IMG/VR virus record: IMGVR_UViG_3300044846_005229
Span: 1-64,000 of that record
Direction: 5' to 3' (one strand)
Length of the DNA: 64,000 nt
Shown: one piece after another, positions 1-64,000 of the stretch
Position numbering within the stretch: position 1 is the stretch's first letter
Layout of the letters: every line of letters starts with the position of its first letter
Made by a program: the position numbers and the translations under genes
The notes under the pieces: generated by a model
The model's input: only the letters and a program-made list of their open reading frames with translations
Told to the model about the DNA's origin: nothing
Databases searched by the model: none

Positions 1-2535
1 CCAGTAATCGGAGCGATCAGCGCTTATTGCAGCGTACCCGCAGGTATCCCAGTAGACAGTGCTCCATACATTGTCTGGAGAGAACAAGGCGGTAACACCA
101 TGCTCATGAATGTATTCAATTCTTCCATTAGTGTAGGTATTAGCGGCAGTTCCGCCCCTCATTTGCAGGCCAATTCTTGTGTTGTAGATATAGAAACTCT
201 GCAACCGTGAGTCGAACATATTGTCGGACGATATGCCTACGTCACACGCATTAATAAAGAAGTTTTCAAAAATGTGGACGTTGCTAGGCCCATCAACTTT
301 GACACCTGCAGCACCCCTAAAGTTTCTTACTGTGAAATTGCTCATCTTGACGCTCCATTCACACGCGACCCCATTGGCATATCTGCCGCCAAGAGGAGTG
401 CCTGAAATGAGGCCTTCGGCGGAGATCGCCAGGCCGGAAGGCAATGCCTTTGCGCTAAAGGTGCAACCTGATACAGTAGCCTCAACCTGATAAGAATATG
501 GCTGGCCCTTGACGGCAACAGGAAGATTCCAAATCAAGGATGTCTTCAGCTGTGGTCTTGCTGCCCATGTGTTCCCTAAAAAGCTGATAAGCCCACTTAC
601 CGATTTTCCAGTTGAATCAGTGCCAATAAGGAAGAATGAGAAGTTTCCAGAAGTTGTAGGCGTCCCTGTTATAAGGGCCCTTATGCCATCGGTTGAAAGA
701 TTTAATCCCGGAGCGGGAGAAGTCGTGGTTGGGTACCCGGGCTGATTGTTCCCGGTAGAACGAGCGGGGTCAATTTGCCAGGTGAACGGGCCAACTCCGC
801 CGACAGGGTAAATAGTCCCTTGGTAGGCCACGCCTATAGCCGCGTCTGCAAGGCTGCCATACAATGATGGGTATGCGGTATTTTCAACCGTGAAGTCTAT
901 CAGGATTTCATCAATGAGAGTATTGGCCTCAAAGTTGACCGTACTGGTGGCACTTGTTATTGCTACTTTTAGCGTGTACTGTCCGAACGAGTTGGCAGTG
1001 GGGGTGCCGGTAACCTCTCCGGTAGTAAGGTTCATTACCAGACCTTCAGGTCCATTCACTATCCACCAATAATGGGAAACGCCATCGTTGTTGAGAACAT
1101 TGAAGGTATATTTATAGGCTTGATTTATGGTAGCGGGAGGAATACCAACTAAGGGCAATTCTATGTATTTCCCGGTAACCTCCAGGATGAGGTCTCGCTG
1201 CGCTGTGCTGCCGCTAGCATCAGCTACACGAATCGTTACAAACTGCTTGCCAATTACAGCTGTTGCTGCGTTACAGGTAACCCATCCAGACTCCGATACG
1301 GCAAACCCGGTAGGGATGGTGCCGCTTATAACATCCCACTGGTAGGGGTTGGCGGGTGTGATCTGAGTATAAGTGGAAGTTCCTGGGCCAATGCCGGTAA
1401 CATTGCCACCCATTGCCTTTAGCTGAAAGCCTGCATACCAGGCATCACCATATTGGTGCGATGGTATCACCAGAGTCTCTAGCTCTAGGGGCTTGTTTTG
1501 CTTGGGGTCAGTGGGATCAATGACATATAGCTCACCGTTAAACGCATAAGATCCTCCAACTCCTAAAGGGGAGGTTGCAATTCTGATGATTGGATACCAT
1601 GACCCGAAGGCCATCTCATACCCATCGACCACGATTCCATCCAACTTAGAGGCGTCTCCTCTCAGGGCAACAGCGCAGTTGTAGTCATTTGGCCGGTATA
1701 AGACGCAATCTGGATCCACATAAATGACCGTGGGGACAGCTACGTTGTAATCCCCAGCAAAACTGGAATCTTGGGCAGGATACACTAAAGTATTATTATT
1801 CCCCTGGATTGTTATTCTTGCGCCCACCTCAAGGTATCTTTTAATTCTGCAGTTTCCATTTATCTGGACGACACTGGTTCTTCCGACAAACCATTTACCA
1901 ACCGTTGCTACGCTGTTTATGTTGTAAACTACGTCCAGGGCTTTTTGTATTGATGGGTAGTCGTCGGCAATTCTGTTACCAACACAGCCGAAAAAATCAG
2001 CAGAAATAAAGTCATCCCATACCCTTCTCCACACTCCATTAGTGCCGGGGGCAGTCTCACCAACCCCGTTAAGAAAATTCTCAAGATTTGCCCTGGTCCC
2101 ATTGTACGGAACCGTGGGACTTATGAAAGTTCCGCCATCGTGAAGTGATTTAGGGGTGTCTGCTTCCCACTGAAACCATCCGCTTCCCCGTGTGGTTTCG
2201 TATGGAGATGTTAAGATCAATACCGCTTCCTGATAGGAAACATAAAACCTTTTAACAAACACCATCCCCGACGTTGGGGCGGTTTGAAGATCTGAAATTG
2301 ACCCAATTATACCTGATCCCCCTGTCTTTTCAACGAAGTCAGTATCTAAAATTCCGTTCCAAAACCAATACTCCGTAAGTTGCCCTGAAATGTACACCCC
2401 CGCAGTTAAACCCTGGTAGCGAATAATGGGCTCAATGGCCGATAACGCTTCAGCCGTGCTGTCATAAGGACCATAGCGTTCGTCAGTTGCCTTAGGAGCT
2501 TGAACAATTAGGTTATCATTTAGATTGATTGCCAT
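1..2535 (-). CDS. Tail fibre/tailspike-like protein with beta-helix (pectin-lyase-like) region and Ig-like repeats; runs off left edge
   Basis: Not in ORF track. ATG at 2535 (MAINLNDNLIVQAPKATDERYGP...), open to position 1 (845 codons). Has 'DFFGCVGNRIADDYPSIQKALD' (tailspike lid motif), repeated 'G..ITGTPT/ISGTP' Ig-like motifs, and beta-helix-like C-terminal repeats. Confidence 0.7.
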   Translation of the reverse strand, partial: MAINLNDNLIVQAPKATDERYGPYDSTAEALSAIEPIIRYQGLTAGVYISGQLTEYWFWNGILDTDFVEKTGGSGIIGSISDLQTAPTSGMVFVKRFYVSYQEAVLILTSPYETTRGSGWFQWEADTPKSLHDGGTFISPTVPYNGTRANLENFLNGVGETAPGTNGVWRRVWDDFISADFFGCVGNRIADDYPSIQKALDVVYNINSVATVGKWFVGRTSVVQINGNCRIKRYLEVGARITIQGNNNTLVYPAQDSSFAGDYNVAVPTVIYVDPDCVLYRPNDYNCAVALRGDASKLDGIVVDGYEMAFGSWYPIIRIATSPLGVGGSYAFNGELYVIDPTDPKQNKPLELETLVIPSHQYGDAWYAGFQLKAMGGNVTGIGPGTSTYTQITPANPYQWDVISGTIPTGFAVSESGWVTCNAATAVIGKQFVTIRVADASGSTAQRDLILEVTGKYIELPLVGIPPATINQAYKYTFNVLNNDGVSHYWWIVNGPEGLVMNLTTGEVTGTPTANSFGQYTLKVAITSATSTVNFEANTLIDEILIDFTVENTAYPSLYGSLADAAIGVAYQGTIYPVGGVGPFTWQIDPARSTGNNQPGYPTTTSPAPGLNLSTDGIRALITGTPTTSGNFSFFLIGTDSTGKSVSGLISFLGNTWAARPQLKTSLIWNLPVAVKGQPYSYQVEATVSGCTFSAKALPSGLAISAEGLISGTPLGGRYANGVACEWSVKMSNFTVRNFRGAAGVKVDGPSNVHIFENFFINACDVGISSDNMFDSRLQSFYIYNTRIGLQMRGGTAANTYTNGRIEYIHEHGVTALFSPDNVWSTVYWDTCGYAAISADRSDYW

Positions 2536-2696
2536 TCTGGTATCTAATCAAGGGTTCTAGTTACTTAATCGAGTCAAGCTTTTGCTTTTACGCAACTTGG
2601 CGAGCTTTCCACCGAATATTGAAAATGCATTACAATAAATTCTACCCGCTTTGCTGGTTTGAGTTAGGTGGGGGCACATGGGCACAAGACGTACCC

Positions 2697-3335
2697 TCAT
2701 ATTCTCTGAAACTCCATGTTTATAGTGTAAAAACCTTTTTCTAATAGAAAAGAGCTTTCCTCTGGCGCGTAGTATGACTCGCTACTAAGGTCAATGAGCA
2801 TACTAGGCACCGCACCTTGCTGCGTGGAGGCTGTTGTATTCAACTTAAAGCCGCTGGCAATAACGGATACGTTTGCAGTTGGAACTTTTACTGGGGAAAG
2901 TTCATCCCAGGTAGCCGCCACAACATAGTCAACATTCGCATCAAGCTCTGGGCCATTGGTAATGTCAAACCAGCAGTAATACGGCGCTACGGTTGGGGCG
3001 GCATCTGCAATGCAAGTAGCTGAGGCTAGGAAATCCTGCTGCCAAATGAGAACAGGAAGCCCGGGACTAGTAAAGTCCCATATTCCCACTGAATGATCTA
3101 AGGTAGACGGTTGGTTGATTCGGGGCATTGCGGTAGGGTCAGCCTGCGTCGGCTTGTATATCCCAATACGAGTAAGTTGTCGGTTAAAGTCCGTAGTGAA
3201 ATGGTATCCTAGAATATAGGGTCCATCCGCCACTTCACGTTCGCTTACGTTTACGACAGGGGCCGTAGTGAACCCGAATGCCACATCTATAGTGGGTGAT
3301 GGGCTTGTCCAATATGGATTTAGTATGAAGGGCAT
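2697..3335 (-). CDS. Virion structural protein, DUF4082-like beta-sandwich
   Basis: ORF track 2697..3479; likely start ATG 3335 (MPFILNPYW) directly after the upstream TAA. 'YILGYHFTT...LTRIGIY...HSVGIWD' resembles DUF4082. Confidence 0.5.
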   Translation of the reverse strand: MPFILNPYWTSPSPTIDVAFGFTTAPVVNVSEREVADGPYILGYHFTTDFNRQLTRIGIYKPTQADPTAMPRINQPSTLDHSVGIWDFTSPGLPVLIWQQDFLASATCIADAAPTVAPYYCWFDITNGPELDANVDYVVAATWDELSPVKVPTANVSVIASGFKLNTTASTQQGAVPSMLIDLSSESYYAPEESSFLLEKGFYTINMEFQRI

Positions 3336-3336
3336 A

Positions 3337-4464
3337 TTAAGAATTGAGTAGTTGTATAGTGCCGCTTGTATTCGTAGCGTAGTCACTGATATAAATTTTA
3401 TAGTTGATGCCGGACCAATACCCATTCGGGGAATTAACAGCTCGGGTGTTCGGGGGAAGGATGAAATTTCCGGCACCAATCGACCCTTGGTTTAAGGGGG
3501 TATTAAACCACTTTGTCTTTGTGGTATCTGCCGCAGGATGAGCGAACCAAATATATTCTGCTGAAGCGTCAAATGTAGCACCAATCGTCCCGCTTGCCGA
3601 AGCAAGGACTTTCGTAGTCGTGCCCGCTTCGATACTGGTTGCGATTGACTCTGCGGATGGTGCTGCCGAGGATTTACCCCAGAAGTAAGGGTAGATACCG
3701 TTAATAGATGCCGAACTCGAAGTTAGAGCGCCAGAGGATTGGGGGGCATTGGCGGATAGTAATGCTGGGGGGCGAGCATCGGTAGACCCTTTATTAGTTT
3801 TCTTTGCTAGGCCCGATGCGAAACCGCCAGTACCATCCCATGTTGTTGTGCCTGCCGTCACGGTTAGGTTATCGGTGTAATTGTGGGGGTACGAAAAGTT
3901 CGGGTTGTTCGGGTTAGTGTAGCCGAATTGGTCCGGTACATTCGCGTGTGGGGAACCCGATGGACTAGAAACGTTGCTTATCGTAGAGCCATCTTTCCTA
4001 AGGGTTAAAGATCCGAAGGCTCCTGCGTCGTTTTTGATTCCAGTGACTGTTAGTACCTGAGAAAGTGTAGACCCGATCTCTTTGATGCCGGATTGAGAAA
4101 AGGAAAGGGAAATTGTGGGGATTGTGTATGTTGGTTGCAAAGTGGGGAATAAAATCGCATCTAAAACCTGGACAAGGTTTCTCGTCTTCCACACAGATGC
4201 GGGCTGAGCGATTGCACCCCCGACAGGGACACTTTGTTCCGTATCGGGGACTAAGGTATTATATTGCGTTGACAGGTTTTGACCAGTTAAGGTAAGACCA
4301 ACATTGGGGTCGATGGTCACCAGAGTTTCATCACCGCCGCCTTGGGGAACAATTTCCCATGTCAAAGCTGCAGCGTTCCACTTGTATTGATTAACGCCGG
4401 GGACGGGGATTTCCGGGAATAATTGCCCATTGGTGGGGCTATCTGGGAAGACGATCACCGTCAT
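3337..4464 (-). CDS. Structural (tail/fibre-associated) protein
   Basis: 375 aa; N-terminal 'FPDSPTNGQLF...YKWNAAALTW' motif typical of cyanophage fibre proteins; Ser/Thr/Gly-rich beta content. Confidence 0.55.
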   Translation of the reverse strand: MTVIVFPDSPTNGQLFPEIPVPGVNQYKWNAAALTWEIVPQGGGDETLVTIDPNVGLTLTGQNLSTQYNTLVPDTEQSVPVGGAIAQPASVWKTRNLVQVLDAILFPTLQPTYTIPTISLSFSQSGIKEIGSTLSQVLTVTGIKNDAGAFGSLTLRKDGSTISNVSSPSGSPHANVPDQFGYTNPNNPNFSYPHNYTDNLTVTAGTTTWDGTGGFASGLAKKTNKGSTDARPPALLSANAPQSSGALTSSSASINGIYPYFWGKSSAAPSAESIATSIEAGTTTKVLASASGTIGATFDASAEYIWFAHPAADTTKTKWFNTPLNQGSIGAGNFILPPNTRAVNSPNGYWSGINYKIYISDYATNTSGTIQLLNS

Positions 4465-4649
4465 TGCGAACTAGATGGGGGCACTGTCTAGTTTTACCCT
4501 TGTTGCGGTTAGTTTGGATAAAACATGGGGAATAGATGCCGGGTGTAAAAGTCCAGTTGTTGTTGGGCTGCTATAGCGAAATCCTTGGGACTTAGCCCAT
4601 TTGAGCAGGGACTGCTCCTGTCATTGACCCTTGAAACGCCATACCCCTA

Positions 4650-6017
4650 TTAGACTCCTTCATAATACATATTGATATACTTACGTGCGTTCTGATTGCT
4701 GACTTTCTCCCATACCCCCCTTCTAAATGATTCTGCCGAATGTTGAATGCCGAATGTTGCTATATCTTTAGCCTCACTCTTCGTCAGTCCGTCTTTTTCC
4801 ATTTCTGTCATCACTTTATTGAAATTCCTTTCCAACACATCAGCTTGTTTGCCTGTCGGGTAATTTGTCATCGCGAAGTTAGTCCCTGTCCATCCACCTA
4901 AAGCTTCAGATAAGGCTGCTTTCCAGTTTTTCTGAGATAACCCCAAATCAACAAACCTGGCCACCCCCTTATCATCAATAATTAAATTATCGCCCTTAGC
5001 ATCATTGTGGGCATACCCTAGTTTATGCAATTTTCCCATAGTGATATTGTAAGCGTCATCTTTGTCAATGCCATTGATCTTTTGAGGGGCCTTGTAAAGG
5101 GGGACTCCTGGAACAACTTCCATAGCAATCATACCTTTGTGGATGGTACCGTTATCCATGTTGCTATGGGCATTCTTTACGAATCTGGAGGCTATTAATT
5201 TGGGGCCCAAACCGACTTCCCCCAGTTTTTTAATTAAGGTAGCCTCAGTTCTACCGATATCCCCAACCTTAACGCCAATTTCATTAGGCATTCCATCCGA
5301 GTATCCAAGTAACTTCTTCGTGGGTATCTTCAGGAATGCTCCATAGCCCCCTGCACCCAATACCCGGGAGCCTGATCCTTCAACTGCGCTCCACTTTACC
5401 TTATCTGCTTTCTCTGAGCCATCAATGCTTATAGTGCCTTCGGGGCCTAGCCTTTTCATTTTGTCTAATAACTTACTGGCGGCTTCTCTGACTTTTCTTA
5501 CCTTATCTGCAGGGATATCACCATTCTTATGGGTAGTCATTGGGGCTGAGGGCCGAGTCCGTGCCACAGTTTCTTTAGGGGTCTTAGGAACTGGTTGATT
5601 CTTTAGTTTCTTGGCAGCATTTATTCTGCCTATAAGGGTGCGAAACCTTTGAATGGCTTGGCCAAAAAATAGTCCCAAGTTGTGTTCTTTGTCTTGAGTT
5701 TGCTTATTTATTGGTGGTGAATTCTTTCCCGTAGGGGGGTTCTTAATTGGGGGATTTTGGACAGGGGTAAAGGCAACTGGTTTGGTAACACCAAAAATCC
5801 TGTCCCTTACTTTTATCAGAGAACCCACAACAACATCAGGCAACTCGATAAGACAAGTCTTCACCCCTTCGATACAAGTTGCTGAGCAGCTTTTACCGAT
5901 AGAGCACCTTTTACGACCACCCCCGACAGCATTTGATTTGGACTTCAGAATCTCAGAACTCGATGGCGCATTGCCGGAGGGTGCCGCAAAGTTGAATTGT
6001 CCTTCACCATTTACCAC
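4650..6017 (-). CDS. Cys4-module protein with C-terminal protein-kinase-like domain (kinase 1)
   Basis: N-terminal CSIGKSCSATCIEGVKTC; kinase motifs GAGGYG (Gly loop), GVKVG (Lys), HNDAKGDN (catalytic loop), FVDLG (DFG-like). Confidence 0.75.
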   Translation of the reverse strand: MVNGEGQFNFAAPSGNAPSSSEILKSKSNAVGGGRKRCSIGKSCSATCIEGVKTCLIELPDVVVGSLIKVRDRIFGVTKPVAFTPVQNPPIKNPPTGKNSPPINKQTQDKEHNLGLFFGQAIQRFRTLIGRINAAKKLKNQPVPKTPKETVARTRPSAPMTTHKNGDIPADKVRKVREAASKLLDKMKRLGPEGTISIDGSEKADKVKWSAVEGSGSRVLGAGGYGAFLKIPTKKLLGYSDGMPNEIGVKVGDIGRTEATLIKKLGEVGLGPKLIASRFVKNAHSNMDNGTIHKGMIAMEVVPGVPLYKAPQKINGIDKDDAYNITMGKLHKLGYAHNDAKGDNLIIDDKGVARFVDLGLSQKNWKAALSEALGGWTGTNFAMTNYPTGKQADVLERNFNKVMTEMEKDGLTKSEAKDIATFGIQHSAESFRRGVWEKVSNQNARKYINMYYEGV

Positions 6018-6026
6018 GCGGTGCCT

Positions 6027-6206
6027 TTAACCCAGATATTGCCAAGCAGTGACTACATCCTCAGATACCAACCCATCAATATCCATCTTTTGAGCAGCGT
6101 CTAGGGCCCTAAGGGATTCAACCCGCTTGGCAGGGTCTCTGCGTAACTTTTTGTAACGCTCCATGAGCTTTTGGTATTTGTCGTCGTTGCTTAGTTGAGA
6201 TGCCAT
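6027..6206 (-). CDS. Small helical protein (59 aa), paralogue of 50001..50168
   Basis: Hand-translated MASQLSNDDKYQKLMERYKKLRRDPAKRVE...; below ORF-track cutoff; shares KYQKLM..YK..RRDPA with the 55-aa ORF at 50001..50168. Confidence 0.65.
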   Translation of the reverse strand: MASQLSNDDKYQKLMERYKKLRRDPAKRVESLRALDAAQKMDIDGLVSEDVVTAWQYLG

Positions 6207-6281
6207 TTGTTATGGGGGAGTTTTGAGTTATCAGGCTGTTAAGCCGCATACACCTATTATACCCCGTGGTCGCTGCCTTTG

Positions 6282-6407
6282 TCAACCTTCCTCTCGGTCT
6301 TCTTCGGATTTGATGAAATCCTTAAGGTCTTTGACATATACGCGAAGATCTTGGGCCTTTTGAAGATGCCAATGTTGTTTAGTTTTCAAGTAAAGCATCA
6401 TGTGGTT
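6282..6407 (-). pseudogene. 3' part of a 67-aa conserved cyanophage-type hypothetical gene interrupted by the IS605 element
   Basis: NHMMLYLKTKQHWHLQKAQDLRVYVKDLKDFIKSEEDREEG*; joins in frame with 7976..8053 when the IS is removed. Confidence 0.8.
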
Positions 6408-6600
6408 TTGACTTCCTCCCCGCCGTGAACGGCGGAGATTCCTTCTACGCTGCGCATGGGGATGCCTCAGCGATCGGGTGGGTTGGCGCTTCACAGCCTG
6501 CTGCCACCAAAGCGGTGGACTGATGCGTGGCTCCACGCCCGTTTCGACCCTCCGCCAGTCCGGCGGCGAGAATGTTCAAGGCAGCGTTGATGTCACGGTC
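6408..6600 (-). ncRNA. Predicted TnpB omegaRNA/reRNA scaffold (3' of tnpB to right end; guide is the flank AACCACATGATGCTTT...)
   Basis: Established for IS605 TnpB systems that the RNA overlaps the tnpB 3' end and right end; hairpins visible; 5' boundary is a guess. Confidence 0.55.
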
Positions 6601-7653
6601 GTGGACCGTTCCGCAGCTCGGGCACTGCCACTCCCGAATCGAAAGATCCTTCTTGCCGTCGTGATGCCCGCAGGTTGAGCACACCTGGCTGGTGGGGGGC
6701 CATCGGTTGATGACCACCACTTCACGCCCGTACTGCTCAGCCTTGGACTCCAGCAGGATCCGCAGCTGACGCCAGCCTGCATCGGCAATCGAGCGGGCCA
6801 GCTTCCTGTTCTTCAGCATCCCCGACACATTCAGGTCTTCCAGCACCACCGTTTGGTTCTCACGGATGAGGCGGGTCGAAAGCTGATGCTGATAGTCGAG
6901 GCGCCGATCGCCAACCTTGGCGTGCAGCTTGGCCACCTTGCGCCTGGCGATTACCAAGCGGTTGGAACCCCGTTGCTTGTGCTTCAGGTTGCGCTGTAGC
7001 CGCCGCAGTCGCTTGAGCGCAGAGCGCAGGAACTTCGGCGGGGCGAGCTTTTCACCGTCAGAAGTGACGGCGAGGGATACCAAGCCTAGGTCGATGCCAA
7101 CCGCCCTGCCATTCGCTGGCAAAGGAGTCGGCTCAATATCCACAACGAAGCTGGCGAAGAATCGCCCACTTGCATCGCGGATGACGGTGACGCTGCTCGG
7201 ATCCGAAGGCAGATCCCGGCTCCACTCAATCGGCACCGGGCCGATCTTGCTGAGCGTCAGCGTCCTCCCCCCTGTGCGGAACACATGGGACATGAAGCAA
7301 ACGGACTGCGCACCACGGCGCTTTTTGAAGCGTGGCGGCTTGACCTTCGCGCCCTTGCGCTTGCCTTTCAGGCTGGCCCACCAGTTGCGGTACGCCTGAT
7401 CGAGGTTGCGCACGGACTGCTGCAGCACCACATTGCTGGGCTCCGCCAGCCACTGCCGCTCTGGCGTCTGCTTGGCCTGCGTGATGCAGAGCTTGGCCAG
7501 GACGGGGTAGCTGGTCTTTTGCCCAGCGGCATACAGCTCACGGCTCTTGGCCAGGGCGTCGTTCCATACCACACGGGCGCAGCCGAACGCACGAGCCAGC
7601 GCCACCTGCTGATGCGGGTGGGGGTAGAGCCGGAAGCGGTAGCGTTGCTTCAT
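6445..7653 (-). CDS. tnpB: RNA-guided endonuclease TnpB
   Basis: MKQRYRFRLYP HTH start; RuvC-I GIDLG, RuvC-II VVLEDLNV, zinc finger CSTC/CPSC, RuvC-III HDRDINAA; all catalytic residues present. Confidence 0.95.
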   Translation of the reverse strand: MKQRYRFRLYPHPHQQVALARAFGCARVVWNDALAKSRELYAAGQKTSYPVLAKLCITQAKQTPERQWLAEPSNVVLQQSVRNLDQAYRNWWASLKGKRKGAKVKPPRFKKRRGAQSVCFMSHVFRTGGRTLTLSKIGPVPIEWSRDLPSDPSSVTVIRDASGRFFASFVVDIEPTPLPANGRAVGIDLGLVSLAVTSDGEKLAPPKFLRSALKRLRRLQRNLKHKQRGSNRLVIARRKVAKLHAKVGDRRLDYQHQLSTRLIRENQTVVLEDLNVSGMLKNRKLARSIADAGWRQLRILLESKAEQYGREVVVINRWPPTSQVCSTCGHHDGKKDLSIREWQCPSCGTVHDRDINAALNILAAGLAEGRNGRGATHQSTALVAAGCEAPTHPIAEASPCAA

Positions 7654-7682
7654 ACCAACCACCATACCAAACTTGGGGTGCA

Positions 7683-7949
7683 ATGGCGCAACCACCGCTT
7701 AGGCGAGGAAGGCACAGCGTTTCTCGGCTTGTCGTTCATTTGGTCTTTGTGGTCAAGTATCGGCGCAAGGCGCTGAGCGGGGCGGCATTGGATCGGATGC
7801 ACGAGGTCTGCCTGGGCATTGCCGAGCGGATGGGCTTCCAGCTGCTTGAGCTGAACGGCGAAGCAGACCATGTGCATCTGCTGGCGGGGCGCCCATCGAG
7901 CGTCTCAGGGAGTATGTGGAGTCTCAGGAAAAGCCGTCCTCAAGGACGG
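7683..7949 (+). pseudogene. tnpA: IS200-type Y1 transposase remnant (internal deletion plus frameshift)
   Basis: N-terminal ...HLVFVVKYRR...ADHVHLL (HUH) fused at ~7882/7883 to an out-of-frame C-terminal GGAPIERLREYVESQ (catalytic Tyr helix); the central part is missing. Confidence 0.85.
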
Positions 7950-7975
7950 GGTTTGTGTCCCAGAACAGCCCCGTT

Positions 7976-8053
7976 ATCAATGGCTTTAAGCAAGCTATGA
8001 ATTACTGGGTTCCACGGGCCCCTTATTGGGTTATCCCATTCTCTTTTTGACAT
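7976..8053 (-). pseudogene. 5' part of the IS-interrupted hypothetical gene
   Basis: MSKREWDNPIRGPWNPVIHSLLKAID, ending exactly at the TTGAT target. Confidence 0.8.
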
Positions 8054-8079
8054 TTGACCTACCTACTATTCTATGGGCA

Positions 8080-8811
8080 TCACTTAATAACATTGAGACT
8101 TCTATTGAAGTACATCCTGCGGTCTTCCAACCCATTATAACCACCATTTACTCTGCGGGTAACTTGTTCTACGGTGGGATTCTTATCACATAGGGCATTC
8201 ATCCCATTGTTAAACCACCAAAAACCTGCCGAGGAAAATGGATACTTATCAGCTACATAATTAGCCCCTTGCATAACTTGTGGATCTTTGATAAAATTGG
8301 CAAAGTCCTGATAGTTTGCTCTACCTGTAAGCTGAATGTAACCGGCACCTTTGAAGCGGGGGCCATCCCCCGGTTGGGTATTTCCCAGATCTTTCCTACC
8401 TTCGTAATCCCAACCCGAAGCCAACTCTTTCTTCCAGCGACCACCACCAGATTCATGCGCAGTTTGACTAAGGAAATGACGAATTCTTTGCGGAGTTGTG
8501 ATTGCAAATTCTTCTAGACATCTATTAAGTTCGGTTACTTCAGAATCTAAAATCAAGCTTGGGGCACATTGCCAAATATATGCCAGAGACTCTTTGGAAA
8601 CATACTGCTTTGGGGTTGGTGGCCTAGTGGGAGTTGGTGGTTTGTAGGGTGTACGATATTTCCTTACCCAACTAGCCTCATCTGTAAATAGTTCGGGTTG
8701 TTTAGCAAAAACCGCCTTGGCAAAATCCAAAAAGGCACTTTCTTGAAGGGGGTTGTCTGTTCTACGGTTATTGACAAAATCTAAGAATTTCTCTGCAGTG
8801 AATTGGGGCAT
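8080..8811 (-). CDS. Endolysin, glycoside hydrolase family 19 (chitinase-like lysozyme)
   Basis: [41 protein letters not shown] motifs; likely start MPQF at 8811. Confidence 0.88.
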
Positions 8812-8864
8812 CTTGTTTCGGGTATCTATTGCTATTTTACCCGCCTCATCACATCCAGACCTAA

Positions 8865-9557
8865 CTACGTCAACCCTGGTCCTGCCCCTTGCTCCCCAGA
8901 TGGGGTACATTTATTTCGATTATTTTGGGCCATCTGCGTCTCAGACTGCTCAGGTTTAGGGTTCTTTGGCATTTCTTCTTGGGAGTCTACCTTTGGTTGT
9001 GCTGTGGGCACTTTAGAGTCTTCCCTTGGCTTCCTTGGTGGCCATACCTTGCCAGTAGTCAACCCCTGTGGTGGTTCTTCAAATGAACGCAAACCCTTTA
9101 ATTGCAGAGATCTAGGGCCAGGTTGTGGATTTTCGCTAGGGGTAGCTAAAGGCGGCAATTTACCGGACTCATTTTCTTTTAGTTTGCCTTGACTACCTTT
9201 TTGTTTCCCTGGCTTATTATCAATATCCATGGTTGATAAACCTTGGGCTCTGGTAGTTTTGTTTTCTTTGGGGGTTTCCCCACCGGTACTGCCCTTATCG
9301 AATTGCCTATCCCATGCACCGGACTCCAACATCTTAGAAACCCTATTTGCAGATTCCTGGGAGAATCCAATTGATTGTAAGGCCTCAGCATAGTCGCCCC
9401 TTTTGCAAGCAGATAATGAAATCGCAATTGCTTGCTTAGGATTTTCTACCACTGGGCCAGCCTTGCCAGCTTTGCCAAAACCAGAATGAAGTTTGCCAGC
9501 TTTGAACCGGCGCATTTCATCCCTGACGCAATTTTTATCGTCTGGATTGACTGGCAT
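8865..9557 (-). CDS. Hypothetical protein with DUF6496-like basic N-terminal motif
   Basis: [12 protein letters not shown]...KQAIAISLS motif; low-complexity C-terminus. Confidence 0.5.
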
Positions 9558-9563
9558 TTTTAA

Positions 9564-9773
9564 CTACCGAATTTCCAAAATTTTACCCTCTAGTTCCTCT
9601 ATGTAGTCTAATAGGGCCGTGGTCTGAGCCGATAGCTTTATTAGTAGACAAGAACTTTCAACAAGGTATTCTTCCAGCTCTTGTCTGGATAGAAGATTAA
9701 TTTTTTCCCTAATTTTGAAAGGAATTAGTTCCTTTTCTAGGGGTAATTCAATTTGTGGCCTTTGGAAGTCCAT
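9564..9773 (-). CDS. NblA-like small helical protein (possible phycobilisome degradation factor)
   Basis: 69 aa; ELPLEKE...LSRQELEEYLVE pattern resembles NblA (L.LEQ.F...MS.EQ...L.E); divergent. Confidence 0.4.
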   Translation of the reverse strand: MDFQRPQIELPLEKELIPFKIREKINLLSRQELEEYLVESSCLLIKLSAQTTALLDYIEELEGKILEIR

Positions 9774-10428
9774 GGGCTATTTGTTTAAGGGATTGAAATT
9801 TTTCTGATGCCCAGTGGTGTTGGTCTTCCCCCATGACTGCCTCACTGATGTAATCAACCATGAGATCCATCTCTTCGTCTGACAATACACTGAAAGCTTC
9901 AGCTAGATCATCTGATAAGAGCAGCGTCCGAGCCTCATCTGGGCTATAAACAAAGTCGGTATCTACCCAGTCTTCAGGTTGAGAGTCATAGGAGATGTGG
10001 TAGTTGTTTTCTGATAGTTGGCATTCCAGGACTCTAGCCTCGTCAATGTTTAACTTTTTGGCTATGTCGGTGTAGCTCATGTTTTCCTGTAAAAGCCCTA
10101 GGACCTCATTGCGATACTTGGCGATCCATCGGGGGGTTTTCACAAGCCTGGAATAATCTCGAAGAGCATGTTGGATGTATCCTCGGGCATTTTTCCAGGC
10201 GTAGGTGCTGAATTTAACGTGTTTGTCAGGGTCAAACCTGGTAGCAGCTACGCAAAGAGCAAAGTTTGCTATGGACTCTAGATCCTCCCTAGTGAGAGAA
10301 CCTGTATTGCCACCTGTTAAACACTTGGCTCCAAAAGCTAATCGACCAGCAATCCAGCTATGCTCTTCGACTAGTTTCTTTTGGTCTCTGGATAGTCCAG
10401 GGTACGATTTGTACCTCTTTTTTGTCAT
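9748..10428 (-). CDS. Phage RNA polymerase sigma-70-family factor (sigma A of window)
   Basis: Region 2 EDLESIANFALCVAATRFDPDKHVKFSTYAWKNARGYIQHALRD; HTH SYTDIAKKLNIDEARV. Confidence 0.85.
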   Translation of the reverse strand: MTKKRYKSYPGLSRDQKKLVEEHSWIAGRLAFGAKCLTGGNTGSLTREDLESIANFALCVAATRFDPDKHVKFSTYAWKNARGYIQHALRDYSRLVKTPRWIAKYRNEVLGLLQENMSYTDIAKKLNIDEARVLECQLSENNYHISYDSQPEDWVDTDFVYSPDEARTLLLSDDLAEAFSVLSDEEMDLMVDYISEAVMGEDQHHWASEKFQSLKQIAHGLPKATN

Positions 10429-10431
10429 GGG

Positions 10432-12372
10432 TTAAGCCTCGCAAGCTGTGCAATCTGTGTATTCTGGGGTGGTTTCTGTGGGCAGATTAAACTTTAAGAC
10501 ACTGTTTTCTTCTTTGTACTGCATGTACTCGGTATAGCCCCCGATGTGCTTATCGTAAAGCCATAATTGAGGGACGGTTTTCCAGTCGTGGTTCCAGTAA
10601 CCCTTGTCAATAGCCTCTTGTTTGTCCATCTCTTTATAAGTAATACCACAGCGGTAGAGTTCTTGTTTCAGGCTGTCGCACCAAGGGCACCCTTCCTTGG
10701 TAACGATGAGAGCTGGGGCTTTCTTTTTCTTCGTTAGAAGAGAACTCGACTTAAGGTAATAAAGAGATTTGAGACCCATTTTCCAAGCAGACAGGTGAAG
10801 ACGCATAATATAATCTGCATCAGCTTCGGGGTCAACAAACAGGTTTAGGGATTGCCCTTGGCAAATAAAGGGTTGACGATCAGCGGCTTGTTTCACAAGC
10901 TCAAACTGATCAACTTCCCGAGCTGTCTTAAACACCTCTTTTTCCTTGTCCGTCAAGCAAGCAAGTCCTTGAACACTGCCCCTGGCTTCCAGAATCTCGT
11001 CCCACACTTCTGGCCCAACCCCTTTTTTACAAAGTAGGCTCTCAAGAATAGGGTTCTTCCGAACATATGAACCTTTGGCTTGCTTCGCTACGAAATAGTT
11101 CGAGGCAATGGGTTCAATTCCTTCCGACCCCGCTCCGCAAATAACACTATTTGTTTTTGTTGGAGCAACGGCTAACAAATGTGTATGGCGCTTCCCACTA
11201 CCGACACACCACTCAGGTTCCCCCAGCTTGACTGCCAGCTCCCTTGAAGCAGTTTCGGCCTCTTGGAGGATCCATTTGTGAACCTGGGTATTAAGTTCCC
11301 TGGCTTCTTGGGACTTAAAGGGTAAGCCTCTTTTCTGATAGAGGGTATGCAGGCCCATGACCCCTAAGCCCAATGCACGAGACTTCTCAGCGAAACGGAC
11401 CGAACGGCCCATCCCCACTTTGTCCTTAGCCTTGCGAATGAACTCGGAAACAACGGATTCTAGAAGGTGGACAGCAATCTGAGGCACTGAGCGGCCAGAA
11501 ACAGGGGAGCGCCAATCCTTAAACTCGTCGTATTTCGATAAGTTAAGAGAGGAAAGGACACAAACAAAGGAATGGTTTTCGTCGGTATGAAGAAACACTT
11601 CGGAACACAAATTACTCGTCTTCACTGTCAGCCCTCTCTCAACGTAACAGGCAGGGTTCTGATTGTTGGCGTTGTCAATGAAGATAAGGTAAGGGCTACC
11701 TGAAATCATTCTTGTCTTGAGTACCTCTCCAAAAAGCTCTTGTTTTTCCTTGTTACCTGCGATCATGGATTCTATCCATTCGTCTGTGATCGTTAGGGCT
11801 ATGTTACTGTCAATTTTTTGACGAGAGTCCCCGTTAGCATGATCTTTTGCTCTAAGGATTTCTGGCACGTCGGGGTGTGATATGGGCAGATACATCGCAA
11901 AGGATCCGCGACGAACACCCCCTTGGGAGACAACTGAAGCGCATAAGTCGTATTGCCTAGCCCAAGGGACTATGCCTGTAGACTTTCCACCGCCAGAAAT
12001 TGGAGTTCCTGCGGGCCTCACATCCCCAAAGTACACACCAACTCCTCCACCATTCTTACTCAAAGAAGCCACCTCCTTTAGATGGGAATAGATCGAGGAT
12101 ATACTATCGGTAAGATGTATAGAAAAACAACTTATAGGTTGCCCACGATTGGTACCAAAGTTGGAACAAACTGGACTTGCAGGTCCGATAAAACCATTCC
12201 ACAAACAGTGAAAGAGATCTTCTTCTAGGGTCGGATCTTGATTGAGTTTGGCTGCTGTTGAGGACAATCTCGTCATCATATCACGAGGTGTCTCACCAGG
12301 TAGTAAGTACCCTGCAGACAATGTGTGCAAAGCCTCTTCAGACATCCATTCGGGGTGAGGTGTATTGGTCAT
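10432..12372 (-). CDS. nrdA: Ribonucleotide reductase class Ia alpha subunit with fused glutaredoxin domain
   Basis: PISCF, NLCSE, VCVLSS, YYLKS catalytic motifs; then Grx domain (CPWC...TVPQ...IGGY) and terminal CTACEA. Confidence 0.93.
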   Translation of the reverse strand: MTNTPHPEWMSEEALHTLSAGYLLPGETPRDMMTRLSSTAAKLNQDPTLEEDLFHCLWNGFIGPASPVCSNFGTNRGQPISCFSIHLTDSISSIYSHLKEVASLSKNGGGVGVYFGDVRPAGTPISGGGKSTGIVPWARQYDLCASVVSQGGVRRGSFAMYLPISHPDVPEILRAKDHANGDSRQKIDSNIALTITDEWIESMIAGNKEKQELFGEVLKTRMISGSPYLIFIDNANNQNPACYVERGLTVKTSNLCSEVFLHTDENHSFVCVLSSLNLSKYDEFKDWRSPVSGRSVPQIAVHLLESVVSEFIRKAKDKVGMGRSVRFAEKSRALGLGVMGLHTLYQKRGLPFKSQEARELNTQVHKWILQEAETASRELAVKLGEPEWCVGSGKRHTHLLAVAPTKTNSVICGAGSEGIEPIASNYFVAKQAKGSYVRKNPILESLLCKKGVGPEVWDEILEARGSVQGLACLTDKEKEVFKTAREVDQFELVKQAADRQPFICQGQSLNLFVDPEADADYIMRLHLSAWKMGLKSLYYLKSSSLLTKKKKAPALIVTKEGCPWCDSLKQELYRCGITYKEMDKQEAIDKGYWNHDWKTVPQLWLYDKHIGGYTEYMQYKEENSVLKFNLPTETTPEYTDCTACEA

Positions 12373-13130
12373 TTTATTGAGTTCAGGAAAGTTGTCAAGG
12401 CTTGTAAGCTAGTTAGATTTAAATTTAACTCTGAATTGCAGGCCTTAGGCCCAACTATTCTACCATTTGGACTTTTTCTGTTTTTGTTAAGACTCCACCA
12501 CTCACGAATCCTACCGGAGTTGTCCGAAACGATAGCATAGTTGGGGTACCTTTTGCGAAGGAGTTCTTCAGACTCTTTTTTACCTTTTTTGTACTGGTTC
12601 CCCATTCTAGATAAAGACATTTTACGCTTGGCTTCGTCTGAAGCTTGTTTACCTTTTCTAGATTCTGACATTTTGCTCCTAGCTTCTGAGCTGTGTGTCC
12701 TGCCAAAAGAGGGATGGTCCTTCCCTCTACGCCCGTACATGGGATTTTTTTCCCCTTTATTATCAAACCCCATCTCTTTTAGAGCCTTTTTAACCCCCTC
12801 GGAGATAGCTAGTCTTTCTTTCTCTGTTCTAGGTCTACCCTTGTTATAGGCTTTAAGCCCAGTGGTGTCAAACTTGGTAGAAGTTTGGCAGGATCTGTTG
12901 ACGAACTCAGGGTTAGAAACAACTTCAAACACGTTCTGCCATTGTATTTCTGCTTTAGTTGCTGCTTCAGGTGAGTTAAATATTCCTAAAATAATCCTAG
13001 AGTCAGGGTTGAAAGTTTTATCAGAGAAGGACCCTAAATACTGGTCATAAAGGTCGTTAGTGCTGTGTTTTCCTATGTAATTTCGGCCATTATGGCTACC
13101 CTCATAGCTCAGATAAACTAAATGCCACAT
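12369..13130 (-). CDS. Free-standing GIY-YIG homing endonuclease with NUMOD3-like repeats
   Basis: HLVYLSY...NYIGKHST...YLGS and conserved Glu (KAEIQW); NPMYG/HPSFGRTHSSEARSKMS repeats. Confidence 0.85.
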   Translation of the reverse strand: MWHLVYLSYEGSHNGRNYIGKHSTNDLYDQYLGSFSDKTFNPDSRIILGIFNSPEAATKAEIQWQNVFEVVSNPEFVNRSCQTSTKFDTTGLKAYNKGRPRTEKERLAISEGVKKALKEMGFDNKGEKNPMYGRRGKDHPSFGRTHSSEARSKMSESRKGKQASDEAKRKMSLSRMGNQYKKGKKESEELLRKRYPNYAIVSDNSGRIREWWSLNKNRKSPNGRIVGPKACNSELNLNLTSLQALTTFLNSIK

Positions 13131-14107
13131 TAGATTAGCTCCAAATCCAGTGTTTTTAGATTTACCATGGAGTAGTCCTGTAGGGGTTTGGCCACATAGG
13201 AATCTCCTGACTTGGACTGACTAAAGAAATCATTATTGGTGGCCCCAGCGGCGATAGGCTCGAACCACTTTCTTATTACATTGGCTCTTTCTTTATTGAA
13301 GTCTAACTTTTGTTCTAATCCCAGTGCCCGGAGGCGATTATTGGCCCGGAAAAGAATGTATTGTCTTAGGTTTTCTGGGTCAATGGTATCAAGGTGGCGG
13401 TCATCAAAGATTGTCTCAATGAAGGCAAATTCGTTCTTGATGACAGCCTCAAAGCCCTTGAAGATGTTATCCGCCTCTTCTTCAGTCAAGGGGTCTTCTT
13501 TTATAAGGGCCTTGAAAAGCTCAATGCCTGTGTCACTATGCTGTTGCTCGTCGTTAATTGACCAGGAGATCAGTTGAGAAAGTCCTCTGTATTTCCCCTG
13601 GAGATTAAGAGAAAGCAATACAGAAAAGCTGCTAAATAATGAAACCCCCTCACCTGCACCACTGAAGATAGCAAGGGATTCTTTAATGTTACGGTCTTCT
13701 AAGAAAAAACTAATCTTCTTTTGGGCAACAGGGTCGCCAAGAAAGGCTTCGAACTCATCTAGGCCAAGTGTGTCTGACAGGAGATTATATGCGTGGGCAT
13801 GGACCACTTCCGATAGGGAAAACATTCTTGCTGCTGCTGCAATCTCATGTTTAGGAAACCAGTCTGGGATCTTGGACCAGTATTCCCCGATGTGCGTCTC
13901 AAGAATGGTGAACCCCCTTAGGATTCCCCCAACAATTTCTCTCTCATCTTGAGAGGCGCTCTGCCAATCCCGGATATCACTTTCGAGTGGAACTTCCTCG
14001 GGGCGCCACACGGATCCAAGTGCTTTCTGATATTGCTCGAAGAAGTAAGGAAACTCGAAGGTTCCGTTAATTTTGTAGGGTTCTCTGTATTCTCTGATGC
14101 TAGGCAT
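13130..14107 (-). CDS. nrdB: Ribonucleotide reductase class Ia beta subunit
   Basis: WRPEEVPLESD, EVVHAHAY, EGVSLFSSF, DEQQH di-iron motifs; NDFF and C-terminal Tyr. Confidence 0.93.
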   Translation of the reverse strand: MPSIREYREPYKINGTFEFPYFFEQYQKALGSVWRPEEVPLESDIRDWQSASQDEREIVGGILRGFTILETHIGEYWSKIPDWFPKHEIAAAARMFSLSEVVHAHAYNLLSDTLGLDEFEAFLGDPVAQKKISFFLEDRNIKESLAIFSGAGEGVSLFSSFSVLLSLNLQGKYRGLSQLISWSINDEQQHSDTGIELFKALIKEDPLTEEEADNIFKGFEAVIKNEFAFIETIFDDRHLDTIDPENLRQYILFRANNRLRALGLEQKLDFNKERANVIRKWFEPIAAGATNNDFFSQSKSGDSYVAKPLQDYSMVNLKTLDLELI

Positions 14108-14173
14108 TGTGCTATGCTGTCATTTGGTCATGGAAATTGTTTGGTATTTGTTTGTTTTAAGGATAGTCAACTG

Positions 14174-14395
14174 TTAGTTGCTATAACCTTCGAGTTTGGC
14201 ATACTTGGCCATCCGATCATTTTCTTTTACTGTCGCTTCGGTAAGCTCAATTTGAGCTTTTTGAAGCTGTTCGATGATTTGTTTGTTTTTCTTGTACTCC
14301 CCATACATAGCAATTCTACCGAGGATGTAAATCAGCGATAAATTACCGAGGACACTCCCTAACGCTACTGCCAGGGTCATTGTTAAGAACGTCAT
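14174..14395 (-). CDS. Hypothetical membrane-anchored protein
   Basis: 73 aa; N-terminal hydrophobic helix. Confidence 0.5.
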   Translation of the reverse strand: MTFLTMTLAVALGSVLGNLSLIYILGRIAMYGEYKKNKQIIEQLQKAQIELTEATVKENDRMAKYAKLEGYSN

Positions 14396-14582
14396 TTCTT
14401 CCGATAGAGAAATTTGTTGTGATTTTTACTTGTGGATTAGGAAACGTCCAGCAATCCCCATTACCGTCTAAAAAGACTACCCAGAGGAGATCATGTTCCT
14501 GTGAGTAGTCAATAAGGAAGTGAGCCCAACCCTTACCTTTAGGTGTTTCCATAGGCAACGCAGGGTTAAGTTGTAAAATCAC
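14343..14582 (-). CDS. Conserved phage hypothetical protein
   Basis: LQLNP.LP.ETPKG.GWAHFLIDYSQEHDL.WVVF pattern. Confidence 0.55.
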   Translation of the reverse strand: MILQLNPALPMETPKGKGWAHFLIDYSQEHDLLWVVFLDGNGDCWTFPNPQVKITTNFSIGRNDVLNNDPGSSVRECPR

Positions 14583-14725
14583 TTACCTTGCCCGCGATAT
14601 TTCTTTTTAGGGTTTGGGTTAGCAGAGGTTGCAGAGAATTTCGTTCTTTTTGAGTTTCCCTGGTATGTCTTCTTTTCAGAGGGGACGATTTCCCGTTGAT
14701 TGGTTAGTGATTTGACTTTTGCCAT
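14579..14725 (-). CDS. Small basic cyanophage protein (48 aa)
   Basis: Hand-translated MAKVKSLTNQ...KKTYQGNSKRTKFSATSANPNPKKKYRGQGK; stop overlaps next GTG. Confidence 0.6.
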   Translation of the reverse strand: MAKVKSLTNQREIVPSEKKTYQGNSKRTKFSATSANPNPKKKYRGQGK

Positions 14726-14769
14726 TTTGAGTTGGTATTAGTTTGATTTGGTATGCGTCTAGGTGGAAA

Positions 14770-14973
14770 TCACCAAATACCGGGAATAATTTGCCCAGTA
14801 ACAGCATAAGAGCCAAGAGCTGCGATAATTCCAATCATAGCCAATCTCCCATTTAGGGCTTCACCGGCCTTATCCCACGCAACCATTGGCCTATAGCCTT
14901 CATCAACTAGGGTCATTTCGGGTTCGATGGCAAAATGGTTAAGGACACCTTGGTCGTCTTTTGTGGTTGTCAT
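14770..14973 (-). CDS. hli: High-light-inducible protein
   Basis: Chlorophyll-binding motif EALNGRLAMIG and C-terminal TGQIIPGIW. Confidence 0.93.
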   Translation of the reverse strand: MTTTKDDQGVLNHFAIEPEMTLVDEGYRPMVAWDKAGEALNGRLAMIGIIAALGSYAVTGQIIPGIW

Positions 14974-15021
14974 TGTTGGTTGGTTAGTCAGTCAGTCAGT
15001 CACTTAGTCAGTAACACTGCC

Positions 15022-15049
15022 ATTATAGCAAGTCCTTAATGAAAGTCAA
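15022..15049 (-). promoter_or_regulatory. Sigma70-type promoter upstream of hli
   Basis: TTGACT-16 nt-TATAAT on minus strand. Confidence 0.65.
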
Positions 15050-15221
15050 CGGGTGGGTTGCTCTCGGGCGTGCTATCTTCAAGTTGGGCACGTTTCTTGA
15101 GGGCCTTCATTCTCTTATGTTCCTGCAACCATTTGGCAAAATAAGACAGCTCCCCTTCTGTATAGAGGGAAGGGTTCTTTAAGGCTCTCTTTACTAGTTT
15201 TGTTTTTTTTTTTTTAGTCAT
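15036..15221 (-). CDS. Small basic hypothetical protein
   Basis: 61 aa; KRALKNPSLYTEGELSY motif; ATGA overlap with speD. Confidence 0.55.
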   Translation of the reverse strand: MTKKKKTKLVKRALKNPSLYTEGELSYFAKWLQEHKRMKALKKRAQLEDSTPESNPPVDFH

Positions 15222-15544
15222 CGTGATAGTTCCTGTAATCTAATTTCTATGGGCTTGAAGTAATCAATGAGAATTTGCATCCCTGACTTAGGATCCATAC
15301 TGCCGCAAGTATAGCAATCTAGCGCCACAGAACCCATTTCAGGGAAAGTGTGACAAGATATATGGCTTTCAGCCAATGCGTACACTATGGTAACACCTTG
15401 GGGTGTGAATTTATGGGAAAATTTATTTAAGACCGTGGCACCCATCGTAGCTACGGCTTTATCAAAAGCCAACTGAATGGCTAGTATGTTGTCCAAACGG
15501 GAAAATGAAATCCCGTACAAAGAGCAAATAACATGTGTTCCCAA
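15218..15544 (-). CDS. speD: S-adenosylmethionine decarboxylase proenzyme
   Basis: FTPQGVT...LAESHISCHTFPE...DCYTCG (pyruvoyl self-cleavage at E-S). Confidence 0.92.
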   Translation of the reverse strand: MGTHVICSLYGISFSRLDNILAIQLAFDKAVATMGATVLNKFSHKFTPQGVTIVYALAESHISCHTFPEMGSVALDCYTCGSMDPKSGMQILIDYFKPIEIRLQELSR

Positions 15545-15545
15545 T

Positions 15546-15884
15546 TCACGGTACCTCCTTTGCCGCTAAAATTTGTTTGACCTTTTCACGAAATTCAGAT
15601 AAAGTAGCAGCACCAACATGGTGCCCAAGGAATTTGCCATTACTCCTTAGAAATACATAAACTGGCAGGTCTATGGTATAATCTGCATTGATTGCATGTC
15701 TCTCTAGGCACTGGTAGACTCTAATTTTTGTTAGGTCGTTTCCATGACTGATAATGTCATCTAAGTCCGTTTCCTGATAAGCAATCTCTGGAAAGCCCTC
15801 GATAACAGACTTATCATGTCTGCTCATATGCTTGCAAATTTCGCAGTTTTTATCAAAAACTTTAGTGGCAATAACTGTGGTCAT
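15546..15884 (-). CDS. Thioredoxin-like protein
   Basis: CEIC motif and LPVYVFL...GHHVG thioredoxin-fold pattern. Confidence 0.65.
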   Translation of the reverse strand: MTTVIATKVFDKNCEICKHMSRHDKSVIEGFPEIAYQETDLDDIISHGNDLTKIRVYQCLERHAINADYTIDLPVYVFLRSNGKFLGHHVGAATLSEFREKVKQILAAKEVP

Positions 15885-15926
15885 TATCCCAAGGGGGTTT
15901 GTAGGATTTAAGGTAAATTTACCCTA

Positions 15927-16502
15927 TCATCGAAAAAGATCGATAAGCTCAGGGTGCTTCTTCCGGAAAGATGTCGTGAACCTGGCCACGCAGCTACTTA
16001 CCGCTTGTTTGGTTACTCCAAACTCCTTTGCGATTTCGGATTGGGTCAACTTGGTGTGATTAAATAGGCCATACTTCGAGCAAATGATTTTGAACCCTTG
16101 CGTATCGGGTCCGCCGTAACGATCCAATAAAATTTTCTTAATTTGTGGAACATCGATTTTAGGGTTTATTTCACCCTCGTAGCCGACATCAACTTCATCA
16201 ATACTTTCTGTGTACTTAGGGTGCTTGTTTTCTTTCCTAGCAGCCCCCTGGATGGCCTCACGGACCTTCCAAAACATCCAAGTCTTGGGAACTACATTAC
16301 GGCTCAAATCAAAGGTTCTGATGCCATTGACGATGCCGATTCTCCCCTCTTGGACAAGGTCTTTCTCCATGTGTTTGGGCACCATGAATAAATACATATT
16401 CACAAGTTTGTGAACCAATGGTGTGAATTGAACGATAGTTTCCTCAATGGACTTCTCATCACCATTTACGGCTTTGCGGAAGGTTTCAATTGTGTAATCC
16501 AT
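15927..16502 (-). CDS. Phage sigma-70-family factor (sigma B of window)
   Basis: DLVQEGRIGIVNGIRTFD...WKVREAI (region 2); LTQSEIAKEFGVTKQAVS (region 4 HTH). Confidence 0.8.
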   Translation of the reverse strand: MDYTIETFRKAVNGDEKSIEETIVQFTPLVHKLVNMYLFMVPKHMEKDLVQEGRIGIVNGIRTFDLSRNVVPKTWMFWKVREAIQGAARKENKHPKYTESIDEVDVGYEGEINPKIDVPQIKKILLDRYGGPDTQGFKIICSKYGLFNHTKLTQSEIAKEFGVTKQAVSSCVARFTTSFRKKHPELIDLFR

Positions 16503-16623
16503 TTTTCTCTCTCTTTGCTTGGTGTTTGGTCTTTTAGTGTCAATTTAGGGCATAGGTTAAACCCCTAGAGTCCTCCTGCCCAGCAATCAAATCAAGCTGA
16601 TCCTTGAATAACTGCGTTTAATT

Positions 16624-16845
16624 TCAATCGTTATTTGACGAATAGTTAGGGGGACCCGGTAGATTCTCCCGCATTACCCAAGCTGTGGCTGCTTTCTGGG
16701 ACATCCATGCCTGTAGCAATTGCTTGCACAGACCTTGAAGGACTTTTAGATCAGTAGTGGAGTCTATAACTCTACCCATCCTCTCTAGTTCAAATTTTTG
16801 CCCCATAGTTAATTCCAAGGGGTTAACAATTCCGTCAGGATTCAT
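16624..16845 (-). CDS. nblA: NblA-like protein (picocyanobacterial type)
   Basis: ELTMGQKFELERMGRVIDSTTDLKVLQGLCKQLLQAWMSQKAATAWVM recalls Synechococcus/cyanophage NblA-like sequences (from memory, not searched). Confidence 0.6.
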   Translation of the reverse strand: MNPDGIVNPLELTMGQKFELERMGRVIDSTTDLKVLQGLCKQLLQAWMSQKAATAWVMRENLPGPPNYSSNND

Positions 16846-17318
16846 AGTGATTCATAGTATAAAACAGGTATTCCGGCCTCATAGAGGATGTCACTTGCTG
16901 TAGTTAGGCTATCTTTCCAGCTTCCGTGGTAGGAGTTCAAGTTAGGGCAGACGATTCTTTTGATCCCTGCACCAATGAGCACACTAGCACATCCGCTGCA
17001 TGGCGGGAAAGTGATGAAAGCCGAACAGCCGTCAGTGGACACACCTTCTTTGGCCGCCCATACAATGGCATTTTTCTCAGCGTGAATGATTACATTATTT
17101 TTGAAATACTTGTCATTCAACCTTATCGCAGTATCTGCTATTCCATTTGGGAAGCCATTGTACCCAGTAGAAACTATGCGATTTTCCTTGACCAAGACGC
17201 AACCGACTTTTTTGTAAGGGTCTTTGCTCCAGAGTTTAATGTCTTCAGCTAGCTGAATCCAGCGGAGATCCCATTTTGTAAGATGGGGGCTCTGATGATT
17301 CAATCTCTCGGTAGTCAC
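16842..17318 (-). CDS. dCMP deaminase
   Basis: HAEKNA and PCSGC zinc motifs; GYNG. Confidence 0.9.
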   Translation of the reverse strand: MTTERLNHQSPHLTKWDLRWIQLAEDIKLWSKDPYKKVGCVLVKENRIVSTGYNGFPNGIADTAIRLNDKYFKNNVIIHAEKNAIVWAAKEGVSTDGCSAFITFPPCSGCASVLIGAGIKRIVCPNLNSYHGSWKDSLTTASDILYEAGIPVLYYESL

Positions 17319-17586
17319 TTAAGGCTTCACTGAATTGTTTGCAAATGTGTTTCTTCGTTGTAAAGACTTCTTCATCACAATTTGCTATTTCTGTATAGAT
17401 ATTCCACAGGGATTCCGTATGTGCCAAACCATATTCCACTTGGAAGTAGGATAGAAGAATAGCAAGGTCAGGAAGGGAGCATGAGATGGTTCTCATCTCT
17501 TGGAAGGAGCAATCAGATGCCTTTAGTACGGGTCTATTTTTGGGTGGAATTGCCACTTTGTTGGGAGTACGGTCAGGGGCACTCAT
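17245..17586 (-). CDS. Hypothetical protein
   Basis: ORF between mazG and the deaminase; start uncertain. Confidence 0.4.
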   Translation of the reverse strand: MSAPDRTPNKVAIPPKNRPVLKASDCSFQEMRTISCSLPDLAILLSYFQVEYGLAHTESLWNIYTEIANCDEEVFTTKKHICKQFSEALSDYREIESSEPPSYKMGSPLDSAS

Positions 17587-17912
17587 CGGTTATCTCCACT
17601 TCCTGCGATGACCCCTCTCTCCTTTCTAGATGCAAGTTTGTCAATGTTTTGCTGTGCGATTGCATTAAGATCGGTTCCCATTTCTGTGGCCAATTGGGCA
17701 ACATACCAAAGCACATCCCCAAGCTCATCAGAAACAGATTTTCGGACCTCGTCTGAAAGAATGCCGGAATTATCCCGGATAACCTTCTTAAGTTTATTTG
17801 CGATTTCGCCAGCTTCACCAACGAGGCCAAGAGCAGGGTAGGTGAATTCTGAGCCCATATTGGGGTAGATGGCGGTTTCCCGGGCTCGATTTTGATAATA
17901 GTTAAAATCCAT
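17583..17912 (-). CDS. mazG: MazG-like nucleotide pyrophosphohydrolase
   Basis: LGLVGEAGEIANKLKK...DELGDVLWYV...N..KL..R. Confidence 0.9.
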   Translation of the reverse strand: MDFNYYQNRARETAIYPNMGSEFTYPALGLVGEAGEIANKLKKVIRDNSGILSDEVRKSVSDELGDVLWYVAQLATEMGTDLNAIAQQNIDKLASRKERGVIAGSGDNR

Positions 17913-18039
17913 AGACGGTGTGTGGAGCGAAATTGTAACTGTTTTGGTGTCAAACCCTTGGTTTAACGATGAGACCTTAGCACAGATGGCACGTAGCTGT
18001 CAACACGAGCCCAGTCAGACCGATAGCAACCGATGGCAA

Positions 18040-18543
18040 TCAGAACCCAACATCAATCTCCTGCGCATCACCAGATTCTACCATCTCAGACCATGAAATG
18101 CAAGCGACCCCAATCGTGAATCTAACTTGAGTAGGGGTACTTCCTGCAAATTGTGCAACTTTTTTAAGCAAAGTCTGGTAGTATCTCACTTCACCTTCGA
18201 AATCACTCACTTGGAGAGACGGAATAATGACGCAAAGCGATAGGTCGTGGCCCTCCGTAATGAACTCTAGTAAATGACTTTCCCTGTGGATGATGGATTG
18301 AATAATGTCATTTTTATCCCTTCTTAACCTAACTAGGATTTCATTCCATTCGGGGCTCGATTGGTTAAAATCACTAATGGCGTCATCACTAGCTGCAAAA
18401 TTTCCAAAAGTTACTTGAGGTTCATCCGAAATCAACGTGGTAACCACAATGTGAGTTAGGTAGACACCGTCTGCTGAGGATTTCCCCCTTTTCTGAACAG
18501 AATTCTGGAGGTAAATTGCCGGGTCAATGTGTTTGTTTGTCAT
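18040..18543 (-). CDS. Hypothetical protein
   Basis: 167-aa ORF in operon orientation. Confidence 0.55.
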   Translation of the reverse strand: MTNKHIDPAIYLQNSVQKRGKSSADGVYLTHIVVTTLISDEPQVTFGNFAASDDAISDFNQSSPEWNEILVRLRRDKNDIIQSIIHRESHLLEFITEGHDLSLCVIIPSLQVSDFEGEVRYYQTLLKKVAQFAGSTPTQVRFTIGVACISWSEMVESGDAQEIDVGF

Positions 18544-18549
18544 TTTGTT

Positions 18550-18987
18550 TCAGGGTTTTTCGTAAGTTATGCTTCCACCATTGTTGATGATTTTGATGGG
18601 GTCATTGTGAAGGACGGCTCTGGTGTTGTTTTCAGTCCTATTGAGTCTGACGTTACCCTCTTTGCCGAATAGGGGGTGTTTAGCCAACAGGTCCCTAACA
18701 TGGCGTTTGGATTCAATGCTGAATGCCCCGAAATAACGGTCAACTGCGTTGTTTTCTGAGCCAGACGTTGTTGTTAGAGGGTTGTTGGGTCTAGGTTTTT
18801 CCGATTGGTTGCCTTTGGGGTATTCCTCCTTTAGGTCACCTTTTGGTTGGCTTAGGTCATCCCTGGATTTTACCTTTCTTTGAAGACTCTTACCAATTGG
18901 AAAAGAACCAGCAGCATTTTTATAGCCACCTGTTGAATTCAACGGTGTTGGAGTATCCGGTAAGTTAGACTCAAATAGTTCCTTCAT
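18550..18987 (-). CDS. Hypothetical protein
   Basis: 145-aa ORF, tight spacing. Confidence 0.55.
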   Translation of the reverse strand: MKELFESNLPDTPTPLNSTGGYKNAAGSFPIGKSLQRKVKSRDDLSQPKGDLKEEYPKGNQSEKPRPNNPLTTTSGSENNAVDRYFGAFSIESKRHVRDLLAKHPLFGKEGNVRLNRTENNTRAVLHNDPIKIINNGGSITYEKP

Positions 18988-19009
18988 TGTGGGATACCAC
19001 CAATGGACA

Positions 19010-19411
19010 TCAGGTTAAAGGTAACCGCAAGCTAGGCAAGAATCCGAGGCATAGCCCCGAAACTTTATCATTCACTCTCCTGACACCAACAATATAGTTG
19101 GAAGAAAAATACTCACCGGGTTGTGGGATAACGTAGTTATACTTGACAATCTGCCAAATTGGAACCAGAAAAAATGCATGTTCCAGGTCTTCGATGCCCT
19201 TTACACACAATTTAGCCAGGAGTCTAGGGGTATAGAGCTGGCAGTAGGTTTCTACTTCTTGTACAGTCCCGACTTTATCGTAAAGATTAGCGGGGTCATC
19301 GATGCAACTGAGACCTTCCGATTCTAGTTGTTCTTTAAGTCTTAGTTGCTTTTGGCATTCGTATGTAAATGAGTCCACGAAAGTATCCTGGTCGTTTGTA
19401 TGTAAGTTCAT
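19010..19411 (-). CDS. Hypothetical protein
   Basis: 133-aa ORF overlapping helicase stop (ATGA-type). Confidence 0.55.
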   Translation of the reverse strand: MNLHTNDQDTFVDSFTYECQKQLRLKEQLESEGLSCIDDPANLYDKVGTVQEVETYCQLYTPRLLAKLCVKGIEDLEHAFFLVPIWQIVKYNYVIPQPGEYFSSNYIVGVRRVNDKVSGLCLGFLPSLRLPLT

Positions 19412-22355
19412 ACTTTTACCCCCTTCGCTTCAAACATTTTTTCGCAAGCTTCTTTCCTAAGAATTTCAGCCCTATCTGGTGAATAGCCCTCGTTTGCCAT
19501 CCATTTGTCTTGGCATTTAGCTTTGGGATCAAGGATCCTATTTTTGTAGACACCTTCGACTTCACCCAATAGCCCGATTGCCTCGCGGACTAGGTCCTCT
19601 TGGGCATAGCGGCAGTTTTCCCAGTTTTCGATGATGTAGGAAGCTTCGCCACCAATTTTAAAGCCATCCCTAAGGACTAACTTTTCAATCATCTCCTTGA
19701 TGATCATCAGGGAAGTTTTTTCTTTAGTTTCTTTCCTGGCGCCAGTAGTCTCATCAAAGAGCATTTCCCGGCCAAGTGAAATTGACTTCTTGACTGATTC
19801 CCACCTTAGCTCCCTGAATCCCTGATAGTAGTGAGTAGATGGCCTACCTACATTGCACCAGTTATCTTTAAGTAAAGGCATTAAGTGTTGGCAACTGGGG
19901 TCAACCCCCACAAAATAGAGGCTCTCTAAGTAATCATAGAGGACGTTGGGTGTCAATTCTGGCATTCTTTCATCTATGTTTCCTGTGCGGATAAAATGAG
20001 CAAACGCCATAGCATTGACTAGGGCCTGGGTAACATCAGCCTTGAATCGAATTCTTTGCCGAGTCGTCCAATAACGGACTTCAACTTGGAGGCGATTGAT
20101 GGTGGGATCGGAGTCGTCGTTGATGATGTCTAGGAACCTATCAGTACAAAGCCTTAAGCACCATAGATACAAAGCATCTTTGCTTACCCCTAGTTTTTCT
20201 TCGAGGAACGGTATATGAGACTTTGGCCTGAGGTCAGGGGTGCCTTCAGATACGGTGCCTTCCAGATTTTCCTTGTTTTTTGCTACCTCATATTCTCTGA
20301 ATGTGCTGATTAGCTTGATGCGGTCAATACCTTGTATTAAAGAAAGGTCGTTAATCTTTCCCCAGGGGTTTACCCTGCTGAATGTTACCATTCAGAGTAG
20401 ACTATATCTTCACCCTTCGTTTCCTTTAGGTTGGAAGGGGACACTCGTTTCGAGTCACTTGACCCTACTCCCTCTCGGGATAGCCGTTCGGCGTTTAGTA
20501 ATTTATCCAACTGGTAACTATACTTGAGACCTATTGAATAAATTCCATTTAGCACGGGATTGTCCTTATAGCAAGGAGTTCCCCCGTTTAGAGTGTGTTT
20601 TTTACTGAGCGTTACCGCCCAGGGGAACTAGAGAGTTAATCCCCGGATCGAGGTCATAAGCAAACTTACTATTCCAATCATTGGAGTTCAGGAGCATGAC
20701 GGTTTTTGGCCAGATTTGCTCTGAAGTTTGGAACTTGTCTTCTACTTGTAATACCATGTGTTCAAACGGTTTCGCTAATTCCGTCCCGGGATTTAACCCA
20801 GCTAAATGTTACCATTTAGAGCAGACTATATCATATTCCCTTAGGAATCTTCCCGTTTCGGATCGCTTGATCCTACTCTCTTTCGAGATAGTCGTTAGGC
20901 TTCGTATCCCCATGGTTTCATGCCTTTACAGCAGAAAACTCTGAAGATACCTTAGCACGGTAGGTTGCCCTTAAGTATCAAAGGGTATTCCCCGTTTAGA
21001 GAAGTTTTCTCTAGGACATTACTGACCTAGGGGGCTACTAGTTAACCCATTCGTAATCATAATCTTAGTCTCCTCAGCAGAAAGGAATTTCTTAAGAGAA
21101 GATAAGGATGTGTCGTCTTTATCCTATTGTTCGGTCAAACTTCGTTACAGTTCAACCCGAGGTTTCCCTCAGCTACAGGTTTCCCAGTAGAGCAGACTAT
21201 ATCTTCATCCCTACTTTCATAGGGAGCTTCGCGTTTCCCCTCACTTGAGGGTACGGAGTAAACTCCTAGTCGTTGAGCCTCTTTAACATGTTGGTACCAT
21301 ATTGAAGTTGGCTGCTGATTGCCCATTGTTTCATCCTCTAGGATTATTAGTTAGTGTTGAGCCAACTACCCGAGGCTCTTAGGGGTTTCCAGCAAATAGC
21401 GAAGTTTTACTTGCGCAAAAGTCTACGCAATGTCACTCATCGCAAAGGACTTAACACCAAATCGTTCTTCAGTGGACTTAAAAGTCCAGATCGAAAATCC
21501 GCATTTGGAAAAAGCAGCAGTCATACTGTTAAAGCATTCGGATTTCCCAAGTCCAGGGTCCTTACCAACTACAACCCCTGCCATACGGGCAGTATGTTGA
21601 ACTGCCTTGTCCTTACCTGGTGGGAGGTGATTAGATCTACCTACCCCAATCCTCCCAATAATTAGCTTGAGAATTTCTAACTCAGCTTCTGGAAAAATCG
21701 TAAATACATCCGACAATTTAACCTGACGAAGCACAGGATCGAACCAATCCCTGTCCGGGACCCAAATCCGGGGATTAGTTACAACAGTTCCCCCCAACCT
21801 GGCCATCGGATCAAACGTATGGGCAAAATCAAACTCTGGGTAGAAATTTTTCGATTGGCTGATTTTTTGCATCTTCAACAGACGGGCCGTAAAAGAAGCT
21901 AGATCGCTATCGCCTGGTTTCGGACGGTGTAGCGGCTCCCAGAAAGTTCGAACTTCATCTTCGCACAACCCAGGATAAAACACCTTCTCAATGTCTTCAA
22001 AATCTGCCATTTCGGTGATGTCTTGAAGTGGTTTGAAGGTATGGGGATACTTAATCCCTTTGACTTCCGGGGGGGCCGCAGGTTTTAGGATCCGGTGATT
22101 AACGTGGGGTGCCCCTTCTACGAGGTCTAGGATGTAACCCTTCGCCTTTAGTAGGGCAATACCCTTATTATACAACTCACTTACCCTGACAGGCTCTTTT
22201 TTCTTCTTACCTTTCTTGTCTTCGGAGTCTTTTGGATTCTCCCCCTCGTCTTTTTCTGAGGAAAAAACCCTAGCCTTCTTCAATTCTTGGGCTTGATTGA
22301 AAATGGCGATTTCTTGTTTGGTACTCCCTGTACCACCTGAATAGGGGTCTGGCAT
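19408..22355 (-). CDS. SF3 (D5/P4-alpha-like) DNA helicase, spliced: join(22355..21425, 21122..21045, 20753..20639, 20329..19408), 681 aa
   Basis: Exon 1 carries Walker A GKDPGLGKS; splicing restores Walker B (DIAYKDD), TNGLLQVEDKF, motif C (MLLNSN) and DPGIIDR. Exon lengths 931+78+115+922 = 2046 nt = 682 codons in frame. Confidence 0.85.
20330..20638 (-). ncRNA. Group I intron 3 (IA2-like, 309 nt, no ORF)
   Basis: P1 GGGGAU/GUUCCC with U.G at splice site; P3 ACACUC/GAGUGU; P7 GGCUA/UAGUC; P7.1 and P7.2 hairpins; J8/7 AAGAUAUAGUC; terminal G at 20330. Confidence 0.88.
20754..21044 (-). ncRNA. Group I intron 2 (IA2-like, 291 nt, no ORF)
   Basis: P1 GGGU/GCCC; P10 UAGUA/UAUUA; P3 CUUCUC/GGGAAG; P7 GACUA/UAGUC; P7.1 UCUC-GAAA-GAGA, P7.2 GGAUC-AAGC-GAUCC; terminal G at 20754. 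Confidence 0.9.
21123..21424 (-). ncRNA. Group I intron 1 (IA2-like, 302 nt, no endonuclease ORF)
   Basis: P1 UUGCGU/GCGCAA; P (UUUGCUGGAAA), Q (AAUCAGCAG), R (UCAACGACUA), S (AAGAUAUAGUC); P3 CUUCGC/GCGAAG; P7.1/P7.2; terminal G at 21123. Confidence 0.9.
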
Positions 22356-22384
22356 TTGGTTTCTAAAGTAGTTTAGTGGTCGGA

Positions 22385-22413
22385 CAAAGAAAGACCCCGG
22401 TTGATGCCGGGGC
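22385..22413 (-). terminator. Rho-independent terminator after 22447..23421
   Basis: CCCCGG-CATCAA-CCGGGG stem-loop followed by TCTTTCTTTGT on minus strand. Confidence 0.65.
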
Positions 22414-22446
22414 TAGTTTTAATCCGGGTCAGTTCCCTCGTGGAGA

Positions 22447-23421
22447 TCAGAAAGCGAGAGAGAAGCTTTCGGGGTCTTCCACGAATGTTTGGCATCTCAG
22501 GACGCATTTTGCGGTTGGGAAGCCATTGTAGTCCCCATGCTCAGTGACTTTGAGCACAGCAGGAGAGTCAGGAGTAATAACTGGATCAGCAGCTAATGTC
22601 TTCTTGAGGGCATTGTTAGGTTCAACGATAGCCCAATCAGAGACCTCCCTTTCTTCGGTGACCCATTCACCTTCAACTTGAGTGCGAATCGGAGCAACAA
22701 AGGGCTCGGAAACTTGCACTTGCATGAAGTACTTGGTCCCGTATTGACCACCTTCTTTGGCACGGTAAGTCGTTACGTTGTACTCACCAAGGGGCAAATG
22801 TGCTACCTTAAGAAAAGGTCCAACCATGCGCTCGCCGGTACCGAGAGATTCACCGCGCTTGCTGAGGTCACTTGCGATTTGGACTTTTTCAGCAATTGCT
22901 TCGGGATTCTCACCGAGGAGCAGATCCAGTAGTTCTACTGAGATTTTATCTTCGTAGTCAGCGGAACGGATGGGAATTGGCAGCGTGTACAGGGTACCAT
23001 CAGCGGTTGCTGAAACTGCGAGAGCAGGTTCTTTGTATTTGCCAATTTGTTCTTCCTTGAAGGAAAGTTTGGTTCCCTTCCCGATGTTTTCGGTGGTGAT
23101 TTTATCTGTGCTTACTAGCAGGGGGATGTCACGATCACCCCAACGGATGACTAGTCCTCTTTCTTCCGTAGAGAAGACAGTAGGAGAGTAAAGGCGCTTG
23201 AATACACCGTTTGCATCCGCACGAACAGTAAATGTGTTGGACTCCATGTCAAAATCTTCGCCAGTCAATGCTTTGAAGATAGTGGCAAGGCCCAGACGGT
23301 ATGTCTCAGGGAGAGCTTTGTTCGGGATGTCGGTGTATGCCTTGACGTAGGTTTTAGACTCAAGGCGAGCGCGATTTTTGTCGTCGAGTTGAGGATTGAT
23401 TTTAAGTGTTGTTACGGCCAT
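22447..23421 (-). CDS. Hypothetical replication protein, possibly ssDNA-binding
   Basis: Likely start MAVTT at 23421; adjacent to helicase; acidic-aromatic tail EDPESFSLAF; own sigma70 promoter. Confidence 0.4.
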   Translation of the reverse strand: MAVTTLKINPQLDDKNRARLESKTYVKAYTDIPNKALPETYRLGLATIFKALTGEDFDMESNTFTVRADANGVFKRLYSPTVFSTEERGLVIRWGDRDIPLLVSTDKITTENIGKGTKLSFKEEQIGKYKEPALAVSATADGTLYTLPIPIRSADYEDKISVELLDLLLGENPEAIAEKVQIASDLSKRGESLGTGERMVGPFLKVAHLPLGEYNVTTYRAKEGGQYGTKYFMQVQVSEPFVAPIRTQVEGEWVTEEREVSDWAIVEPNNALKKTLAADPVITPDSPAVLKVTEHGDYNGFPTAKCVLRCQTFVEDPESFSLAF

Positions 23422-23479
23422 TTTGTTCTTTGAGTAGAATGTGTGGTCCCATGCTCTATTGCTTGGCACATTCATCTCT

Positions 23480-23507
23480 ATTGTAGTAAGGTGCCCCCGA
23501 AAGTCAA
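23480..23507 (-). promoter_or_regulatory. Sigma70-type promoter
   Basis: TTGACT-16 nt-TACAAT on minus strand. Confidence 0.6.
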
Positions 23508-23516
23508 CGGGCCTAA

Positions 23517-25418
23517 TCAGAAGAGCCTGTTTGCCACAAAATACTCAAACCACTGATTTGCAATTACCATGCCCCCCAAGCCAAAAGTAGCGTATGCGGA
23601 ATTTGAGTCACTTTTTGGTTTCTGCCCATAGGAAGTCAAGTACCGATAAAAATCCGACTTTGTTGAAACTTTGACTAACGAGCTATTGCCTGGATATTGT
23701 ATGACCGCCGAGTTGAACTCCCTTTGTTCTGCTGCTGTAAGGGCCCTACCTAGGGGTTTTGCAGCAAGGTTAGGGTTGGGGTTGGGGTTGGGGGGAGGGT
23801 TGGTTAAAAATGTTGAGGGTTGGTTGGGTGGCCGGTTGAGGGTTGGTTGGGCGGGAGCCGGTTGAGTGGTCGGTTGTGATTGAGATATGGACTTGGCAGT
23901 TGCTGCCTCCTGAGAATTCAACTTAAACGAACCAGGACCCGTTGCAGCGTAGGCAAATACGTCATCCAATGACCAAGCATACCTGACCCAATTTTCTATA
24001 GAACCATACTTACCAACTAACCCCAGGGTATTAACAGCAACATCCAACCAATTTTTACCAATTTGTGGGTTCATAAAAGTGCCGAGGCCATTCGTCCTTG
24101 AGGCTTGGATAGAAAGATTCACTCCGCCATCGCTTTGTTCGTACTCAACTGAGTTAACAATCCAATCTTCCATGGACCCCCCAGAGAACCCAGGAATAAA
24201 TATTATGTCGCATGGTTTAATGCCAGTCAAAGCAGGGCACATAAACAAATTTGCAGAAAGTTTAGCAGTTCGTTCTCTTTGTAGAAGGTGCTTTTTAAAT
24301 TCCCCCTCCTCATTACCTTCTAACCTCATTCCTGGTCTAGACATGGAGCCAAAGGTTCCACCTGCACCGTTTGTGTTTTTAGCGTTTTGTGTTACTTGAT
24401 TTTTTAAGTCTTGGGTTGATTTAAAGGTAAATCCAGTTTCGCCCAGTGTTATATCAAATCTTTGAACTTTGGGGTTAGTGCTCCTGGTGTTTCGTCTGGT
24501 TTTTTGTCCGGGGGACCATTCTGAAGTTTTTGTCATAGAGTCTATCATAGCAGGCCCTAAGAAATATCCAAACCGTATAGCCGGGTATGTATAAGATCGC
24601 TGGCCAGGTGGTCTATAGCCAACTAGCCTGGAGTAGTCGTCTTTAGTATAACCCATTTCCACTAACTTACCGTTTTCTAATTTTTTACCGAGCCAAGAAT
24701 ACGGAGGAAATATAACTACTCCAGGTAAATCACTAGACACATACCCACTATTTCCCGATGGCAATCTGCTCATTAAATTGTGGAAAAAAGCTATGTTTCC
24801 ATTCTGTCCTACAATATTTTCAACCGACTGGGAGAATGTGGTTCCTTCGGAGTAATTTGACAGGACTTTAACTTTTCCTAGCTCCTCACCCACTTTGTCT
24901 GCGAAAGAAATTAAGGTTTTAGGAGTTGTATTATTAGGGTAGAGACTATTAAGTGCCTCTTTTATGCCAAAAAGTTGTTCAACGCTATCTAATGCCCTAA
25001 GGAGGGTTACACCATTTTCAACAGTGACAAAGCTCTTTATGTAACCTTCACAGAGGCCATCCAACTCAGAGTAAAGGCGAACGGTGATGTCCATGTTGCG
25101 CCCATAGCTCTCTGTCTGTCCAGCCCACACAAAGGAAAACGCAATGGCAGGGCCACTCGGATAGTAGTACTTAACGACGATGGTCTTATCATATTTATCC
25201 CTAACGAGACGCTCATATTCCCTATAGGCTAATGCGCTAGGATTCCAACTCATGGACCCTGACGGTGTTTGGCCCTCCTCATGGATGTTGACTTTTACAT
25301 TATAAACCAATGGTTGCGGCCCATCAGACCCTGGCCATTTCTCTGCGCCTTTAAAGAAGGTGATATTCTCGTCTCCCCAATAAACTTCGCAGCGTGGTAT
25401 CAGTAAATCTCCGCCCAT
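23517..25418 (-). CDS. Baseplate hub-like tail protein
   Basis: Follows tape measure; GIKPCDIIFIP...W.V.SVEYEQS.GG....I.ASR resembles hub/late-control-D C-terminal fold; Pro/Asn linker. Confidence 0.5.
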   Translation of the reverse strand: MGGDLLIPRCEVYWGDENITFFKGAEKWPGSDGPQPLVYNVKVNIHEEGQTPSGSMSWNPSALAYREYERLVRDKYDKTIVVKYYYPSGPAIAFSFVWAGQTESYGRNMDITVRLYSELDGLCEGYIKSFVTVENGVTLLRALDSVEQLFGIKEALNSLYPNNTTPKTLISFADKVGEELGKVKVLSNYSEGTTFSQSVENIVGQNGNIAFFHNLMSRLPSGNSGYVSSDLPGVVIFPPYSWLGKKLENGKLVEMGYTKDDYSRLVGYRPPGQRSYTYPAIRFGYFLGPAMIDSMTKTSEWSPGQKTRRNTRSTNPKVQRFDITLGETGFTFKSTQDLKNQVTQNAKNTNGAGGTFGSMSRPGMRLEGNEEGEFKKHLLQRERTAKLSANLFMCPALTGIKPCDIIFIPGFSGGSMEDWIVNSVEYEQSDGGVNLSIQASRTNGLGTFMNPQIGKNWLDVAVNTLGLVGKYGSIENWVRYAWSLDDVFAYAATGPGSFKLNSQEAATAKSISQSQPTTQPAPAQPTLNRPPNQPSTFLTNPPPNPNPNPNLAAKPLGRALTAAEQREFNSAVIQYPGNSSLVKVSTKSDFYRYLTSYGQKPKSDSNSAYATFGLGGMVIANQWFEYFVANRLF

Positions 25419-25435
25419 TTTATCCCCCCCCTTGG

Positions 25436-28400
25436 TTATGCGTAATGGTTTCTCATTTGTTCAACTGCCATGCTAAGCCTCGTTACGACAATAGTTGCCA
25501 GTTCTTCTGGGTCTTGGCCCGGTTGTTGATAGATGGTGATAGGGGCATTTATATTCATTCCTCCAAATCCCTCTGAGGAGTTCATGGTGTAGGTAGCTAC
25601 CTTAGCCCCGGCAGGCATCATTTTTTTCTCCCAGGCTTCTGCTTGTTGGCGGGTAGAGAAAAACGCAGGATTTGACGAACCTGGGGCCATGGCCACGCTA
25701 CCTTTGCCGGATAAGTCCTGTTGGGTGTACTGCCGTAGATACTGGTCATACATTTTTTTCAGTGTGTCATAGGACTTCACTGGTTGATTATAATAGCTTT
25801 TACCGGATAAAGTTGGGAATGATGCCCACTCCGGTGCTAATTTATTAATGGATGAGGGAGAAAAATCAAATGAAGATAAATTTATACCTCTGCGGGCTAT
25901 TAATTGCAAAGCCATTCTATCTTGATCAACTTCTGTAAAGCGACCACCACCTAAACTCTTGTATGTGTCTGGCATTATCTGGTAAGCCCCAGCCGCAGCA
26001 GATGCGTACCCCCCCGACCTTATAACTTTGTCTGGGTGCCTAGACATGTCGGAAAACATACTTCCTCCAAATAAAGTTTGATAGCCCCTTGGGCCGGACG
26101 TTCCTTCCGCAAATCTAATTACCGATAATAGGGCTTTAAGTTTGGGGGACAATGACCCCATTGCTATGGTGCCAGATGATCCGGCCAGCAAATCCAGACC
26201 CATTAGACTACGGGATGAACTACTAGCCTGTTCATTCTTCAGGGTGGTGCTAATCTGCTCCAAAGCAAATAACATACTATTTAGAATATCCATCTTGTTG
26301 CTAATTACAAAGAGGGCCGACTTTAGATTGCCTAAGGTAGTTGCGGATGTTTGGGTATTTTTTGCGGTTCTGGCGGTTTCAGTTGCGGTTCTGGCGGTGT
26401 TGGGGTTGATTTTGGCTATGTTTGTTGCTGTCTGGACATTGGATGTTGCGGCAGCAGTTATTTGAGCTGGAGACGGCCCCCCGGTGGCAGAAGTAGTTGA
26501 GCCACTTGGTTTTCCACCTAATATGGCCTTGGCTTCTTCTATGTAAGCCTTCAGTTCAACAATTCTATAAATGTCTAAGTTCTTTTTGGTATTAATTTCT
26601 GCTTGGGCCCCCGTAATACCTGATTTCAGGACACCAGACCCCCTTAAACTATCGTTATAGGCATTGATTCTGGCCCTACTTGACATTTCCCCACGTTTGG
26701 CTTCATCAAAATCTTTCCAAGCCCCTGGCTGATTGAATTTCATTCTAACCCAAGCCAAAAGGGTAGCTAACCCCTTGAGTCCCATCTCTAGTGCCTGGAA
26801 AGCCAAAGTAAAAGGGGCCATGGCTATCCCCATAGCATTTATTCCAGGAACTGCTTTACCAAGAGCCCTACTCAAATCTCCGAATAATTTAAAAACGATC
26901 TCAACAGATTTCATCAACCCCTGGAAAGAACCCCAAATGTTCTTAAAAATTTCTGACAGTGGTTTCTCCAACAGTTGCCCAAATTTAGCACCTAATACAG
27001 CACCAAGCAAAGGTCCTACAATGGGAATCCACCCCAACAGCACTGACCCAATTGCAGCGCCAATCGCCGGACCAGCGCCAGATGCCAAAGAGTCAAATAC
27101 ATTCTTCCCTTGAAACAAAGAAATTATAGTCTGCAACGCAGCCCCAAATAAAAGGAGTCTCCCTGAAAGCCCTCTGAAGGTTTCTCCGATTTTAGCTATG
27201 TTGGTGGCCGCTACACCCCGAGCTAATCCCCCTATATTAGCAGCCCCCCCCATAGCTAACCCTGATACCGACCGGGCCAACCCCAAACCAACCGACCGTG
27301 GTGCGCCGGAAATAACCCCCGGTAAACCCCTGACAGTAGCCGAAGCCCTGGCCATTAACCTAGGGGCTGCACCCAAACCCCTCTCAATAAAGGTTCCAAG
27401 CCTACCAAATAATGATAACAATCCGAAAGTAATAATCTGCTGAATGATGGGCATACCGACAGTTAATGCTGCCAATATGGACATTTGCATCGGGGCAGCT
27501 TGGAACAAGGTTTGTATCGTATTGCCAATTACCTTAAAGAGGGACTCAAATACTAACTTAACTCCTTCAGACCCTTTAGTCGCTTTCCAACCTTCAGCCA
27601 AACCTTCGGCGAATGGCCCTGTCGCCACAATATTTGTAGCTCCGGACATAATGTCGCCTAGCATTTTGATGGTTGATCCAATGGCACCGCCAATGGTTTT
27701 ACCGATGAAATAGGGGAAATCTGTCTGGAATAGTTTTGCGAATAGGTCTTTAGTGATTCCCGCCAAATCCGCATTTGGCCTCATTAATTTTTCCCTGACG
27801 CCGTAGAATCCCTTTAAACCAAACTTATCGTCGAGGACCCTAATAAAATTAGTTAAGGCCAGAACAAAACCTCTTGCACCAGCCGTCTTCTTAATTGCTT
27901 GCCCTGCGGGGGAATTTAAACCCATACTATTGGCAATATTTTCGAATCCCTTGGTGTAGTAAATAAAGTTCCTATAAAAATCTTGAGCCGCATTCATCAT
28001 GGGCATCATCAACTCAGCAATACTCCTCAATGGGTCCCAAATTTGGGGCAGTATCGCCGTCAACTCACTAAGTGGCAAACCGAAACCCTTTATGATTTTA
28101 GAAATTATTTCAAATAAACTATAGTCTTCTTCTGCTGCTAGTGCCGCATCTTTAACCACTTGCCCTTGTTTATTTAGGTAACGACCATACTCATCAATTG
28201 ACTTGCCAATTTTACCAAATTTTCTACCAAGACCAAATAGACCTACCTCCGGGTCTAAGAAGGAAGATCTAAACGCTTCGAGGAAACCACTTGTCGAGTT
28301 TTTATATGCCTGAATGACCTCATTTGGTAGGATCATGTCAAGCAATTCCATGACGACTCTAACCCGGTCAGGCCCCCCTGCTTTTGTGGCCGCTAGTTTC

Positions 28401-29422
28401 TTCTGCATCTCCGGGTCTTGGAATGCGCCTGTAAAGATAGGGTTGTTCCTAAAGGCTACATATTTTTGGAACATCTTCGGACCAATAGCCGGGGCATTAA
28501 TCAATTGTTCGATGAGCTGGGGGGTTCCCAAAGGTGATTTAGTTGGGTTGCCCATACCAATCAATACGGACTTCTCTGTTAACTTCTGGATTAGAACTCC
28601 CAAAGAATCCATCTTATCGCCAACTTTAGCCCCAAACTCCTGGCCCAATTTTGTGAACCCCTTTGGGTCATTTCCCATTGCGGTCATTACCGTGTCAGAG
28701 AGCAACTTCCCCTGCTTAACGTAATCTTCAGTGGCCCCTGGTAAAGCAGCAGCAGATTGTGCGAGCTTGTAGTTAATTCTCTGCAGTTCTCTCATTGCTG
28801 AAGAGAAGTTTGGGAACATGTTCAGCCCCTTACGTTGACTGATGGCAAACAAACCCCCAGCAGCCTGGATATCTGACATTTCATCTTTAATTCGTTCCCC
28901 AAATGCGCTTGCAAAATACTGGAAGGGTTTCTCCATTAGGTTGACACCCATTTGGAAGCCGCTCAGTATGGCCCCGGAAATTGTGTTGGCAATCTGGTAG
29001 CCCACGATCTGTGAGGCGAACCCATCACCACCATATCCACCACGGCCATAGCCCCTTCTACCATATCCACCACCGCCCCCGGTAGAGCGACCACCACCAC
29101 CATAACCACCACCACCACTGCTACGTTGAGTCTGATTCAATCTTTGGGCAGCAGCATTGGCAGCATTGAGGGCCCTGGTATAGCTATTCATTGCTGTAGT
29201 AGCTGCCCTTAGTTGAGGTGCCCTAGACGACAATGAGTTGTTGAAGTTCCTACTATTGGTTGTCAATTGAGCCATCTGAGTATTCAGTGGCGCCACAGCT
29301 TGACCCAGGGTTTGGAAGTTTGTCCGTAGTTGGTTTAAGGCACTGTTAATCCGGTTTAACTCGGGAGTAATATTATCAGTAAAATTCCCGATTAAGGTAA
29401 ATTGTCTTTGTGTATTACTCAT
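25436..29422 (-). CDS. Tape measure protein with C-terminal lysozyme-like domain
   Basis: 1328 aa, helical Ala/Gly-rich; LLSVIRFAEGT...YQTLFGG...SAAAGAYQIMPDTY...LAPEWASFP (lambda-lysozyme-like). Confidence 0.85.
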   Translation of the reverse strand: MSNTQRQFTLIGNFTDNITPELNRINSALNQLRTNFQTLGQAVAPLNTQMAQLTTNSRNFNNSLSSRAPQLRAATTAMNSYTRALNAANAAAQRLNQTQRSSGGGGYGGGGRSTGGGGGYGRRGYGRGGYGGDGFASQIVGYQIANTISGAILSGFQMGVNLMEKPFQYFASAFGERIKDEMSDIQAAGGLFAISQRKGLNMFPNFSSAMRELQRINYKLAQSAAALPGATEDYVKQGKLLSDTVMTAMGNDPKGFTKLGQEFGAKVGDKMDSLGVLIQKLTEKSVLIGMGNPTKSPLGTPQLIEQLINAPAIGPKMFQKYVAFRNNPIFTGAFQDPEMQKKLAATKAGGPDRVRVVMELLDMILPNEVIQAYKNSTSGFLEAFRSSFLDPEVGLFGLGRKFGKIGKSIDEYGRYLNKQGQVVKDAALAAEEDYSLFEIISKIIKGFGLPLSELTAILPQIWDPLRSIAELMMPMMNAAQDFYRNFIYYTKGFENIANSMGLNSPAGQAIKKTAGARGFVLALTNFIRVLDDKFGLKGFYGVREKLMRPNADLAGITKDLFAKLFQTDFPYFIGKTIGGAIGSTIKMLGDIMSGATNIVATGPFAEGLAEGWKATKGSEGVKLVFESLFKVIGNTIQTLFQAAPMQMSILAALTVGMPIIQQIITFGLLSLFGRLGTFIERGLGAAPRLMARASATVRGLPGVISGAPRSVGLGLARSVSGLAMGGAANIGGLARGVAATNIAKIGETFRGLSGRLLLFGAALQTIISLFQGKNVFDSLASGAGPAIGAAIGSVLLGWIPIVGPLLGAVLGAKFGQLLEKPLSEIFKNIWGSFQGLMKSVEIVFKLFGDLSRALGKAVPGINAMGIAMAPFTLAFQALEMGLKGLATLLAWVRMKFNQPGAWKDFDEAKRGEMSSRARINAYNDSLRGSGVLKSGITGAQAEINTKKNLDIYRIVELKAYIEEAKAILGGKPSGSTTSATGGPSPAQITAAATSNVQTATNIAKINPNTARTATETARTAKNTQTSATTLGNLKSALFVISNKMDILNSMLFALEQISTTLKNEQASSSSRSLMGLDLLAGSSGTIAMGSLSPKLKALLSVIRFAEGTSGPRGYQTLFGGSMFSDMSRHPDKVIRSGGYASAAAGAYQIMPDTYKSLGGGRFTEVDQDRMALQLIARRGINLSSFDFSPSSINKLAPEWASFPTLSGKSYYNQPVKSYDTLKKMYDQYLRQYTQQDLSGKGSVAMAPGSSNPAFFSTRQQAEAWEKKMMPAGAKVATYTMNSSEGFGGMNINAPITIYQQPGQDPEELATIVVTRLSMAVEQMRNHYA

Positions 29423-30840
29423 CTATTTCCCCCTTGTCTTTGATCCTGAGGGTCTATACCCCCCCTAACATTTGGGTTAGATGCCGGTGTTTGTACGCCC
29501 GCAACCTGTCGGGCAGTTTCATTATTACTGGAAAGTAATTTAGAGACAGCATCAGACACAGCAGGCAAAATCGACGTTCGCCCAATTAACGCAATATTGG
29601 CAAGATCCCTGCCACTAGTAACCTGATAAGGTGGCACCTGAACAAATGAAACGTCAACCGTAGCCCTCGTTGTACTTCCCGATAAATCCCTCATCAATTC
29701 CTTTACATTAACGCTCTTAATCACAAAGTACCCGCCATCAGCACCGTTCAACCCATTTCCATACAGTTTATTATTTGCCTGGACGTAATAGACTGGGACT
29801 TTAATGTATTTGTTTTTGGTATCTAGGGCGAAATTCATTAAATTTTCTAATCTAGCAATTTTATCCTCAACTGACCTGCCCCTTGAAAAACCCTCCACAA
29901 GGGCATCTGACAGTGTAAGGTCTCTCATGCTTTTTGACCCCGAGATAACGGGCGGCTGATTAGTACCAAACATAGGGACACGCTCGACTTGGGCTTCACT
30001 GTTCCATGAGATACTTTCCGGAGCACAAATGAAATTCCAACCACCAGAGAGTGACTCCGCGAGAGACACACTAAGGTCAGAATTTGCAAAAAGATCCCCT
30101 AAAGGTAACCCCCCAGAACCTGACAAGTAATTAAAAAATTCTTCACTCCCTACTAAGGAAAACTTACCTTTAAAATCAGGCAGAGACAAGGCAAGATCCA
30201 TCTCCTTAGAGAAAGCGGCAGCCGTGTCAAAATTTGATGCCGCTATATAACCCCCTGACGTTTCAGCAAAGGCCTCCCTAGCATTTAAACTTGCTTTTGA
30301 TTTTGGATTAACTAACCAAGATGCAGATTCCCTAGCAGCCCCTGAAAGAGCTGGTATAATAGAAAAAGTTACATCAGGTCCATTTAACCCCTTTGTGAAA
30401 ATTGTAGACCCATAATTAGCTACTGGTTCATTGGATGCGCCTGGAAACCACCTGCTGGATTTCCCGCTACCTACTGCTACTCCACTTATGTCCCCCAATA
30501 GATTCTGAAATACGTTACTAGCTGCAGTCTGAGCTAAATTTATTCCAATATTCCCTAAAACTCCCCCTTCCCCTGATGGTGATAAAGTATCAGTCAAAAA
30601 TTGATTGAAAAGTTGTCCCCCAGCAGAAAGAGCGCTCCTCTCGATTGATGGCAGAATATTATCGAATGCTGTAGGCTCCACCCCGAGAATCTGTCTCCAT
30701 TCCTCTGGAGTTACTTGATTCAATGCGACGTTAATAACAGACCCGCCTAAAGTTTGAACTATGCTATTCCCTAAGCTATTAATGGCCCCATTAGCCGTAA
30801 TGGGGAATGTAGGGATCACCCCACCAGAAAAATTAGCCAT
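29419..30840 (-). CDS. Tail tube initiator/baseplate-type structural protein
   Basis: C-terminal APESISW...RDLTL...YFVIKSVNVKELMRD...RATVDVSFVQ; directly upstream of tape measure. Confidence 0.5.
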   Translation of the reverse strand: MANFSGGVIPTFPITANGAINSLGNSIVQTLGGSVINVALNQVTPEEWRQILGVEPTAFDNILPSIERSALSAGGQLFNQFLTDTLSPSGEGGVLGNIGINLAQTAASNVFQNLLGDISGVAVGSGKSSRWFPGASNEPVANYGSTIFTKGLNGPDVTFSIIPALSGAARESASWLVNPKSKASLNAREAFAETSGGYIAASNFDTAAAFSKEMDLALSLPDFKGKFSLVGSEEFFNYLSGSGGLPLGDLFANSDLSVSLAESLSGGWNFICAPESISWNSEAQVERVPMFGTNQPPVISGSKSMRDLTLSDALVEGFSRGRSVEDKIARLENLMNFALDTKNKYIKVPVYYVQANNKLYGNGLNGADGGYFVIKSVNVKELMRDLSGSTTRATVDVSFVQVPPYQVTSGRDLANIALIGRTSILPAVSDAVSKLLSSNNETARQVAGVQTPASNPNVRGGIDPQDQRQGGNR

Positions 30841-31496
30841 CAGGACCACCCCCTATTGCGTACTTTTCGGTGTTGGGGCGCCTTCTTCTTATTTTTTATG
30901 TCGGTGTTCTTTTCTAAGGAATCCAACGATTTCTCGTCCATCCTATAGGTACACACCCAGCCCTGCTCAGTAGGTAAGATCTCAAATAGGAACTTGTATT
31001 TATCAAATTTAAATGAACCAGAAAAGGTTCCGTCCTCGTCCTGTAGGAAATTATTCTTTGGAGACGGAAAATTCCCGGACCTATCCCTTATCGTATCCAC
31101 CTTCTCACCAAACACACTATAAATCACCGCTGACAGAACCTTCTGGGCTCTTTCAGACGAACTCAAATTATCTTCAACAAAGTCTAATGATTCCTCTTGT
31201 CCATTAGAAAAAATACCACCCAAGTCAAGGTGCTCTATGGATTCAGGATCAGGCCAAAAATCAGGCTCTACTTTACTTAGCAATTCGATGGCTTCATCTA
31301 GCTCCCAATTTTCTAACTCACCATCTATAGAAAACTTAGAAAAAGCCGACAGCAACGATACATCCCCATCCTGGAAGCAATGGCTAAAATGCTCAGAGTA
31401 AGTCTCAGGAACGCATTCAAAATCCCCACGACTAGCTTCGTAAAGAAGACGAGCCATAGGGAGTGCTTTTGCTAGGTATGCTGAATCGGGATTCAT
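30840..31496 (-). CDS. Hypothetical protein
   Basis: 218 aa; TGATG coupling to next gene; GGGTAAA motif 24 nt upstream. Confidence 0.6.
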   Translation of the reverse strand: MNPDSAYLAKALPMARLLYEASRGDFECVPETYSEHFSHCFQDGDVSLLSAFSKFSIDGELENWELDEAIELLSKVEPDFWPDPESIEHLDLGGIFSNGQEESLDFVEDNLSSSERAQKVLSAVIYSVFGEKVDTIRDRSGNFPSPKNNFLQDEDGTFSGSFKFDKYKFLFEILPTEQGWVCTYRMDEKSLDSLEKNTDIKNKKKAPQHRKVRNRGWS

Positions 31497-31520
31497 TCAT
31501 TGATGTTTATCTAAAGGAGT

Positions 31521-31527
31521 TTTACCC
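31521..31527 (-). promoter_or_regulatory. GGGTAAA putative phage late-promoter motif
   Basis: 24 nt upstream of ATG 31496; one of more than ten similarly spaced copies. Confidence 0.55.
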
Positions 31528-31595
31528 CCCCTACCCATGGTTACCAGAACAAAATACCAAGAGTCAAATACCCAATGTCAAATACCAGACACCAA

Positions 31596-32564
31596 TCAAG
31601 TAGAAACCGGAATTTCCAAACAAATCTTAGCAAAGGCCTTTACTGCCTGGTCGTAATGGTCGTTCCTAGTATTATGCTCAGGATTGTTGATTTCGGAATA
31701 AAAAGCTTTGTCCCATAGCAACTCATCGATGTTCCATTTAGGGTTTGGTTCACACAAGTCAAACAACTCGATAGGGCTACCCTTAACAGCATTATCGCAC
31801 ATGTCACCGGCAGCAGCTTTATGTTTAGCTAGTTCCCTAGGGTGCCCAATGTCAACTTTCATCCTATGTTTAGCCCACTCAGCAACGCCAATTTCCCCGT
31901 TAAGTTGCTCTTGGATTTTTTCATTGGGGCGACATGCTCGTGTGTTTGAGAAGTAAATTTGGTTCTTATCATCGCACAACTGAGTCCAATCTCTATCAAC
32001 AGTGTGAAGCAAGATTTGGCGTTTGTGAATAACGTCGTTGGGTTCCCCCTTGTGGGATGCCCTACAGATACTGCCTGCTATGTCATCAGCTTCATAACCA
32101 AGACGCCAAAACCACGGAAAATACATTTGGCAGTAATTCCTACCTTCATTGTAGACAAACCAGAATGCATCTGATTTCTCACTCCGTGTCCCTTTATAGT
32201 GAGTGGCAAGTTCTTTGACATCGACTCCCCCAGCTGCCGCATAATCGACCCATGCTTGTTGAACTACTTCGGATTCTTTCATGAAATCGTCCCTCCAGTA
32301 GTTATTTGTTTCTGGATTGCGATAATCTGCAGCAAACACAATACGGTAAGGGTGTCTCTTCATGAACTGTGGACCGCGATTTACGAAAAGTGCCCAAGCT
32401 CCACGAACCAGCTTCTTTTCGACTTCTTTGCTGAAGGATCCTTCAATTTTTGATTCATACCAACCCAAAACGGCAAAGCACATGACGTTAAAGTCAATGA
32501 CTAGAAGGGGGCTAGGGGAAGTCTTTAAGACGATAGTTTTTTCGAGTTTGGGCCTGTCCGTCAT
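31596..32564 (-). CDS. 5'-3' exonuclease / flap endonuclease (T4 RNase H-like)
   Basis: LLVIDFN, GYEADDIAG, TVDRDWTQL, GDMCDN acidic motifs. Confidence 0.8.
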   Translation of the reverse strand: MTDRPKLEKTIVLKTSPSPLLVIDFNVMCFAVLGWYESKIEGSFSKEVEKKLVRGAWALFVNRGPQFMKRHPYRIVFAADYRNPETNNYWRDDFMKESEVVQQAWVDYAAAGGVDVKELATHYKGTRSEKSDAFWFVYNEGRNYCQMYFPWFWRLGYEADDIAGSICRASHKGEPNDVIHKRQILLHTVDRDWTQLCDDKNQIYFSNTRACRPNEKIQEQLNGEIGVAEWAKHRMKVDIGHPRELAKHKAAAGDMCDNAVKGSPIELFDLCEPNPKWNIDELLWDKAFYSEINNPEHNTRNDHYDQAVKAFAKICLEIPVST

Positions 32565-32788
32565 CTTGGCATGGGGAGATCAATGTAGTGTGTTGGAAGT
32601 CCGACTTCCTGCTCTTGGAATCTGGAGTCTGGGAGGCTTAGCCATTCCCCGGACCTGAATTCCCACACATCACAATCTACCATGGAGAAAGTTCCGTCAT
32701 TGGCAGGGAATGCTACGATGTAGTCTTTGTCTGTTGTGGGATAATCTTCGGCGATTTTCCAAAATCCTTTTACGATCTGATTGTTCAT
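32561..32788 (-). CDS. Hypothetical protein
   Basis: 75 aa with overlapping start/stop on both sides. Confidence 0.55.
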   Translation of the reverse strand: MNNQIVKGFWKIAEDYPTTDKDYIVAFPANDGTFSMVDCDVWEFRSGEWLSLPDSRFQEQEVGLPTHYIDLPMPR

Positions 32789-33642
32789 TGATTTGAGAGT
32801 TGACTTTGAAGCGTAGTTACTATGGACTTGAGGTCTTCAATTTCCTCGTGCAGGATGGAGATTTCCCCCTTAAGCTTGGCAATTTGCTCATCGTGTTCCT
32901 TATCCTTGTAGAGAAGGCTGCCTGTTTGGGGATCAAACAACGAATCGTAAATCGTAGGGAATTGAGTCGCAAACACCGAACGTACAGCTCTGGCAAGTTC
33001 TACGTGTTCCCACTGAGCTACCCCTTGATCGTCCCTTACGTTGATGTAATGGATGAAAGAACGAACGTTACCGGTGATATAGAGACGGGTATATACACCT
33101 TCAGGGAGAACAAAACGTGCTAGTTCTTTGGCGATACCCCGATCAAGAAGATTATTGTAAGCAGTGATAGCAGCTTTGTAAGCAAACTCAAACTCAGCCC
33201 ACATGAAGTCAGTTAGACTATTATCTTCGGCGACAAAACTATTTTGCCGGTTCTTGGTATCCTGAACTCTCGCTTCTTCGGGCATGTAGAATAGGTCCTT
33301 GTAGGTAGGGAGACCATTGGTGTAGTTCCCCATGAAACCTTGATCTTCATACCTCCCAGAAAATTGCTGAAAGCAAAAAGACCGGTGCCTTAGTGCCTGA
33401 ATTGAGATAGCCAGAGGGGTGATGACTTCGACTGACATTGTCGCATTTTCAAACACACTCCAATGTCCATGTTTAGCGCAATGCTTTAGTAGACCCGAGA
33501 TTTTAGGGTTGCTTTGATCTTTGCTTGTCACCCTCGCAATGTATGCAATGTGCTCCTCAGCATTGGGGGTAACGGTAACGAGACGGGACTTGCTAGACCC
33601 CTCAATAAACCAGGGATTGTTATTTTCCATTAGTAAATTCAA
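32785..33642 (-). CDS. thyX: FAD-dependent thymidylate synthase
   Basis: GHWSVFE; RHRSFCFQQFSGRY (RHRx7SxR); ARFVLP; NVRSFIHY. Confidence 0.93.
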   Translation of the reverse strand: MNLLMENNNPWFIEGSSKSRLVTVTPNAEEHIAYIARVTSKDQSNPKISGLLKHCAKHGHWSVFENATMSVEVITPLAISIQALRHRSFCFQQFSGRYEDQGFMGNYTNGLPTYKDLFYMPEEARVQDTKNRQNSFVAEDNSLTDFMWAEFEFAYKAAITAYNNLLDRGIAKELARFVLPEGVYTRLYITGNVRSFIHYINVRDDQGVAQWEHVELARAVRSVFATQFPTIYDSLFDPQTGSLLYKDKEHDEQIAKLKGEISILHEEIEDLKSIVTTLQSQLSNQ

Positions 33643-34259
33643 AAATTCAAATCAATTTCATCTGCGCTGGCTTTAGCCGGATCGTACAAACCAGACATTA
33701 ATTCCAGTACTTTTAAGGTGGAAAGACAGTCGGACATGGCATCGTGCGCCGGAAGTGCTGAGAGATTTGGCAACCTTTGCCACTTAAATCCATCCTTCTT
33801 ATCGCTCCACTCACCACTCCACTCCGAGTATCTATCCATGGCACAGGATACTCCTGAAGTCTTAGGGGGTTCGAGATTGTACTTCTTGTACAGGTGCCAT
33901 AAAAGCTTCAAGTCAAAATCCGCGTTATAGGCAATAAGGTGCTTGCCATCGAGGATAAACGACAGCATTTTGGCGATTTGCGGAAAAATCGGGGCATCCA
34001 TAACCATTTCATTGGTGATTCCGTGGATGTCGATTAGCTCTTGTGATAGTGGCTTACTCGGCTTCACAAGCATAGAAAAGGTTGGGCGACCCTGCATGTT
34101 GACGACAGAGATTTGCACGACTTCCGTATCAGGGCCCTTGCTGAGGATGCCAGTGGTCTCAACGTCCAGGATTAGGGATTTTCTGTCCCCTAGGCGCTCG
34201 TTAGCCCAATTTTCTGAGTTTTTCTTAAACTCTGCTAGTTTTTCTTCTGATGGTTTCAT
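33639..34259 (-). CDS. DEDDh 3'-5' exonuclease (DnaQ-like)
   Basis: LDVETTG, AYNADFD, AHDAMSDC. Confidence 0.9.
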   Translation of the reverse strand: MKPSEEKLAEFKKNSENWANERLGDRKSLILDVETTGILSKGPDTEVVQISVVNMQGRPTFSMLVKPSKPLSQELIDIHGITNEMVMDAPIFPQIAKMLSFILDGKHLIAYNADFDLKLLWHLYKKYNLEPPKTSGVSCAMDRYSEWSGEWSDKKDGFKWQRLPNLSALPAHDAMSDCLSTLKVLELMSGLYDPAKASADEIDLNF

Positions 34260-34280
34260 TTTTGAGGTTTACTCATTGCT

Positions 34281-34308
34281 ATTGTAGCAAGTTGCCATGG
34301 AAAGTCAA
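34281..34308 (-). promoter_or_regulatory. Sigma70-type promoter
   Basis: TTGACT-16 nt-TACAAT on minus strand. Confidence 0.6.
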
Positions 34309-34484
34309 TGCTCTTCCTCGTACTCCCTGCCGATTCGCTCTCTCCACTCTAAAACCTTAGTGAAAGCATTGATTAGATCCGTAGAGAAACCTCTTACGTG
34401 CTCTATTTCCTCGGGGCCATCCCAAAGCTCAAACTCATAGTATTCTTTGCCGTTGGAGAAGCCGTTTTTAATTTCGATTTTCAT
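34305..34484 (-). CDS. Small hypothetical protein
   Basis: Likely start MKIEIKNG at 34484. Confidence 0.5.
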   Translation of the reverse strand: MKIEIKNGFSNGKEYYEFELWDGPEEIEHVRGFSTDLINAFTKVLEWRERIGREYEEEH

Positions 34485-34845
34485 GATTAACTTTTGGTAG
34501 AATTCCGTAATCAGTTGACCCAAATAATCCCCTATCAATTGATTTACCCCCCATCCTTCTGTAAGGGTAGACCAACCCGGTGAATCTTATTCGTTCGTTT
34601 TGGCTAGGTAACTTACCTATTTGCTGTAATTGCTTTTTAAGTATCCACATGTGGTCAATAGCTATAGATTCCCCAAATGGCACTGGGGTGACAATGAGAT
34701 TAACAAGTAAGATGGAATCAAGATCTTTCCTCTTCTCATGACATTTGAATTCTTTCACCCTACCAGAGCATTCCACGGTGGTCCCATTTAAGAACTCAAG
34801 GTCGGTTCTTTGTCGGATTACGGAGTTTGACATAGTACCACTCAC
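34468..34845 (-). CDS. Hypothetical protein
   Basis: 125-aa ORF. Confidence 0.5.
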   Translation of the reverse strand: MSGTMSNSVIRQRTDLEFLNGTTVECSGRVKEFKCHEKRKDLDSILLVNLIVTPVPFGESIAIDHMWILKKQLQQIGKLPSQNERIRFTGLVYPYRRMGGKSIDRGLFGSTDYGILPKVNHENRN

Positions 34846-34873
34846 TACAGTAGTTATAGCACATACGACTAAG

Positions 34874-34880
34874 GGGTAAA
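34874..34880 (+). promoter_or_regulatory. GGGTAAA motif on plus strand
   Basis: 25 nt upstream of ATG 34906 of the only intact plus-strand gene. Confidence 0.6.
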
Positions 34881-34905
34881 AGTATTGTTAGCAAACCAAG
34901 AAACC

Positions 34906-35658
34906 ATGACGATAGGTAAAACCACTTTTGGCCTCAATAAAGGTGAGTATTCCGATAAAATAACTAGGATCATTGATAACCATAGGACCAATAGCCGCTT
35001 GATTGGGGTTCCGAAAGATTTTGTTCTCCGTTCATGCCGACTGACGGAACAGTGGATGAAGCTATCGAATGAGAACGATGTAGAAGTTTACATCCGTAGC
35101 ATCGACATTGCTGGCGGAAGAAAAATTAAAATGATTTCCCTAGAAAGAGGGACAACCAAACAGCCGGTTGGCAAACTAAAGCTGATAGACATGTTGTACC
35201 CACCTAAAAAAATCGGAACCGCCCCATCTCCGGAAGAGAAACATTATAATGCCGTTCGAGCATCAATGAGGCTAGCGGTCAATGATCAGTTAAAGGGATT
35301 TAGATCGTCTATTTCACTGCCAATTACCTGCATGATAACTGGAAAGACCATTAGGAATGGGGTCAAGACAGACGTTGATCACGTTCTGTTGAGTTTCTCT
35401 GAAATTGCAGACTCTTTCATGGCTTCTAGAGGTTTGGTTTATGCTGATGTGCCCCTAGTGGGCCCTCCCACGGCTAAAAAGTTTAAAGACCAGCAACTAT
35501 GGAAAGATTGGCAAGAGTTTCATAGGGGTGCTGCCAAATACGCATTGGTCTTAGCTAGTGCTAACCGAAGCAAAGGATGTGGAACTTATTGCACGCCCAT
35601 GTCCCTAATTGGTTCATTTTCAAAACAAGGTCCTGAGGATTTGTCCTTAGATTTTTAA
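34906..35658 (+). CDS. DUF3223/DCL-like protein with possible His-Me nuclease-like motif
   Basis: KTDVDHV..SFSEIADSF...W.EFH...A...LVLASAN..K; likely start MTIGK at 34906. Confidence 0.5.
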   Translation: MTIGKTTFGLNKGEYSDKITRIIDNHRTNSRLIGVPKDFVLRSCRLTEQWMKLSNENDVEVYIRSIDIAGGRKIKMISLERGTTKQPVGKLKLIDMLYPPKKIGTAPSPEEKHYNAVRASMRLAVNDQLKGFRSSISLPITCMITGKTIRNGVKTDVDHVLLSFSEIADSFMASRGLVYADVPLVGPPTAKKFKDQQLWKDWQEFHRGAAKYALVLASANRSKGCGTYCTPMSLIGSFSKQGPEDLSLDF

Positions 35659-35982
35659 TCATGGACCAGGGGCAACATAAGTCTCAGTTAAGGGGACGCC
35701 CCTCCAGTCTTCTCCATCGAACAACCAGAGCATGGGTACACCGGGATCAGCACCGTCTGGTTGAACCCAAGATTCACCTAAGCAAGGGTCCGGAGTTGGG
35801 GGATTTTCACCCACTGCGGTGGGGCCAATTTTTATAAGTTCAGTGCCAGCAGAGTCTGCAAAAAACAAACCAGGCTGTTCTATGTTCGTATTAACGGCAG
35901 GTTGTCCCTGCAGCAGAAGGGTTGGATCGGGTCGAACACCGAGGGTGCTCTTCCTGAGGATTTGAATAGGGGTGAAGGTCAT
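35659..35982 (-). CDS. Short structural protein consisting of a fibre N-terminal module
   Basis: KSTLGVRP...GQPAVNTN...PGLFF...IKIGPTAV...GESW, same module as N-terminus of 40223..45046. Confidence 0.6.
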   Translation of the reverse strand: MTFTPIQILRKSTLGVRPDPTLLLQGQPAVNTNIEQPGLFFADSAGTELIKIGPTAVGENPPTPDPCLGESWVQPDGADPGVPMLWLFDGEDWRGVPLTETYVAPGP

Positions 35983-36038
35983 TATAAGGGGTCAGTGTTT
36001 TTGTCTAAATGTTTTTGTAATTTCAAAGTAACATATAA

Positions 36039-39000
36039 TCATACTTTCGCTATTAAGATCATACCGTGATTTAGGTGTTCATTTATGATGGAGTTTCCTA
36101 TTTGTGCGTATAAATAATACAAATCGTGAGCACCTGGGTCTAGTGCTCTTGCCCATTGGGATCCTGTAGTTTGGTTATCAACTTGGGTCTCCCCGTAAAA
36201 AGCATCATCTACTGGAAAGGGAGTATTAGCCAAATTTAAATCCAACCCTGGTGCAACGTATGCCGTAGCCACGTTCGGCGGTGACTGAAAATTATTGTAT
36301 ATGTCTAGGAAACATGTTACAAGGGTATTTCCTGCTTGAATAAAGCTAATACGGGGAGCCACAGGGTAGACGCTACCTGGCACTAGCGCCCAATTATTCG
36401 CTGTTGGCGAGTTCCAACTGCTGCCGAAAAAGTACACAGCTCTAGCATCATACAAGTTATAATAGTTAGCCAAGTATAATCTTGGGTAATCAGCAGAGTT
36501 CACATCGTATATGGCCCCACCGAGACGCATCGTCGAAGTGCCAGCCGTAGTTGTGCGGACTAATCCGACAAATCTTCTGGAAAGATCGCCTAATTTACAA
36601 ATAATACCGTTTTGGCTGGACCGTGAAGGGGGGGACTGGGGGTTCGCCCATGCCACGAAATCGACTAAAAGGTTGGGGGCCAACAAAGGGTTAGAAGCAT
36701 TTCCGTTGTACACATAGATATCGTAAACTGTGTCAGGAGACGATGCAGGGGCTAAACTTCTCGTTAATACCCCTGAGAAAGGCACGATTTGCCAAACTTG
36801 TTCGGTAGTGTTGTATAGGGCTATTTCACTACCATTGTAAGGGTGAATGTAAAGGTTGGTACTATTAAGCTGGTTGCTACTTGGGACAGGAGAGGATCCA
36901 GATAGGCTGAGTCTTAAATTTACAACGCTCTTGATAGCAGAACTAACAGCATATGATAAACTATAAGGGGTGATAGCCGTGTCGGTAGACAGGAGTTGTT
37001 GAGATTCCTGGGTAGTGGACAATCGGATAATGCCCTGATCGGTTTCAGTTGCAGATCTGAAATTCGTATACCACTCTGGTGAGAAAATTGGGGCCCCGTC
37101 GATTTGACACCCAGACGAAAACTCCATGTTGGTTGTCACATTAAGAGAGTCTACGGTCAAAGCCGGGTAGTAAGTCGGCAAATCTACCCCCGAGAACGGA
37201 TTTCCAATGTCGGAAATTCCTATGGTTGATCCCGTGCTCAAGTCAGTCAGTCCAGCAGGTGTTACAAAGAAACCTTCTTGGTTGAAACCGGTTGCATAAA
37301 CTCGGCCACCAAGTTCATTAGTGAAATAATATGTGAACTGGTTTTGTGGGGACAAATCACCTTGATAACGGGGGAGAGCCTTCGTATAGTTTAAGAAACC
37401 AGCCCACTCCCAAGCATGGCCGAACATGCGTAAAACTGATGGCCGCCTGAACTCAATGGGCCAGTTCGACAATAAGTTGGCTGCCCCATTAGGGACATAG
37501 CCTTTCATATCCACATTAGAAGCCGGGTTTAATTCCCTGGAGGCAGTTGGTACCGGCAGCAAAATGCTGGTAACTTGCGGGGCAGTGAAGCCGATGCCAA
37601 TTAAAAATTGGTAAACACCCCTATAGTCGGTTGCCGTGGTGTACTGGGAAATAATCTTAGGGTCAGTGGACCAACAAGTAGTTAGATTATAGCCACAATT
37701 TGTAGTGGGTTGATTCCCATCTGTATCATTATCGAAATAAATTACGGGGGCTGTGTTGATGAAAAAGTCGTAAGCATTATAGTCAGATCGCATATGAACA
37801 TAGGACTGACTCCACTTTTCGGTGTCAAAAGCAGCGTCCGAGTTTTTAACTACACATGTGAAGTGCTTATTTTGATATTTAACTGTTTCACCTGGCCTGT
37901 AGTAATTACCTGCAGTCCAGACATTAGAAGGGTTCGCTCTTTCCAGAATAACTTGGGCTTTCCTGACAACAGGGTCAGTTCCGATTGGGATGGGGCCCGA
38001 TTTATTGACAATCACCATGTCAGAATCAGGAAGCAAGCCTATGATACCGCCACCAGAACCTAAAGTAGTTTGAATTACATAGTCTCTTAGGGGGGTGCGA
38101 GTGTTGCTATCAGTGTTGGTGGCATTAATACTATAGCGTCTTTGGCTCAAAGAGCGACTATCTGTAAGGCGTCGGACATAGACCTTGCTGCCCACCAAAT
38201 TAGGGGCACCGTCAACCCCCGGGAAATCCCCTCTCTGGTTCCCCATTGGAACGGTAATTTGGATGTTTTCAGGGTTTGAGGAACTCCAAGCCGCTGAGGA
38301 TAAAGGTGCCCTCCAATCGGGTCCGCTTGAGTTCTCAATCCACAAGTAACTACCACTTGCAAAAGTATAATTCTTAGACGCAAGAACCTGTGGAACACCG
38401 GGGTAAACCTCCGAGTCAATTAATGGTTGAGCTAGAGTGATGTTAATGGCATTATTTGCTACACCGGCACTTACAACCCCTAAAGAAATGTTATTTACTA
38501 CAGTAGTTTGATCCGTCATGTTTGTTGCCAGGTTTATTGTGGCAACGTTCCAGTTTGTATCTTGAGGGAATGCGTCTGTTTTATAACCCTCTGCCAAAGC
38601 AGCGCAACCTCCAAAAGAACTGTTAGAGTTTGTTGTAGAAATTTCACCGCCAGATTTCACCCAGTGGTGTATGCCTTGGCCAATGGCAAATACGGAAACC
38701 TCCTGAATGAACGCTTCATTGATGGCCTTAATGTGGAAGCTTCTCTTCGTAGGATCCATCCTAACATTATTAGGATCTAACGCAATATATGAGTCGTAAT
38801 TGGCAATTGTATTGGTCCAAGTTTTAGGGCCTGAATTATACTTCTGCCAACAGCTTAAGTCCCTCTGCAAACTAACTCCAGTAAACTGAGCTGTAACCAT
38901 GGATTTAAATCCAGTCACATCATTACCGTCAGCATTGATACCGCAAAGACCATAGGCCGACCGTACAGAGCAGTTGAAGATGTACGGAGACGCCCCCATG

Positions 39001-40178
39001 ATGCCATCTGTATCTTGTTCTGGAGTGCCTGGTGGTTGAGGTGCAACAATCTCTGTTTCCCCGGGATTGACAGGAACGTCAGGGTAGGACTGAGCGAAAA
39101 TTGTCTGAACTTTTGCATAGTAATCGTCCAAATCCGTATCAGAAACGAACGAAAAACAATCTAGGAGGTGATGACTATCGGAAAGACCTTCCTGGTCCTT
39201 GAAAGTGAAGTTAAAGAAGAATCCCCCACCAGTAATCCTTAGGATAGACCCCCGATCGGTATCAATATCCCCCGTCTTTGGCGGGACGTATAGGGGTCTG
39301 ATCACAGTTTTCCTCAGATCTTCACCGATGACTGATACGCCCCTAGGAAGAATAACACCGGGGTAATTCACGCTATTCATGGCCCTTAATTGGGCGTCAG
39401 ACGGAATGGTATCGTTTACCCAGGCTGAAACGGACGCGCTACCAATGGCATTATCAATCAATGCAACCCCTGCAGCACACTTAATCACAAAACGATCGAA
39501 TGACTGAGAATCCTGACCTAGGCCATTTTGAATTCTAGCTACTTCTAACGCAGCTCTTTGGAGGGTTTTGAAGGGTTTTTGAGCAGTGTAGCCAGCCTGC
39601 GTCATTTGGTTGGTGACAACTGGTGTTGCAGTACCGTCGTAAATTCCGGTTACATAGATATCACTCCCGATTTGAGAGTTCACGTAGAGAGTATAAGTTC
39701 CTGTGAGAAGGGCTTCGTTTAGGTCAGCAGGGCCATAGGATGTCTGGGTCCAATTGCCACCGTAATTTATAAATAGATTACCATTCTCACTGTTCCAATA
39801 TAAACCACCTTCTGGGGCTCCCCCTAAGCTTGTTCCGATAACCGGGTTAGTAATGGAAATAGGCAATGCGGCTTTGAGGTTAGAAGCGTTAGTACCGTCC
39901 TCCACTAAGCCAAAGCCAGGGACCCTGCCCCAGGATAAATTATTGCCACTCCTAAAAACTAGTTGGCCATTGACCAGTGGGGAATTGGGCCATTTATATG
40001 AATTAAATGCCGTAAGACTATTGGTCTTCACAACTCCCACGGACGAATCAGATGAGAAATTTATGGTACCATCAGGTAAAATCTCAACTCCTACGCCTGC
40101 TTTAACACCTTGGACTTGGTCCTCAAGAACCTCACCCTGGCTTGCATCCCCAGCTATGTATTGGGCTCTGGTTAACAT
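36039..40178 (-). CDS. Large virion structural/tail fibre protein
   Basis: 1379 aa; GEDLRKTVIRPLYVP and AGFLNYTKALP motifs shared with 40223..45046. Confidence 0.65.
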   Translation of the reverse strand: MLTRAQYIAGDASQGEVLEDQVQGVKAGVGVEILPDGTINFSSDSSVGVVKTNSLTAFNSYKWPNSPLVNGQLVFRSGNNLSWGRVPGFGLVEDGTNASNLKAALPISITNPVIGTSLGGAPEGGLYWNSENGNLFINYGGNWTQTSYGPADLNEALLTGTYTLYVNSQIGSDIYVTGIYDGTATPVVTNQMTQAGYTAQKPFKTLQRAALEVARIQNGLGQDSQSFDRFVIKCAAGVALIDNAIGSASVSAWVNDTIPSDAQLRAMNSVNYPGVILPRGVSVIGEDLRKTVIRPLYVPPKTGDIDTDRGSILRITGGGFFFNFTFKDQEGLSDSHHLLDCFSFVSDTDLDDYYAKVQTIFAQSYPDVPVNPGETEIVAPQPPGTPEQDTDGIMGASPYIFNCSVRSAYGLCGINADGNDVTGFKSMVTAQFTGVSLQRDLSCWQKYNSGPKTWTNTIANYDSYIALDPNNVRMDPTKRSFHIKAINEAFIQEVSVFAIGQGIHHWVKSGGEISTTNSNSSFGGCAALAEGYKTDAFPQDTNWNVATINLATNMTDQTTVVNNISLGVVSAGVANNAINITLAQPLIDSEVYPGVPQVLASKNYTFASGSYLWIENSSGPDWRAPLSSAAWSSSNPENIQITVPMGNQRGDFPGVDGAPNLVGSKVYVRRLTDSRSLSQRRYSINATNTDSNTRTPLRDYVIQTTLGSGGGIIGLLPDSDMVIVNKSGPIPIGTDPVVRKAQVILERANPSNVWTAGNYYRPGETVKYQNKHFTCVVKNSDAAFDTEKWSQSYVHMRSDYNAYDFFINTAPVIYFDNDTDGNQPTTNCGYNLTTCWSTDPKIISQYTTATDYRGVYQFLIGIGFTAPQVTSILLPVPTASRELNPASNVDMKGYVPNGAANLLSNWPIEFRRPSVLRMFGHAWEWAGFLNYTKALPRYQGDLSPQNQFTYYFTNELGGRVYATGFNQEGFFVTPAGLTDLSTGSTIGISDIGNPFSGVDLPTYYPALTVDSLNVTTNMEFSSGCQIDGAPIFSPEWYTNFRSATETDQGIIRLSTTQESQQLLSTDTAITPYSLSYAVSSAIKSVVNLRLSLSGSSPVPSSNQLNSTNLYIHPYNGSEIALYNTTEQVWQIVPFSGVLTRSLAPASSPDTVYDIYVYNGNASNPLLAPNLLVDFVAWANPQSPPSRSSQNGIICKLGDLSRRFVGLVRTTTAGTSTMRLGGAIYDVNSADYPRLYLANYYNLYDARAVYFFGSSWNSPTANNWALVPGSVYPVAPRISFIQAGNTLVTCFLDIYNNFQSPPNVATAYVAPGLDLNLANTPFPVDDAFYGETQVDNQTTGSQWARALDPGAHDLYYLYAQIGNSIINEHLNHGMILIAKV

Positions 40179-40222
40179 CTGATTTTTTCATCTAGTATGG
40201 TTATTTTACCCGCACCGGGTGT

Positions 40223-43200
40223 TTACTGTATGATACCAGCACCATCAGCAAGTTCTAGAACAATGCTGGGACCCCATTTCAAGAACGAGGGAGCACCATA
40301 TTTACCTGACGGGCAAGTTATAAACTCAGCGTTAGTTATGACCCTGATGTTTATTGTGGTGCCTTCTGCGGGGCCTTCGGTGAATATTATTTTAGATCCC
40401 TCCACCCGGTATGAGTAGGCACTTTCGGGCGCACCTGGGAAATAAGGTATCTGCATAGCCCCACCTAAACTCACCATGATACCCTGAGAACTCACCGAAG
40501 CAGCATTAACGGGTCTTGGCAAAGTTTCCCCAACATCAAAATATCCATAAGTCAAGTCAAACTCGGTTTTTACACCATTGAATTGACTAGAGATTGAATT
40601 TAAAGAATATACTTGAACGGGGTAAACCGATTGAATAGCCCAGAAAGAGGAGGTACAAACAGTTCTAACATCGAATATAGTACCAACTGCAAGAGCCTCA
40701 GAGAAGGTAATCTCCATCTCCGAACCAGAAAGCCTGGTCATGGTGTAGGAATAGGGCTCCAAGGGGCCAACAGTCGTAAGAGGCAATTGCTCGGTACCAC
40801 CTAAGAATACAAAAGTATTATTGGCATTGATGTCAAATGGGGTCAAATTAATTGTAGGATCTTTTGATACCAGAGTAAAGGAGAACCTGACGCCATCAAT
40901 TTGTTGACCATCTTTAATCTTCAGGGGCACCATTTGCAAGGTTCTATTGTCGTCATCAGATGTAATGATTCTGATGTCACTTACTGCCCCCGGTAAAGGG
41001 GCTTCACTGAAGGTTATTTGATTACCATTAACTGTATAGTTATTGCCGGGCACTTGGGTGACAGCACCCAGGATTGCAAAAATAGAGTTAGCCGAAAGCT
41101 GAGATGGGGGAATAGGTACTCCACCTTTAGTTAAAGTGAAGGTTGTTGTTGTACCGTTGAATAGAGACGTAATCGAATCCGCTGAATATACGGTAACTTG
41201 CCCAGGAAACTCCACGAATGGCTGTTGCTCGTAAATCTGTTGATTTATTGGGTTTGCGGAAGGATTGATTTGTTCGAAGTAGTTGGCTGTGAGGGCCTGT
41301 CTTTGGGGGCCAAAAATGATGATCTCACCCTTATCGTTAACACCCGTAATTGTCAACCTGCCACTCCACAAAGTAGTTGCTTGAAAGTCAGCCGCTAATT
41401 TTCTTGAGATGTCATTTGTTTGGAATTTAGGTAAGCCACGGGAATAGTTATAGTGCCCAGTGTATGCCCACGTATGGGTATTAGCTATGACTATAGAGGG
41501 TTGATTGAACTCTACAGGCCACCTGCTGGTAGTTAGAGCGTATCCACCGGCTTCAGGGGTCAACGGTAGAGACCCAATACGCAAGAGCCTTTCTCCCCAA
41601 TATTTAGGTTGGAGATAAGTCAGCAAAGACTCCGAGGAATACCCCATAATCTGAAAGAACCTTAGTATTGCCCTCTTGGTGTTGGACCAATTGGGGTCAT
41701 ACAACCCAGGTTCAGGGATTGGATTAGTGCTGCAAACTCTAACAGAAGTTTGAATGGGCCAAGGATTTGGAATGGTACCGGAAGTAAAGTAGAAACTATT
41801 ACCAGAGTTAAGTCTGATGGCCCTGATTATAGACCCGGAGATGCCTACTACTCGGACAAATTCATGATTGGTGTCATTTCCGATTCTAACGATGGAAACG
41901 GTTTGCCTTGGGTTCTGCAAAACACTGGCAGATAAGACAGAAAATTCAACTATTTCAGGTCCGTATCTTTGTGTGGGGCCGGGTAATTGTTCAGTTTGTA
42001 TGACTTCCAATGGGCTTACTAGGAAAGTTTCTGGCCCGGTAATAGAGTCCTTGAGGCAAATGCCAAGAGACTCGGACCCATCATCATCGTCGTACTGATT
42101 ATTAACTGGGTAGGTGGTGTAAGGATTGGTAGACCCACGGAAGTAAGTAGAATTTGTATAAATGGACGAGTATTCATCAGCAGCATATGACCCCTGGAAA
42201 GTCTGACTGACCAAGTCCTGTCTTTCTAAGGTACTAGTATCGACAAATGGAGAATTGGTTGATGTTGGGGATAGTTTCTCTGGGCCAGATGTGGGCTGGA
42301 AGTTACTAGCTTCCCCATAGTAAACTGAAGTCCAATAATTATTTTCCGCAGCATACCAGTTTCTATTGGCATATGTGGTGTAGGTTCCCGATGGGTTATC
42401 AAAGGTAAGATAACTACCGCTATCAGGGTCATAATTCTGCACCCAGGGCCTATCATAATCGGATGCTGTTATTGTAACGTAATATTCTATGTCCTGATTA
42501 CCGTCCCCAATCAAATAATTAAACTGAGGTGAGGACCCTAAAATTCCAGTCTCTACTGCATCAACAGTAAATATGCGGCCCCATCCCCCCAGTACCCCTG
42601 GGTCAAATTGGACATTTGGCCTTAAACTCGATGACCCGAGAATCTGACTGCTTTGGTTGAGACGTAGAACATCACCTATTTGAGGGGAGATGGCATTAGA
42701 TGATGTATTACTTAGCACCATACTGTAGGACTTCTCAATGTCACTACGTGGGTCATGGAATCGTCTAATATAGGGTACTCCTAAAACGGGAATCAAATTA
42801 ACATCAGTCGGTATGGTACTATCTGATGACCTAATTCTTAACTGGGCAAATCTAGCTGGGTCGTCCTGACCGGTATTAACTGTGGGACCACCGTCTGTGG
42901 CCAGGAAACCACGGTATGTGCATTCCTCCGTCTCCACCCAAATTGCACTGCCCGGCTTCAAAGAATAAGGTAGTAAATACCGTGGATCAAAATCCGCACT
43001 CAACTCGACTAGCTGAATTTCGGTATTAGTTGGATCGATGTAGGAGCTTACTACTCTGGATCCTAGAGAAAGAATCTTTTTGTTTTCTGACTTCTCAACT
43101 TGACCGATAGTTAAAGCTAGGGGCCTCTGGATGCCCTCGAAGACAAATCCTTGAGCGTTATTTTGTGCCCCACTTATTGTATTAATACCAAGGAAACCCT

Positions 43201-45046
43201 CAGCTTTAAAAGCTACGGACCCGAAGTTACTTGTGCTGTTAGTTAGGCTGGTGATTCCCCCATTTAGTGACCATACACCAATTGCTGGACCAACGGTGTA
43301 CACAGATTGTAGTTGAGCATAGGCTCCGTTCCTCACTCTGAACCCAAAATGTCTAAAGTCTGTGTCTATGTCTACTATCCCCAGGCTAAGATTATCAGCT
43401 GTTTTCAGGTTCTGGTAGTAATAGCGTATGTTATTAATGGGTACTGAGTTTAATTCCTGAAGTTGGTCTTCAATGGTAACATCTACTATAGATGCGGGCC
43501 TTTGCGATAGGGGCTTGGATAGATATGTATACTCAGTTAACGACCACCACTTCTGTTCAGACTCTAGAGTTGTATAAACCTCGTATGCCGTTGGGTCATT
43601 TTGTAAACTGACAGATGTGCAAGAATTAACAATGACGGACTTAAACCCAAGGATGTTAGATCCGTTAAAATCATTAAAGCACATTCCGTAATCGGACTTT
43701 AAATTTACTTGATTGACATAGGAGGATGAATTTTTTGTAGTATTTGAATTGATATTGTTCGGGAAAGCCGTATCTGTGGGGCCCACGATGACAAAATCAC
43801 CTGAATTAACCAATAAATTGCCGTCAGTGACTTTACCACCGAAGAATACAGGGAAAGCCCTTTGAACCTTAGTGTAATACTCGGCTAAGTCATTTTTAGA
43901 TGCCTCTTCAACTACTCTTAGTCTGTGGGCTGACCTCAAGGTGAGAGAACAGTTGAAAATTACTGCCCTGGAATTAACATTAAGTGGAATTGATGTAAAT
44001 GCAACACTGGGTGCCCCACCAAATGGCAATTGCTTTTCTGTGGATAACTGAAAAGTATATGTTGTTATGGGGATGGCATAGTATTCACCAGCAGAAAAGG
44101 ATCCGGTGCTTTGGTCTATGCCAGTCGAGTACTGGGTGTCAACTAAATCATTCAATTCTAACCCATGCGGCCTCTTAGATCTAAATAACGCATAGGAATC
44201 CTGGTTGGTAACTTCGACCACTTCGATGTAGTTTACTTTGTCATTAATTGAGAAGTTGGAAAGGGACGAGTTGCCTGATAGTTTAAAAATAGAAGTTGCA
44301 GGTTGATTAACTCCTGCCAATGCAGTGGGGAAAGTATGATTACGGTATGATGGTACATATGAAGGGCAAACTACGCACTTTCTCAAATCCAAGCCGACAA
44401 TAGAGATGCCGGATGGCACTATAATGGACCCGCTCTCAGTGTTAAATTTGCTTAAATCAGATGTGGAAATATCTCCCGTTCCATAATTTGACAGGTTAAG
44501 AGAAAAATCCGATAGGCTTTGCCCAGGGCCATTATTGGCAGTGAATCTTGACGACGCCAAAAAGATTGTGTACCTATTAGATTCACTCTTCTGGGATAAA
44601 CCAGCCAGTACGTTGCTGATATAAATTTTCGATAGCTCCAGGATAGCCCTTGTTAATGTCTGGTAGGGCAATGCTTGTCCATCATTGGCAATGGCATCCG
44701 AGGAGAACTGAAATTCCGGGGCTACAAATACCACGTTACCATTACCCCCAAGAAAAGGCGCTGCGATAGACCTCCATGACCTTACAGCATCGCCTACATT
44801 CAAAGTACCGTCAACGGTATTCAACCAGGATTCACCCCTCTCTGGGGTGCTTGTAGGGGCATCTGGTAGAACTGCCGTAGGACCAACTTTAATTACTCTT
44901 CCATCTGTTGTTCCAAAGAATAATCCCGGTTCTTGGCTATTGGTGTTCAAACCGATTTCGCCGGGTTGCAGTTGGTTGGTAGGACGCTTACCCAGGAGAC
45001 TGGATTTTGCGAAAATAATTTTGTTTGCTGATTGTTCTCTGGTCAT
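40223..45046 (-). CDS. Large virion structural/tail fibre protein
   Basis: 1607 aa; GLDLRKCVVCPSYVP; C-terminal repeated FNG..T.F.LT modules. Confidence 0.65.
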   Translation of the reverse strand: MTREQSANKIIFAKSSLLGKRPTNQLQPGEIGLNTNSQEPGLFFGTTDGRVIKVGPTAVLPDAPTSTPERGESWLNTVDGTLNVGDAVRSWRSIAAPFLGGNGNVVFVAPEFQFSSDAIANDGQALPYQTLTRAILELSKIYISNVLAGLSQKSESNRYTIFLASSRFTANNGPGQSLSDFSLNLSNYGTGDISTSDLSKFNTESGSIIVPSGISIVGLDLRKCVVCPSYVPSYRNHTFPTALAGVNQPATSIFKLSGNSSLSNFSINDKVNYIEVVEVTNQDSYALFRSKRPHGLELNDLVDTQYSTGIDQSTGSFSAGEYYAIPITTYTFQLSTEKQLPFGGAPSVAFTSIPLNVNSRAVIFNCSLTLRSAHRLRVVEEASKNDLAEYYTKVQRAFPVFFGGKVTDGNLLVNSGDFVIVGPTDTAFPNNINSNTTKNSSSYVNQVNLKSDYGMCFNDFNGSNILGFKSVIVNSCTSVSLQNDPTAYEVYTTLESEQKWWSLTEYTYLSKPLSQRPASIVDVTIEDQLQELNSVPINNIRYYYQNLKTADNLSLGIVDIDTDFRHFGFRVRNGAYAQLQSVYTVGPAIGVWSLNGGITSLTNSTSNFGSVAFKAEGFLGINTISGAQNNAQGFVFEGIQRPLALTIGQVEKSENKKILSLGSRVVSSYIDPTNTEIQLVELSADFDPRYLLPYSLKPGSAIWVETEECTYRGFLATDGGPTVNTGQDDPARFAQLRIRSSDSTIPTDVNLIPVLGVPYIRRFHDPRSDIEKSYSMVLSNTSSNAISPQIGDVLRLNQSSQILGSSSLRPNVQFDPGVLGGWGRIFTVDAVETGILGSSPQFNYLIGDGNQDIEYYVTITASDYDRPWVQNYDPDSGSYLTFDNPSGTYTTYANRNWYAAENNYWTSVYYGEASNFQPTSGPEKLSPTSTNSPFVDTSTLERQDLVSQTFQGSYAADEYSSIYTNSTYFRGSTNPYTTYPVNNQYDDDDGSESLGICLKDSITGPETFLVSPLEVIQTEQLPGPTQRYGPEIVEFSVLSASVLQNPRQTVSIVRIGNDTNHEFVRVVGISGSIIRAIRLNSGNSFYFTSGTIPNPWPIQTSVRVCSTNPIPEPGLYDPNWSNTKRAILRFFQIMGYSSESLLTYLQPKYWGERLLRIGSLPLTPEAGGYALTTSRWPVEFNQPSIVIANTHTWAYTGHYNYSRGLPKFQTNDISRKLAADFQATTLWSGRLTITGVNDKGEIIIFGPQRQALTANYFEQINPSANPINQQIYEQQPFVEFPGQVTVYSADSITSLFNGTTTTFTLTKGGVPIPPSQLSANSIFAILGAVTQVPGNNYTVNGNQITFSEAPLPGAVSDIRIITSDDDNRTLQMVPLKIKDGQQIDGVRFSFTLVSKDPTINLTPFDINANNTFVFLGGTEQLPLTTVGPLEPYSYTMTRLSGSEMEITFSEALAVGTIFDVRTVCTSSFWAIQSVYPVQVYSLNSISSQFNGVKTEFDLTYGYFDVGETLPRPVNAASVSSQGIMVSLGGAMQIPYFPGAPESAYSYRVEGSKIIFTEGPAEGTTINIRVITNAEFITCPSGKYGAPSFLKWGPSIVLELADGAGIIQ

Positions 45047-45094
45047 TGCTAAAGAGCTTTCTATTTGAGCGCAAAGGCGCCCCTATTCTTACCC

Positions 45095-46292
45095 TTAATC
45101 CTTAGAGTAGTCTTTGACTCCGTCATACAAAATGTCGATAACTTTGGCAGCGTCCTTGTTTGATAGCTTGGCCCATGGGCCTTTCTCGTATGACTTCAGG
45201 GGCTGCCCAACCCGGGACACAATCATCTGGGTAATTTCGTTGTTAGAGATGCCGTGACTCCTGAGCGCGTCGTAGACTTTGGGTAAATTATCTCTCATTT
45301 TTAATAGATTTTGAGGGGCATCTCTCTTGATTGACCCTTTATACGTCCCCATTTGGGGGTCTGTTTTTGATCTATGGTCCCCAGAAGTCAAGGGATCGGT
45401 TTTTCTAAGGTCGAAAGTCGAACTTTTTGGCAAAAACGCTTTATTAGTAAAAACCCCTAGTGCTTCAGATAACGCGGCTTTAACGCTTTGCTGAGATAAG
45501 CCCATATCAACAAACCTGGACTTACCGTTTTTATCGATTAAGACATTATCTCTATGGGCATCATTGTGGGCTATTCCGAGTTTATGAATCCGTGATCTCA
45601 GGAACCAGTAAGCGTCCCCTATAGTGGTTTTTCCAACTTTGTCTGAAGACTTACTAAAGTTACCATAACTCTCACCTGGCACCAGGCCCATAACTATACG
45701 ACCATTTATGATGTAAACACCACCCTCTGCCTTTGGTTTGCCTTTGGCTATTTCCCCCATATATCAGTTTAGGGCCTAGACCGGCTTTCCCTAAGATTTG
45801 AGTTATTTCCGCTTCCGTTGTACTTACCTGGCCACGTTTAACGGCATAGCTCGGGTTTCCCTTTATCAAGAGCACAGTACCAAACCCACCTTCCCCTAAT
45901 TTGGTTCCTTTACTTAGGGACCCCGACCAGTCAAATTGATCCTTAGTACCATTAATGACCCTGCCTACCTTGAAACTAGAGTCAAAATCAGAAGCATCAT
46001 CTCTGGCCCATTGTGTGTTGCCAGTAATTATTTTTCCTGGCTTCTTGATTGACTCTTGATTTACTTTGGGTACAGATTTTGTGCTTGCTTTTGTGTTTGG
46101 TTCCACCCTCGCCAAGTAGTCTTCCAGACTTTCCTTGGCATCATCGATGAAACTAGCATCAATAGACCCGGATATACGGTCAATAGATTTAGATATGTCA
46201 TCCCCAAAATCAACCCTACAAACCTTTAGTCGGGCTATACATGTTGACCCGCATGATTTTCCTATATCACACCTATCCCCTTTACCAAACAC
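45095..46292 (-). pseudogene. Cys4-module protein kinase-like gene (kinase 2), split by +1 frameshift in G5 run at 45754-45758
   Basis: CDIGKSCGSTCIARLKVC, GEGGFG, AVKRG upstream; HNDAHRDN, FVDMG downstream. Deleting one G gives ...GPKLIYGEIAK... and a 398-aa ORF. Confidence 0.75.
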
Positions 46293-46296
46293 GGAC

Positions 46297-46731
46297 TCAG
46301 CCCCCGTTTAGTAAAGTCTCTAGTCTAGCGATTCGGTTTGATACTGTGTCTATCTTTTCGGAATACGACAATTCTTCACCCGTGGCGATTCGGTGATCAT
46401 CGGTATTCTTTCTGGCTAGGTCCAAGGTAGCCATCTTGGCATCAATGTCTTCGCGCTTCTTGACTAGTTCCTTAACTTGCTTCATTTGTTCTTGCAAGGA
46501 TTGAAACGCACCCCTCTGACGGGAGATTTTCATTTTCTCGTTTAGGGACTCTATTTGGCTGGTTAAATCCGTATGCTTTTTCCCAAGGTCTCCATACTCG
46601 CTATAACTAGGTCGAAGGCCCAGGACTACTGTAGGCTCCATTACGGTACCTTTGGCATAATCTGTGGGCTTATGGGAATAAGCTTGGATCGCCTTATCGT
46701 ATGCTTCTTTTGAGATTTTATCTTTTCTCAT
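46297..46731 (-). CDS. Coiled-coil hypothetical protein
   Basis: 144 aa; GGGTAAA 23 nt upstream. Confidence 0.6.
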   Translation of the reverse strand: MRKDKISKEAYDKAIQAYSHKPTDYAKGTVMEPTVVLGLRPSYSEYGDLGKKHTDLTSQIESLNEKMKISRQRGAFQSLQEQMKQVKELVKKREDIDAKMATLDLARKNTDDHRIATGEELSYSEKIDTVSNRIARLETLLNGG

Positions 46732-46760
46732 TTTAAGAGTCCATTATGTTTTCTTTTACC

Positions 46761-47151
46761 CTAATTGAAGTCGATGTTTTTTCTGGCCATAATGTCCATG
46801 GCTTCATTCCATTTAAATCGATTCGACCACCAGGAAGACGATGATGGTCCTTTAGCAATATTTTTTGCGTGACGGGCTTTGAATTTTTTACGCTTCATCT
46901 TCATGCGTTCAGATTCACCTTCTTTAGGTGACCCAGCGGTTTCTGCGCCCTTTTGGCCAAATTTTTTTCAATTCTTCCTCACCATCATGGCACCATTTGA
47001 CCACATGGCTTTTATCATCGCCAGGTTTTGTGGGGCGAGGTTTATTACAAGCCATTTTAGACTTATCGTAAGTCTCCCCAAACTGCTCAGCAAACATGTT
47101 ATAGAATGCCTCTAGGGCTTCATCGCTGAAATTTGCACTACCGTAAAGCAT
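46761..47151 (-). pseudogene. Basic conserved phage protein split by +1 frameshift in A7 run at 46962-46968
   Basis: Removing one A gives ...KSHVVKWCHDGEEELKKFGQKGAETAG...FKARHAKNIAKGPSSSSWWSNRFKW... (129 aa). Confidence 0.6.
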
Positions 47152-47567
47152 TACTCTTTCTCTCCATGTTTCAAATAGTCTGCAATTGCTGTTAAACTGT
47201 GGGAAGCTTCTGAAATTTTTGATGCTATCCAGGGGTCTGAGTTGCTATTGGGGGTGATCATTCCTAAGGAAGTGGCGATACTATCCTGCATTGATTTTAA
47301 CTGGGCAATTAGCATACCGCCATTAGGTTCGAAATCAGCGTCCCCTTCCCCCATGGTAAAAGTCGATGGTTTTGTGATGGGTTCTTTTTCCATACCAGGG
47401 GCAATGGCCATCTTATCCATTGGGGTAAGGTTGGGCTTTTGACCCCCTGATGCTTCACCAGATCTAGTCGCCCTGGAACCTTTAGCACCTTTGGCAGCAT
47501 TCTCCACAAAATTCAAGTCAAAGCCCAAACCTTGGAGACGTTTCCAATCGTACTCAGAAATAGTCAT
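47151..47567 (-). CDS. Hypothetical (candidate head-internal) protein
   Basis: N-terminus EYDWKRLQGLGFDLNFVE nearly identical to 48391..48891. Confidence 0.6.
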   Translation of the reverse strand: MTISEYDWKRLQGLGFDLNFVENAAKGAKGSRATRSGEASGGQKPNLTPMDKMAIAPGMEKEPITKPSTFTMGEGDADFEPNGGMLIAQLKSMQDSIATSLGMITPNSNSDPWIASKISEASHSLTAIADYLKHGEKE

Positions 47568-47657
47568 TTTATCTCAGGAAGTAATTAATGTTACCCTGTG
47601 CGCGACAAGGATGCAATGCCAGGGGGCTCAATTAACATAAAAAATACCGTGGGTCAC

Positions 47658-48377
47658 CTAGCGAGGCCACCATTTAAATAATTTCCGGAGCGGTGATGGC
47701 TGAATGAACCGTGTCCTCATAATTTCAGAAATCTCTAAGTATAGGCCCTCCAATGTGTCCTTATTGCTTTTTATTGTTAAATCAAATTTATTCCTCTCTT
47801 CAGTACCATACTGAACTGACAAGATTCCAATTGGCAAATTACCCACTTTAACCATCCTATTATAGAAACAGTCAATCCCATTCCTAGACAGATAGTCCTT
47901 ACAAGCTTGGGGCAACTCCTCACTAAATTTCACAGTCAACCAATCATTTTCCTTAATCATGGCTTCAATTTCCCTTATGAAACTGCCTATTTGAATATCC
48001 TTTACCGGAGAAGCCATAGCAGCGCTATCTTTAGCTGTGTAGGTATTGGTGGTGGACATTTTTTGGAGGTGGTACCCCGTAAAATCAACTTGTCCATTAT
48101 GGAAGGAACACAAAATAACCCTAGAAGCATTAGTTATGATACCAATTTGAGCCAAACAAGTGTTGATTTCCTTTTCTTTCTCGATATGATTTAGAAAGAC
48201 ATCCAGTTTATTTATAGTCCTAGGGGCAATCACCTTAGTAACAAGGGCCCAAAGGGCAAACCCAAGGAACAACACGGAATCGCCGGTAAAAGTGAAATTG
48301 ACTGGGGCTTGGGGGGCAGGTTGAGGAGCAGGTTGCGGAGCAGGGGCTCCTTGTCTGATATTGGTTAGAGTGGTCAT
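47658..48377 (-). CDS. Putative holin (single TM plus GAF-like domain, T4 T-like architecture)
   Basis: Likely start MTTLT at 48377; TM SVLFLGFALWALV; ASRVILCSFHNG...QKMS...GILSVQY GAF-like region. Confidence 0.4.
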   Translation of the reverse strand: MTTLTNIRQGAPAPQPAPQPAPQAPVNFTFTGDSVLFLGFALWALVTKVIAPRTINKLDVFLNHIEKEKEINTCLAQIGIITNASRVILCSFHNGQVDFTGYHLQKMSTTNTYTAKDSAAMASPVKDIQIGSFIREIEAMIKENDWLTVKFSEELPQACKDYLSRNGIDCFYNRMVKVGNLPIGILSVQYGTEERNKFDLTIKSNKDTLEGLYLEISEIMRTRFIQPSPLRKLFKWWPR

Positions 48378-48390
48378 AGAATTTGGTAAA

Positions 48391-48891
48391 TTATTTGGTT
48401 TGAGAGTGCTTTTTCCAAAGGTCGTTATCAGCCTGGCGAGCCTTACCAACTCCTGTAATAAATGAATTCACTCTGGCTAATGCCCATTGCTGCGGGGATA
48501 CTCCGGGTCGGTGGCCGGAACGCCATGCTGCGATCCCCCTACTGTATACTTCTCCCAGAATACTAGTAGAAATGCCAGACTTTTCCGATTTTGCTTTTAG
48601 TGCTTTGCTAGACCCCTCTGAATACTTATCATCGAAGGCTTTAGTTGCGGGGGATTCAGGGATTTTTTTGTTTCTTTTTCTGAACTTATCGTCAGATTCC
48701 CAATCTTTGTATAGGTCTTTGGGTGATACTCTAGGGTCTTTAGCCTTTTGCATTGTATCTTTGGCTTCTTCCTTGGCGATTGTTTGTTCCTTAGGGGTCA
48801 ATCCTTTTTTATACCTGGCGGGTAGGGCCATCTCTACAAACTGCAAATCAAAGCCAAGACCTTGTAGGCGGTTCCAGTCGTATTCCATCAA
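48391..48891 (-). CDS. DUF5824-like phage protein
   Basis: KSGISTSILGEVYSRGIAAWRSGHRPGVSPQQWALARVNSF. Confidence 0.6.
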   Translation of the reverse strand: MMEYDWNRLQGLGFDLQFVEMALPARYKKGLTPKEQTIAKEEAKDTMQKAKDPRVSPKDLYKDWESDDKFRKRNKKIPESPATKAFDDKYSEGSSKALKAKSEKSGISTSILGEVYSRGIAAWRSGHRPGVSPQQWALARVNSFITGVGKARQADNDLWKKHSQTK

Positions 48892-49604
48892 TTGCCATCC
48901 GGTAAACCACTACCACCATTTTCAAGCCTTTGCCTGACAGTTTCCGGTAAACCAGATTCCCATTTGTTTTTGATCGCGATGCGGATGATAGCAGCCATGA
49001 CTTTACGTGGATCAGCAGTGCGACCTACGGATGACCATGCAGCAGCGACATCTTGGGGACTGGCAATTGGGAAAGACATTCCGGGGCCTGCGAATTCCCC
49101 CTTTGTTTTTTCTGCCTTTAGTTTTTCCCTGGACTCAGCATCCCATTCCCTGAATTTTGCTGAATTGCCTGATTTCGCGTTACATGAGCTACATTTACAA
49201 TTACCCGATTGGCAAGACTTGCATCCGCCTTCTTTGAACGGTTGGGGGATTGACATCAGTTCAGTATCGTCTGCAAAATTATATTCTTTTCTTTTAAGTT
49301 CTTTGAAAGAATCCATTCTAGCTTTGCGGCGACCCATGATTTCCTTCATGGCATCAGCTCCGTCAGCGTGGCTATCATAGTCCCTATTGACTAGGTTGGC
49401 CCTCCGTTCTCTGATGGCCTTATTGCCCTTTAGAATAGCCTCCTTGTGCATCGACAAGCCACCTTCAGGAGTGGGGGACCATTTACGGCCGATTTTATTC
49501 CTTTTCATCAACTGATCAGTAGAAATGGCATTACTGGCATTTAACTGTCCCCCGACACCCGGCAAGAGTACAGAGGAGAAATCCATGTGTTCTCCGTAAG
49601 GCAT
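48888..49604 (-). CDS. Hypothetical protein with DUF6582-like C-terminal domain
   Basis: FAGPGMSFPIASPQDVAAAWSSVGR...IIRIA. Confidence 0.55.
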   Translation of the reverse strand: MPYGEHMDFSSVLLPGVGGQLNASNAISTDQLMKRNKIGRKWSPTPEGGLSMHKEAILKGNKAIRERRANLVNRDYDSHADGADAMKEIMGRRKARMDSFKELKRKEYNFADDTELMSIPQPFKEGGCKSCQSGNCKCSSCNAKSGNSAKFREWDAESREKLKAEKTKGEFAGPGMSFPIASPQDVAAAWSSVGRTADPRKVMAAIIRIAIKNKWESGLPETVRQRLENGGSGLPDGN

Positions 49605-49629
49605 AAGAGTAGTTAGAAACTTATTTCTT

Positions 49630-49950
49630 TTACCCTTTGCCTTCGGTATTTGTATCTGAGTTGCTATCTAAACTATTGTCCTTATTGTTTGACTTACCGG
49701 AACTCCCCCTGGCAGCCATTCCCAAAGCAGCAGCGGGTACTAGCAACGCTAAAAAGACATTGGCTGCGGATTTGGCAGTTTCGGAGAAACTATCGGATAT
49801 TCCTAAGCAAAAAGCTGAGTAGGAGTCATTTGGTGATTTCCTTAGGTTATTGCGGCACGATATATTTTCATACCCTATCATGGCAATTTGTGCTACAAAA
49901 ATAGCCACCAAAGCTTTAACTAAAAATGCCCTCTCGTTGAATTCTTTCAT
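49630..49950 (-). CDS. Small membrane protein (two hydrophobic segments, two Cys)
   Basis: 106 aa; GGGTAAA 24 nt upstream. Confidence 0.55.
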   Translation of the reverse strand: MKEFNERAFLVKALVAIFVAQIAMIGYENISCRNNLRKSPNDSYSAFCLGISDSFSETAKSAANVFLALLVPAAALGMAARGSSGKSNNKDNSLDSNSDTNTEGKG

Positions 49951-50000
49951 TGCCCTACAGCGAATCTACTTAGATTTACCCTTTGCTGACTGGTTAATTC

Positions 50001-50168
50001 TCAAAGATAGCGCATCCCTTCGATTACTTCGGGTGATACTTTACCTGAACTCTTTAATTCTTGGGCTGCCTTAAGGAGGGTTTGAGCCTTTCCTAAATCA
50101 GCAGGGTCTCTGCGGGCGACTTTATAAGCCCCCATTAATTTTTGGTATTTTTTATCGGATTCAGACAT
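50001..50168 (-). CDS. Small helical protein (55 aa), paralogue of 6027..6206
   Basis: Hand-translated MSESDKKYQKLMGAYKVARRDPADLGKAQTLL...MRYL; starts 11 nt after kinase 3 stop. Confidence 0.65.
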   Translation of the reverse strand: MSESDKKYQKLMGAYKVARRDPADLGKAQTLLKAAQELKSSGKVSPEVIEGMRYL

Positions 50169-50179
50169 TTTACTTGCCA

Positions 50180-51379
50180 TCAGACCCCATCATATAGAAG
50201 GTCAATGTATTTCTTAGCCTGTATGTCAGAGATTTTTGACCAGGATGAGTTGGTATTGAAATACTCATCTTTTTGCCTAATGTTGGTATTTTGAAATTTT
50301 CTAACGTCAGAATCTGACAAACTATCGGCTTTCATGGCTTCTACTACTGTTCTGATATTTGAACTAATTAAGTTAAAAATTTTTCCCCTACCATAGGCAT
50401 CCAATTGTCGTTCAGCTTCAAAGTCTGCCCCCGTCCTACTAGCACCACCTAAAGCCTCTGCAAGAGCTGCTTTACGGGAAACCTGGGCTAGCCCTAAGTC
50501 AACGAATCTTGCCACACCCTTACTATCAATCATCGTATTACCACCGTGGGTATCATTATGGGCTACACCCAACCTGTGAATTTTAGCCCTAGCTGTCCAG
50601 TAAGCGTCCCTTGTCTCTATGCCATTGACGACGTTGGGGGACTTGCCAAGCCGGGTCCCTTGTACCACCCCCATCGCGATTCTGCCTGTGGCCACCATGT
50701 ATTTTCCAGCCCCGAACTCTCCGTGCTGGGCAGCAATAAATTTAGGTCCCATGTTAGCTTTGCCGACAATCTTGAGAGCTTCTGCTTCATGGAGACCTAT
50801 TTCCCCAGCCTTAATACCTACATTCCTACCTAACGCACCGTTCGGAACTTTGAAGAACGCTCCAAACATGCCCTCACCCATTTGAACTGCATTAGGGTTA
50901 CCTACGGCGTTCCAATCAATGGATTTAGCTGCTTTACTACCGTCAACGTCCCTAAGTTTGAAACCAGGGGCGTCTATTACGTCGTAGACTTCTTTAGCTT
51001 TTGCGGGGAGGTTAACTACGGGGGCCTTAGCCGTGGGTTTTGCTACTTGGACTTCTGCTGCGGGCTTTGCCATGGGGGCCTTAGCCGCCGGAACCTTCGC
51101 TACCGGTTTTGCTACTTGGACTTCTGCTGCGGGGGGGCCCACTAGTGGTAACTTACGTTGGGCCAATATCTGATTAGCAACCTTAGTAATCACGGGGTTT
51201 AAAGCCCAAGGGATATCAACCATACAAACATGGTAGCCAGGGATACAGGACGCCCCGCAAGATTTACCCATCTTGCACTTTTTTTTCTTTAATTTAGGCA
51301 AATCAGAGCCACCTAGCCTAGCTATTTGGCCCCTCTTAGCGGCATTAATTTGAGCTTCTGTTCTTCCTAGGACTGCCAT
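50180..51379 (-). CDS. Cys4-module protein with protein-kinase-like domain (kinase 3)
   Basis: CKMGKSCGASCIPGYHVC; GEGMFG, GIKAG, HNDTHGGN, FVDLG; duplicated PAAEVQVAKP linker. Confidence 0.75.
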   Translation of the reverse strand: MAVLGRTEAQINAAKRGQIARLGGSDLPKLKKKKCKMGKSCGASCIPGYHVCMVDIPWALNPVITKVANQILAQRKLPLVGPPAAEVQVAKPVAKVPAAKAPMAKPAAEVQVAKPTAKAPVVNLPAKAKEVYDVIDAPGFKLRDVDGSKAAKSIDWNAVGNPNAVQMGEGMFGAFFKVPNGALGRNVGIKAGEIGLHEAEALKIVGKANMGPKFIAAQHGEFGAGKYMVATGRIAMGVVQGTRLGKSPNVVNGIETRDAYWTARAKIHRLGVAHNDTHGGNTMIDSKGVARFVDLGLAQVSRKAALAEALGGASRTGADFEAERQLDAYGRGKIFNLISSNIRTVVEAMKADSLSDSDVRKFQNTNIRQKDEYFNTNSSWSKISDIQAKKYIDLLYDGV

Positions 51380-51406
51380 TGAAATTAGGGTATTTATGCT
51401 TTAAAT

Positions 51407-52039
51407 TTACCCAATTTGCTCTTTGTCGTTGTATTCCCCGTCTTCATCTTCATCATCTTCATCATCATCGTCGTCCTCATCATCATTACCGTCTTCATCA
51501 CTACCTTCGCTAAGGATCTCATCGATTAGGGTATCAATTTCATCTTCATTTAGTTCTTCTTCCCCTTCGACTTCGGACTCCCCATAAGGGTCTTCTTCGT
51601 ATTGAGTTTCGTTGTCGTTGTCGTCAGAGTCACTTTCTGCGTCATCGTCAGAATCGCCCTCATCCGAACCCCAAATCTCTTCAGAAAGGCGTTCAAATTC
51701 TTCATCGGTTAGGAATGTTGAGTTTTCATCTGAATCTTTAATATCATCGGCATCTTCGGCATCGTCATCAACTTCACCGGCACCATCGTCTGGGCTAGCC
51801 GGAAAATAATCGTCGGGATTGAATGGCTGGTTGGGTTTAAAGTCACGGGACATACCATCATTAGCCTTCCAAAGCCCGGTATGCTGAATCCAGGGAGAGG
51901 TATTATGGACTACGTTAGTTGGCAACCCATTAATAGGGTCAATTTCGTGATCTTCAGGGTTTGACAATTGAGCTGCATAAGCTGCGCGGAAAGCTTCAAT
52001 GGCATCCTGTTCAAAATCGCCGTTGATTCTATTCGTCAT
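51407..52039 (-). CDS. Highly acidic protein (Asp/Glu-rich C-terminal half)
   Basis: DDEDDDDDEDDEDEDGEY tracts; N-terminal FEQDAIEAF. Confidence 0.65.
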   Translation of the reverse strand: MTNRINGDFEQDAIEAFRAAYAAQLSNPEDHEIDPINGLPTNVVHNTSPWIQHTGLWKANDGMSRDFKPNQPFNPDDYFPASPDDGAGEVDDDAEDADDIKDSDENSTFLTDEEFERLSEEIWGSDEGDSDDDAESDSDDNDNETQYEEDPYGESEVEGEEELNEDEIDTLIDEILSEGSDEDGNDDEDDDDDEDDEDEDGEYNDKEQIG

Positions 52040-52210
52040 TTGTTTGAGGGGGTCGGTATTGGGGAGTTTAAGTGTTGGGGGGGGGTGTTGGGGGTGTTGG
52101 GCCCTGGTCCATTCAGCTTTCAGTTTTTAGGCTTATTTCAGCAAATGTTGAAAGTGTACCCCGAGACATACTTAGACCAATGATTATTACCCATCGTGCT
52201 GGCGGTGGGG

Positions 52211-52570
52211 TCACCACTTTTCAATTTTACCAGAGATATCTTGCAATAACTTGCTATTGCCTTGGAGTTTCTCTTCATATTGCCTTATGGTGGCCTTGAC
52301 TTCGGCCTTTAATTTACCCTCTTTAATGAGACGTTCCTTTCTCTCATCGTCGGTTTCTTCCTTTTCAGCATGATTTCCGTCAGCATCATGATTTCCGTCG
52401 GCATTGTCAGCATCATCAATAACCACGGGGTGAATCTCATGAGTTAACCTATCTAGGAGTTTATCCATAGAGTCTTTCAAGCCTTTCCTACATACGGAAT
52501 CGGCAGAAATTTCCATGGGGCCGCAAGGAATCCTGTATAAGTCTCTAATTTTAGCCTCAGTTTTGTCCAT
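52211..52570 (-). CDS. Hypothetical protein
   Basis: 119 aa; DADGNH duplication. Confidence 0.55.
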   Translation of the reverse strand: MDKTEAKIRDLYRIPCGPMEISADSVCRKGLKDSMDKLLDRLTHEIHPVVIDDADNADGNHDADGNHAEKEETDDERKERLIKEGKLKAEVKATIRQYEEKLQGNSKLLQDISGKIEKW

Positions 52571-52571
52571 G

Positions 52572-52907
52572 TCAAGCCCCTTCTCTAGGTTTTAAAATCC
52601 ATTCATTTTCGTAATCCGTGTAATGGATACCTTTTCTTTTTTCTAATCTCCTGGCAGGGTCTTTCTTGTTGGCTTCCCTCATACCGTTTACCATGGTGTC
52701 CCTCATGGCCCTAAGTTTTTCCTTAGGCACTTCACAGTGTGGGCTGTCCCTGTAGCTTCTATACCATTTACAAACTTCTGAGGGGTCATCAGATTGCAAC
52801 ATCATGTTCCAGATTCCCATTTCTTGATTGCCCGATAATGTATTGGGAGGTAGTTTTCCTTCTAGGTCTTCACGGGGCGGTCTATTAAATCTTGTGTCTC
52901 TTCTCAT
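52572..52907 (-). CDS. Hypothetical protein
   Basis: 111 aa. Confidence 0.55.
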   Translation of the reverse strand: MRRDTRFNRPPREDLEGKLPPNTLSGNQEMGIWNMMLQSDDPSEVCKWYRSYRDSPHCEVPKEKLRAMRDTMVNGMREANKKDPARRLEKRKGIHYTDYENEWILKPREGA

Positions 52908-53086
52908 TGGGTAGCTACCAGTAGGGCTTCCATTAGTTCATTTTTGATAAACTCAGATGATTCCATGTCCCCTCTTTTTCTCTCTAAATCGGATAAGGCA
53001 GACAGGGCTTTTGCATATTTATCGAAGTTTTCTTTATCGGAAGGTGCCTTACGAATTAAGACCTGGGCTTTTTCGATGCTATCCAT
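52904..53086 (-). CDS. Small helical protein downstream of the zincin gene
   Basis: 60 aa, starts 3 nt after the zincin stop. Confidence 0.55.
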   Translation of the reverse strand: MDSIEKAQVLIRKAPSDKENFDKYAKALSALSDLERKRGDMESSEFIKNELMEALLVATQ

Positions 53087-53089
53087 AGT

Positions 53090-53971
53090 TTATCTCAGTA
53101 AGTTCCCTTCCCTTAGAACAGACTCCACCAGTTCATATTCTGCTGGAAAAAGTTTTTTCATTTTGGGTCCAGCGAATATGTAACTTGAGAATAGCTCAGC
53201 ATAGTGCTCTAGTTGATTTGTTTTACTGTACGTGCTAACTCTTTTGAAGCTATCGGGAATTCCAACTTCTTTCGCTTTGAAGTGGGCGTGGTGCCCTAGT
53301 TCGTGAACTAATGTCACCAGTGTATTATTGCTGGCTGACCCTGGAGCTTTACCCATAGTATGTGGCAGTTCTTTACCTTGGGCGGCACTGGATAAATGCT
53401 TTTCGGCAGTGGCCTTGATTTTCTTTACTTGTGGGGTAAACCCTGGAGCTGACCGAATAACTGTGACCCCTTCTTTATACGCTAACCCGCCCCAAGTCTT
53501 ATTGTAGATTTTCTGCGAGATGGTGAAATCTGGGTTTTTGAAGTACCCCGAAAATGCGCTTCTGAAGGCTTCTTTGTTGCCTGCAATGTCCTTCCAGTCC
53601 ATGAATAGGGTCTTAGTCTTATTGAAAATCCTCTGGAGAACTTCTACTCTGCGAGGGGCGTCTGGGTCCAGGTTTTTTAAATCCCGGATGGCGCCCATGA
53701 TGGAGTTCCTGTTAAAGTCTATCTTTAGGTCGGGGTGAGCTTTTACTTCGCCACTTCTCATTAGCTTGATGAATTTCCCAAGGGAATCTGCAATATATGG
53801 GCTTAATTCAACTCTGCAAACTAAACCCCGTTGAATGCAAGTTGAGCGACAAGATTTCCCTAAAGAACATCTTTTCTTCCCGGACCCCCCCCATCTCTGG
53901 GGTGCGCCTAGGTGCTGAATAGTTCCAGCAATTGCAAAATCAAATTCTTTAGGGTTATCTATTTCGATCAT
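53090..53971 (-). CDS. Cys4-module protein with zincin metallopeptidase domain
   Basis: CSLGKSCRSTCIQRGLVC; HELGH (HExxH); STYSKTNQLEHYAELF (third ligand region). Confidence 0.75.
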   Translation of the reverse strand: MIEIDNPKEFDFAIAGTIQHLGAPQRWGGSGKKRCSLGKSCRSTCIQRGLVCRVELSPYIADSLGKFIKLMRSGEVKAHPDLKIDFNRNSIMGAIRDLKNLDPDAPRRVEVLQRIFNKTKTLFMDWKDIAGNKEAFRSAFSGYFKNPDFTISQKIYNKTWGGLAYKEGVTVIRSAPGFTPQVKKIKATAEKHLSSAAQGKELPHTMGKAPGSASNNTLVTLVHELGHHAHFKAKEVGIPDSFKRVSTYSKTNQLEHYAELFSSYIFAGPKMKKLFPAEYELVESVLREGNLLR

Positions 53972-54070
53972 TAGTCCTCGTACCTGCCTATGGGGAATTT
54001 AATAGATGACGGGGTATATAGTAGTCTATGAATAAGATTTACCCAGAGTCACACTAACTCCCCCCACCCA

Positions 54071-54892
54071 TTAAGCTTCGTATGCCTCCAAGATTTCTGC
54101 TATGATGCCGTTCCTGACGATGTCCCCTCTTTCAAATTTAACTCTCCCCACCCCTCTAATGGAGGAAAGCCGGTGATAGCAATCTAAAAGTCCATTTTCA
54201 GGTTTAAATACATCTAAGTCAATTTGCCTTGTGTCACCTGTAATGACAACTTTCGAGTCTTTTCCAACCCTACTGAGGACGGTTTTAACATTTTCTGGTA
54301 ATGAGTTTTGGGCCTCATCAAAAAGAATTAGGCACTCATTTAGTGATCTCCCCCTCAAATCCTCTAGGAGTGTGGGTTCTACAATCTTTTTATCTACAAG
54401 GTAATCCGCAGCCCCCTTGCTTCTAGTCATTACAACCAAATTGTCATAAACAGGTCCCACCAGTGGCTTCATTTTTTCTTCCAGGGTTCCAGGAAGAGCC
54501 CCCCTATTTCTTTGGTGAGAACAGCCTACGTCACTTCTAATGTAATAAATTTTTTGAATGTTACCCTTAGAAATTTCACTTAATCCCCACCATAGCGCCA
54601 CTAAGGTTTTTCCAACTCCTGATGGGCCTATAGCAATGGTGACTGTATTCTTATTTAAAGAAGACCACAAGTCCTCCTGATGGTTTGTTTTCGGGTAAAA
54701 GGGTAGAACATCCATTCCCCTATAAGAGTGCTCAACCATTTGGGCGGACTCTGCGCGGCGCGATTTGCGCTTGTCTTTTGATCTCAACATTTGGTAAAGA
54801 GGGTTAATGACAACTGTGGATAACGTGTATGCTTCGTTGCTAATTTGGATTACATGGTCCTCACCCCCTTCTAAACTAATAGGCAGAGTCAT
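54071..54892 (-). CDS. phoH: PhoH-family ATPase
   Basis: GPSGVGKT, LPGTLEEKMKP, LRGRSL, DEAQN, TGDTRQID, DIVRNG. Confidence 0.93.
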   Translation of the reverse strand: MTLPISLEGGEDHVIQISNEAYTLSTVVINPLYQMLRSKDKRKSRRAESAQMVEHSYRGMDVLPFYPKTNHQEDLWSSLNKNTVTIAIGPSGVGKTLVALWWGLSEISKGNIQKIYYIRSDVGCSHQRNRGALPGTLEEKMKPLVGPVYDNLVVMTRSKGAADYLVDKKIVEPTLLEDLRGRSLNECLILFDEAQNSLPENVKTVLSRVGKDSKVVITGDTRQIDLDVFKPENGLLDCYHRLSSIRGVGRVKFERGDIVRNGIIAEILEAYEA

Positions 54893-54937
54893 TTGTGAAA
54901 GGGAACTCTACGACCTTATTTTACCCTGCCCCCTGGC

Positions 54938-54959
54938 AAAAAGCCCCCGTTAGAGGGCT
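54938..54959 (-). terminator. Rho-independent terminator
   Basis: AGCCCTC-TAAC-GGGGGCT followed by TTTT on minus strand, just before the GGGTAAA motif of phoH. Confidence 0.6.
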
Positions 54960-55011
54960 AATGCATCAGAGAGACCACCATTTATCGTGGTTGAGCAACC
55001 ACTCTATGTAC

Positions 55012-55215
55012 TCATTCATGGACCCTTTCGACGAATAAGTCAAATCCATTAGCGCCACCACACCATCGGGAGTAGGAGTCTTTCGGGATTGTGTATTGGG
55101 GTCTTTTTTTCGCTTGATCAAGGTACTTATCCGAGGCAAGGTCTGTAATGAGGCAACGAGTGCCGTGAAGCTCCTGCATGATAGCAGGGTTTTTGTCAGT
55201 TGGTGAAATAGCCAT
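55012..55215 (-). CDS. Small hypothetical protein
   Basis: 67-aa frame preferred over overlapping 54966..55277 on composition; uncertain. Confidence 0.4.
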   Translation of the reverse strand: MAISPTDKNPAIMQELHGTRCLITDLASDKYLDQAKKRPQYTIPKDSYSRWCGGANGFDLFVERVHE

Positions 55216-55273
55216 TTTGATACTGTTGGTAACAACAGCAACTTTTTATGCGGTTGCGAATCGCAATTTGCCA

Positions 55274-56692
55274 TCATGTGACGGTGGGTAGTAGTTGACT
55301 GTAGCTAACTAAGATTGCACATAGGGTGTCGGACGGGGGCCCCAATGGAATCTGGGGGTCATCACATCTATTCAAAGTGCTTTGGATATTGGGATTGGAA
55401 GATTTCACTCTCCCTGAGTCTAGCATATGGGAGATAGCGTTTAATGTGGGTTGCCTCGGCTTGCTACCTACGCAAACCTCTAACCCCAAACCCCGTAGGT
55501 ACACAGTCCAAGCTGCACTTGCCATGGCGGATTCAAGTACAATTTCTTCCGCTCCGTATGCCTTAACTGCTAGACTTAGGATTACTCCGACAGTTTTCAA
55601 GTCCCAATTGCCTTCGTAAGTGTCAAGAACATACATGTAGTCTCTTCCCCTTGTAACCCCTGCGATGCAAATACCCGTTTTATCAATGTTGTCGGCACTG
55701 AAAGCAGGATCAACAGAAATAATTACTTTATCTAATGGAGGGATTTCTGGTGTCGGTGAGCATCCCTTATAGAGCCAGGAGAACTTTTCATCTCCTATGT
55801 TTCTTTTGAGGTCTTTCAAATTTTCGGGGGACTGGTATTGGTTGGCATTTCCTAAGGTTCCCCCAATGGGCCTGCCCAGAATGTCAGCCTCTGCCTCTTC
55901 TTTACTTTCAATAATTGCTGACAGATTAATGTGGACGGCTCCTTTTGGGTTTGATACGGGGTCAAAGACACCGAATTTATCTAAGAAGTAGCCGAAAATG
56001 TCTTCATCACCCCATCTTGACCCAAGAACAACAATGGCACTGTTTTGGTGGCGCCGGGTCATAATTTCCTCTTCTATCCAATCTTTATTCACTGTTATAT
56101 CCGAGGACTTGTGATAGTCATCGATCAACCAGACCCCAGGCACTTTAGAATCGGGATTGATGTTCCCATAAGCAAACCCACATACAGAGCCCCCAGGAGC
56201 AGACGGCACGACATGATAAGGATCCAGGTCAATTTTAGAAAAAATTTCCTCAAAAAGTGGATTATTAACCTCTTGCTTCACCCTATTTGCCGTCACCTTT
56301 GCAAGACTTTGGTTGTAAGAAGTTACGAAATTATTAGTATAAGGATCTTTCCCCAGGAGCCAAGACAGAAATAGGGAGCCCAATGTAGACTTCCCAGTAC
56401 GAGGAGGCATCGATACTAAGAGGATTGGGTACCTGCCTTCGGCAATGTCTTCAAAGGCGGACCCCAAGACTTCATAAGTTTCCCAGTTCAGCAGGGAGCC
56501 AAACTTTACTTGAGCGGAACGAGACAAATAGGCAGGAAAACTATATTGGGCGCACTCTTTAATGTAGTCATTAATTATTTCCTTAGTCGCGCCTCTCATT
56601 ACAAGTTCAAGAAGTCCCCTCCTATACTTTCTCCAGCTTGAATGTTCCGATAGCTGGGAAGAGTGTGTTATTTTTGGGTGTTTTGGTGTCAT
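55274..56692 (-). CDS. Terminase large subunit paralogue (shorter, possibly degenerate)
   Basis: SMPPRTGKS Walker A, WLIDD Walker B, GSRW motif III, ISVDPAFS nuclease Asp; terminal HDDxVD motif replaced by PSDTLCA. Confidence 0.75.
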   Translation of the reverse strand: MTPKHPKITHSSQLSEHSSWRKYRRGLLELVMRGATKEIINDYIKECAQYSFPAYLSRSAQVKFGSLLNWETYEVLGSAFEDIAEGRYPILLVSMPPRTGKSTLGSLFLSWLLGKDPYTNNFVTSYNQSLAKVTANRVKQEVNNPLFEEIFSKIDLDPYHVVPSAPGGSVCGFAYGNINPDSKVPGVWLIDDYHKSSDITVNKDWIEEEIMTRRHQNSAIVVLGSRWGDEDIFGYFLDKFGVFDPVSNPKGAVHINLSAIIESKEEAEADILGRPIGGTLGNANQYQSPENLKDLKRNIGDEKFSWLYKGCSPTPEIPPLDKVIISVDPAFSADNIDKTGICIAGVTRGRDYMYVLDTYEGNWDLKTVGVILSLAVKAYGAEEIVLESAMASAAWTVYLRGLGLEVCVGSKPRQPTLNAISHMLDSGRVKSSNPNIQSTLNRCDDPQIPLGPPSDTLCAILVSYSQLLPTVT

Positions 56693-56747
56693 TTTAGTTA
56701 AGATTTTGTTGGCTTGTGTTGGCTTGTGTTGATTTTTTTACCGGGGG

Positions 56748-58478
56748 TCAGAGCGATAACCCATAACCAGTGTCATCCCTGTTGAGGCGAGGTCTGGAAA
56801 AAGAGTCTGGACCGATAAAACCAGAACCAGAATCTAAATTATTGTAAAGTCCAGCCGAGGGTAAATTCCTCCCTACTCTACCAGTAGGTAAATTCGAATC
56901 ACCCAGGAATGGCCTTCTGTTTCCTCCGTTCCACCTCCTCGCTTGTATTATAGCATCTTGTACCCCACGGTCAACGGTGTCTAGCTTCATCGCATAGTAC
57001 GTCAGGGACCACACAAACGCATCCACCGAGTCATCGTGCTTAACGAAGGGGAATCCTGTTAGCTCCTTAATAAAACTATCCACCCATAACCCCTCAACGA
57101 GTTTAACCCTATCATTCTCTAGAAGTGGACAAACAGCTTCGAGTCTAACCGTTTTTGACCTAAGGGGTCTCATTTCTTCTACAGGTATTTTTGTTTCCCG
57201 TCTCAACATTTGTATCAAAGATTGGCCGGATGCTGCCTTTTCGATACAGATTACTTTTGGTTTGTAGAAGGAATGTAGTTGCTTAATAGATGCAATCAAA
57301 TCAGGGAAGCCCCATCTCCCTTTAACGATTTCCCTAATGTAAACAGTTCGGGGGTCCCTAGTTGAAATGCCAGCCACACAGACCGCAGTTTCGTCTGCAC
57401 CTTCTTTTTCAGAAAATGCACAGTCTACACCTAGCCATACTACATCTAGTGGTGGGCACTTTTCTTCTTCTATCCTAACTATCCACCCAGCCTTTACAAT
57501 TTGACCTTCTGCTGCAGTTGGAGTCCCTTGATAAAGGGCCGCAAATTTGGAACTGCCCATAGTTTTCTTTTGGGCTTCCAGCATATCAACCGAGAATGCC
57601 GGGTTATCAGGCCAATGGGACTCACCGATTTGCCTGCCTAAGGGGTCATCGACAGGGTCTTCACACAGGCCCGCAATATTCACCCATCTCCAACCTTCTG
57701 GGTTTTCTTCCTCATCATAGCTACCGTCCGATTCTAAAACCTGGCCATGCAAATCATTGGCATGAAACCTGGTCGCAATAATTAGACGGCAATAATTGTT
57801 AGTTTTACGTGTCGATGCCTCTTCTTGCCACCACGTTTGGAGACTCTCAAAAGCCCTGGCAGAAGCTGAGCTTTTCAGTGGGTCGTCGATTACCATGGCC
57901 CCCACACCTGGGCTAATAATGTTTACAGACCCTGCCGTATGGCCAGTCAACACACCACCGACAGAAGTAGGCAGGATGTATCCGCCACTAAGCATCTCAA
58001 ATTTAGAGTCCCTAGCAAAACCTTTCCAATCAGGGAAGATTTTCTTAAAGACAGGTGTCTTCAACATGCCGATAACTTCCTTATGGAACTTATTGGACAG
58101 TGATAAACCATAAGAGGCAATAACGTGTTGAGTTTCTTGATCTCTTCCTAGTAACCAAGCCACAAACATCGACGCCAGCATTGATTTACCAGATCGAGGG
58201 GGACAGGATACGATCAAGTTATGGTAGCGTTTATTTGCTAGATCCTCAAAACCACTGGCAATAATTTCATGGAAATCCGCGACTTTTAACGCACCACCCT
58301 TCATCAAGTCTGCAAAGGCCAGGAAACAATACCTGGAAGACTCAAACATGTAGTTCTGAATGACAGAGTTTGGTGCTTCTAAGACATTAAGATGATGTAA
58401 ACCCCTAATGTAATGGCGCCATGAGCTGTGTTCATCTAGTTGACTAGCGTGGTTTATTATCGGCCGTGGGAGTGTCAT
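56748..58478 (-). CDS. terL: Terminase large subunit
   Basis: SCPPRSGKS, MVIDDP, ATRFH, LGVDCAFS, IEKAASG, FPFVKHDDSVDA. Confidence 0.9.
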   Translation of the reverse strand: MTLPRPIINHASQLDEHSSWRHYIRGLHHLNVLEAPNSVIQNYMFESSRYCFLAFADLMKGGALKVADFHEIIASGFEDLANKRYHNLIVSCPPRSGKSMLASMFVAWLLGRDQETQHVIASYGLSLSNKFHKEVIGMLKTPVFKKIFPDWKGFARDSKFEMLSGGYILPTSVGGVLTGHTAGSVNIISPGVGAMVIDDPLKSSASARAFESLQTWWQEEASTRKTNNYCRLIIATRFHANDLHGQVLESDGSYDEEENPEGWRWVNIAGLCEDPVDDPLGRQIGESHWPDNPAFSVDMLEAQKKTMGSSKFAALYQGTPTAAEGQIVKAGWIVRIEEEKCPPLDVVWLGVDCAFSEKEGADETAVCVAGISTRDPRTVYIREIVKGRWGFPDLIASIKQLHSFYKPKVICIEKAASGQSLIQMLRRETKIPVEEMRPLRSKTVRLEAVCPLLENDRVKLVEGLWVDSFIKELTGFPFVKHDDSVDAFVWSLTYYAMKLDTVDRGVQDAIIQARRWNGGNRRPFLGDSNLPTGRVGRNLPSAGLYNNLDSGSGFIGPDSFSRPRLNRDDTGYGLSL

Positions 58479-58756
58479 ACTTGAGGTTTAAACTTCTTAA
58501 TGAGTTCAGCCGCAGTACCTATATACTCCTTAGTGAGTTCCTTCTCAGACTTACTTTCACCTTCTGTCAAAGCAGCCGTATCGGAAATGAAATCCCTATG
58601 GGCTTTAACGGAAAAGTTAAAAATTTTCACTAAATCGTCAGTACTACACTCCTCCAAAGAAGCCTGGATAATGGTCAAGGAGTCCTCAGCTACTTGTAAA
58701 GTCCTGAGAGCTAGCTTTTCCTTTTGACGTAGAATTTTTTCATTTTGATTCATCAT
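58475..58756 (-). CDS. Hypothetical helical protein, candidate terminase small subunit
   Basis: 93 aa, overlapping terL start; positional inference only. Confidence 0.35.
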   Translation of the reverse strand: MMNQNEKILRQKEKLALRTLQVAEDSLTIIQASLEECSTDDLVKIFNFSVKAHRDFISDTAALTEGESKSEKELTKEYIGTAAELIKKFKPQV

Positions 58757-58905
58757 CTGAATCTCCTATTACAACTTGAGCAACCCTGTGGTTTAGGGGT
58801 AGATTTGTAAGAGTGCAATCTTCTTAGCAGGGTTTCAGCTAGTTTGTTATCGCCGGATTTAACTGCCGTATGGTACTGAGCCCATAGGGATCTTGGAGTT
58901 TCCAT
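58753..58905 (-). CDS. Small protein (50 aa) with CxxC
   Basis: Hand-translated METPRSLWAQYH...GCSSCNRRFR; ATGA overlap. Confidence 0.45.
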   Translation of the reverse strand: METPRSLWAQYHTAVKSGDNKLAETLLRRLHSYKSTPKPQGCSSCNRRFR

Positions 58906-59008
58906 TTAACAATTAGCAAAGTTGACAAGGTGTAGAGTTTCCTGCCTGCACATCAGATTGGGAGTTGCCACTTGGATCCCATTTTTACGGAGGCAATCAT
59001 GGCAATCT

Positions 59009-60241
59009 TCAACACAGGGCCGTAGGTTCTGGCCCACCCTGGCAAACCCCACACCCAAGTTTCCACAGGGAATTCATGGAAGCAAGTTCAAATGTACCTT
59101 CTAGTAACCAACCTTTCCCTTGAGGGGATTGACCCACGAAGTAAAATCTTCCCTTAGGCGCTTGAATGAATATATCTGGTTTTACCCCAATTAATGAACC
59201 TCCCGCCAGGGTTTGGGTTTTTGCCTCTGGATTTAGGGGATCTGAGTAGAAAATTTGAAAAGCCCCTTTAACAACTGCAAATTCACCGGTATTCATACCT
59301 TGGAAGAAAATAGCCTCTTTGACAGAATCGGATGCAATGCCGCTATTGCCATCGGTTGCCCCTTCCAGTGTATTTCTCCATAATTCAACGGCATATCTAG
59401 CTAGTTTTTTCCCAGAATCTACATAGAAAACTTCCCTCAGTGGCTGCCTAGTTTGAGCGTCCCAAACGGTAACCACTAGGCGACCATCTTCGGTATAGCT
59501 ATTGTTACTAAGCAAGTAAATAGGTTGCCCCAGGGGGTCTTCTATGTATACTTCGCTAGGATCGCAGATAAAGACCCAGTCTCCACTTTGGGTTACTTCA
59601 TTACTCCATCTGATGCCAGATTGGTTGGAAAACTCATATTCTGACGGATTAGCGCCAGGGTACCATGGGACATAAATACTACCGGAAGCCTCGTCTACTA
59701 CTCCGCCTAGGGGTAATGTGGTAGCTACATTAAGTCCTGGGAACAACTGCCTGCAATCTCCCCTTTGGACACAAGGGTCTAATGCGACGTATGGGTAGAC
59801 TTCCTGGACTGTTACTGTATATAGTTGGGTGTATGTGTATTGAGATTGATTGGTTACTCCTGTAAATTGGGTCGATGCACAGTGGAACGGCTCAGTAACT
59901 TGTACGAAAGAGCCCGACGGCACCCCACCTGAAATTGTAATTTCTGAACCCATTAACAACTGGGTGGCAAAATCATGGCCAGAACTGGTTAGGTAATTTT
60001 GGCAGGAGAAATTCAATTCGAATTGCATCCTCTTATCGTAAATAAGGGGAATTTTATTTGTCACATTAGACGATGCCCCCACAAATCTAACCACAATGTT
60101 GTTAGTCTGATTAACCACACCCTCGTTATCCATGGCATCTGCCAGCCGTAGGACATTGACATTAAGTGGAATTAAAGGTGATGCTATCAAGGAGTCGCAT
60201 AAGTATTGCTCTATGCGGGTTATAGTAGAAAGTTCAGCCAT
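59009..60241 (-). CDS. Neck/tail-completion-type structural protein
   Basis: N-terminal region resembles tail-completion proteins; follows head-tail adaptor. Confidence 0.4.
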   Translation of the reverse strand: MAELSTITRIEQYLCDSLIASPLIPLNVNVLRLADAMDNEGVVNQTNNIVVRFVGASSNVTNKIPLIYDKRMQFELNFSCQNYLTSSGHDFATQLLMGSEITISGGVPSGSFVQVTEPFHCASTQFTGVTNQSQYTYTQLYTVTVQEVYPYVALDPCVQRGDCRQLFPGLNVATTLPLGGVVDEASGSIYVPWYPGANPSEYEFSNQSGIRWSNEVTQSGDWVFICDPSEVYIEDPLGQPIYLLSNNSYTEDGRLVVTVWDAQTRQPLREVFYVDSGKKLARYAVELWRNTLEGATDGNSGIASDSVKEAIFFQGMNTGEFAVVKGAFQIFYSDPLNPEAKTQTLAGGSLIGVKPDIFIQAPKGRFYFVGQSPQGKGWLLEGTFELASMNSLWKLGCGVCQGGPEPTALC

Positions 60242-60249
60242 TGTTTACC

Positions 60250-61329
60250 TCATGGGAATATTGTATTTGACCCGCCGATATCGTAACCACCCGCATCATT
60301 AGGTTGTATGACTTGTGGGGTGCCCCCTAGGTCTTCATAATTACTATCTGTTATCCAGTTGGAGTTGGTATTATTTTGTCCCGTGGCGCCATAACCCAAT
60401 CGGTAATCTGGGGATTGATCCCCGGCTGGGTCATTATTCCAACCACTCAGACCTTTCCCAGATACACCATTATACCTTTGTGGAATACGCCATGTCCGCA
60501 TTATGCCGCGTTTAGTATCAATAGCAGAGTCCCCGTGTCCTGCCCGAATAGCAGTCATTTGCCGTTCGGCATCTAGTTGCTTAAGGGCCTCTACATAATC
60601 ACTTTTGATGTCATCTCTTTTACGGACTGTATCAAGGTAGTATCTAGCAATAATTAATGCGGTCCTTCTGCGACTACTGGTAATTAGTACCTTGCCAGCC
60701 TTCCCAGACTGCTCAATGTAAGAGTCAATTAGAGAATTAGCGTCTTCGATTGCCATCCTAAGTTTGACTATGTTGACACTAGTTGCAGAAGCATCATCGA
60801 TATTTGTCAGTTGAACGGCTTCCTTAAGGCCGAAGGCTGTGATGAAATCATCCGGGGATGCGCTACGTGGGTCTGAGCGGTTGGGTGTTAAAACTCCTGA
60901 GCGATCCTGATAAGGGAAGCCATAGCCGCCGATGGTTTGCCCTAGGTTAGACCCTTTTTGGGTGCCGTCGGTCTTTTCGTCAGGGGCTAACGTATTTTTA
61001 ACCGCAAACCTATAAAAGGCCCTGACGGCATTCCTCTTTTTGATTACATCATTTGAACCCGGTGGTATGGGCCCCCTGAGGCATACATTTAGGTCTAGTG
61101 GTGGCTCATACGAAACAAAGACTTCATCCCAAGGGGACAATGCAGAATCTAACCCCAGTGAAATCATCGTATCTGAGGAATACACTATGGTGTTCACCCC
61201 GTATTGACCGAAGCATACTGTGAAGCTGGAGACGGGGACCGGTATGGTGATGTCTAATGGCCCATCAAAGAATAGGACGACATTATTTGGGGTCGTTAAA
61301 GTGGATTCCTTTAATTTGGGTATTGCCAT
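60250..61329 (-). CDS. Head-tail adaptor (Mu gp36/DUF1320-like) with N-terminal Ig/SwmB-like domain
   Basis: QLTNIDD...LRMAIEDANSLIDSYI...IIARYYL...YVEALKQL. Confidence 0.6.
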   Translation of the reverse strand: MAIPKLKESTLTTPNNVVLFFDGPLDITIPVPVSSFTVCFGQYGVNTIVYSSDTMISLGLDSALSPWDEVFVSYEPPLDLNVCLRGPIPPGSNDVIKKRNAVRAFYRFAVKNTLAPDEKTDGTQKGSNLGQTIGGYGFPYQDRSGVLTPNRSDPRSASPDDFITAFGLKEAVQLTNIDDASATSVNIVKLRMAIEDANSLIDSYIEQSGKAGKVLITSSRRRTALIIARYYLDTVRKRDDIKSDYVEALKQLDAERQMTAIRAGHGDSAIDTKRGIMRTWRIPQRYNGVSGKGLSGWNNDPAGDQSPDYRLGYGATGQNNTNSNWITDSNYEDLGGTPQVIQPNDAGGYDIGGSNTIFP

Positions 61330-61331
61330 GA

Positions 61332-61745
61332 TTATCTATGGATTAAGAAATCGTCAGGTTCATTGGTTACGGGGAAGAAATTCTCTGATACCCAAAATGG
61401 ATAGGCATCTCTATTGACTCTGACTAGGAAGCCTTTCCCCTCCGGGTACAAGCAATTGACCAATACCTGGGCAGCAAGTCTCAGGGGCCATTCATCTCTC
61501 CAGTTAATCTCCCAATGCTCTACTGTAATAAGATTACCCACAAGAGTGTAATCGATTCTGGACACAATATAGCCGCCCCCGAAATCAGGTGCAGGGTAGT
61601 CAAAAGTTTGCTGCAATGACTCATAGGGTTCTCCGTCATATTTACCGAGGATATATCTTCCTTGTTCTGAGCCATTTTCATAGTATAGAAAATCTTGAAA
61701 GGCAAATAGGTCTTGACGATAAATTGAAGGTCGGCGGATAGCCAT
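61332..61745 (-). CDS. Hypothetical protein
   Basis: 137 aa in structural operon. Confidence 0.55.
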   Translation of the reverse strand: MAIRRPSIYRQDLFAFQDFLYYENGSEQGRYILGKYDGEPYESLQQTFDYPAPDFGGGYIVSRIDYTLVGNLITVEHWEINWRDEWPLRLAAQVLVNCLYPEGKGFLVRVNRDAYPFWVSENFFPVTNEPDDFLIHR

Positions 61746-61747
61746 TG

Positions 61748-62149
61748 TTAAATCGCAGCGAGTACTGTGAATGTGCCATTCTGGGTTACAATTCTAGTCG
61801 GCCTAAACTCTATACCAGCGACAATCAGGCGGTCGGTATTTGTAATGTCATTTACCCTAAGGGTTTTTTCGCAGTTTACGGGTTGTTCGCAATTTACTGC
61901 CTTAAGAAAGTTAGTTTGGACCCCGACGCTGAACAAGTCCTTACTAAGCAAGCTATCACCTACAGAAAATGATACATCGGCAAATATGCTTCGAGACGCA
62001 TAGATTGAATCATAAACCGACAGATTATTAACTACACCAAGGGACTGATAAAAAACTGGAGCCAACGGGTTTGTGGCACTTTGGCCGAACCCTTGATAGA
62101 TTGGGAACCCTGGGTCATAATCAGCGTTGTAGTTACTTTCGAATGCCAT
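61748..62149 (-). CDS. Hypothetical structural protein
   Basis: 133 aa; TAATG coupling. Confidence 0.55.
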   Translation of the reverse strand: MAFESNYNADYDPGFPIYQGFGQSATNPLAPVFYQSLGVVNNLSVYDSIYASRSIFADVSFSVGDSLLSKDLFSVGVQTNFLKAVNCEQPVNCEKTLRVNDITNTDRLIVAGIEFRPTRIVTQNGTFTVLAAI

Positions 62150-63342
62150 TATTTAAAGGGATTTAGTGCGGAAGTCAAGGATGAGTAAACAGTGTTTATA
62201 GTACCTTGGGGATTTTGTAGCGTTTTTAGTATAAAATTAGTTTGAGGGGAATACGATTGTAGGGCCGCCAATGCAGTTGACTGAATAAATGTCGTGGGAT
62301 CTGATATGATGTTCCTTGCAGCCTCAGTGATAGAAAGGGCTTTTTGTGCTGTTTTTAAAGCGGTCTCCGCAAAGTTAATGCCAGGTATTGCCGGTAGGGT
62401 CGCTGGAATTTGTGGGGTCCATGCAGTAGTAAAAGAGCCTTTAATTTGGCCTTCTATGTACCCAGCATCCTTCCTCACAAAATCCATCGCAGCACCCATG
62501 TCTAGGAGCTTAGGGTCTTCGAAAGGGAATGGTTGTTTATCGCTCATCGGTGGGGGATTCCAATTAGCATCGACCCCAAATGGGTTACCAGTGGGCGCAG
62601 TCCCGAAAGCTGAGTATCTTTTGCACTGGCCATTGGATGTTGGAAAAGTACAATCACTTACCGTCCCGGCTTGAATGGGGTTTTGCCTATTTCCGGAAGA
62701 GTCTGGTGGCTGAATAGAGTCATTAGCCCCTGCGTGTCCATGTTGCAAGTCACAATGTCGTACCCAGATGTACTCGCCGTTTCTTTTCAGACAGACGCAT
62801 ACCCAGTCAGAACTCATGGGGCCATCTTCTTCTATGACAGAGCAACCACGGTTTTCCTTGCAAGGTGGGGGTAGACCCCCTGAGGGGTAAACTGGGAGGC
62901 GAGTCATGGAAGAGTTGTTAGGAATTGTCAACCCCCCTGCCGCTTGTTCTGTTAGGTTTTGTGGGTCGTAAAGGGTATCACTCAAGATGGCATAGTGGTA
63001 TTGGCCATTACTTAGTATGACATTTACTCTGGACCCTACCAAGTCCGGGGGCTGCTTACCGACAAATGCAGGAGAAGCGTCAATCCAATGTGAATATGAA
63101 TTTCCTTTACCGTCCCTTGGACCCGAAAATAAACCGGCCCCTTCAACCTCAGGTATATCATCCGGGTTCATAGCATCAAATAGTACCCTAACCCTACCGA
63201 GATTCTCAGGGTCATCGACATCGACTATTTTCCCCCTAACCATCCCCCTAGGTAAACCAGCATACTTAGCATTGGATTCTGCAAATAGCATCAACCTGGC
63301 TAAATTGTGAGTTAGCGGTATGCAACTGAGACTTTGTGCCAT
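62149..63342 (-). CDS. Baseplate spike/hub protein (gp5/VgrG OB-fold-like)
   Basis: GMVRGKIVDVDDPENLGRVRV OB-fold motif. Confidence 0.7.
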   Translation of the reverse strand: MAQSLSCIPLTHNLARLMLFAESNAKYAGLPRGMVRGKIVDVDDPENLGRVRVLFDAMNPDDIPEVEGAGLFSGPRDGKGNSYSHWIDASPAFVGKQPPDLVGSRVNVILSNGQYHYAILSDTLYDPQNLTEQAAGGLTIPNNSSMTRLPVYPSGGLPPPCKENRGCSVIEEDGPMSSDWVCVCLKRNGEYIWVRHCDLQHGHAGANDSIQPPDSSGNRQNPIQAGTVSDCTFPTSNGQCKRYSAFGTAPTGNPFGVDANWNPPPMSDKQPFPFEDPKLLDMGAAMDFVRKDAGYIEGQIKGSFTTAWTPQIPATLPAIPGINFAETALKTAQKALSITEAARNIISDPTTFIQSTALAALQSYSPQTNFILKTLQNPQGTINTVYSSLTSALNPFK

Positions 63343-63689
63343 TACTTATGCGCTGAGAATCTAGGGGTATTTCTAAGTTGGGTGCGCTTTGGCCGGGGTT
63401 TGACTATCTTTTGTTCCTCTTGTGCCACTTGTGCCACTTGTGTGTCACTAATCGGAAATTGAGTTAATTCATTTTTGTCTAACTCTGCAGTTTCCTCAGG
63501 CACTTTTGGTTTAGAGAGGGCTTTAAGAATTGGGCTTAGTTGCTTGGGGCTTACTTCCAAAATTGGTTCAGGGCTTTCGGGGGTAGCGGGGTTCCCAAGG
63601 TTCCCAAGGCCCTCAGCGCTATCGGAGGTAGCGGGGGTAGCGGGGGTTAAATCCTGAGTCTCATCCAAGTTTTTTCTTTTGGTGGTCAT
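63342..63689 (-). CDS. Hypothetical low-complexity protein
   Basis: 115 aa; GGGTAAA 24 nt upstream. Confidence 0.55.
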   Translation of the reverse strand: MTTKRKNLDETQDLTPATPATSDSAEGLGNLGNPATPESPEPILEVSPKQLSPILKALSKPKVPEETAELDKNELTQFPISDTQVAQVAQEEQKIVKPRPKRTQLRNTPRFSAHK

Positions 63690-63742
63690 AATAATTTGTT
63701 TGTATGATAGATTTTTACCCTGACTTTAGTGTTACCGGCCAA

Positions 63743-64000
63743 TTATGGACAGTCCGGACATGGGGTCAAATAGAGGGGGGTTCTTTGCGTACATTTTTTC
63801 CAAGACGCGGGATTAAATGGGTCGAAGAAAGTTTCATCAGCGGCCGACAAATCAGCAGCAAAATACGCATAGCCGACCTTATAGTGATTGGCGTCTACTC
63901 TGTAAGATTCTTCGTTTATGACACAAGTAGTAGGGATCTTATAGATACTGGAATCCCAAAGTGGGGCGTCTATACTTTCGATAATTGAATCCCCCAAGTC
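63743..64000 (-). CDS. 3' end of a gene entering from the right edge
   Basis: Frame open to window end; ends ...TPCPDCP. Confidence 0.45.
   Translation of the reverse strand, partial: DLGDSIIESIDAPLWDSSIYKIPTTCVINEESYRVDANHYKVGYAYFAADLSAADETFFDPFNPASWKKCTQRTPLYLTPCPDCP

What the first reader, a model, noticed from the sequence alone, without database searches (positions are those of the whole stretch)
19408..22355. Three tandem ORF-less group I introns split the phage SF3 helicase into four exons
Seen in sequence: the ~1.1-kb 'intergenic' gap between ORFs 21423..22355 and 19408..20391 holds three complete ribozyme cores (21123-21424, 20754-21044, 20330-20638). Each has P1 with a U.G pair at the 5' splice site, P3, P7 (G(A/G)CUA/UAGUC), P7.1/P7.2 hairpins, J8/7 GAUAUAGUC and a terminal G. 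Excision leaves 78-nt and 115-nt mini-exons and one 681-aa ORF. The junctions fall at the conserved motifs: Walker B (DIA|Y KDD), TNG|L LQVEDKF and DPG|I IDR. Established: P7.1/P7.2 marks subgroup IA2 (T4 td/nrdB type), and a three-intron gene is known from Staphylococcus phage Twort. Inference: this density of introns in a cyanophage helicase is unusual, and automated annotation would report two unrelated hypotheticals.
Basis: partly seen in the sequence, partly recalled or inferred. Interest (0 to 1): 0.9.

Follow-up and report, generated by a model that had tools for sequence, protein, structure and literature searches.

The report
Three self-splicing introns split phage helicase
The replication helicase gene of an uncultured freshwater phage is cut into four pieces by three self-splicing group I introns that related phages carry in different combinations, which is a well-supported but not unprecedented case of mobile introns in a phage gene.

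Summary
Rfam's group I intron model hits all three elements above its threshold (83, 58 and 65 bits). Removing 21123-21424, 20754-21044 and 20330-20638 (minus strand) leaves exons of 931, 78, 115 and 922 nt and one 681-aa open frame. That product aligns without gaps across all three junctions to contiguous homologues.

Close relatives in metagenomes lack intron 1, intron 3 or both, precisely at the predicted nucleotides. A lake metatranscriptome contig joins all four exons, skipping exactly 302, 291 and 309 nt. Its haplotype carries introns 1 and 2 in DNA, so those two are removed at RNA level. Intron 3 has no RNA evidence of its own.

The window's introns have no endonuclease gene, but introns 1 and 3 hold remnants of one. 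In relatives, intron 3 carries either a GIY-YIG or an HNH endonuclease gene.

The host protein is a D5/P4-type SF3 helicase by Pfam DUF5906, conserved motifs and predicted fold. Databases call it "DNA primase".

The closest precedent is the three-intron orf142 of Staphylococcus phage Twort. This is a new member of a known kind. Public gene calls split it into unrelated hypothetical proteins.

The parts
21425..22355 (-). Exon 1 (931 nt): N-terminal domain, Walker A (GKDPGLGKS) and the first half of Walker B, ending ...D-I-A plus the first base of the Tyr311 codon.
   Evidence: ORF list. Hits PHROG 25243 positions 11-273. Aligns to contiguous homologues.
21123..21424 (-). Intron 1, group I, 302 nt, no P2 and an extended P5. 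P1 is 21430-21425 paired with IGS 21416-21411. P3 is 21404-21399 with 21232-21227. P7 is 21271-21267 with 21199-21195. The terminal G is at 21123.
   Evidence: RF00028, 83.2 bits. Helices checked. Absent precisely in L011, L013 and L016. An RNA contig skips exactly 302 nt.
21135..21326 (-). 63-aa ORF inside intron 1. It is a deletion remnant of the 217-aa intron ORF present in L010/L015 and has the same start (MGNQQPTS).
   Evidence: The intact ORF has no Pfam or PHROG hit. The protein atlas points to NUMOD3/GIY-YIG clusters, which is a lead only.
21045..21122 (-). Exon 2 (78 nt mini-exon): Walker B acidic pair (Y-KDD) through ...KIMITNG.
   Evidence: Contiguous with its neighbours in S-CBWM1, A-HIS1, S-TIM5, Mic1 and 29 IMG/VR contigs.
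20754..21044 (-). Intron 2, group I, 291 nt. P1 is 21048-21043 with 21037-21032. P2 is 21030-21024 with 21017-21011. P3 is 21004-20999 with 20854-20849. P7 is 20893-20889 with 20828-20824. The terminal G is at 20754.
   Evidence: RF00028, 58.0 bits. Present in every close relative. Skipped (291 nt) in RNA contigs of two runs from different studies. 77% identical to intron 3.
20639..20753 (-). Exon 3 (115 nt mini-exon): LLQVEDKF ... motif C (LLNSND) ... DLDPG plus two bases of the Ile375 codon.
   Evidence: Hits PHROG 25243 positions 305-340. Alignment.
20330..20638 (-). Intron 3, group I, 309 nt. P1 is 20644-20637 with 20630-20623. P2 is 20622-20616 with 20611-20605 (GUAA loop). P3 is 20596-20591 with 20446-20441. 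P7 is 20485-20481 with 20404-20400. The terminal G is at 20330.
   Evidence: RF00028, 64.7 bits. Absent precisely in L010/L015, L011/L017 and L016. Homologous intron at the same codon phase in L018 and L021. About 73-75% identical to the 3' part of the T4 td intron.
20385..20555 (-). 56-aa ORF inside intron 3. Its first 8 codons and the next 13 match the start and the end of the 227-aa GIY-YIG endonuclease ORF of L007, so it is a remnant left by deletion of the endonuclease gene.
   Evidence: The L007 ORF hits Pfam GIY-YIG and NUMOD3.
19408..20329 (-). Exon 4 (922 nt including the stop): arginine finger (I-IDR) and the C-terminal helical domain. The mechanical ORF 19408-20391 starts 62 nt too early, inside intron 3.
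   Evidence: Hits PHROG 25243 positions 342-585. Alignment.

Best explanation
One gene on the minus strand (22355-19408) encodes a 681-aa D5/P4-type superfamily-3 replicative helicase, which databases call 'DNA primase'. Three IA-type (T4 td-like) group I introns interrupt its coding sequence inside the ATPase core: in the Walker B motif, in the following strand/hairpin region, and just before the arginine finger.

After transcription each intron folds into a ribozyme. A free guanosine bound in P7 attacks the 5' splice site, which is marked by the U.G pair in P1. The released 5' exon then attacks the bond after the terminal G, and the exons are ligated. Three such reactions restore the open frame.

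The introns are, or recently were, mobile DNA. In related phages introns 1 and 3 are present or absent at exactly these sites and carry homing endonuclease genes. The copies in this window have lost those genes by internal deletion. Intron 2 is as similar to intron 3 as intron 3 orthologues are to each other, and its insertion site resembles that of intron 3. It probably arose by transposition of an intron-3-like element to a look-alike site 115 nt upstream.

**Shown:** ribozyme cores, exact boundaries, a continuous product, presence/absence polymorphism, endonuclease ORFs in relatives, and exon-joined RNA for introns 1 and 2.

**Inferred:** autocatalysis without protein help, splicing of intron 3 in this haplotype, ongoing homing, and the origin of intron 2.
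For: - **Covariance model.** Three RF00028 hits reach 58-83 bits against a 50-bit threshold.
- **RNA structure.** Canonical helices are present, and 32 of 65 predicted pairs show compensatory changes across nine copies.
- **Spliced product.** It is 681 aa with no stop. It aligns without gaps across all junctions to S-CBWM1 gp136, A-HIS1 ORF016, S-TIM5 and Mic1 and to 24 IMG/VR contigs over essentially its whole length at 54-64% identity.
- **PHROG profile.** Exons 1, 3 and 4 hit PHROG 25243 colinearly at positions 11-273, 305-340 and 342-585.
- **Intron-less alleles.** L010 joins exons 3 and 4 with a sequence identical to the predicted junction. L011, L013 and L016 join exons 1 and 2 at the predicted nucleotide.
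- **RNA, run X2.** A 378-nt metatranscriptome contig spans all four exons and skips exactly 302, 291 and 309 nt. Its variants match the L010 haplotype, with 10 of 10 differences in exon 1, none in exon 3, and 5 of 5 listed SNPs unique to L010. L010 DNA contains introns 1 and 2.
- **RNA, run X1.** A contig from a different study skips intron 2 on an L011-type haplotype, which carries intron 2 in DNA.
- **Selection.** Between the three-intron and one-intron haplotypes, 161 codon differences are synonymous and 27 change the amino acid.
- **Endonucleases.** Intron 3 holds an HNH_3 ORF in L005, L006 and L012 and a GIY-YIG/NUMOD3 ORF in L007 and L021. The window retains remnants.
- **Host protein.** 38 of 40 homologues hit DUF5906. 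The AlphaFold model (pLDDT 91) matches ASFV PrimPol, SaPI5 primase-helicase, vaccinia D5 and MPXV E5 at probability 1.00.
Against: - No RNA evidence is specific to intron 3. The joined exon 3-exon 4 contig has the L010 haplotype, which lacks intron 3 in DNA.
- The RNA evidence consists of low-depth assembled contigs (word depth 3-6) from metatranscriptomes that may contain DNA. An unseen, fully intron-less DNA haplotype that otherwise matches L010 cannot be excluded.
- P10 of intron 3 is only 2 bp.
- Self-splicing in vitro was not and could not be tested here.
- The window's own exon fragments give no Pfam hit. The helicase assignment rests on contiguous homologues.
Confidence: 0.9

Rival explanations
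1. The exon-joined RNA contigs come from DNA or transcripts of intron-less alleles. In vivo splicing is then unproven, and one or more introns, above all intron 3 in this haplotype, may splice poorly or need a protein cofactor.
For: Alleles lacking introns 1 and 3 exist in DNA. The read tool warns that RNA libraries can hold DNA and that contigs show presence only. Intron 3 has no RNA evidence of its own and a weak P10.
Against: All 13 close-relative loci fetched (several are the same contig in two collections) carry intron 2, yet two RNA runs from different studies skip it. The X2 contig matches the L010 haplotype, whose DNA holds introns 1 and 2. The three-intron haplotype is widespread, with its exon 1 product listed in 65 blocks of the collection. 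Its exons are under purifying selection, which is hard to reconcile with an unspliceable intron in the helicase gene.
Confidence: 0.07
2. The gene is a decaying pseudogene. The introns are dead relics and the phage relies on another helicase.
For: The endonuclease ORFs in the window's introns are degraded. Gene callers find only fragments.
Against: The ribozyme cores are intact and covary. The spliced frame is open over 681 codons. Synonymous differences outnumber amino-acid changes 161 to 27. All invariant helicase residues are kept. Joined exons are seen in RNA.
Confidence: 0.02
3. The arrangement is an assembly artefact or chimera of metagenome contigs, or the insertions are another kind of element such as inteins or insertion sequences.
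For: The window is a metagenome-assembled sequence.
Against: L008 and L009, from two different IMG/VR data sets, are identical to the window over their whole 12.9 kb. Contigs from four further data sets (L005/L014, L006, L007, L012) carry all three introns at the same sites, with an endonuclease ORF in intron 3. The insertions contain stops in the host frame and match the group I model, not inteins.
Confidence: 0.01

Closest known systems
Staphylococcus phage Twort orf142 (Landthaler & Shub 1999, as summarised in PMC10136302)
   Same: [quoted passage not shown]
   Different: The host gene here is an SF3 helicase in an uncultured freshwater phage related to cyanophages. The short exons are 78 and 115 nt rather than 23 nt. 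Exon skipping was not seen in the RNA contigs. Presence/absence polymorphism and endonuclease turnover are documented here across natural haplotypes. Self-splicing has not been tested biochemically.
T4 td, nrdB and nrdD (sunY) introns (subgroup IA2, with I-TevI/II/III)
   Same: The core architecture includes P7.1/P7.2 and P9.1/P9.2. Local sequence matches to the td intron are 73-75% over about 150 nt for intron 3, 70% for intron 2 and 79% over 38 nt for intron 1. GIY-YIG/NUMOD endonuclease ORFs sit in a peripheral loop in relatives. Insertion is in a conserved nucleotide-metabolism or replication gene. Distribution among related phages is patchy.
   Different: In T4 the three introns are in three different genes. 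Here three sit within 1.1 kb of one gene. One intron hosts an HNH ORF in some relatives and a GIY-YIG ORF in others.
HNH-encoding group I introns of Bacillus phage DNA polymerase genes (SPO1, SP82, Bastille) and other phage introns tabulated in PMC1995217 and reviewed in PMC3984707
   Same: Group I introns with HNH or GIY-YIG homing endonucleases target conserved codons of phage replication genes.
   Different: Those genes carry single introns, and the target gene and host group differ.
D5/P4-type SF3 primase-helicases (vaccinia D5, MPXV E5, ASFV C962R PrimPol, SaPI5 primase-helicase, NrS-1)
   Same: This concerns the host protein, not the introns. It has a DUF5906 ATPase core with Walker A, Walker B, motif C and an arginine finger. 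These proteins are the top Foldseek matches at probability 1.00 (PMC9611036).
   Different: Sequence identity is only 9-14%. No D5_N, Pox_D5 or primase Pfam domain was detected. The N- and C-terminal domains are family-specific.

Membership tests
Group I intron (Rfam RF00028) | Score at or above the curated gathering threshold of the covariance model | tested here: met
   83.2, 58.0 and 64.7 bits against a 50-bit threshold.
Group I intron (Rfam RF00028) | P1 with a U.G wobble pair at the 5' splice site, and a terminal G at the 3' end | tested here: met
   All three introns meet both. The U.G is kept in 8 of 8 aligned copies. Only these boundaries fit both rules given the 1-2 nt repeat at each junction.
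Group I intron (Rfam RF00028) | Conserved core: P3-P8 and P4-P6 domains with P7 (the guanosine-binding helix) forming the P3/P7 pseudoknot | tested here: met
   P3, P4, P5, P7, P8 and P9 were located and pair correctly. RNAalifold recovers P1-P9.2 with compensatory changes in 32 of 65 pairs. P7 is a pseudoknot and was checked by script only.
Group I intron (Rfam RF00028) | Exons are ligated at RNA level | tested here: met
   Introns 1 and 2: joined in metatranscriptome contigs of haplotypes that carry them in DNA. Intron 3: inconclusive, because the joined form seen has a haplotype that lacks it in DNA.
Group I intron (Rfam RF00028) | Guanosine-dependent self-splicing in vitro | not testable with these tools
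   Needs transcription and splicing assays.
Subgroup IA2 (T4 td type) | Peripheral P7.1 and P7.2 hairpins between P7 and P3' | tested here: met
   Present in all three introns. This feature marks subgroup IA as a whole, not IA2 alone.
Subgroup IA2 (T4 td type) | Assignment to IA2 rather than IA1 or IA3 | tested here: inconclusive
   The only support is similarity to the T4 td intron: 73-75% over about 150 nt for intron 3, with weaker matches for introns 1 and 2. No subgroup-specific models were available.
Mobile (homing) group I intron | Intron-encoded homing endonuclease gene | tested here: not met
   The window's copies hold only remnants. Relatives hold HNH_3 (L005, L006, L012), GIY-YIG/NUMOD3 (L007; frameshifted in L021) and an unclassified 217-aa ORF (L010).
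Mobile (homing) group I intron | Presence/absence polymorphism at an identical site among close relatives | tested here: met
   Introns 1 and 3 meet this. Intron 2 is fixed in the close clade but absent from all wider relatives examined.
Mobile (homing) group I intron | The endonuclease cleaves the intron-less allele and the intron is copied in | not testable with these tools
   Needs cleavage assays or co-infection crosses.
SF3 helicase, D5/P4 type (Pfam DUF5906 core) | Pfam DUF5906 domain | tested here: met
   38 of 40 contiguous homologues hit it, best E 4e-13. A-HIS1, S-TIM5 and Mic1 are above the cut-off and S-CBWM1 is just below. The window's separate exon products give no hit because the domain is split.
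SF3 helicase, D5/P4 type (Pfam DUF5906 core) | Walker A, Walker B, motif C asparagine and arginine finger, in that order | tested here: met
   Invariant G264, G266, K267, D309, D310, N357 and R374 (P0002 numbering) are all present in the spliced product.
SF3 helicase, D5/P4 type (Pfam DUF5906 core) | Fold similarity to solved SF3 D5-type helicases | tested here: met
   The model of homologue P0002 (pLDDT 91, pTM 0.86) has ASFV PrimPol, SaPI5 primase-helicase, D5 and E5 as top Foldseek hits, with E 1e-7 to 1e-5 and probability 1.00. TM-scores are modest, 0.3 to 0.5.
DNA primase (the database name of the family) | A recognisable primase catalytic domain (AEP/PrimPol or DnaG/TOPRIM) | tested here: not met
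   No primase Pfam family hits any of 44 homologues. The N-terminal roughly 250 aa remain unassigned.

The most novel reading that the evidence does not exclude
The locus is an actively evolving intron cluster rather than three independent relics.

- **Origin of intron 2.** An intron-3-like element transposed within the gene to a look-alike site (GGGT^TATT against GGAT^TATT) 115 nt upstream and became fixed as intron 2.
- **Endonuclease turnover.** Endonuclease genes of two unrelated families have been swapped in and out of intron 3.
- **Competition.** The endonuclease-bearing versions serve in competition between co-infecting strains by cutting the essential helicase gene of intron-less rivals.
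- **Exon skipping.** Because introns 2 and 3 are similar and exons 3 and 4 both begin UAUU, skipping of exon 3, as in Twort orf142, could also modulate helicase output.
Probability: 0.3. Interest if true: 0.6.

Novelty: new member of a known kind. Interest (0 to 1): 0.45.

Why it matters
**Annotation.** Public gene calls split this replication gene into fragments of 310, 63, 51 and 327 aa with no domain hit. The phage therefore appears to lack a helicase, and protein clusters are polluted with truncated products. Intron-aware annotation would fix this for a phage lineage seen in many freshwater samples.

**Intron biology.** One natural population shows every stage of the homing cycle within a single gene: empty site, intron with an intact endonuclease gene, intron with a frameshifted one, and intron with only a remnant. 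One intron also hosts two unrelated endonuclease families in different relatives, and a pair of paralogous introns hints at transposition within the gene. That makes this a convenient system for studying intron gain, loss and endonuclease exchange.

**Insertion sites.** The case supports the rule that phage introns sit at the most conserved codons of replication genes.

Tried and rejected
- **Pfam on the separate exon products** gave nothing. The family was identified only through PHROGs and contiguous homologues.
- **Sequence search of PDB**, with one homologue and with a 40-sequence profile, reached only generic P-loop matches. Fold search was needed.
- **Megablast against isolate phages** found no close genome, only the T4 td-like stretch of intron 3.
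- **Rfam at the gathering threshold** misses the endonuclease-bearing intron copies: L005 and L007 intron 3, L010 intron 1, and L021/L037. Those were identified by alignment instead.
- **Short representatives P0022 and P0018** were checked as possible further interrupted genes. L019 is cut by the contig end. L020 ends 80 nt before the contig end with a divergent tail. Neither is informative.
- **The 217-aa ORF of L010 intron 1** shows no BLASTP similarity to the L007 GIY-YIG protein and no Pfam or PHROG hit. Only a language-model lead points to NUMOD3/GIY-YIG.
- **The metagenome-contig scan** mostly returned the same contigs as IMG/VR.
- **Literature searches** found no description of this locus or of introns in this helicase family.
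- **Rejected readings:** inteins (the insertions carry stops and match a ribozyme model), group II introns (no Rfam hit) and assembly chimeras (the same arrangement appears in independent assemblies).
Full report
**What is in the sequence**

The region 22355-19408 lies on the minus strand. It has two large ORFs, 21423-22355 (310 aa) and 19408-20391 (327 aa), separated by about 1.1 kb that holds only short ORFs.

A scan of the whole window against Rfam 15 gives exactly three hits above threshold. All are to the group I intron model RF00028 and all lie in this gap:
- 21454-21173: 83.2 bits, E 1e-19
- 21054-20802: 58.0 bits, E 4e-12
- 20648-20378: 64.7 bits, E 4e-14

A more permissive scan adds no further intron anywhere in the 64 kb. 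Chance is therefore excluded.

**Boundaries and product**

With them the exons measure 931, 78, 115 and 922 nt. They join into a 2046-nt frame encoding 681 aa with no internal stop.

Each 5' splice site follows a U that pairs with G in P1.

**RNA structure**

A script located and checked the helices in each intron: P1, P2 (absent in intron 1), P3, P4, P7 (GACUA/UAGUC, or GGCUA/UAGUC in intron 3), the P7.1 and P7.2 hairpins, P8, P9 and P9.1, plus J8/7 GAUAUAGUC.

RNAalifold was run on nine copies: the three from the window, intron 3 of L018, and five intron 2 variants. It recovers P1, P2, the long-range P3, P4, P5, P7.1, P7.2, P8, P9, P9.1 and P9.2 without prior information. 32 of 65 predicted pairs are kept through changes on both sides.

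P7.1/P7.2 place the introns in subgroup IA. All three introns give local matches to the T4 td intron (73-75% over about 150 nt for intron 3, 70% for intron 2, 79% over 38 nt for intron 1), which points to IA2. I could not run a formal subgroup classifier.

**Comparative test of the splice model**

- The exon products hit PHROG 25243 ('DNA primase', 610 positions) colinearly. Exon 1 covers positions 11-273, exon 3 covers 305-340 and exon 4 covers 342-585. The space left is the right size for exon 2.
- tblastn finds contiguous homologues only in cyanophages: S-CBWM1, A-HIS1, the S-TIM5 group and Mic1. The gaps between the exon 1 and exon 4 matches are 195-207 nt, against 193 nt for exons 2 plus 3.
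- The spliced protein aligns to these four without a single gap at any junction. S-CBWM1, for example, reads DVAYKDDTSLQSLKK...ILITNGLLQTEEKF...DIDPGIQDRIK.
- A degenerate pattern for the uninterrupted site 2 motif retrieved 29 IMG/VR contigs. 24 of them encode essentially the whole protein in one piece at 54-64% identity.

**Natural intron-less and intron-plus alleles**

Close relatives at 95-100% protein identity in exon 1 (about 90-100% at the DNA level), taken from IMG/VR and JGI metagenomes, show the following occupancy:

| Loci | Intron 1 | Intron 2 | Intron 3 |
|---|---|---|---|
| window, L008, L009 | present, no ORF | present | present, no ORF |
| L005 = L014, L006, L012 | present | present | present, 169-aa HNH_3 ORF |
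| L007 | present | present | present, 227-aa GIY-YIG/NUMOD3 ORF |
| L010 = L015 | present, 217-aa ORF | present | absent |
| L011 = L017, L016 | absent | present | absent |
| L013 | absent | present | contig ends |

L010's exon 3-exon 4 join is letter for letter the predicted spliced sequence. The exon 1-exon 2 joins of L011, L013 and L016 fall at the predicted nucleotide.

More distant relatives carry a homologous intron at site 3 in the same codon phase. L018 is 55-57% identical in protein and its intron has no ORF. L021 and L037 are 67-71% identical and their intron holds a frameshifted GIY-YIG ORF. All three are uninterrupted at sites 1 and 2.

**RNA evidence**

Four metatranscriptome runs hold parts of the gene.

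In run X2 (lake water), one 378-nt contig covers 143 nt of exon 1, all of exon 2, all of exon 3 and 41 nt of exon 4. Its three joints skip exactly 302, 291 and 309 nt. Its differences from the window identify the L010 haplotype:
- 10 of 10 differences in the exon 1 part
- none in exon 3
- all five listed variant positions unique to L010

L010 DNA contains intron 1 (with its ORF) and intron 2 but not intron 3. The contig therefore shows removal of introns 1 and 2 at RNA level. For intron 3 it shows only the genomic absence.

In run X1 (freshwater sediment, a different study), a contig with an L011-type exon 1 end skips intron 2, which all L011-type DNA carries.

Three caveats apply. These are low-depth assembled contigs. 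RNA libraries can contain DNA. An unseen intron-less DNA haplotype cannot be excluded.

**Function of the gene**

The gene is under purifying selection. Between the three-intron window and the one-intron L011, 161 codon differences are synonymous and 27 change the amino acid.

- Pfam places the interrupted region of contiguous homologues in DUF5906. 38 of 40 homologues hit it, and Mic1 also reaches the SF3 RNA_helicase model.
- DUF5906 is the AAA+ core of D5-type SF3 helicases (PMC9611036).
- In a 40-sequence alignment the invariant residues are the Walker A G-x-GK, the Walker B DD, two lysines, the motif C asparagine, and D-x-G...R.
- The junction codons Y311, L337 and I375 sit respectively inside Walker B, four codons before the conserved E-x-K, and directly after the invariant glycine three codons before the arginine finger.
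- An AlphaFold model of homologue P0002 (pLDDT 91, pTM 0.86) matches ASFV PrimPol, the SaPI5 primase-helicase, vaccinia D5 and MPXV E5 at probability 1.00.
- No primase domain was detected, so the database name 'DNA primase' is untested.

**History of the introns**

The window's 56-aa ORF in intron 3 (20385-20555) consists of the first eight codons of the L007 GIY-YIG ORF, followed directly by its last thirteen, and then reads on into the ribozyme core. The 63-aa ORF in intron 1 shares its start and end with the 217-aa ORF of L010. The 'ORF-less' state is therefore derived, by deletion of the endonuclease genes.

Intron 3 holds an HNH gene in some relatives and a GIY-YIG gene in others, at nearly the same point.

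Pairwise identities between the introns are:
- intron 2 to intron 3: 77%, and 82% from P7 to the end
- intron 3 in the window to intron 3 in L018: 78%
- intron 1 to the others: 64-71%

The two insertion sites resemble each other (GGGT^TATTAC and GGAT^TATTGA). I infer that intron 2 arose from an intron-3-like element that moved to a look-alike site. This is inference only.

**Comparison with what is known**

Group I introns in phages sit in conserved protein-coding genes and carry GIY-YIG or HNH endonucleases (PMC3984707, PMC1995217).

Three introns in one phage gene has a direct precedent. [quoted passage not shown]

I found no paper describing introns in this helicase family or in S-CBWM1-like phages. 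This is a new member of a known kind.

**Annotation**

Public gene calls over the locus list products of 310, 63, 51 and 327 aa with no Pfam hit on any of them, plus the endonuclease where present, which does hit GIY-YIG or HNH_3. L018 is likewise split into 370- and 304-aa genes.

**Verdict**

My confidence is 0.9 that these are three functional self-splicing introns in an SF3 helicase gene. Interest is moderate: the case is well documented and useful for studying intron dynamics, but it is not a new kind of system.

Noticed in passing
window 6445-7695 (-), within 6001-8000: A 416-aa ORF has HTH_OrfB_IS605, OrfB_IS605 and Cas12f1-like TNB domains, i.e. TnpB. It sits in a GC island (0.587 against about 0.45 elsewhere) and looks like an IS605-family element inserted in the phage genome.
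   Followed up: no
L005:7840-8349, L007:7818-8501 (relatives of window intron 3, 20330-20638): The same intron at the same site carries an HNH_3 endonuclease ORF in some haplotypes and a GIY-YIG/NUMOD3 ORF in another, inserted within about 20 nt of each other. This suggests endonuclease-gene replacement inside a resident intron.
   Followed up: partly
L010:7030-7683 (relative of window intron 1): A 217-aa intron ORF starts in the P5'/P4' strands and runs through the core to P9. It has no Pfam, PHROG or BLASTP match. The protein-language-model atlas places it nearest phage NUMOD3/GIY-YIG (SegE-like) clusters, score 0.92, which is a lead only.
   Followed up: partly
P0110 (816-aa homologue): A LAGLIDADG_3 domain and about 280 extra residues lie directly after Walker A. 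This is probably an intein in the P-loop of the same helicase family, so the ATPase core is targeted by both inteins and introns.
   Followed up: partly
L011:6920-6945, L013, L016 (site 1, window 21425/21122): All three intron-1-less close alleles read ATATCGT|ATAAGG (Asp-Ile-Ser-Tyr) where intron-bearing alleles read ATTGCGT|ATAAAG (Asp-Ile-Ala-Tyr). The change weakens pairing with intron 1's guide sequence. It could be a homing-site variant or simple divergence.
   Followed up: no
window 21045/20753 and 20639/20329 (sites 2 and 3): The two insertion sites look alike (GGGT^TATTAC and GGAT^TATTGA). Exons 3 and 4 both begin UAUU, so intron 2's guide sequence could also pair with the start of exon 4. 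That is a possible basis for exon-3 skipping as in Twort orf142. No such joint was listed in the RNA contigs.
   Followed up: partly
L011, L016 against window, exon 2-intron 2-exon 3 (window 20639-21122): In the most divergent close haplotypes the central block is more similar to the window (exon 2 94%, intron 2 94-96%, exon 3 94-96%) than exon 1 (90-91%) or, in L011, exon 4 (90%). This fits either more recent exchange of the intron with its flanks or stronger constraint.
   Followed up: no
window 10432-12372 (-), 13130-14107 (-), 16842-17318 (-), 17583-17912 (-), 56748-58478 (-): Context genes: ribonucleotide reductase large subunit with a fused C-terminal glutaredoxin domain, RNR small subunit, dCMP deaminase, MazG and terminase large subunit. 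The order from helicase to dCMP deaminase matches S-CBWM1. No tRNA genes are present.
   Followed up: no
L009, L053 (contigs of 279 and 284 kb): Some contigs carrying this locus are about twice the 139-kb genome of the nearest isolate, S-CBWM1. This could mean a larger genome or concatenated assemblies.
   Followed up: no

Follow-up and report, generated by a model that had tools for sequence, protein, structure and literature searches.

Three kinase-like genes of a 279-kb freshwater cyanophage are ancient, diverged paralogues, each lineage of which is conserved across related phages. They are best read as newly found members of the virion-associated kinases of cyanophages: the homologous catalytic core and an N-terminal cysteine tag are present in the genes themselves, and presence in the virion is suggested from relatives only. 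The genes were found in the window, the whole 64,000-nucleotide stretch that was analysed (positions 1 to 64,000 of IMG/VR record IMGVR_UViG_3300044846_005229), at the following positions.

4650..6017, minus strand: kinase paralogue C, 455 aa, an open reading frame (ORF) with motifs
45095..46292, minus strand: kinase paralogue A, split into two ORFs in this strain
50180..51379, minus strand: kinase paralogue B, 399 aa, an ORF with motifs

An earlier note on this DNA had proposed three paralogous kinase-like enzymes, the third at 4650..6017; all ORFs were recovered where it had placed them, and paralogy was established by a search within the 110-kb record, in which B matched C (E 4.9e-51) as well as each half of A (E 7.3e-23 and 1.1e-12). 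The pairwise identities among A, B and C are 33-37%, and the copies form three separately conserved clades, each with 100% support, with orthologues of C being 97-99% identical. The family is under purifying selection in all three copies, with dN/dS values of 0.09-0.15 for C, 0.08-0.10 for both halves of A and 0.21 for B.

Each protein runs from a tag module through a low-complexity, variable linker and a compact kinase core to a small C-terminal domain that is helical and ends in LY(D/E)G(V/I). In kinase B, an N-terminal helix (residues 8-21) is followed by the cysteine tag (35-52; nt 51224-51277), a repeated linker rich in Pro, Ala and Lys (~76-125) and the kinase domain (~125-399), which contains the Gly loop (168-173), beta-3 Lys190, alphaC Glu198, the catalytic loop (274-281), D-L-G (294-296), a K-A-A-L-A-E-A-L-G helix (303-311) and the C-terminal tail W..K..S...A.K.I..LY(D/E)GV. 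In kinase C, the tag occupies residues 38-55 (nt 5853-5906), the Gly loop 221-226, the beta-3 lysine position 250, the catalytic loop 337-344 (H-N-D-A-K-G-D-N) and D-L-G 357-359, and the protein ends in Y-E-G-V. The motifs that had been listed for the three enzymes, namely the Gly loop, Lys, Glu, HND-x4-N, D(L/M)G and the shared tail, were all located in A, B and C, and the motif set of eukaryotic-type protein kinases (ePK; Gly-rich loop, beta-3 Lys, alphaC Glu, HxD-x4-N and DxG) is complete in each. Ten of these residues (G168, G170, K190, E198, H274, N275, D276, N281, D294 and G296 in B numbering) are invariant in 23 homologues.

Copy A is not a single ORF: as the earlier note had missed, it consists of two ORFs with a +1 break at a run of five Gs that carries an extra G.

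45672-46292, minus strand: N-terminal ORF of A, 206 aa, with the tag, the linker and the N-lobe
45095-45760, minus strand: C-terminal ORF of A, 221 aa, with the catalytic loop, D-M-G and the tail
45754..45758, minus strand: five-G run (C on the plus strand) with the +1 frame break of copy A

At the break site, three orthologues (L009-L011) read T-A-T-G-G-T-G-A-A and are one base shorter, and intact orthologues of A are 398 aa long. The extra G occurs in several lake samples, and the five-G form was also observed in L012, L013 and contigs of runs X5 and X6. In run X9, a strain of ~97% identity is one base shorter at 45754, so the frame of its copy A is intact. Copy A was very recently inactivated or split here by a one-base insertion. 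That one copy is dispensable in this strain would fit catalytically dead internal virion or scaffold proteins with a mere kinase-like fold, as would a location in the structural region and a tag held in common with a structural protein; such an explanation is nevertheless very improbable, as the catalytic residues are all invariant in the 23 homologues and dN/dS is 0.08-0.21, which would be unexpected for a pseudokinase.

The structural check that had been suggested for the protein-kinase-like (PKL) fold was run with an AlphaFold model of B (pLDDT 80.9; residues 125-399 mostly >85) and returned a kinase-like fold closest to RIO2. In a Foldseek search of this model against the PDB, all 500 counted matches had E <= 0.001, and the matches listed were kinases or kinase-like throughout. 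An exhaustive structural search placed RIO2 first (Z 11.2), followed by RIO1 (10.1), WaaP (10.0), Bud32 (9.7), OspG (9.5) and NleH1 (9.3), with several APH enzymes at Z 8.3-8.9; RIO, WaaP, Bud32, ePK and APH structures together have Z values of 8-11. The family profile also picked up Ser/Thr kinase entries of the PDB (E 1e-7). The kinases are thus predicted, on the basis of the model, to have the two-lobed PKL fold with a nucleotide cleft.

None of the curated kinase family thresholds was reached by any copy. Pkinase (PF00069) was the top Pfam match for all three, below its gathering threshold of 31.7 bits (C 20.2, B 17.5, C-terminal half of A 21.5), and Bud32 of KEOPS (TIGR03724) was the top NCBIfam match at 25.7, 21.2 and 24.6 bits against a cut-off of 125. 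Sub-threshold Pfam matches also extended to ABC1 and to APH, with the APH/choline-kinase family PF01636 scoring ~14 bits against a gathering threshold of 23.2. RIO1 gave no Pfam match at E <= 1, the resemblance to RIO kinases being structural only (Z 11.2, 10.1), and PHROG kinase families matched at E 0.04 at best. No activation segment with APE and no full C-lobe were found, and the family alignment contains no APE; D-(L/M)-G runs directly into the conserved K-A-A-L-(A/S)-E-A-L-G helix. The best structural matches of the model are likewise kinases that lack an activation loop; the nearest structures, RIO1/RIO2, Bud32, OspG and NleH (Z 11.2-9.3), share such a compact core. The phage kinases differ from RIO and Bud32 in that they lack the winged-helix domain of RIO2 and a Kae1 partner context, and from all of these structures in their C-terminal helical domain and N-terminal tag, which are specific to the phage family. 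H-N-D in place of H-R-D in the catalytic loop suggests no need for activation-loop phosphorylation. Judged from motifs and predicted structure, the kinases constitute a family of phosphotransferases that is specific to cyanophages, minimal in build and atypically protein-kinase-like.

The substrates are most probably proteins. Small-molecule substrates are possible because A and B have the catalytic loop H-N-D-x-H-x-x-N, with His two residues after Asp, which is the Brenner-type loop of APH, ChoK and ABC1 kinases. Enzymes of APH, choline-kinase or WaaP type acting on a lipid, a sugar, an antibiotic-like compound or a nucleotide signal would also be in keeping with the sub-threshold matches to APH and ABC1, with Z scores for WaaP and APH close to those of protein kinases, with the lack of both activation segment and APE motif, and with the annotation of homologues in phage S-CBWM1 as APH-like and ChoK-like. 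We consider this quite unlikely: the best structures are RIO, Bud32, OspG and NleH protein kinases or ATPases, although the Z differences are small, the profile matches Ser/Thr kinases best, Pkinase leads the Pfam matches of all three copies, and copy C has Lys two residues past the catalytic Asp, as in Ser/Thr kinases. It bears on the substrate alone and could hold together with delivery in the virion.

The host is a cyanobacterium, and the habitat is lacustrine rather than marine. The cyanobacterial host that had been proposed for this phage was borne out by a tnpB insertion whose identity to copies from metagenome-assembled genomes of freshwater Prochlorococcaceae is 84-86%.

6408..7972, minus strand: tnpB-only IS200/IS605-type insertion, ~1,565 bp long and located 390 bp upstream of kinase C

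The insertion encodes Pfam OrfB_IS605 with Cas12f1-like TNB and HTH domains, has a GC content of 58.7% and is missing from five related contigs, where its flanks are contiguous; it is context only and lies outside the kinase system. The kinase genes have packaging and tail genes as neighbours, with terminase/PhoH on one side and the tail fibres on the other; the order is TerL, PhoH, the tagged protein P0034, then kinases B and A, then tail fibres. Almost all genes of the window are carried on one strand, so this location among structural genes is weak evidence for timing.

Two to four copies per genome are normal in this phage group. Several kinase copies in one genome had been thought uncommon, but three were conserved in each of two complete relatives of ~278 kb, three were present in the complete 279-kb genome and in a 277-kb relative, two to four in other contigs, and three tagged kinases plus one PknB-like kinase in S-CBWM1. 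The best viral relatives by fold and sequence are kinases of S-H34, S-CBWM1 (APH-like, ChoK-like and RIO-like), S-TIM5, S-CRM01 and S-CREM2. S-CBWM1 gp113 (RIO-like), gp161 (ChoK-like) and gp162 (APH-like) are homologous to the family profile (E 1.1e-36, 2.1e-20 and 8.7e-19), appear among the fold matches (3.9e-11 to 6.8e-7) and share with A, B and C both the cysteine tag and the several copies per genome. The S-CBWM1 gene order of TerL, PhoH, tagged protein, tagged kinase and baseplate resembles that of the window. However, S-CBWM1 is a 139-kb estuarine phage as against the 279-kb freshwater phage here, its kinases are only ~25-30% identical and its TerL 29%, gp161 and gp162 have a weak helical LY(D/E)GV tail or none, and gp113 and gp161 as annotated start past the tag. 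The T4-like cyanophage kinases (S-CRM01 gp130, S-CREM2 gp14 and the 'PKN8' of S-H34 and S-N03) have the same type of core, with an H-N/G-D-M-H-G-x-N loop and D-L-G (tblastn E 2e-8 to 2e-13; S-H34 is the best viral fold match, 2e-14), but are 670-820 aa long, with a long, different N-terminal region, no cysteine tag and one copy per genome.

According to one report, kinases had been found in virions from S-CRM01, S-TIM5, S-CBWM1 (APH, ChoK and Rio2) and S-CREM2 (PMC10665884), and gp14 is labelled 'virion protein' in the S-CREM2 record. No virion report was found for the S-H34 and S-N03 kinases, in contrast to S-CRM01 gp130 and S-CREM2 gp14. This evidence is second-hand, and the relatives that it was obtained from are only ~25-30% identical. 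Reports of named homologues in virions point to delivery together with the DNA rather than to early expression, and because related kinases were reported in purified virions of other cyanophages, A, B and C are probably injected to reprogram the host.

The kinases could instead be host-takeover enzymes made inside the cell after infection, with an N-terminal module serving as a zinc knuckle or as a docking domain for DNA, RNA, membrane or a host complex. A basic stretch with four cysteines behind it would be apt for a knuckle that binds nucleic acid, and the T7 kinase, as described in a preprint, is expressed early, disarms defences and has many host proteins as its phosphorylation targets (bioRxiv 10.1101/2024.12.20.629319). 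A caution from the S-CREM2 authors themselves, that regulatory proteins present in abundance might be purified along with virions (PMC10665884), also favours this possibility. We regard it as unlikely, since homologues are reported from virions of four different cyanophages, the tag is also found on an S-CBWM1 'virion structural protein' beside the capsid gene, the genes are flanked by terminase/PhoH and the tail fibres, and no T7-type kinase occurs among the best 50 viral (BFVD) fold matches. The comparison with T7 gp0.7 drawn in the earlier note holds as a functional analogy, both being phage-encoded kinases and gp0.7 acting on host proteins, but not as kinship, no similarity past the general fold having been detected: gp0.7 is early expressed and untagged, A, B and C lie in the packaging and tail region, PHROG matches have E >= 0.04, and T7-type kinases are absent from those 50 matches.

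The evidence for virion delivery of A, B and C is joined by that from their N-terminal module, which the earlier note had overlooked. It comprises ~60-75 residues forming a helix, a basic stretch and a four-cysteine hairpin, with the strictly spaced tag C-x5-C-x3-C-x6-C at the N terminus of all three kinases; no known domain matches the tag. We found 61 distinct tagged ORFs, the tag always lying <=91 residues from the start; the first cysteine was present in 60 of the 61 and the fourth in all 61, both being outside the search pattern. Confidence in the modelled tag was moderate to low, with pLDDT 50-77 in the model of B and <50 in that of P0034.

53090..53971, minus strand: P0034, 293 aa, tagged M34-like zinc metallopeptidase (cysteine tag at nt 53816-53869)

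In the protease domain of P0034, H223, E224, H227, H230, E255 and E259 are invariant, and its fold matches are the catalytic domain of anthrax lethal factor (Z 10.8) and Pro-Pro endopeptidases (Z 8.3-8.7). In a relative, an ADP-ribosyltransferase-like domain is preceded by a leader that shares 76% identity with the kinase B leader. The tagged proteins of S-CBWM1 are gp113, gp161, gp162, gp106 and gp174, the last annotated 'virion structural protein' and directly preceding the major capsid protein; homologues of gp174 and gp106 account for 14 tagged ORFs. The PknB-like gp173 of S-CBWM1 is untagged and absent from the named virion kinases. Association with virions does not in general depend on the tag, because it is lacking in the T4-like cyanophage kinases S-CRM01 gp130 and S-CREM2 gp14, both reported in virions, as it is in that of S-H34.

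In T4, Alt and the internal proteins have a short N-terminal leader in common; the enzymes that bear it are unrelated, an ADP-ribosyltransferase among them, and are packaged into the head and then injected. The leader is ~10-20 residues long, has no cysteines and is removed by the prohead protease; we know of no sequence similarity between it and the cysteine tag. The logic of this capsid-targeting leader matches the role proposed for a tag that heads kinases, a protease and an ADP-ribosyltransferase-like protein, and the tag may be a shared loading signal for host-modifying virion enzymes. A broader proposal is that it is a general signal for virion loading and co-injection, with which S-CBWM1-like and related jumbo cyanophages pack swappable host-modifying enzymes (kinases, M34-like protease, ADP-ribosyltransferase) beside structural proteins, the cargo being swapped behind a conserved leader; this we put forward tentatively, as possible but short of probable.

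We infer virion loading in this phage, and likewise the role of the tag as a loading signal. The kinases, with all ATP-binding and catalytic residues and no activation segment, would be made late and loaded into the virion, perhaps via the N-terminal tag, would enter the freshwater picocyanobacterial host together with the DNA, and would phosphorylate host targets, most probably proteins, ahead of phage gene expression, the three diverged copies covering different targets. This explanation as a whole, of late-made, virion-loaded minimal kinases acting on entry, is in our judgement slightly on the probable side of even.

Virion-carried kinases are a repeated observation in cyanophage proteomes, and this locus gives a clear definition of a family, with tag, linker, minimal kinase and helical tail, of which large freshwater cyanophages retain two to four diverged copies under purifying selection. 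A testable handle is provided by the short tag, which also occurs on a protease, on an ADP-ribosyltransferase-like protein and on a virion structural protein. If it is not a loading signal, the kinases are ordinary additions to a known group. If it is, it would explain how these phages deliver enzymes active ahead of phage gene expression, and injected effectors would become predictable from sequence; a general signal of this kind, if true, would correspond in phages to a secretion signal with its effector repertoire.

The earlier note had claimed three paralogous kinase genes, the third of them at 4650-6017, and our comparisons bore this out. The genes, which we call C, A and B in order of position, all lie on the minus strand:

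4650-6017, minus strand, kinase C, 455 aa
45095-46292, minus strand, kinase A, split ORF
50180-51379, minus strand, kinase B, 399 aa

Kinase B matched C with an E value of 4.9e-51 and the two halves of A with 7.3e-23 and 1.1e-12, and the pairwise identities among the three were 33-37%. Every kinase motif that had been reported was found in A, B and C, and the same residues were invariant in 23 homologues; an N-terminal cysteine module had not been mentioned. Copy A is not one intact gene as had been assumed, being split into two ORFs (45672-46292 and 45095-45760). The break lies at a run of five G (45754-45758) that is one base longer than in the orthologues, and copy A was read through with X at this point. 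When checked on contigs, the five-G form recurred in two other assemblies (L012 and L013) and in contigs of two further lake samples (X5 and X6), and a sequencing error was rejected because of this recurrence in independent assemblies and samples. A strain that is ~97% identical (X9) has one base fewer at the run and an intact frame, the 398-aa orthologues of A are intact, and the dN/dS values of both halves of A against intact orthologues were 0.08-0.10. Together with the recurrence, these results indicate that the break is real, strain-specific and recent. Given the short run and the intact orthologues, programmed frameshifting was considered unlikely. One metatranscriptome contig from a related strain overlaps 45942-46400, which is not proof of transcription.

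Scans against Pfam, PHROG and NCBIfam returned only sub-threshold kinase matches for these proteins. Pfam Pkinase was the top match for all three copies (17.5-21.5 bits versus a threshold of 31.7), with weak matches to APH and ABC1 as well, and Bud32 headed the NCBIfam list for all three, far under its cut-off. A family profile searched against the PDB matched Ser/Thr kinases (E 1e-7) and WbdD (E 1e-5). The AlphaFold model of B had a mean pLDDT of 80.9, with residues 125-399 mostly above 85; the 500 matches counted in its Foldseek search all reached E <= 0.001, and those listed were without exception kinases or kinase-like. An exhaustive structural search ranked RIO2 first (Z 11.2), followed by RIO1 (10.1), WaaP (10.0), Bud32 (9.7), OspG (9.5) and NleH1 (9.3), and numerous protein kinases and APH enzymes came next with Z 8-9, so that the comparison with protein-kinase-like families proposed in the earlier note came out in favor of such a fold. 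In the alignment, a conserved helix comes immediately after D-(L/M)-G, and the APE motif is absent. From the structural matches, the sub-threshold scores and these two features, we infer that A, B and C are of a complete, compact and atypical kinase type, with a predicted protein-kinase-like fold, that falls outside all the curated families. The catalytic loop reads H-N-D and not H-R-D, a replacement that suggests activity without activation-loop phosphorylation. The residue two positions after the catalytic Asp is His in A and B, a trait of APH or choline kinases, and Lys in C, as in Ser/Thr kinases. The substrates may therefore be proteins or small molecules, and a small-molecule kinase is a competing reading.

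A word search found 33 relatives of the kinases, all metagenomic and several on contigs of 264-279 kb, and 55 loci came from a scan of viral contigs, in which many contigs occurred two or three times. Several copies in one genome had been described as uncommon, a view that did not hold, as they are the rule in this group: there are three in the complete 279-kb genome, three in a 277-kb relative and two in partial genomes, and four tagged kinase genes stand in tandem on one 47-kb viral contig (IMGVR_UViG_3300034198_013392). A quick maximum-likelihood tree with SH-aLRT support and a midpoint root, built after removal of five fragmentary or outlier rows, placed A, B and C in three separate clades, each with 100% support and with orthologues from other contigs. 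For B, dN/dS was 0.21, and for C it was 0.09-0.15. The genes were duplicated long ago, and each of the three lineages has been retained. A dead structural protein, as another rival reading, is unlikely because the catalytic residues are invariant and the genes are under purifying selection. A search of five putative host MAGs, possibly incomplete ones, gave no kinase homologues at E <= 0.01 and thus no support for a host origin of the kinases.

The window is contained in a 110,489-bp IMG/VR virus record, and another assembly of this phage, a 279,339-bp contig that has direct terminal repeats, is rated 100% complete. Its sequence occurs in lake-water metagenome runs. The window codes for ribonucleotide reductase, primase, polymerase/exonuclease, PhoH and terminase, and for tail-fibre proteins of very large size. 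In terminase sequence, Synechococcus phage S-CBWM1 is the closest isolate (29% identity). A near-identity DNA search against phage records gave no match. Mobile elements and introns were located as follows:

6408-7972, minus strand, tnpB-only IS200/IS605-type element of ~1,565 bp, 58.7% GC (TnpB ORF 6445-7695)
20378-20648, minus strand, group I intron
20802-21054, minus strand, group I intron
21173-21454, minus strand, group I intron

The tnpB element lies 390 bp upstream of kinase C and is missing from five related phage contigs, in which its flanks are contiguous. Its TnpB is 84-86% identical to multi-copy TnpB genes in freshwater Prochlorococcaceae MAGs (Lake Mendota). The element passed recently from host to phage and marks the host, which is therefore a freshwater picocyanobacterium. 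The three introns (Rfam RF00028, 58-83 bits) sit between ORFs 19408-20391 and 21423-22355, which match a single DNA primase family in its C- and N-terminal half, respectively, and the primase gene is apparently interrupted at three points.

The N-terminal module of A, B and C consists of a helix, a basic stretch and then C-x5-C-x3-C-x6-C around an invariant G-K. This tag had no Pfam match, a protein-atlas feature search with residues 1-78 gave nothing usable, and AlphaFold modelled it with modest confidence in B and in P0034, a tagged protein of 293 aa. Scanning for its central nine residues gave 67 loci with 61 distinct ORFs, in which the tag never lay more than 91 residues from the start. 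All 61 of these ORFs had the last cysteine and 60 had the first, and the search pattern had included neither; in one kinase subgroup, the second and fourth cysteines are kept and both the first and the third are replaced. The tagged ORFs comprised 27 that clustered with the kinases (20 had the catalytic-loop motif; the others were fragments or leader-only), 14 homologues of S-CBWM1 gp174 and gp106, seven forming a 226-aa family with no function assigned, and several singletons. The tag is modular. Some tagged ORFs, of 91-150 aa, are leader-only, and such ORFs also occur in contigs related to the complete genome. One of them, of 145 aa and located outside the window (~223,092-223,499 of the complete genome), closely resembles kinase B in its tag and linker and has no recognisable cargo. 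The length of the tag-to-kinase linker varies widely among orthologues and paralogues; that of kinase B (51007-51150, residues ~76-125) is rich in Pro, Ala, Lys and Val, contains an internal near-repeat and was modelled as disordered (pLDDT ~40).

The cargos behind the tag include candidate enzymes of other kinds, one of them within the window:

53090-53971, minus strand, P0034, 293 aa, tag plus M34-like zinc metallopeptidase domain with invariant H-E-x-x-H plus Glu

P0034 had no match in Pfam, PHROG or NCBIfam, and was assigned as an M34-like zincin because its model most resembles anthrax lethal factor, in the catalytic domain (Z 10.8), and Pro-Pro endopeptidases (Z 8.3-8.7). In P0028 of a related phage (L137:2444-3772, IMGVR_UViG_3300005662_000094), the first 96 residues are 76% identical to those of kinase B and the C-terminal domain is different. 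An atlas feature search related this domain to ADP-ribosyltransferases (score 0.95, PF03496); the assignment is based on this search and on our reading of an R-S-E-type motif, and was unconfirmed by Pfam and PDB sequence searches. A tagged gene like P0033, with a cargo without assignment, adjoins P0028. The cargo parts of P0028 and P0033 had no matches in PDB sequence searches, and a lipid-kinase-like assignment of P0033 was dropped on this ground. Ten other tagged cargo proteins had no Pfam match. P0028 and its neighbour suggest that cargos may have been swapped behind a conserved leader.

The best named relatives of the kinases are in S-CBWM1, S-H34/S-N03, S-CRM01, S-CREM2, S-B68 and S-TIM5. 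In S-CBWM1, the tag is borne by gp113, gp161, gp162, gp106 and gp174, and is absent from the PknB-like gp173. For gp113 and gp161, it lies in frame upstream of the annotated start (L199:8375-8464 and L008:5809-5871; MG450654.1), and the deposited proteins are probably N-terminally truncated. The tagged gp174 is annotated "virion structural protein" and directly precedes the major capsid protein. The gene order of S-CBWM1 (TerL, PhoH, gp106, small ORFs, kinase gp113, baseplate wedge) agrees with that of the window (TerL, PhoH, P0034, small ORFs, kinase B, kinase A, tail fibres). Three further minus-strand ORFs lie in this part of the window. The neighbouring ORFs 47151-47567 and 48391-48891 have a common N-terminal motif, E-Y-D-W-x-R-L-Q-G-L-G-F-D-L, unlike the kinase tag, and the latter contains DUF5824, a match to the C-terminal portion of PHROG 3041 'cytidyltransferase'; cytidylyltransferase/NMNAT-like proteins were reported in cyanophage virions in the S-CREM2 paper (PMC10665884). 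Directly upstream of kinase B, 51407-52039 encodes an extremely acidic 210-aa protein with long Asp/Glu runs, without a family match.

Putative kinases were found in virions of S-CRM01 and S-TIM5 according to the S-CREM2 paper (PMC10665884), and gp14, the S-CREM2 kinase, is labelled a virion protein in its record. A, B and C are most likely new members of this group of cyanophage virion-associated kinases. A rival reading is that they are takeover kinases which work inside the cell and bear a localisation domain; the S-CREM2 authors warned that abundant proteins might co-purify with virions (PMC10665884). The virion kinases of T4-like cyanophages are without the Cys tag. That the tag is found on a virion structural protein as well as on kinases, a protease and an ADP-ribosyltransferase-like protein suggests that it may be a common loading signal, a role that would liken it to a capsid-targeting leader. 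Such leaders are present in T4 Alt and internal proteins. As virion-associated enzymes, the kinases would be loaded into particles, delivered with the DNA and then act on host targets at once, and the three diverged copies may cover different targets.

What the first reader, a model, noticed from the sequence alone, without database searches (positions are those of the whole stretch)
55274..58478. Tandem duplicated terminase large subunits, one apparently degenerate
Both start H(A/S)SQL(D/S)EHSSWR.Y.RGL and keep Walker A (PPR(S/T)GKS), Walker B and the first nuclease Asp. The downstream copy is ~100 aa shorter and replaces HDDSVDA with PSDTLCA, yet its ORF is intact over 472 codons. Phages normally carry one terL. 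The second may be a regulatory or hetero-oligomeric motor subunit, a neofunctionalised ATPase, or a decoy for host sensors that recognise terminases (e.g. Avs-type); these roles are inference.
Basis: partly seen in the sequence, partly recalled or inferred. Interest (0 to 1): 0.65.

Follow-up and report, generated by a model that had tools for sequence, protein, structure and literature searches.

The report
Tail-less second terminase beside terL
A ~279-kb lake-water phage carries, right after its normal DNA-packaging enzyme gene (terL), an old, faster-evolving but intact second copy; it keeps the ATPase and nuclease catalytic residues but lacks the C-terminal tail, so it looks like a working accessory enzyme of unknown role, not a dead duplicate.

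Summary
Two adjacent minus-strand genes, TerL1 (56748-58478, 576 aa) and TerL2 (55274-56692, 472 aa), are paralogous large terminases (32% identity, E 1e-65). "Degenerate" is not supported. TerL2 is intact in every full-length copy, across 18 IMG/VR loci and about 33 protein clusters at 51-100% identity. Its dN/dS is 0.2-0.4 against 0.03-0.07 for TerL1, and 0.03-0.11 in its ATPase core. It folds as a full two-domain terminase. It keeps Walker A Lys, Walker B DD, the motif III Arg and all three nuclease carboxylates (D328, E387, D455) in at least 34 of 35 homologues. In PSDTLCA the retained Asp is the one that maps to the metal-binding Asp of G20c/P74-26 TerL. The changed last Asp position is Met in P74-26, so it is not catalytic. 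What TerL2 truly lacks is TerL1's roughly 80-100-residue C-terminal extension. It shares TerL1's conserved N-terminal motif. The gene is absent from S-CBWM1 and several relatives, has moved between lineages by recombination, and contains a hypervariable segment (residues 137-191). My best reading is a functional accessory terminase that works off the portal. Mixed-motor, defence-decoy and selfish-nuclease readings remain open.

The parts
56748..58478 (-). terL1: canonical large terminase, 576 aa. Walker A at 58182-58208, nuclease D352 at 57423-57425, E413 at 57240-57242, HDDSVDA at 57018-57038.
   Evidence: phrog_38 at E 2.9e-81; Pfam Terminase_6C at 1.1e-18, above its cutoff. 54% identical to the S-CBWM1 terminase. 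dN/dS 0.03-0.07.
56751..56981 (-). TerL1 C-terminal extension (residues 500-576). It is predicted disordered from residue 513 and ends in a conserved G(Y/W)D-type motif. It has no counterpart in TerL2.
   Evidence: AF2 pLDDT is about 30 for residues 513-576. Tail alignment. TerL2 ends 17 residues after D455.
56693..56747 (-). 55-nt spacer between terL1 and terL2, with the direct repeat CAACACAAGC x2. There is no terminator-like site on this strand.
55274..56692 (-). terL2: tail-less paralogue of the large terminase, 472 aa.
   Evidence: AF2 model pLDDT 84.4. Foldseek best hits are solved large terminases (E 1e-16 to 1e-6).
56603..56692 (-). TerL2 N-terminal motif (residues 1-30), shared with TerL1 at 53-73% identity against 33% overall.
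   Evidence: Only 9 of 19 identical residues use the same codon, so the similarity comes from protein-level constraint, not gene conversion.
56387..56413 (-). TerL2 Walker A, SMPPRTGKS (residues 94-102).
   Evidence: K101 is conserved in 34 of 35 homologues. Windowed dN/dS here is 0.03.
56117..56134 (-). TerL2 Walker B, VWLIDD (residues 187-192).
   Evidence: D191 and D192 are each conserved in 36 of 37.
56120..56284 (-). Hypervariable, mosaic segment of TerL2 (residues 137-191), lying between Walker A and Walker B.
   Evidence: Mean dN 0.40-0.56 and dS above 1 here, against dS 0.1-0.2 in neighbouring windows. Column conservation is 0.53-0.61, against 0.76-0.88 for the same stretch of TerL1.
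55709..55711 (-). TerL2 nuclease Asp D328, at the end of strand beta-1.
   Evidence: Conserved in 35 of 35. DSSP strand 320-328.
55532..55534 (-). TerL2 nuclease Glu E387, equivalent to P74-26/G20c D347.
   Evidence: Conserved in 34 of 35. hhalign register.
55316..55336 (-). PSDTLCA (residues 453-459). D455 at 55328-55330 is equivalent to the metal-A Asp; C458 at 55319-55321 is a non-catalytic position.
   Evidence: D455 is conserved in 34 of 34. C458 is C in 21, D in 6, S in 4 and Y in 3. The helix starts at D455. P74-26 has HDDIVMS at this place.
55012..55215 (-). o67: conserved 67-aa gene (phrog_1414, like S-CBWM1 gp104). It follows terL2 here and follows terL1 directly in relatives that lack terL2.
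54944..54956 (-). Terminator-like hairpin plus T-run after o67. It is one of two terminator-like sites the scan lists on this strand, and the only one that lies between genes; the other (57303-57321) is inside terL1.
   Evidence: consensus scan only
58475..58756 (-). g93: 93-aa helical ORF that overlaps the terL1 start (like S-CBWM1 gp102). This is the usual position of a small terminase, but its function is unassigned.
   Evidence: No family hit.
54071..54892 (-). phoH-like gene. It marks the downstream edge of the conserved block.
   Evidence: phrog_170 at E 6.8e-61.

Best explanation
TerL2 is a functional accessory paralogue of the large terminase. It arose by an old duplication of terL within the S-CBWM1-like (Aokuangvirus-related) lineage of freshwater phages, and selection has kept it in a subset of them, including this ~279-kb phage. 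It is a complete two-domain enzyme: an ASCE ATPase plus a RuvC/RNase H-like nuclease with the catalytic residues intact. It keeps the N-terminal module it shares with TerL1; in P22 and lambda the TerL N-terminus is where the small terminase binds. It has lost TerL1's long disordered C-terminal extension; in P22, T3 and lambda the C-terminal tail docks TerL on the portal. It also varies freely in the segment between Walker A and B that is rigidly conserved in TerL1. I therefore infer that TerL2 works off the portal, using the same N-terminal partner as TerL1. In this reading it is a DNA-processing or regulatory subunit of packaging (for example concatemer cutting or initiation, or tuning of TerL1), not a translocating motor subunit. 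It is probably co-transcribed with terL1 and o67. Shown here: paralogy, intactness, purifying selection, conserved catalytic residues, the terminase fold, the missing tail, the patchy and recombining distribution. Inferred: enzymatic activity, the identity of the N-terminal partner, the loss of portal docking, and the role in DNA processing.
For: Paralogy: BLASTP E 1e-65; hhalign 100% probability over TerL1 1-464 against TerL2 1-439. Intactness: every full-length copy is an open frame, in 18 IMG/VR loci, and there are about 33 clusters at 51-100% identity on contigs up to 282 kb. Selection: TerL2 dN/dS is 0.20-0.40 overall, 0.03 around Walker A and 0.07-0.11 for residues 211-270, and no window exceeds 1. 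Catalytic residues: K101 34/35, D191 36/37, D192 36/37, R226 37/37, D328 35/35, E387 34/35, D455 34/34. Fold: AF2 pLDDT 84.4; Foldseek top hits are the PhiV-1, HK97, T4, D6E and Sf6 terminases, and for the nuclease part SPP1, G20c and RuvC. Nuclease mapping: the last helix starts at D455 in TerL2 and at D483 in TerL1; G20c D294, D347 and D429 are indispensable and HDD = 427-429 (PMC5389553); hhalign puts E387 on D347 and D455 on D429. Missing tail: TerL1 residues 513-576 are disordered and have no TerL2 counterpart; the P22 TerL C-tail is needed for portal binding, as reported for T3 and lambda (PMC5290284). Shared N-terminus: 53-73% identity against 33% overall, without shared codons; TerS binds the TerL N-terminus in P22 and lambda (PMC9611059). 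Operon: there is no terminator-like site on this strand between terL1 and terL2, and one follows o67. Contigs from RNA libraries cover both genes and the junction.
Against: No activity, interaction or expression has been demonstrated. The RNA-library contigs may be DNA carry-over. The His and first Asp of HDD, and the D300-equivalent acidic residue, are lost in TerL2; mutating the first two lowers G20c nuclease activity, so the nuclease could be weak. The DNA-contacting stretch after E387 is poorly conserved. Single natural variants carry Walker A K>R (P0014), E387K (P0024) or D191N (P0033), so catalysis may be dispensable in some lineages. The alignment to P74-26 is not statistically significant on its own (E 0.35). 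The portal-docking role of TerL1's tail and the TerS-binding role of the N-terminus are taken from other phages. No TerS has been identified here, and the co-fold of g93 with TerL2 gave no verdict. Absence of the gene in S-CBWM1 and other relatives shows it is not essential for packaging in this lineage.
Confidence: 0.45

Rival explanations
1. TerL2 is a subunit of a mixed motor. It co-assembles with TerL1 into hetero-oligomeric rings on the portal, and TerL1 supplies the docking tails.
For: Both paralogues keep the ATPase core. The genes are adjacent and probably co-transcribed. The conserved TerL2-specific C-terminus LVSYSQLLP could be an interaction motif.
Against: The stretch between Walker A and B is almost invariant in TerL1, but in TerL2 it is hypervariable and even partly deleted in P0014. 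In ring terminases that stretch holds subunit-interface and DNA-gripping residues; I state this from general knowledge and did not map it here. Relatives package DNA without TerL2. TerL2 has swapped between TerL1 backgrounds that are only 63% identical, which is hard to reconcile with a co-adapted ring interface.
Confidence: 0.15
2. TerL2 is a counter-defence protein: a terminase look-alike that occupies or misleads host sensors of terminases (Avs1-3, Upx and similar) or other TerL-directed defences.
For: It behaves like an accessory gene. Its dN/dS is roughly 3- to 10-fold higher than TerL1's. It is present or absent among relatives. It has been exchanged between lineages (TerL2 dS 0.24 against saturated TerL1 dS for L009 versus L017; incongruent trees). 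It has a hypervariable patch. Avs3 recognises terminase active-site residues and bound ATP (PMC13601566), so a mimic would need to keep exactly the residues that TerL2 keeps. Its best structural match is a terminase solved in complex with Avs3, though that only reflects what has been solved.
Against: Binding of a terminase-like protein activates Avs sensors rather than blocking them. The T4 TerL-ATPase paralogue vs.8 is toxic when co-expressed with Avs2, and the authors call such triggering counterproductive for the phage. No window has dN/dS above 1. The conserved TerS-type N-terminal motif is not needed for a decoy. There is no match to defence or anti-defence models in PADLOC. No host or host defence repertoire is known.
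Confidence: 0.12
3. TerL2 is a selfish or inter-phage-competition nuclease. In this reading it is a terminase-derived endonuclease that, like free-standing homing endonucleases next to conserved phage genes, cuts co-infecting relatives that lack it and spreads by recombinational repair.
For: It always sits at the same site, between the highly conserved terL1 and o67, and relatives have clean 'empty' sites. Its distribution across the TerL1 tree is patchy, with at least two separate clades. There is evidence of lateral exchange together with flanking o67. The nuclease triad is intact. A further partial duplication exists at the same locus in L058.
Against: The ATPase core and N-terminal motif are under strong purifying selection, which a homing nuclease would not need. 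It is large and long-lived (members down to 51% identity are all intact), whereas homing genes usually decay. No target site or co-conversion tract has been shown.
Confidence: 0.1
4. TerL2 is a redundant or decaying duplicate with no function of its own.
For: Pfam terminase models fall below their thresholds. The C-terminal motif region cannot be aligned by hhalign. Constraint is relaxed relative to TerL1. The gene is dispensable in relatives.
Against: No stop codon or frameshift occurs in any full-length copy, across about 33 clusters spanning 51-100% identity. dN/dS is well below 1 everywhere. Catalytic residues are nearly invariant. The structure model is confident.
Confidence: 0.03

Closest known systems
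Canonical large terminases (TerL) of tailed phages, e.g. Thermus phages G20c/P74-26, T7-like PhiV-1, HK97, T4 gp17; the nearest cultured relative is Synechococcus phage S-CBWM1 gp103
   Same: The two-domain architecture is the same: an N-terminal ASCE ATPase (Walker A, Walker B, motif III) and a C-terminal RuvC/RNase H-like nuclease with three metal-binding carboxylates. There is significant PHROG and Foldseek similarity. The lineage-specific N-terminal motif is shared with TerL1 and with S-CBWM1 TerL.
   Different: It is a second copy in the genome. It lacks the C-terminal extension that TerL1 has. The His and first Asp of the HDD motif are lost. Pfam terminase models score below their gathering thresholds. 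It evolves faster, its Walker A-B interval is hypervariable, and it is not universal even within its own phage lineage.
[quoted passage not shown]
   Same: It is a lineage-restricted paralogue of the phage's own terminase, it keeps Walker A and B, and its function is unknown. It shows that extra terminase-like proteins exist in large myoviruses and can be seen by terminase sensors.
   Different: [quoted passage not shown] No sequence relationship to vs.8 was tested here.
Tandem 'two large terminase homologs' reported in Xanthomonas jumbo phages XaC1 and XbC2 (PMC11273794)
   Same: Two adjacent terL homologues in jumbo phages, with no small terminase identified.
   Different: They are only mentioned in a genome description. 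It is not known whether they are full-length paralogues or halves of a split gene, as in phiPDS1. I did not compare the sequences.

Membership tests
Large terminase subunit (TerL) superfamily | N-terminal ASCE P-loop ATPase with Walker A Lys, Walker B acidic pair and motif III | tested here: met
   The motifs are SMPPRTGKS, VWLIDD and GSR. Conservation is K101 34/35, D191 36/37, D192 36/37, R226 37/37. phrog_4758 and phrog_38 hit over this region.
Large terminase subunit (TerL) superfamily | C-terminal RNase H/RuvC-like nuclease fold with three metal-binding carboxylates | tested here: met
   The AF2 model has the expected strand/helix order. D328 ends beta-1, E387 follows beta-4 and D455 starts the last helix. 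Foldseek hits include the SPP1 G2P, G20c and HCMV UL89 nucleases and RuvC. The three residues are conserved in at least 34 of 35. The residue mapping to G20c rests on a weak hhalign alignment plus helix position.
Large terminase subunit (TerL) superfamily | Significant match to curated terminase family models | tested here: inconclusive
   PHROG phrog_38 matches at E 3.8e-27. Pfam Terminase_6N (13.2 bits against cutoff 22) and Terminase-T7_RNaseH-like (16.5 against 27) fall below their gathering scores, and Terminase_6C does not hit. NCBIfam termin_lrg_T7 scores 38.7 against 150. TerL1 passes Terminase_6C.
Large terminase subunit (TerL) superfamily | Auxiliary nuclease residues of the HDD motif (G20c H427 and D428) and the D300-equivalent acidic residue | tested here: not met
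   TerL2 has (P/-)S where TerL1 has H-D, and a variable A/P/S where TerL1 has the invariant E357. In G20c, H427A and D428N/A lower nuclease activity without abolishing it, and D300N has no effect.
Packaging-motor TerL (functional definition) | C-terminal extension or tail able to dock on the portal, as in P22, T3 and lambda | tested here: not met
   TerL2 ends 17 residues after D455. TerL1 continues for about 90 residues, including a disordered tail with a conserved terminal motif. That this tail docks on the portal in this phage is inferred from PMC5290284.
Packaging-motor TerL (functional definition) | ATP-driven DNA translocation and headful or site-specific cleavage, demonstrated | not testable with these tools
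   Needs biochemistry or genetics.
Anti-defence decoy or sponge proteins | Direct binding to a host immune sensor that inhibits it | not tested
   No host or sensor is known. PADLOC gives no hit, but that library holds defence models, not anti-defence models.

The most novel reading that the evidence does not exclude
The terminase has been split by sub-functionalisation in a clade of freshwater jumbo phages. In this reading TerL1 is the portal-docked translocase. TerL2 is a free, small-terminase-associated cutting or initiation enzyme whose hypervariable surface is shaped by conflict, either with host terminase sensors or with co-infecting relatives. That would make it the first natural case in which the two jobs of a phage terminase are divided between paralogues.
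Probability: 0.2. Interest if true: 0.8.

Novelty: new variant of a known kind. Interest (0 to 1): 0.55.

Why it matters
TerL is the hallmark single-copy gene of tailed phages. It is used as a phylogenetic marker, a target of bacterial pattern-recognition immunity, and the model for viral packaging motors. A conserved, catalytically intact second TerL without the C-terminal tail is a natural separation-of-function variant. It could show whether cutting and translocation can be carried out by different proteins, how TerS, TerL and the portal interact, and whether phages deploy terminase look-alikes in conflicts with host sensors or rival phages. Practically, it warns that terL-based counting and phylogeny of metagenomic phages can be confounded: TerL2 has no Pfam annotation, sits on a very long branch, and recombines between lineages.

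Tried and rejected
1. phmmer of TerL1 and TerL2, and an HMM of the TerL2 family, against PDB sequences gave nothing usable. Residue mapping therefore relied on AF2 secondary structure, the G20c paper and a weak hhalign alignment to P74-26 TerL.

2. hhalign of the TerL1 family against the TerL2 family stops at 464/439, so the C-terminal motif is not alignable by profile. MAFFT put D455 under D486. I rejected that register in favour of D455 = D483 for three reasons: both residues start the last helix, basal TerL2s read SDIMDA, and the P74-26 alignment agrees.

3. Complex prediction of TerL2(1-315) with the 93-aa upstream ORF returned 'no answer' (score 0.01). This is evidence neither for nor against binding.

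4. Gene conversion as the cause of the similar N-termini is rejected: synonymous sites differ.

5. An apparent insertion in TerL1 of L033 and L054 was only TerL1 and TerL2 hits merged into one.

6. The 279-kb relative as a concatemer is rejected: it has only one copy of each gene.

7. Positive selection: no 40-codon window has dN/dS above 1. No site-model test was run.

8. PADLOC gave no defence-family hit.

9. The careful IQ-TREE run did not finish, so the quick tree (SH-aLRT supports) is used.

10. The exhaustive 1.84-billion-protein profile search was not run, following the operators' cost note. Statements about how far the TerL2 family extends therefore rest on the word-index search, IMG/VR and cultured phages.

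No alternative genetic code was used.
Full report
**What is there**

The minus strand of the window carries two adjacent ORFs. TerL1 is at 56748-58478 (576 aa). TerL2 is at 55274-56692 (472 aa). They are separated by 55 nt and lie in different frames.

- The two proteins are 32% identical over 465 residues, E 1e-65.
- Both match PHROG phrog_38 'terminase large subunit', at 2.9e-81 and 3.8e-27.
- Only TerL1 passes a Pfam terminase model (Terminase_6C). TerL2 stays below every Pfam gathering score.

**Genomic setting**

The window belongs to a 110-kb IMG/VR virus record. A contig with identical sequence over the locus is 279,339 bp long, has terminal repeats and is rated 100% complete. It contains exactly one TerL1 and one TerL2. 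This is therefore a jumbo phage, not a concatemer or a chimera.

Near-identical DNA is found in lake-water metagenomes from many studies.

The nearest cultured phage is Synechococcus phage S-CBWM1 (139 kb). Its TerL is 54% identical to TerL1 and 29% identical to TerL2. It has a single terL in the syntenic block gp101-gp102-terL-gp104-phoH. In the window the order is g410, g93, terL1, terL2, o67 (gp104-like, phrog_1414), phoH.

There is no terminator-like site on this strand between terL1 and terL2, and one follows o67.

Contigs from four metatranscriptomic libraries (three studies) lie on both genes, and one spans the junction. DNA carry-over cannot be excluded.

**Distribution and history**

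- TerL2 orthologues occur directly downstream of TerL1 in 18 IMG/VR loci.
- They form about 33 clusters (at 90% identity) that are 51-100% identical to the window's copy. All are unannotated, on contigs up to 282 kb.
- Every full-length copy is an open frame.
- Relatives L031, L032, L034, L036, L041, L047, L048 and S-CBWM1 lack TerL2. In them terL1 is followed directly by the o67 homologue.
- In a maximum-likelihood tree (quick search) TerL2 is monophyletic with support 100. It sits on a very long stem (2.8 substitutions per site) outside the whole TerL1 + S-CBWM1 clade (support 99).
- The TerL1s that are accompanied by TerL2 fall into two separate, well-supported clades.
- The TerL2 tree does not match the TerL1 tree. 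L009's TerL2 groups with those of L017 and L021 (support 100), although the TerL1s of those genomes are only 63% identical.
- Synonymous divergence agrees with this. For L009 versus L017, TerL2 dS is 0.24 and TerL1 dS is saturated.

The duplication is therefore old. TerL2 has since been lost repeatedly, exchanged between lineages by recombination, or both. The lineage-specific N-terminal motif is shared by TerL1, TerL2 and S-CBWM1 TerL but not by S-TIM5 or other outgroups. This argues for an origin within this lineage.

Duplicated terL is rare in cultured phages. Of 2012 records matching TerL1, one has two matching places.

**Is TerL2 degenerate? No.**

*Selection.*
- Pairwise dN/dS is 0.20-0.40 for TerL2 and 0.03-0.07 for TerL1.
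- Within TerL2, windowed dN/dS is 0.03 around Walker A and 0.07-0.11 for residues 211-270.
- No window exceeds 1.

*Catalytic residues.* Among 37 TerL2 sequences:

| Residue | Role | Conserved |
|---|---|---|
| K101 | Walker A Lys | 34/35 |
| D191 | Walker B | 36/37 |
| D192 | Walker B | 36/37 |
| R226 | motif III Arg | 37/37 |
| D328 | nuclease carboxylate | 35/35 |
| E387 | nuclease carboxylate | 34/35 |
| D455 | nuclease carboxylate | 34/34 |

*Fold.* The AlphaFold2 model (pLDDT 84.4) is a complete two-domain terminase. Its best Foldseek matches are the PhiV-1, HK97, T4, D6E and Sf6 terminases. For the C-terminal domain they are the SPP1, G20c and HCMV nucleases and RuvC.

*The PSDTLCA motif.*
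- In G20c TerL the motif is H427-D428-D429. D294, D347 and D429 are indispensable metal ligands. H427 and D428 mutants keep reduced activity (PMC5389553).
- In the models, the last nuclease helix begins at D483 (the second Asp of HDD) in TerL1 and at D455 in TerL2.
- hhalign of the TerL2 family against P74-26 TerL is weak (E 0.35) but in register. It pairs E387 with D347, S454 with D428, D455 with D429 and C458 with M432.
- The Asp retained in PSDTLCA is therefore the essential one.
- The D-to-C change concerns a position that is Met in P74-26 and varies C/D/S/Y among TerL2s.

*What has been lost.*
- The His and first Asp of HDD.
- The acidic residue five positions after the first catalytic Asp.
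- Conservation of the stretch after E387.

The nuclease may therefore be weaker or have altered specificity, but its metal site is preserved.

**What really distinguishes TerL2**

1. It lacks TerL1's C-terminal extension. TerL1 continues for about 90 residues beyond the equivalent of TerL2's end. This includes a disordered tail (residues 513-576, pLDDT about 30) that ends in a conserved G(Y/W)D-type motif. In P22, and as reported for T3 and lambda, the TerL C-terminal tail is required for portal binding (PMC5290284).

2. It shares TerL1's N-terminal motif. Identity there is 53-73%, against 33% overall. Only 9 of 19 identical residues use the same codon, so this is protein-level constraint, not gene conversion. 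In P22 and lambda the TerL N-terminus is the small-terminase binding site (PMC9611059).

3. Residues 137-191, between Walker A and B, are hypervariable and mosaic in TerL2 (dN 0.4-0.56, dS above 1). The same stretch is almost invariant in TerL1.

4. TerL2 has its own invariant C-terminal LVSYSQLLP.

**Interpretation**

The best-supported reading is a functional accessory terminase that keeps catalysis and the N-terminal partner site but no longer docks on the portal. It would act off the portal in DNA processing or in regulation of packaging.

Paralogy, intactness, selection, fold, conserved residues and the missing tail are shown. Activity, partners and role are inferred.

Rivals:
- a mixed TerL1/TerL2 motor;
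- a mimic aimed at terminase-sensing immunity;
- a selfish or competitive nuclease;
- a decaying duplicate, which is essentially excluded.

On the mimic rival, Avs3 reads terminase active-site residues and bound ATP, and the T4 TerL-ATPase paralogue vs.8 is toxic with Avs2 (PMC13601566). This cuts both ways, because binding normally activates the sensor.

**Comparison with what is known**

TerL2 is a member of the TerL superfamily by fold and motifs, but it is not a typical packaging TerL. The closest precedents are:
- T4 vs.8, described as homologous to the terminase ATPase domain, function unknown;
- an unstudied note of tandem terL homologues in Xanthomonas jumbo phages (PMC11273794).

Other reported 'two terminase' cases are split genes. 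I rate it a new variant of a known kind.

**Limits**

- There is no biochemical or genetic evidence.
- The host is unknown.
- The residue mapping to solved nucleases is indirect.
- The tree is a quick search.
- The exhaustive protein search was not run.
- The single co-fold attempt gave no verdict.

Noticed in passing
L058:1110-3362 (Logan contig, 3493 nt): In a relative whose TerL1 is 81% identical, the gene after terL1 is a 750-aa ORF. It consists of a TerL2-like ATPase domain (without the N-terminal motif) fused in frame to a complete TerL2-like protein. This would be a further partial duplication at the same locus. It is a single contig, so an assembly join cannot be excluded.
   Followed up: partly
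window 55012-55215 (-), and homologues in most loci: The conserved 67-aa protein after terL2 (phrog_1414, S-CBWM1 gp104-like) ends in CGGxxG(F/W)D(L/D)(F/Y)xER. This resembles the conserved G(Y/W)D(L/T)x(L/F) end of the TerL1 tail. It could be chance or a shared docking motif.
   Followed up: no
window 6445-7695 (-), within the GC-rich stretch about 6001-8000: A 416-aa ORF matches the TnpB / IS605 OrfB domains (HTH_OrfB_IS605, OrfB_IS605, Cas12f1-like TNB). It lies in a 2-kb island of 58.7% GC in a genome that is otherwise 42-49% GC. This is probably an inserted transposon-type element.
   Followed up: partly
window 56693-56747 (-): The terL1-terL2 spacer contains the tandem direct repeat CAACACAAGC x2, followed by CAACAAAA, and has no obvious Shine-Dalgarno sequence. 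One RNA-library contig shows small insertions here in a related strain.
   Followed up: no
window 54071-54892 (-) and downstream to about 51400: The region downstream of terL1 is mosaic among near-identical phages. The phoH-like gene is 78-100% identical and the neighbouring small genes 72-100% identical, in genomes whose structural genes and TerL1 are 98-99% identical.
   Followed up: partly
window 51407-52039 (-): A 210-aa protein whose C-terminal half is an extremely acidic Asp/Glu-rich low-complexity tail.
   Followed up: no
P0014, P0024, P0033 (TerL2 homologues on other contigs): Single natural TerL2 variants carry changes at catalytic positions. P0014 has Walker A PPCTGRS (K>R) plus a 12-residue deletion, on a 272-kb contig. 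P0024 has E387K and P0033 has D191N.
   Followed up: no
window 4650-6017 (-): A 455-aa ORF has a weak, sub-threshold protein-kinase match (E 4e-4). S-CBWM1 encodes a RIO-like kinase near its terL block.
   Followed up: no
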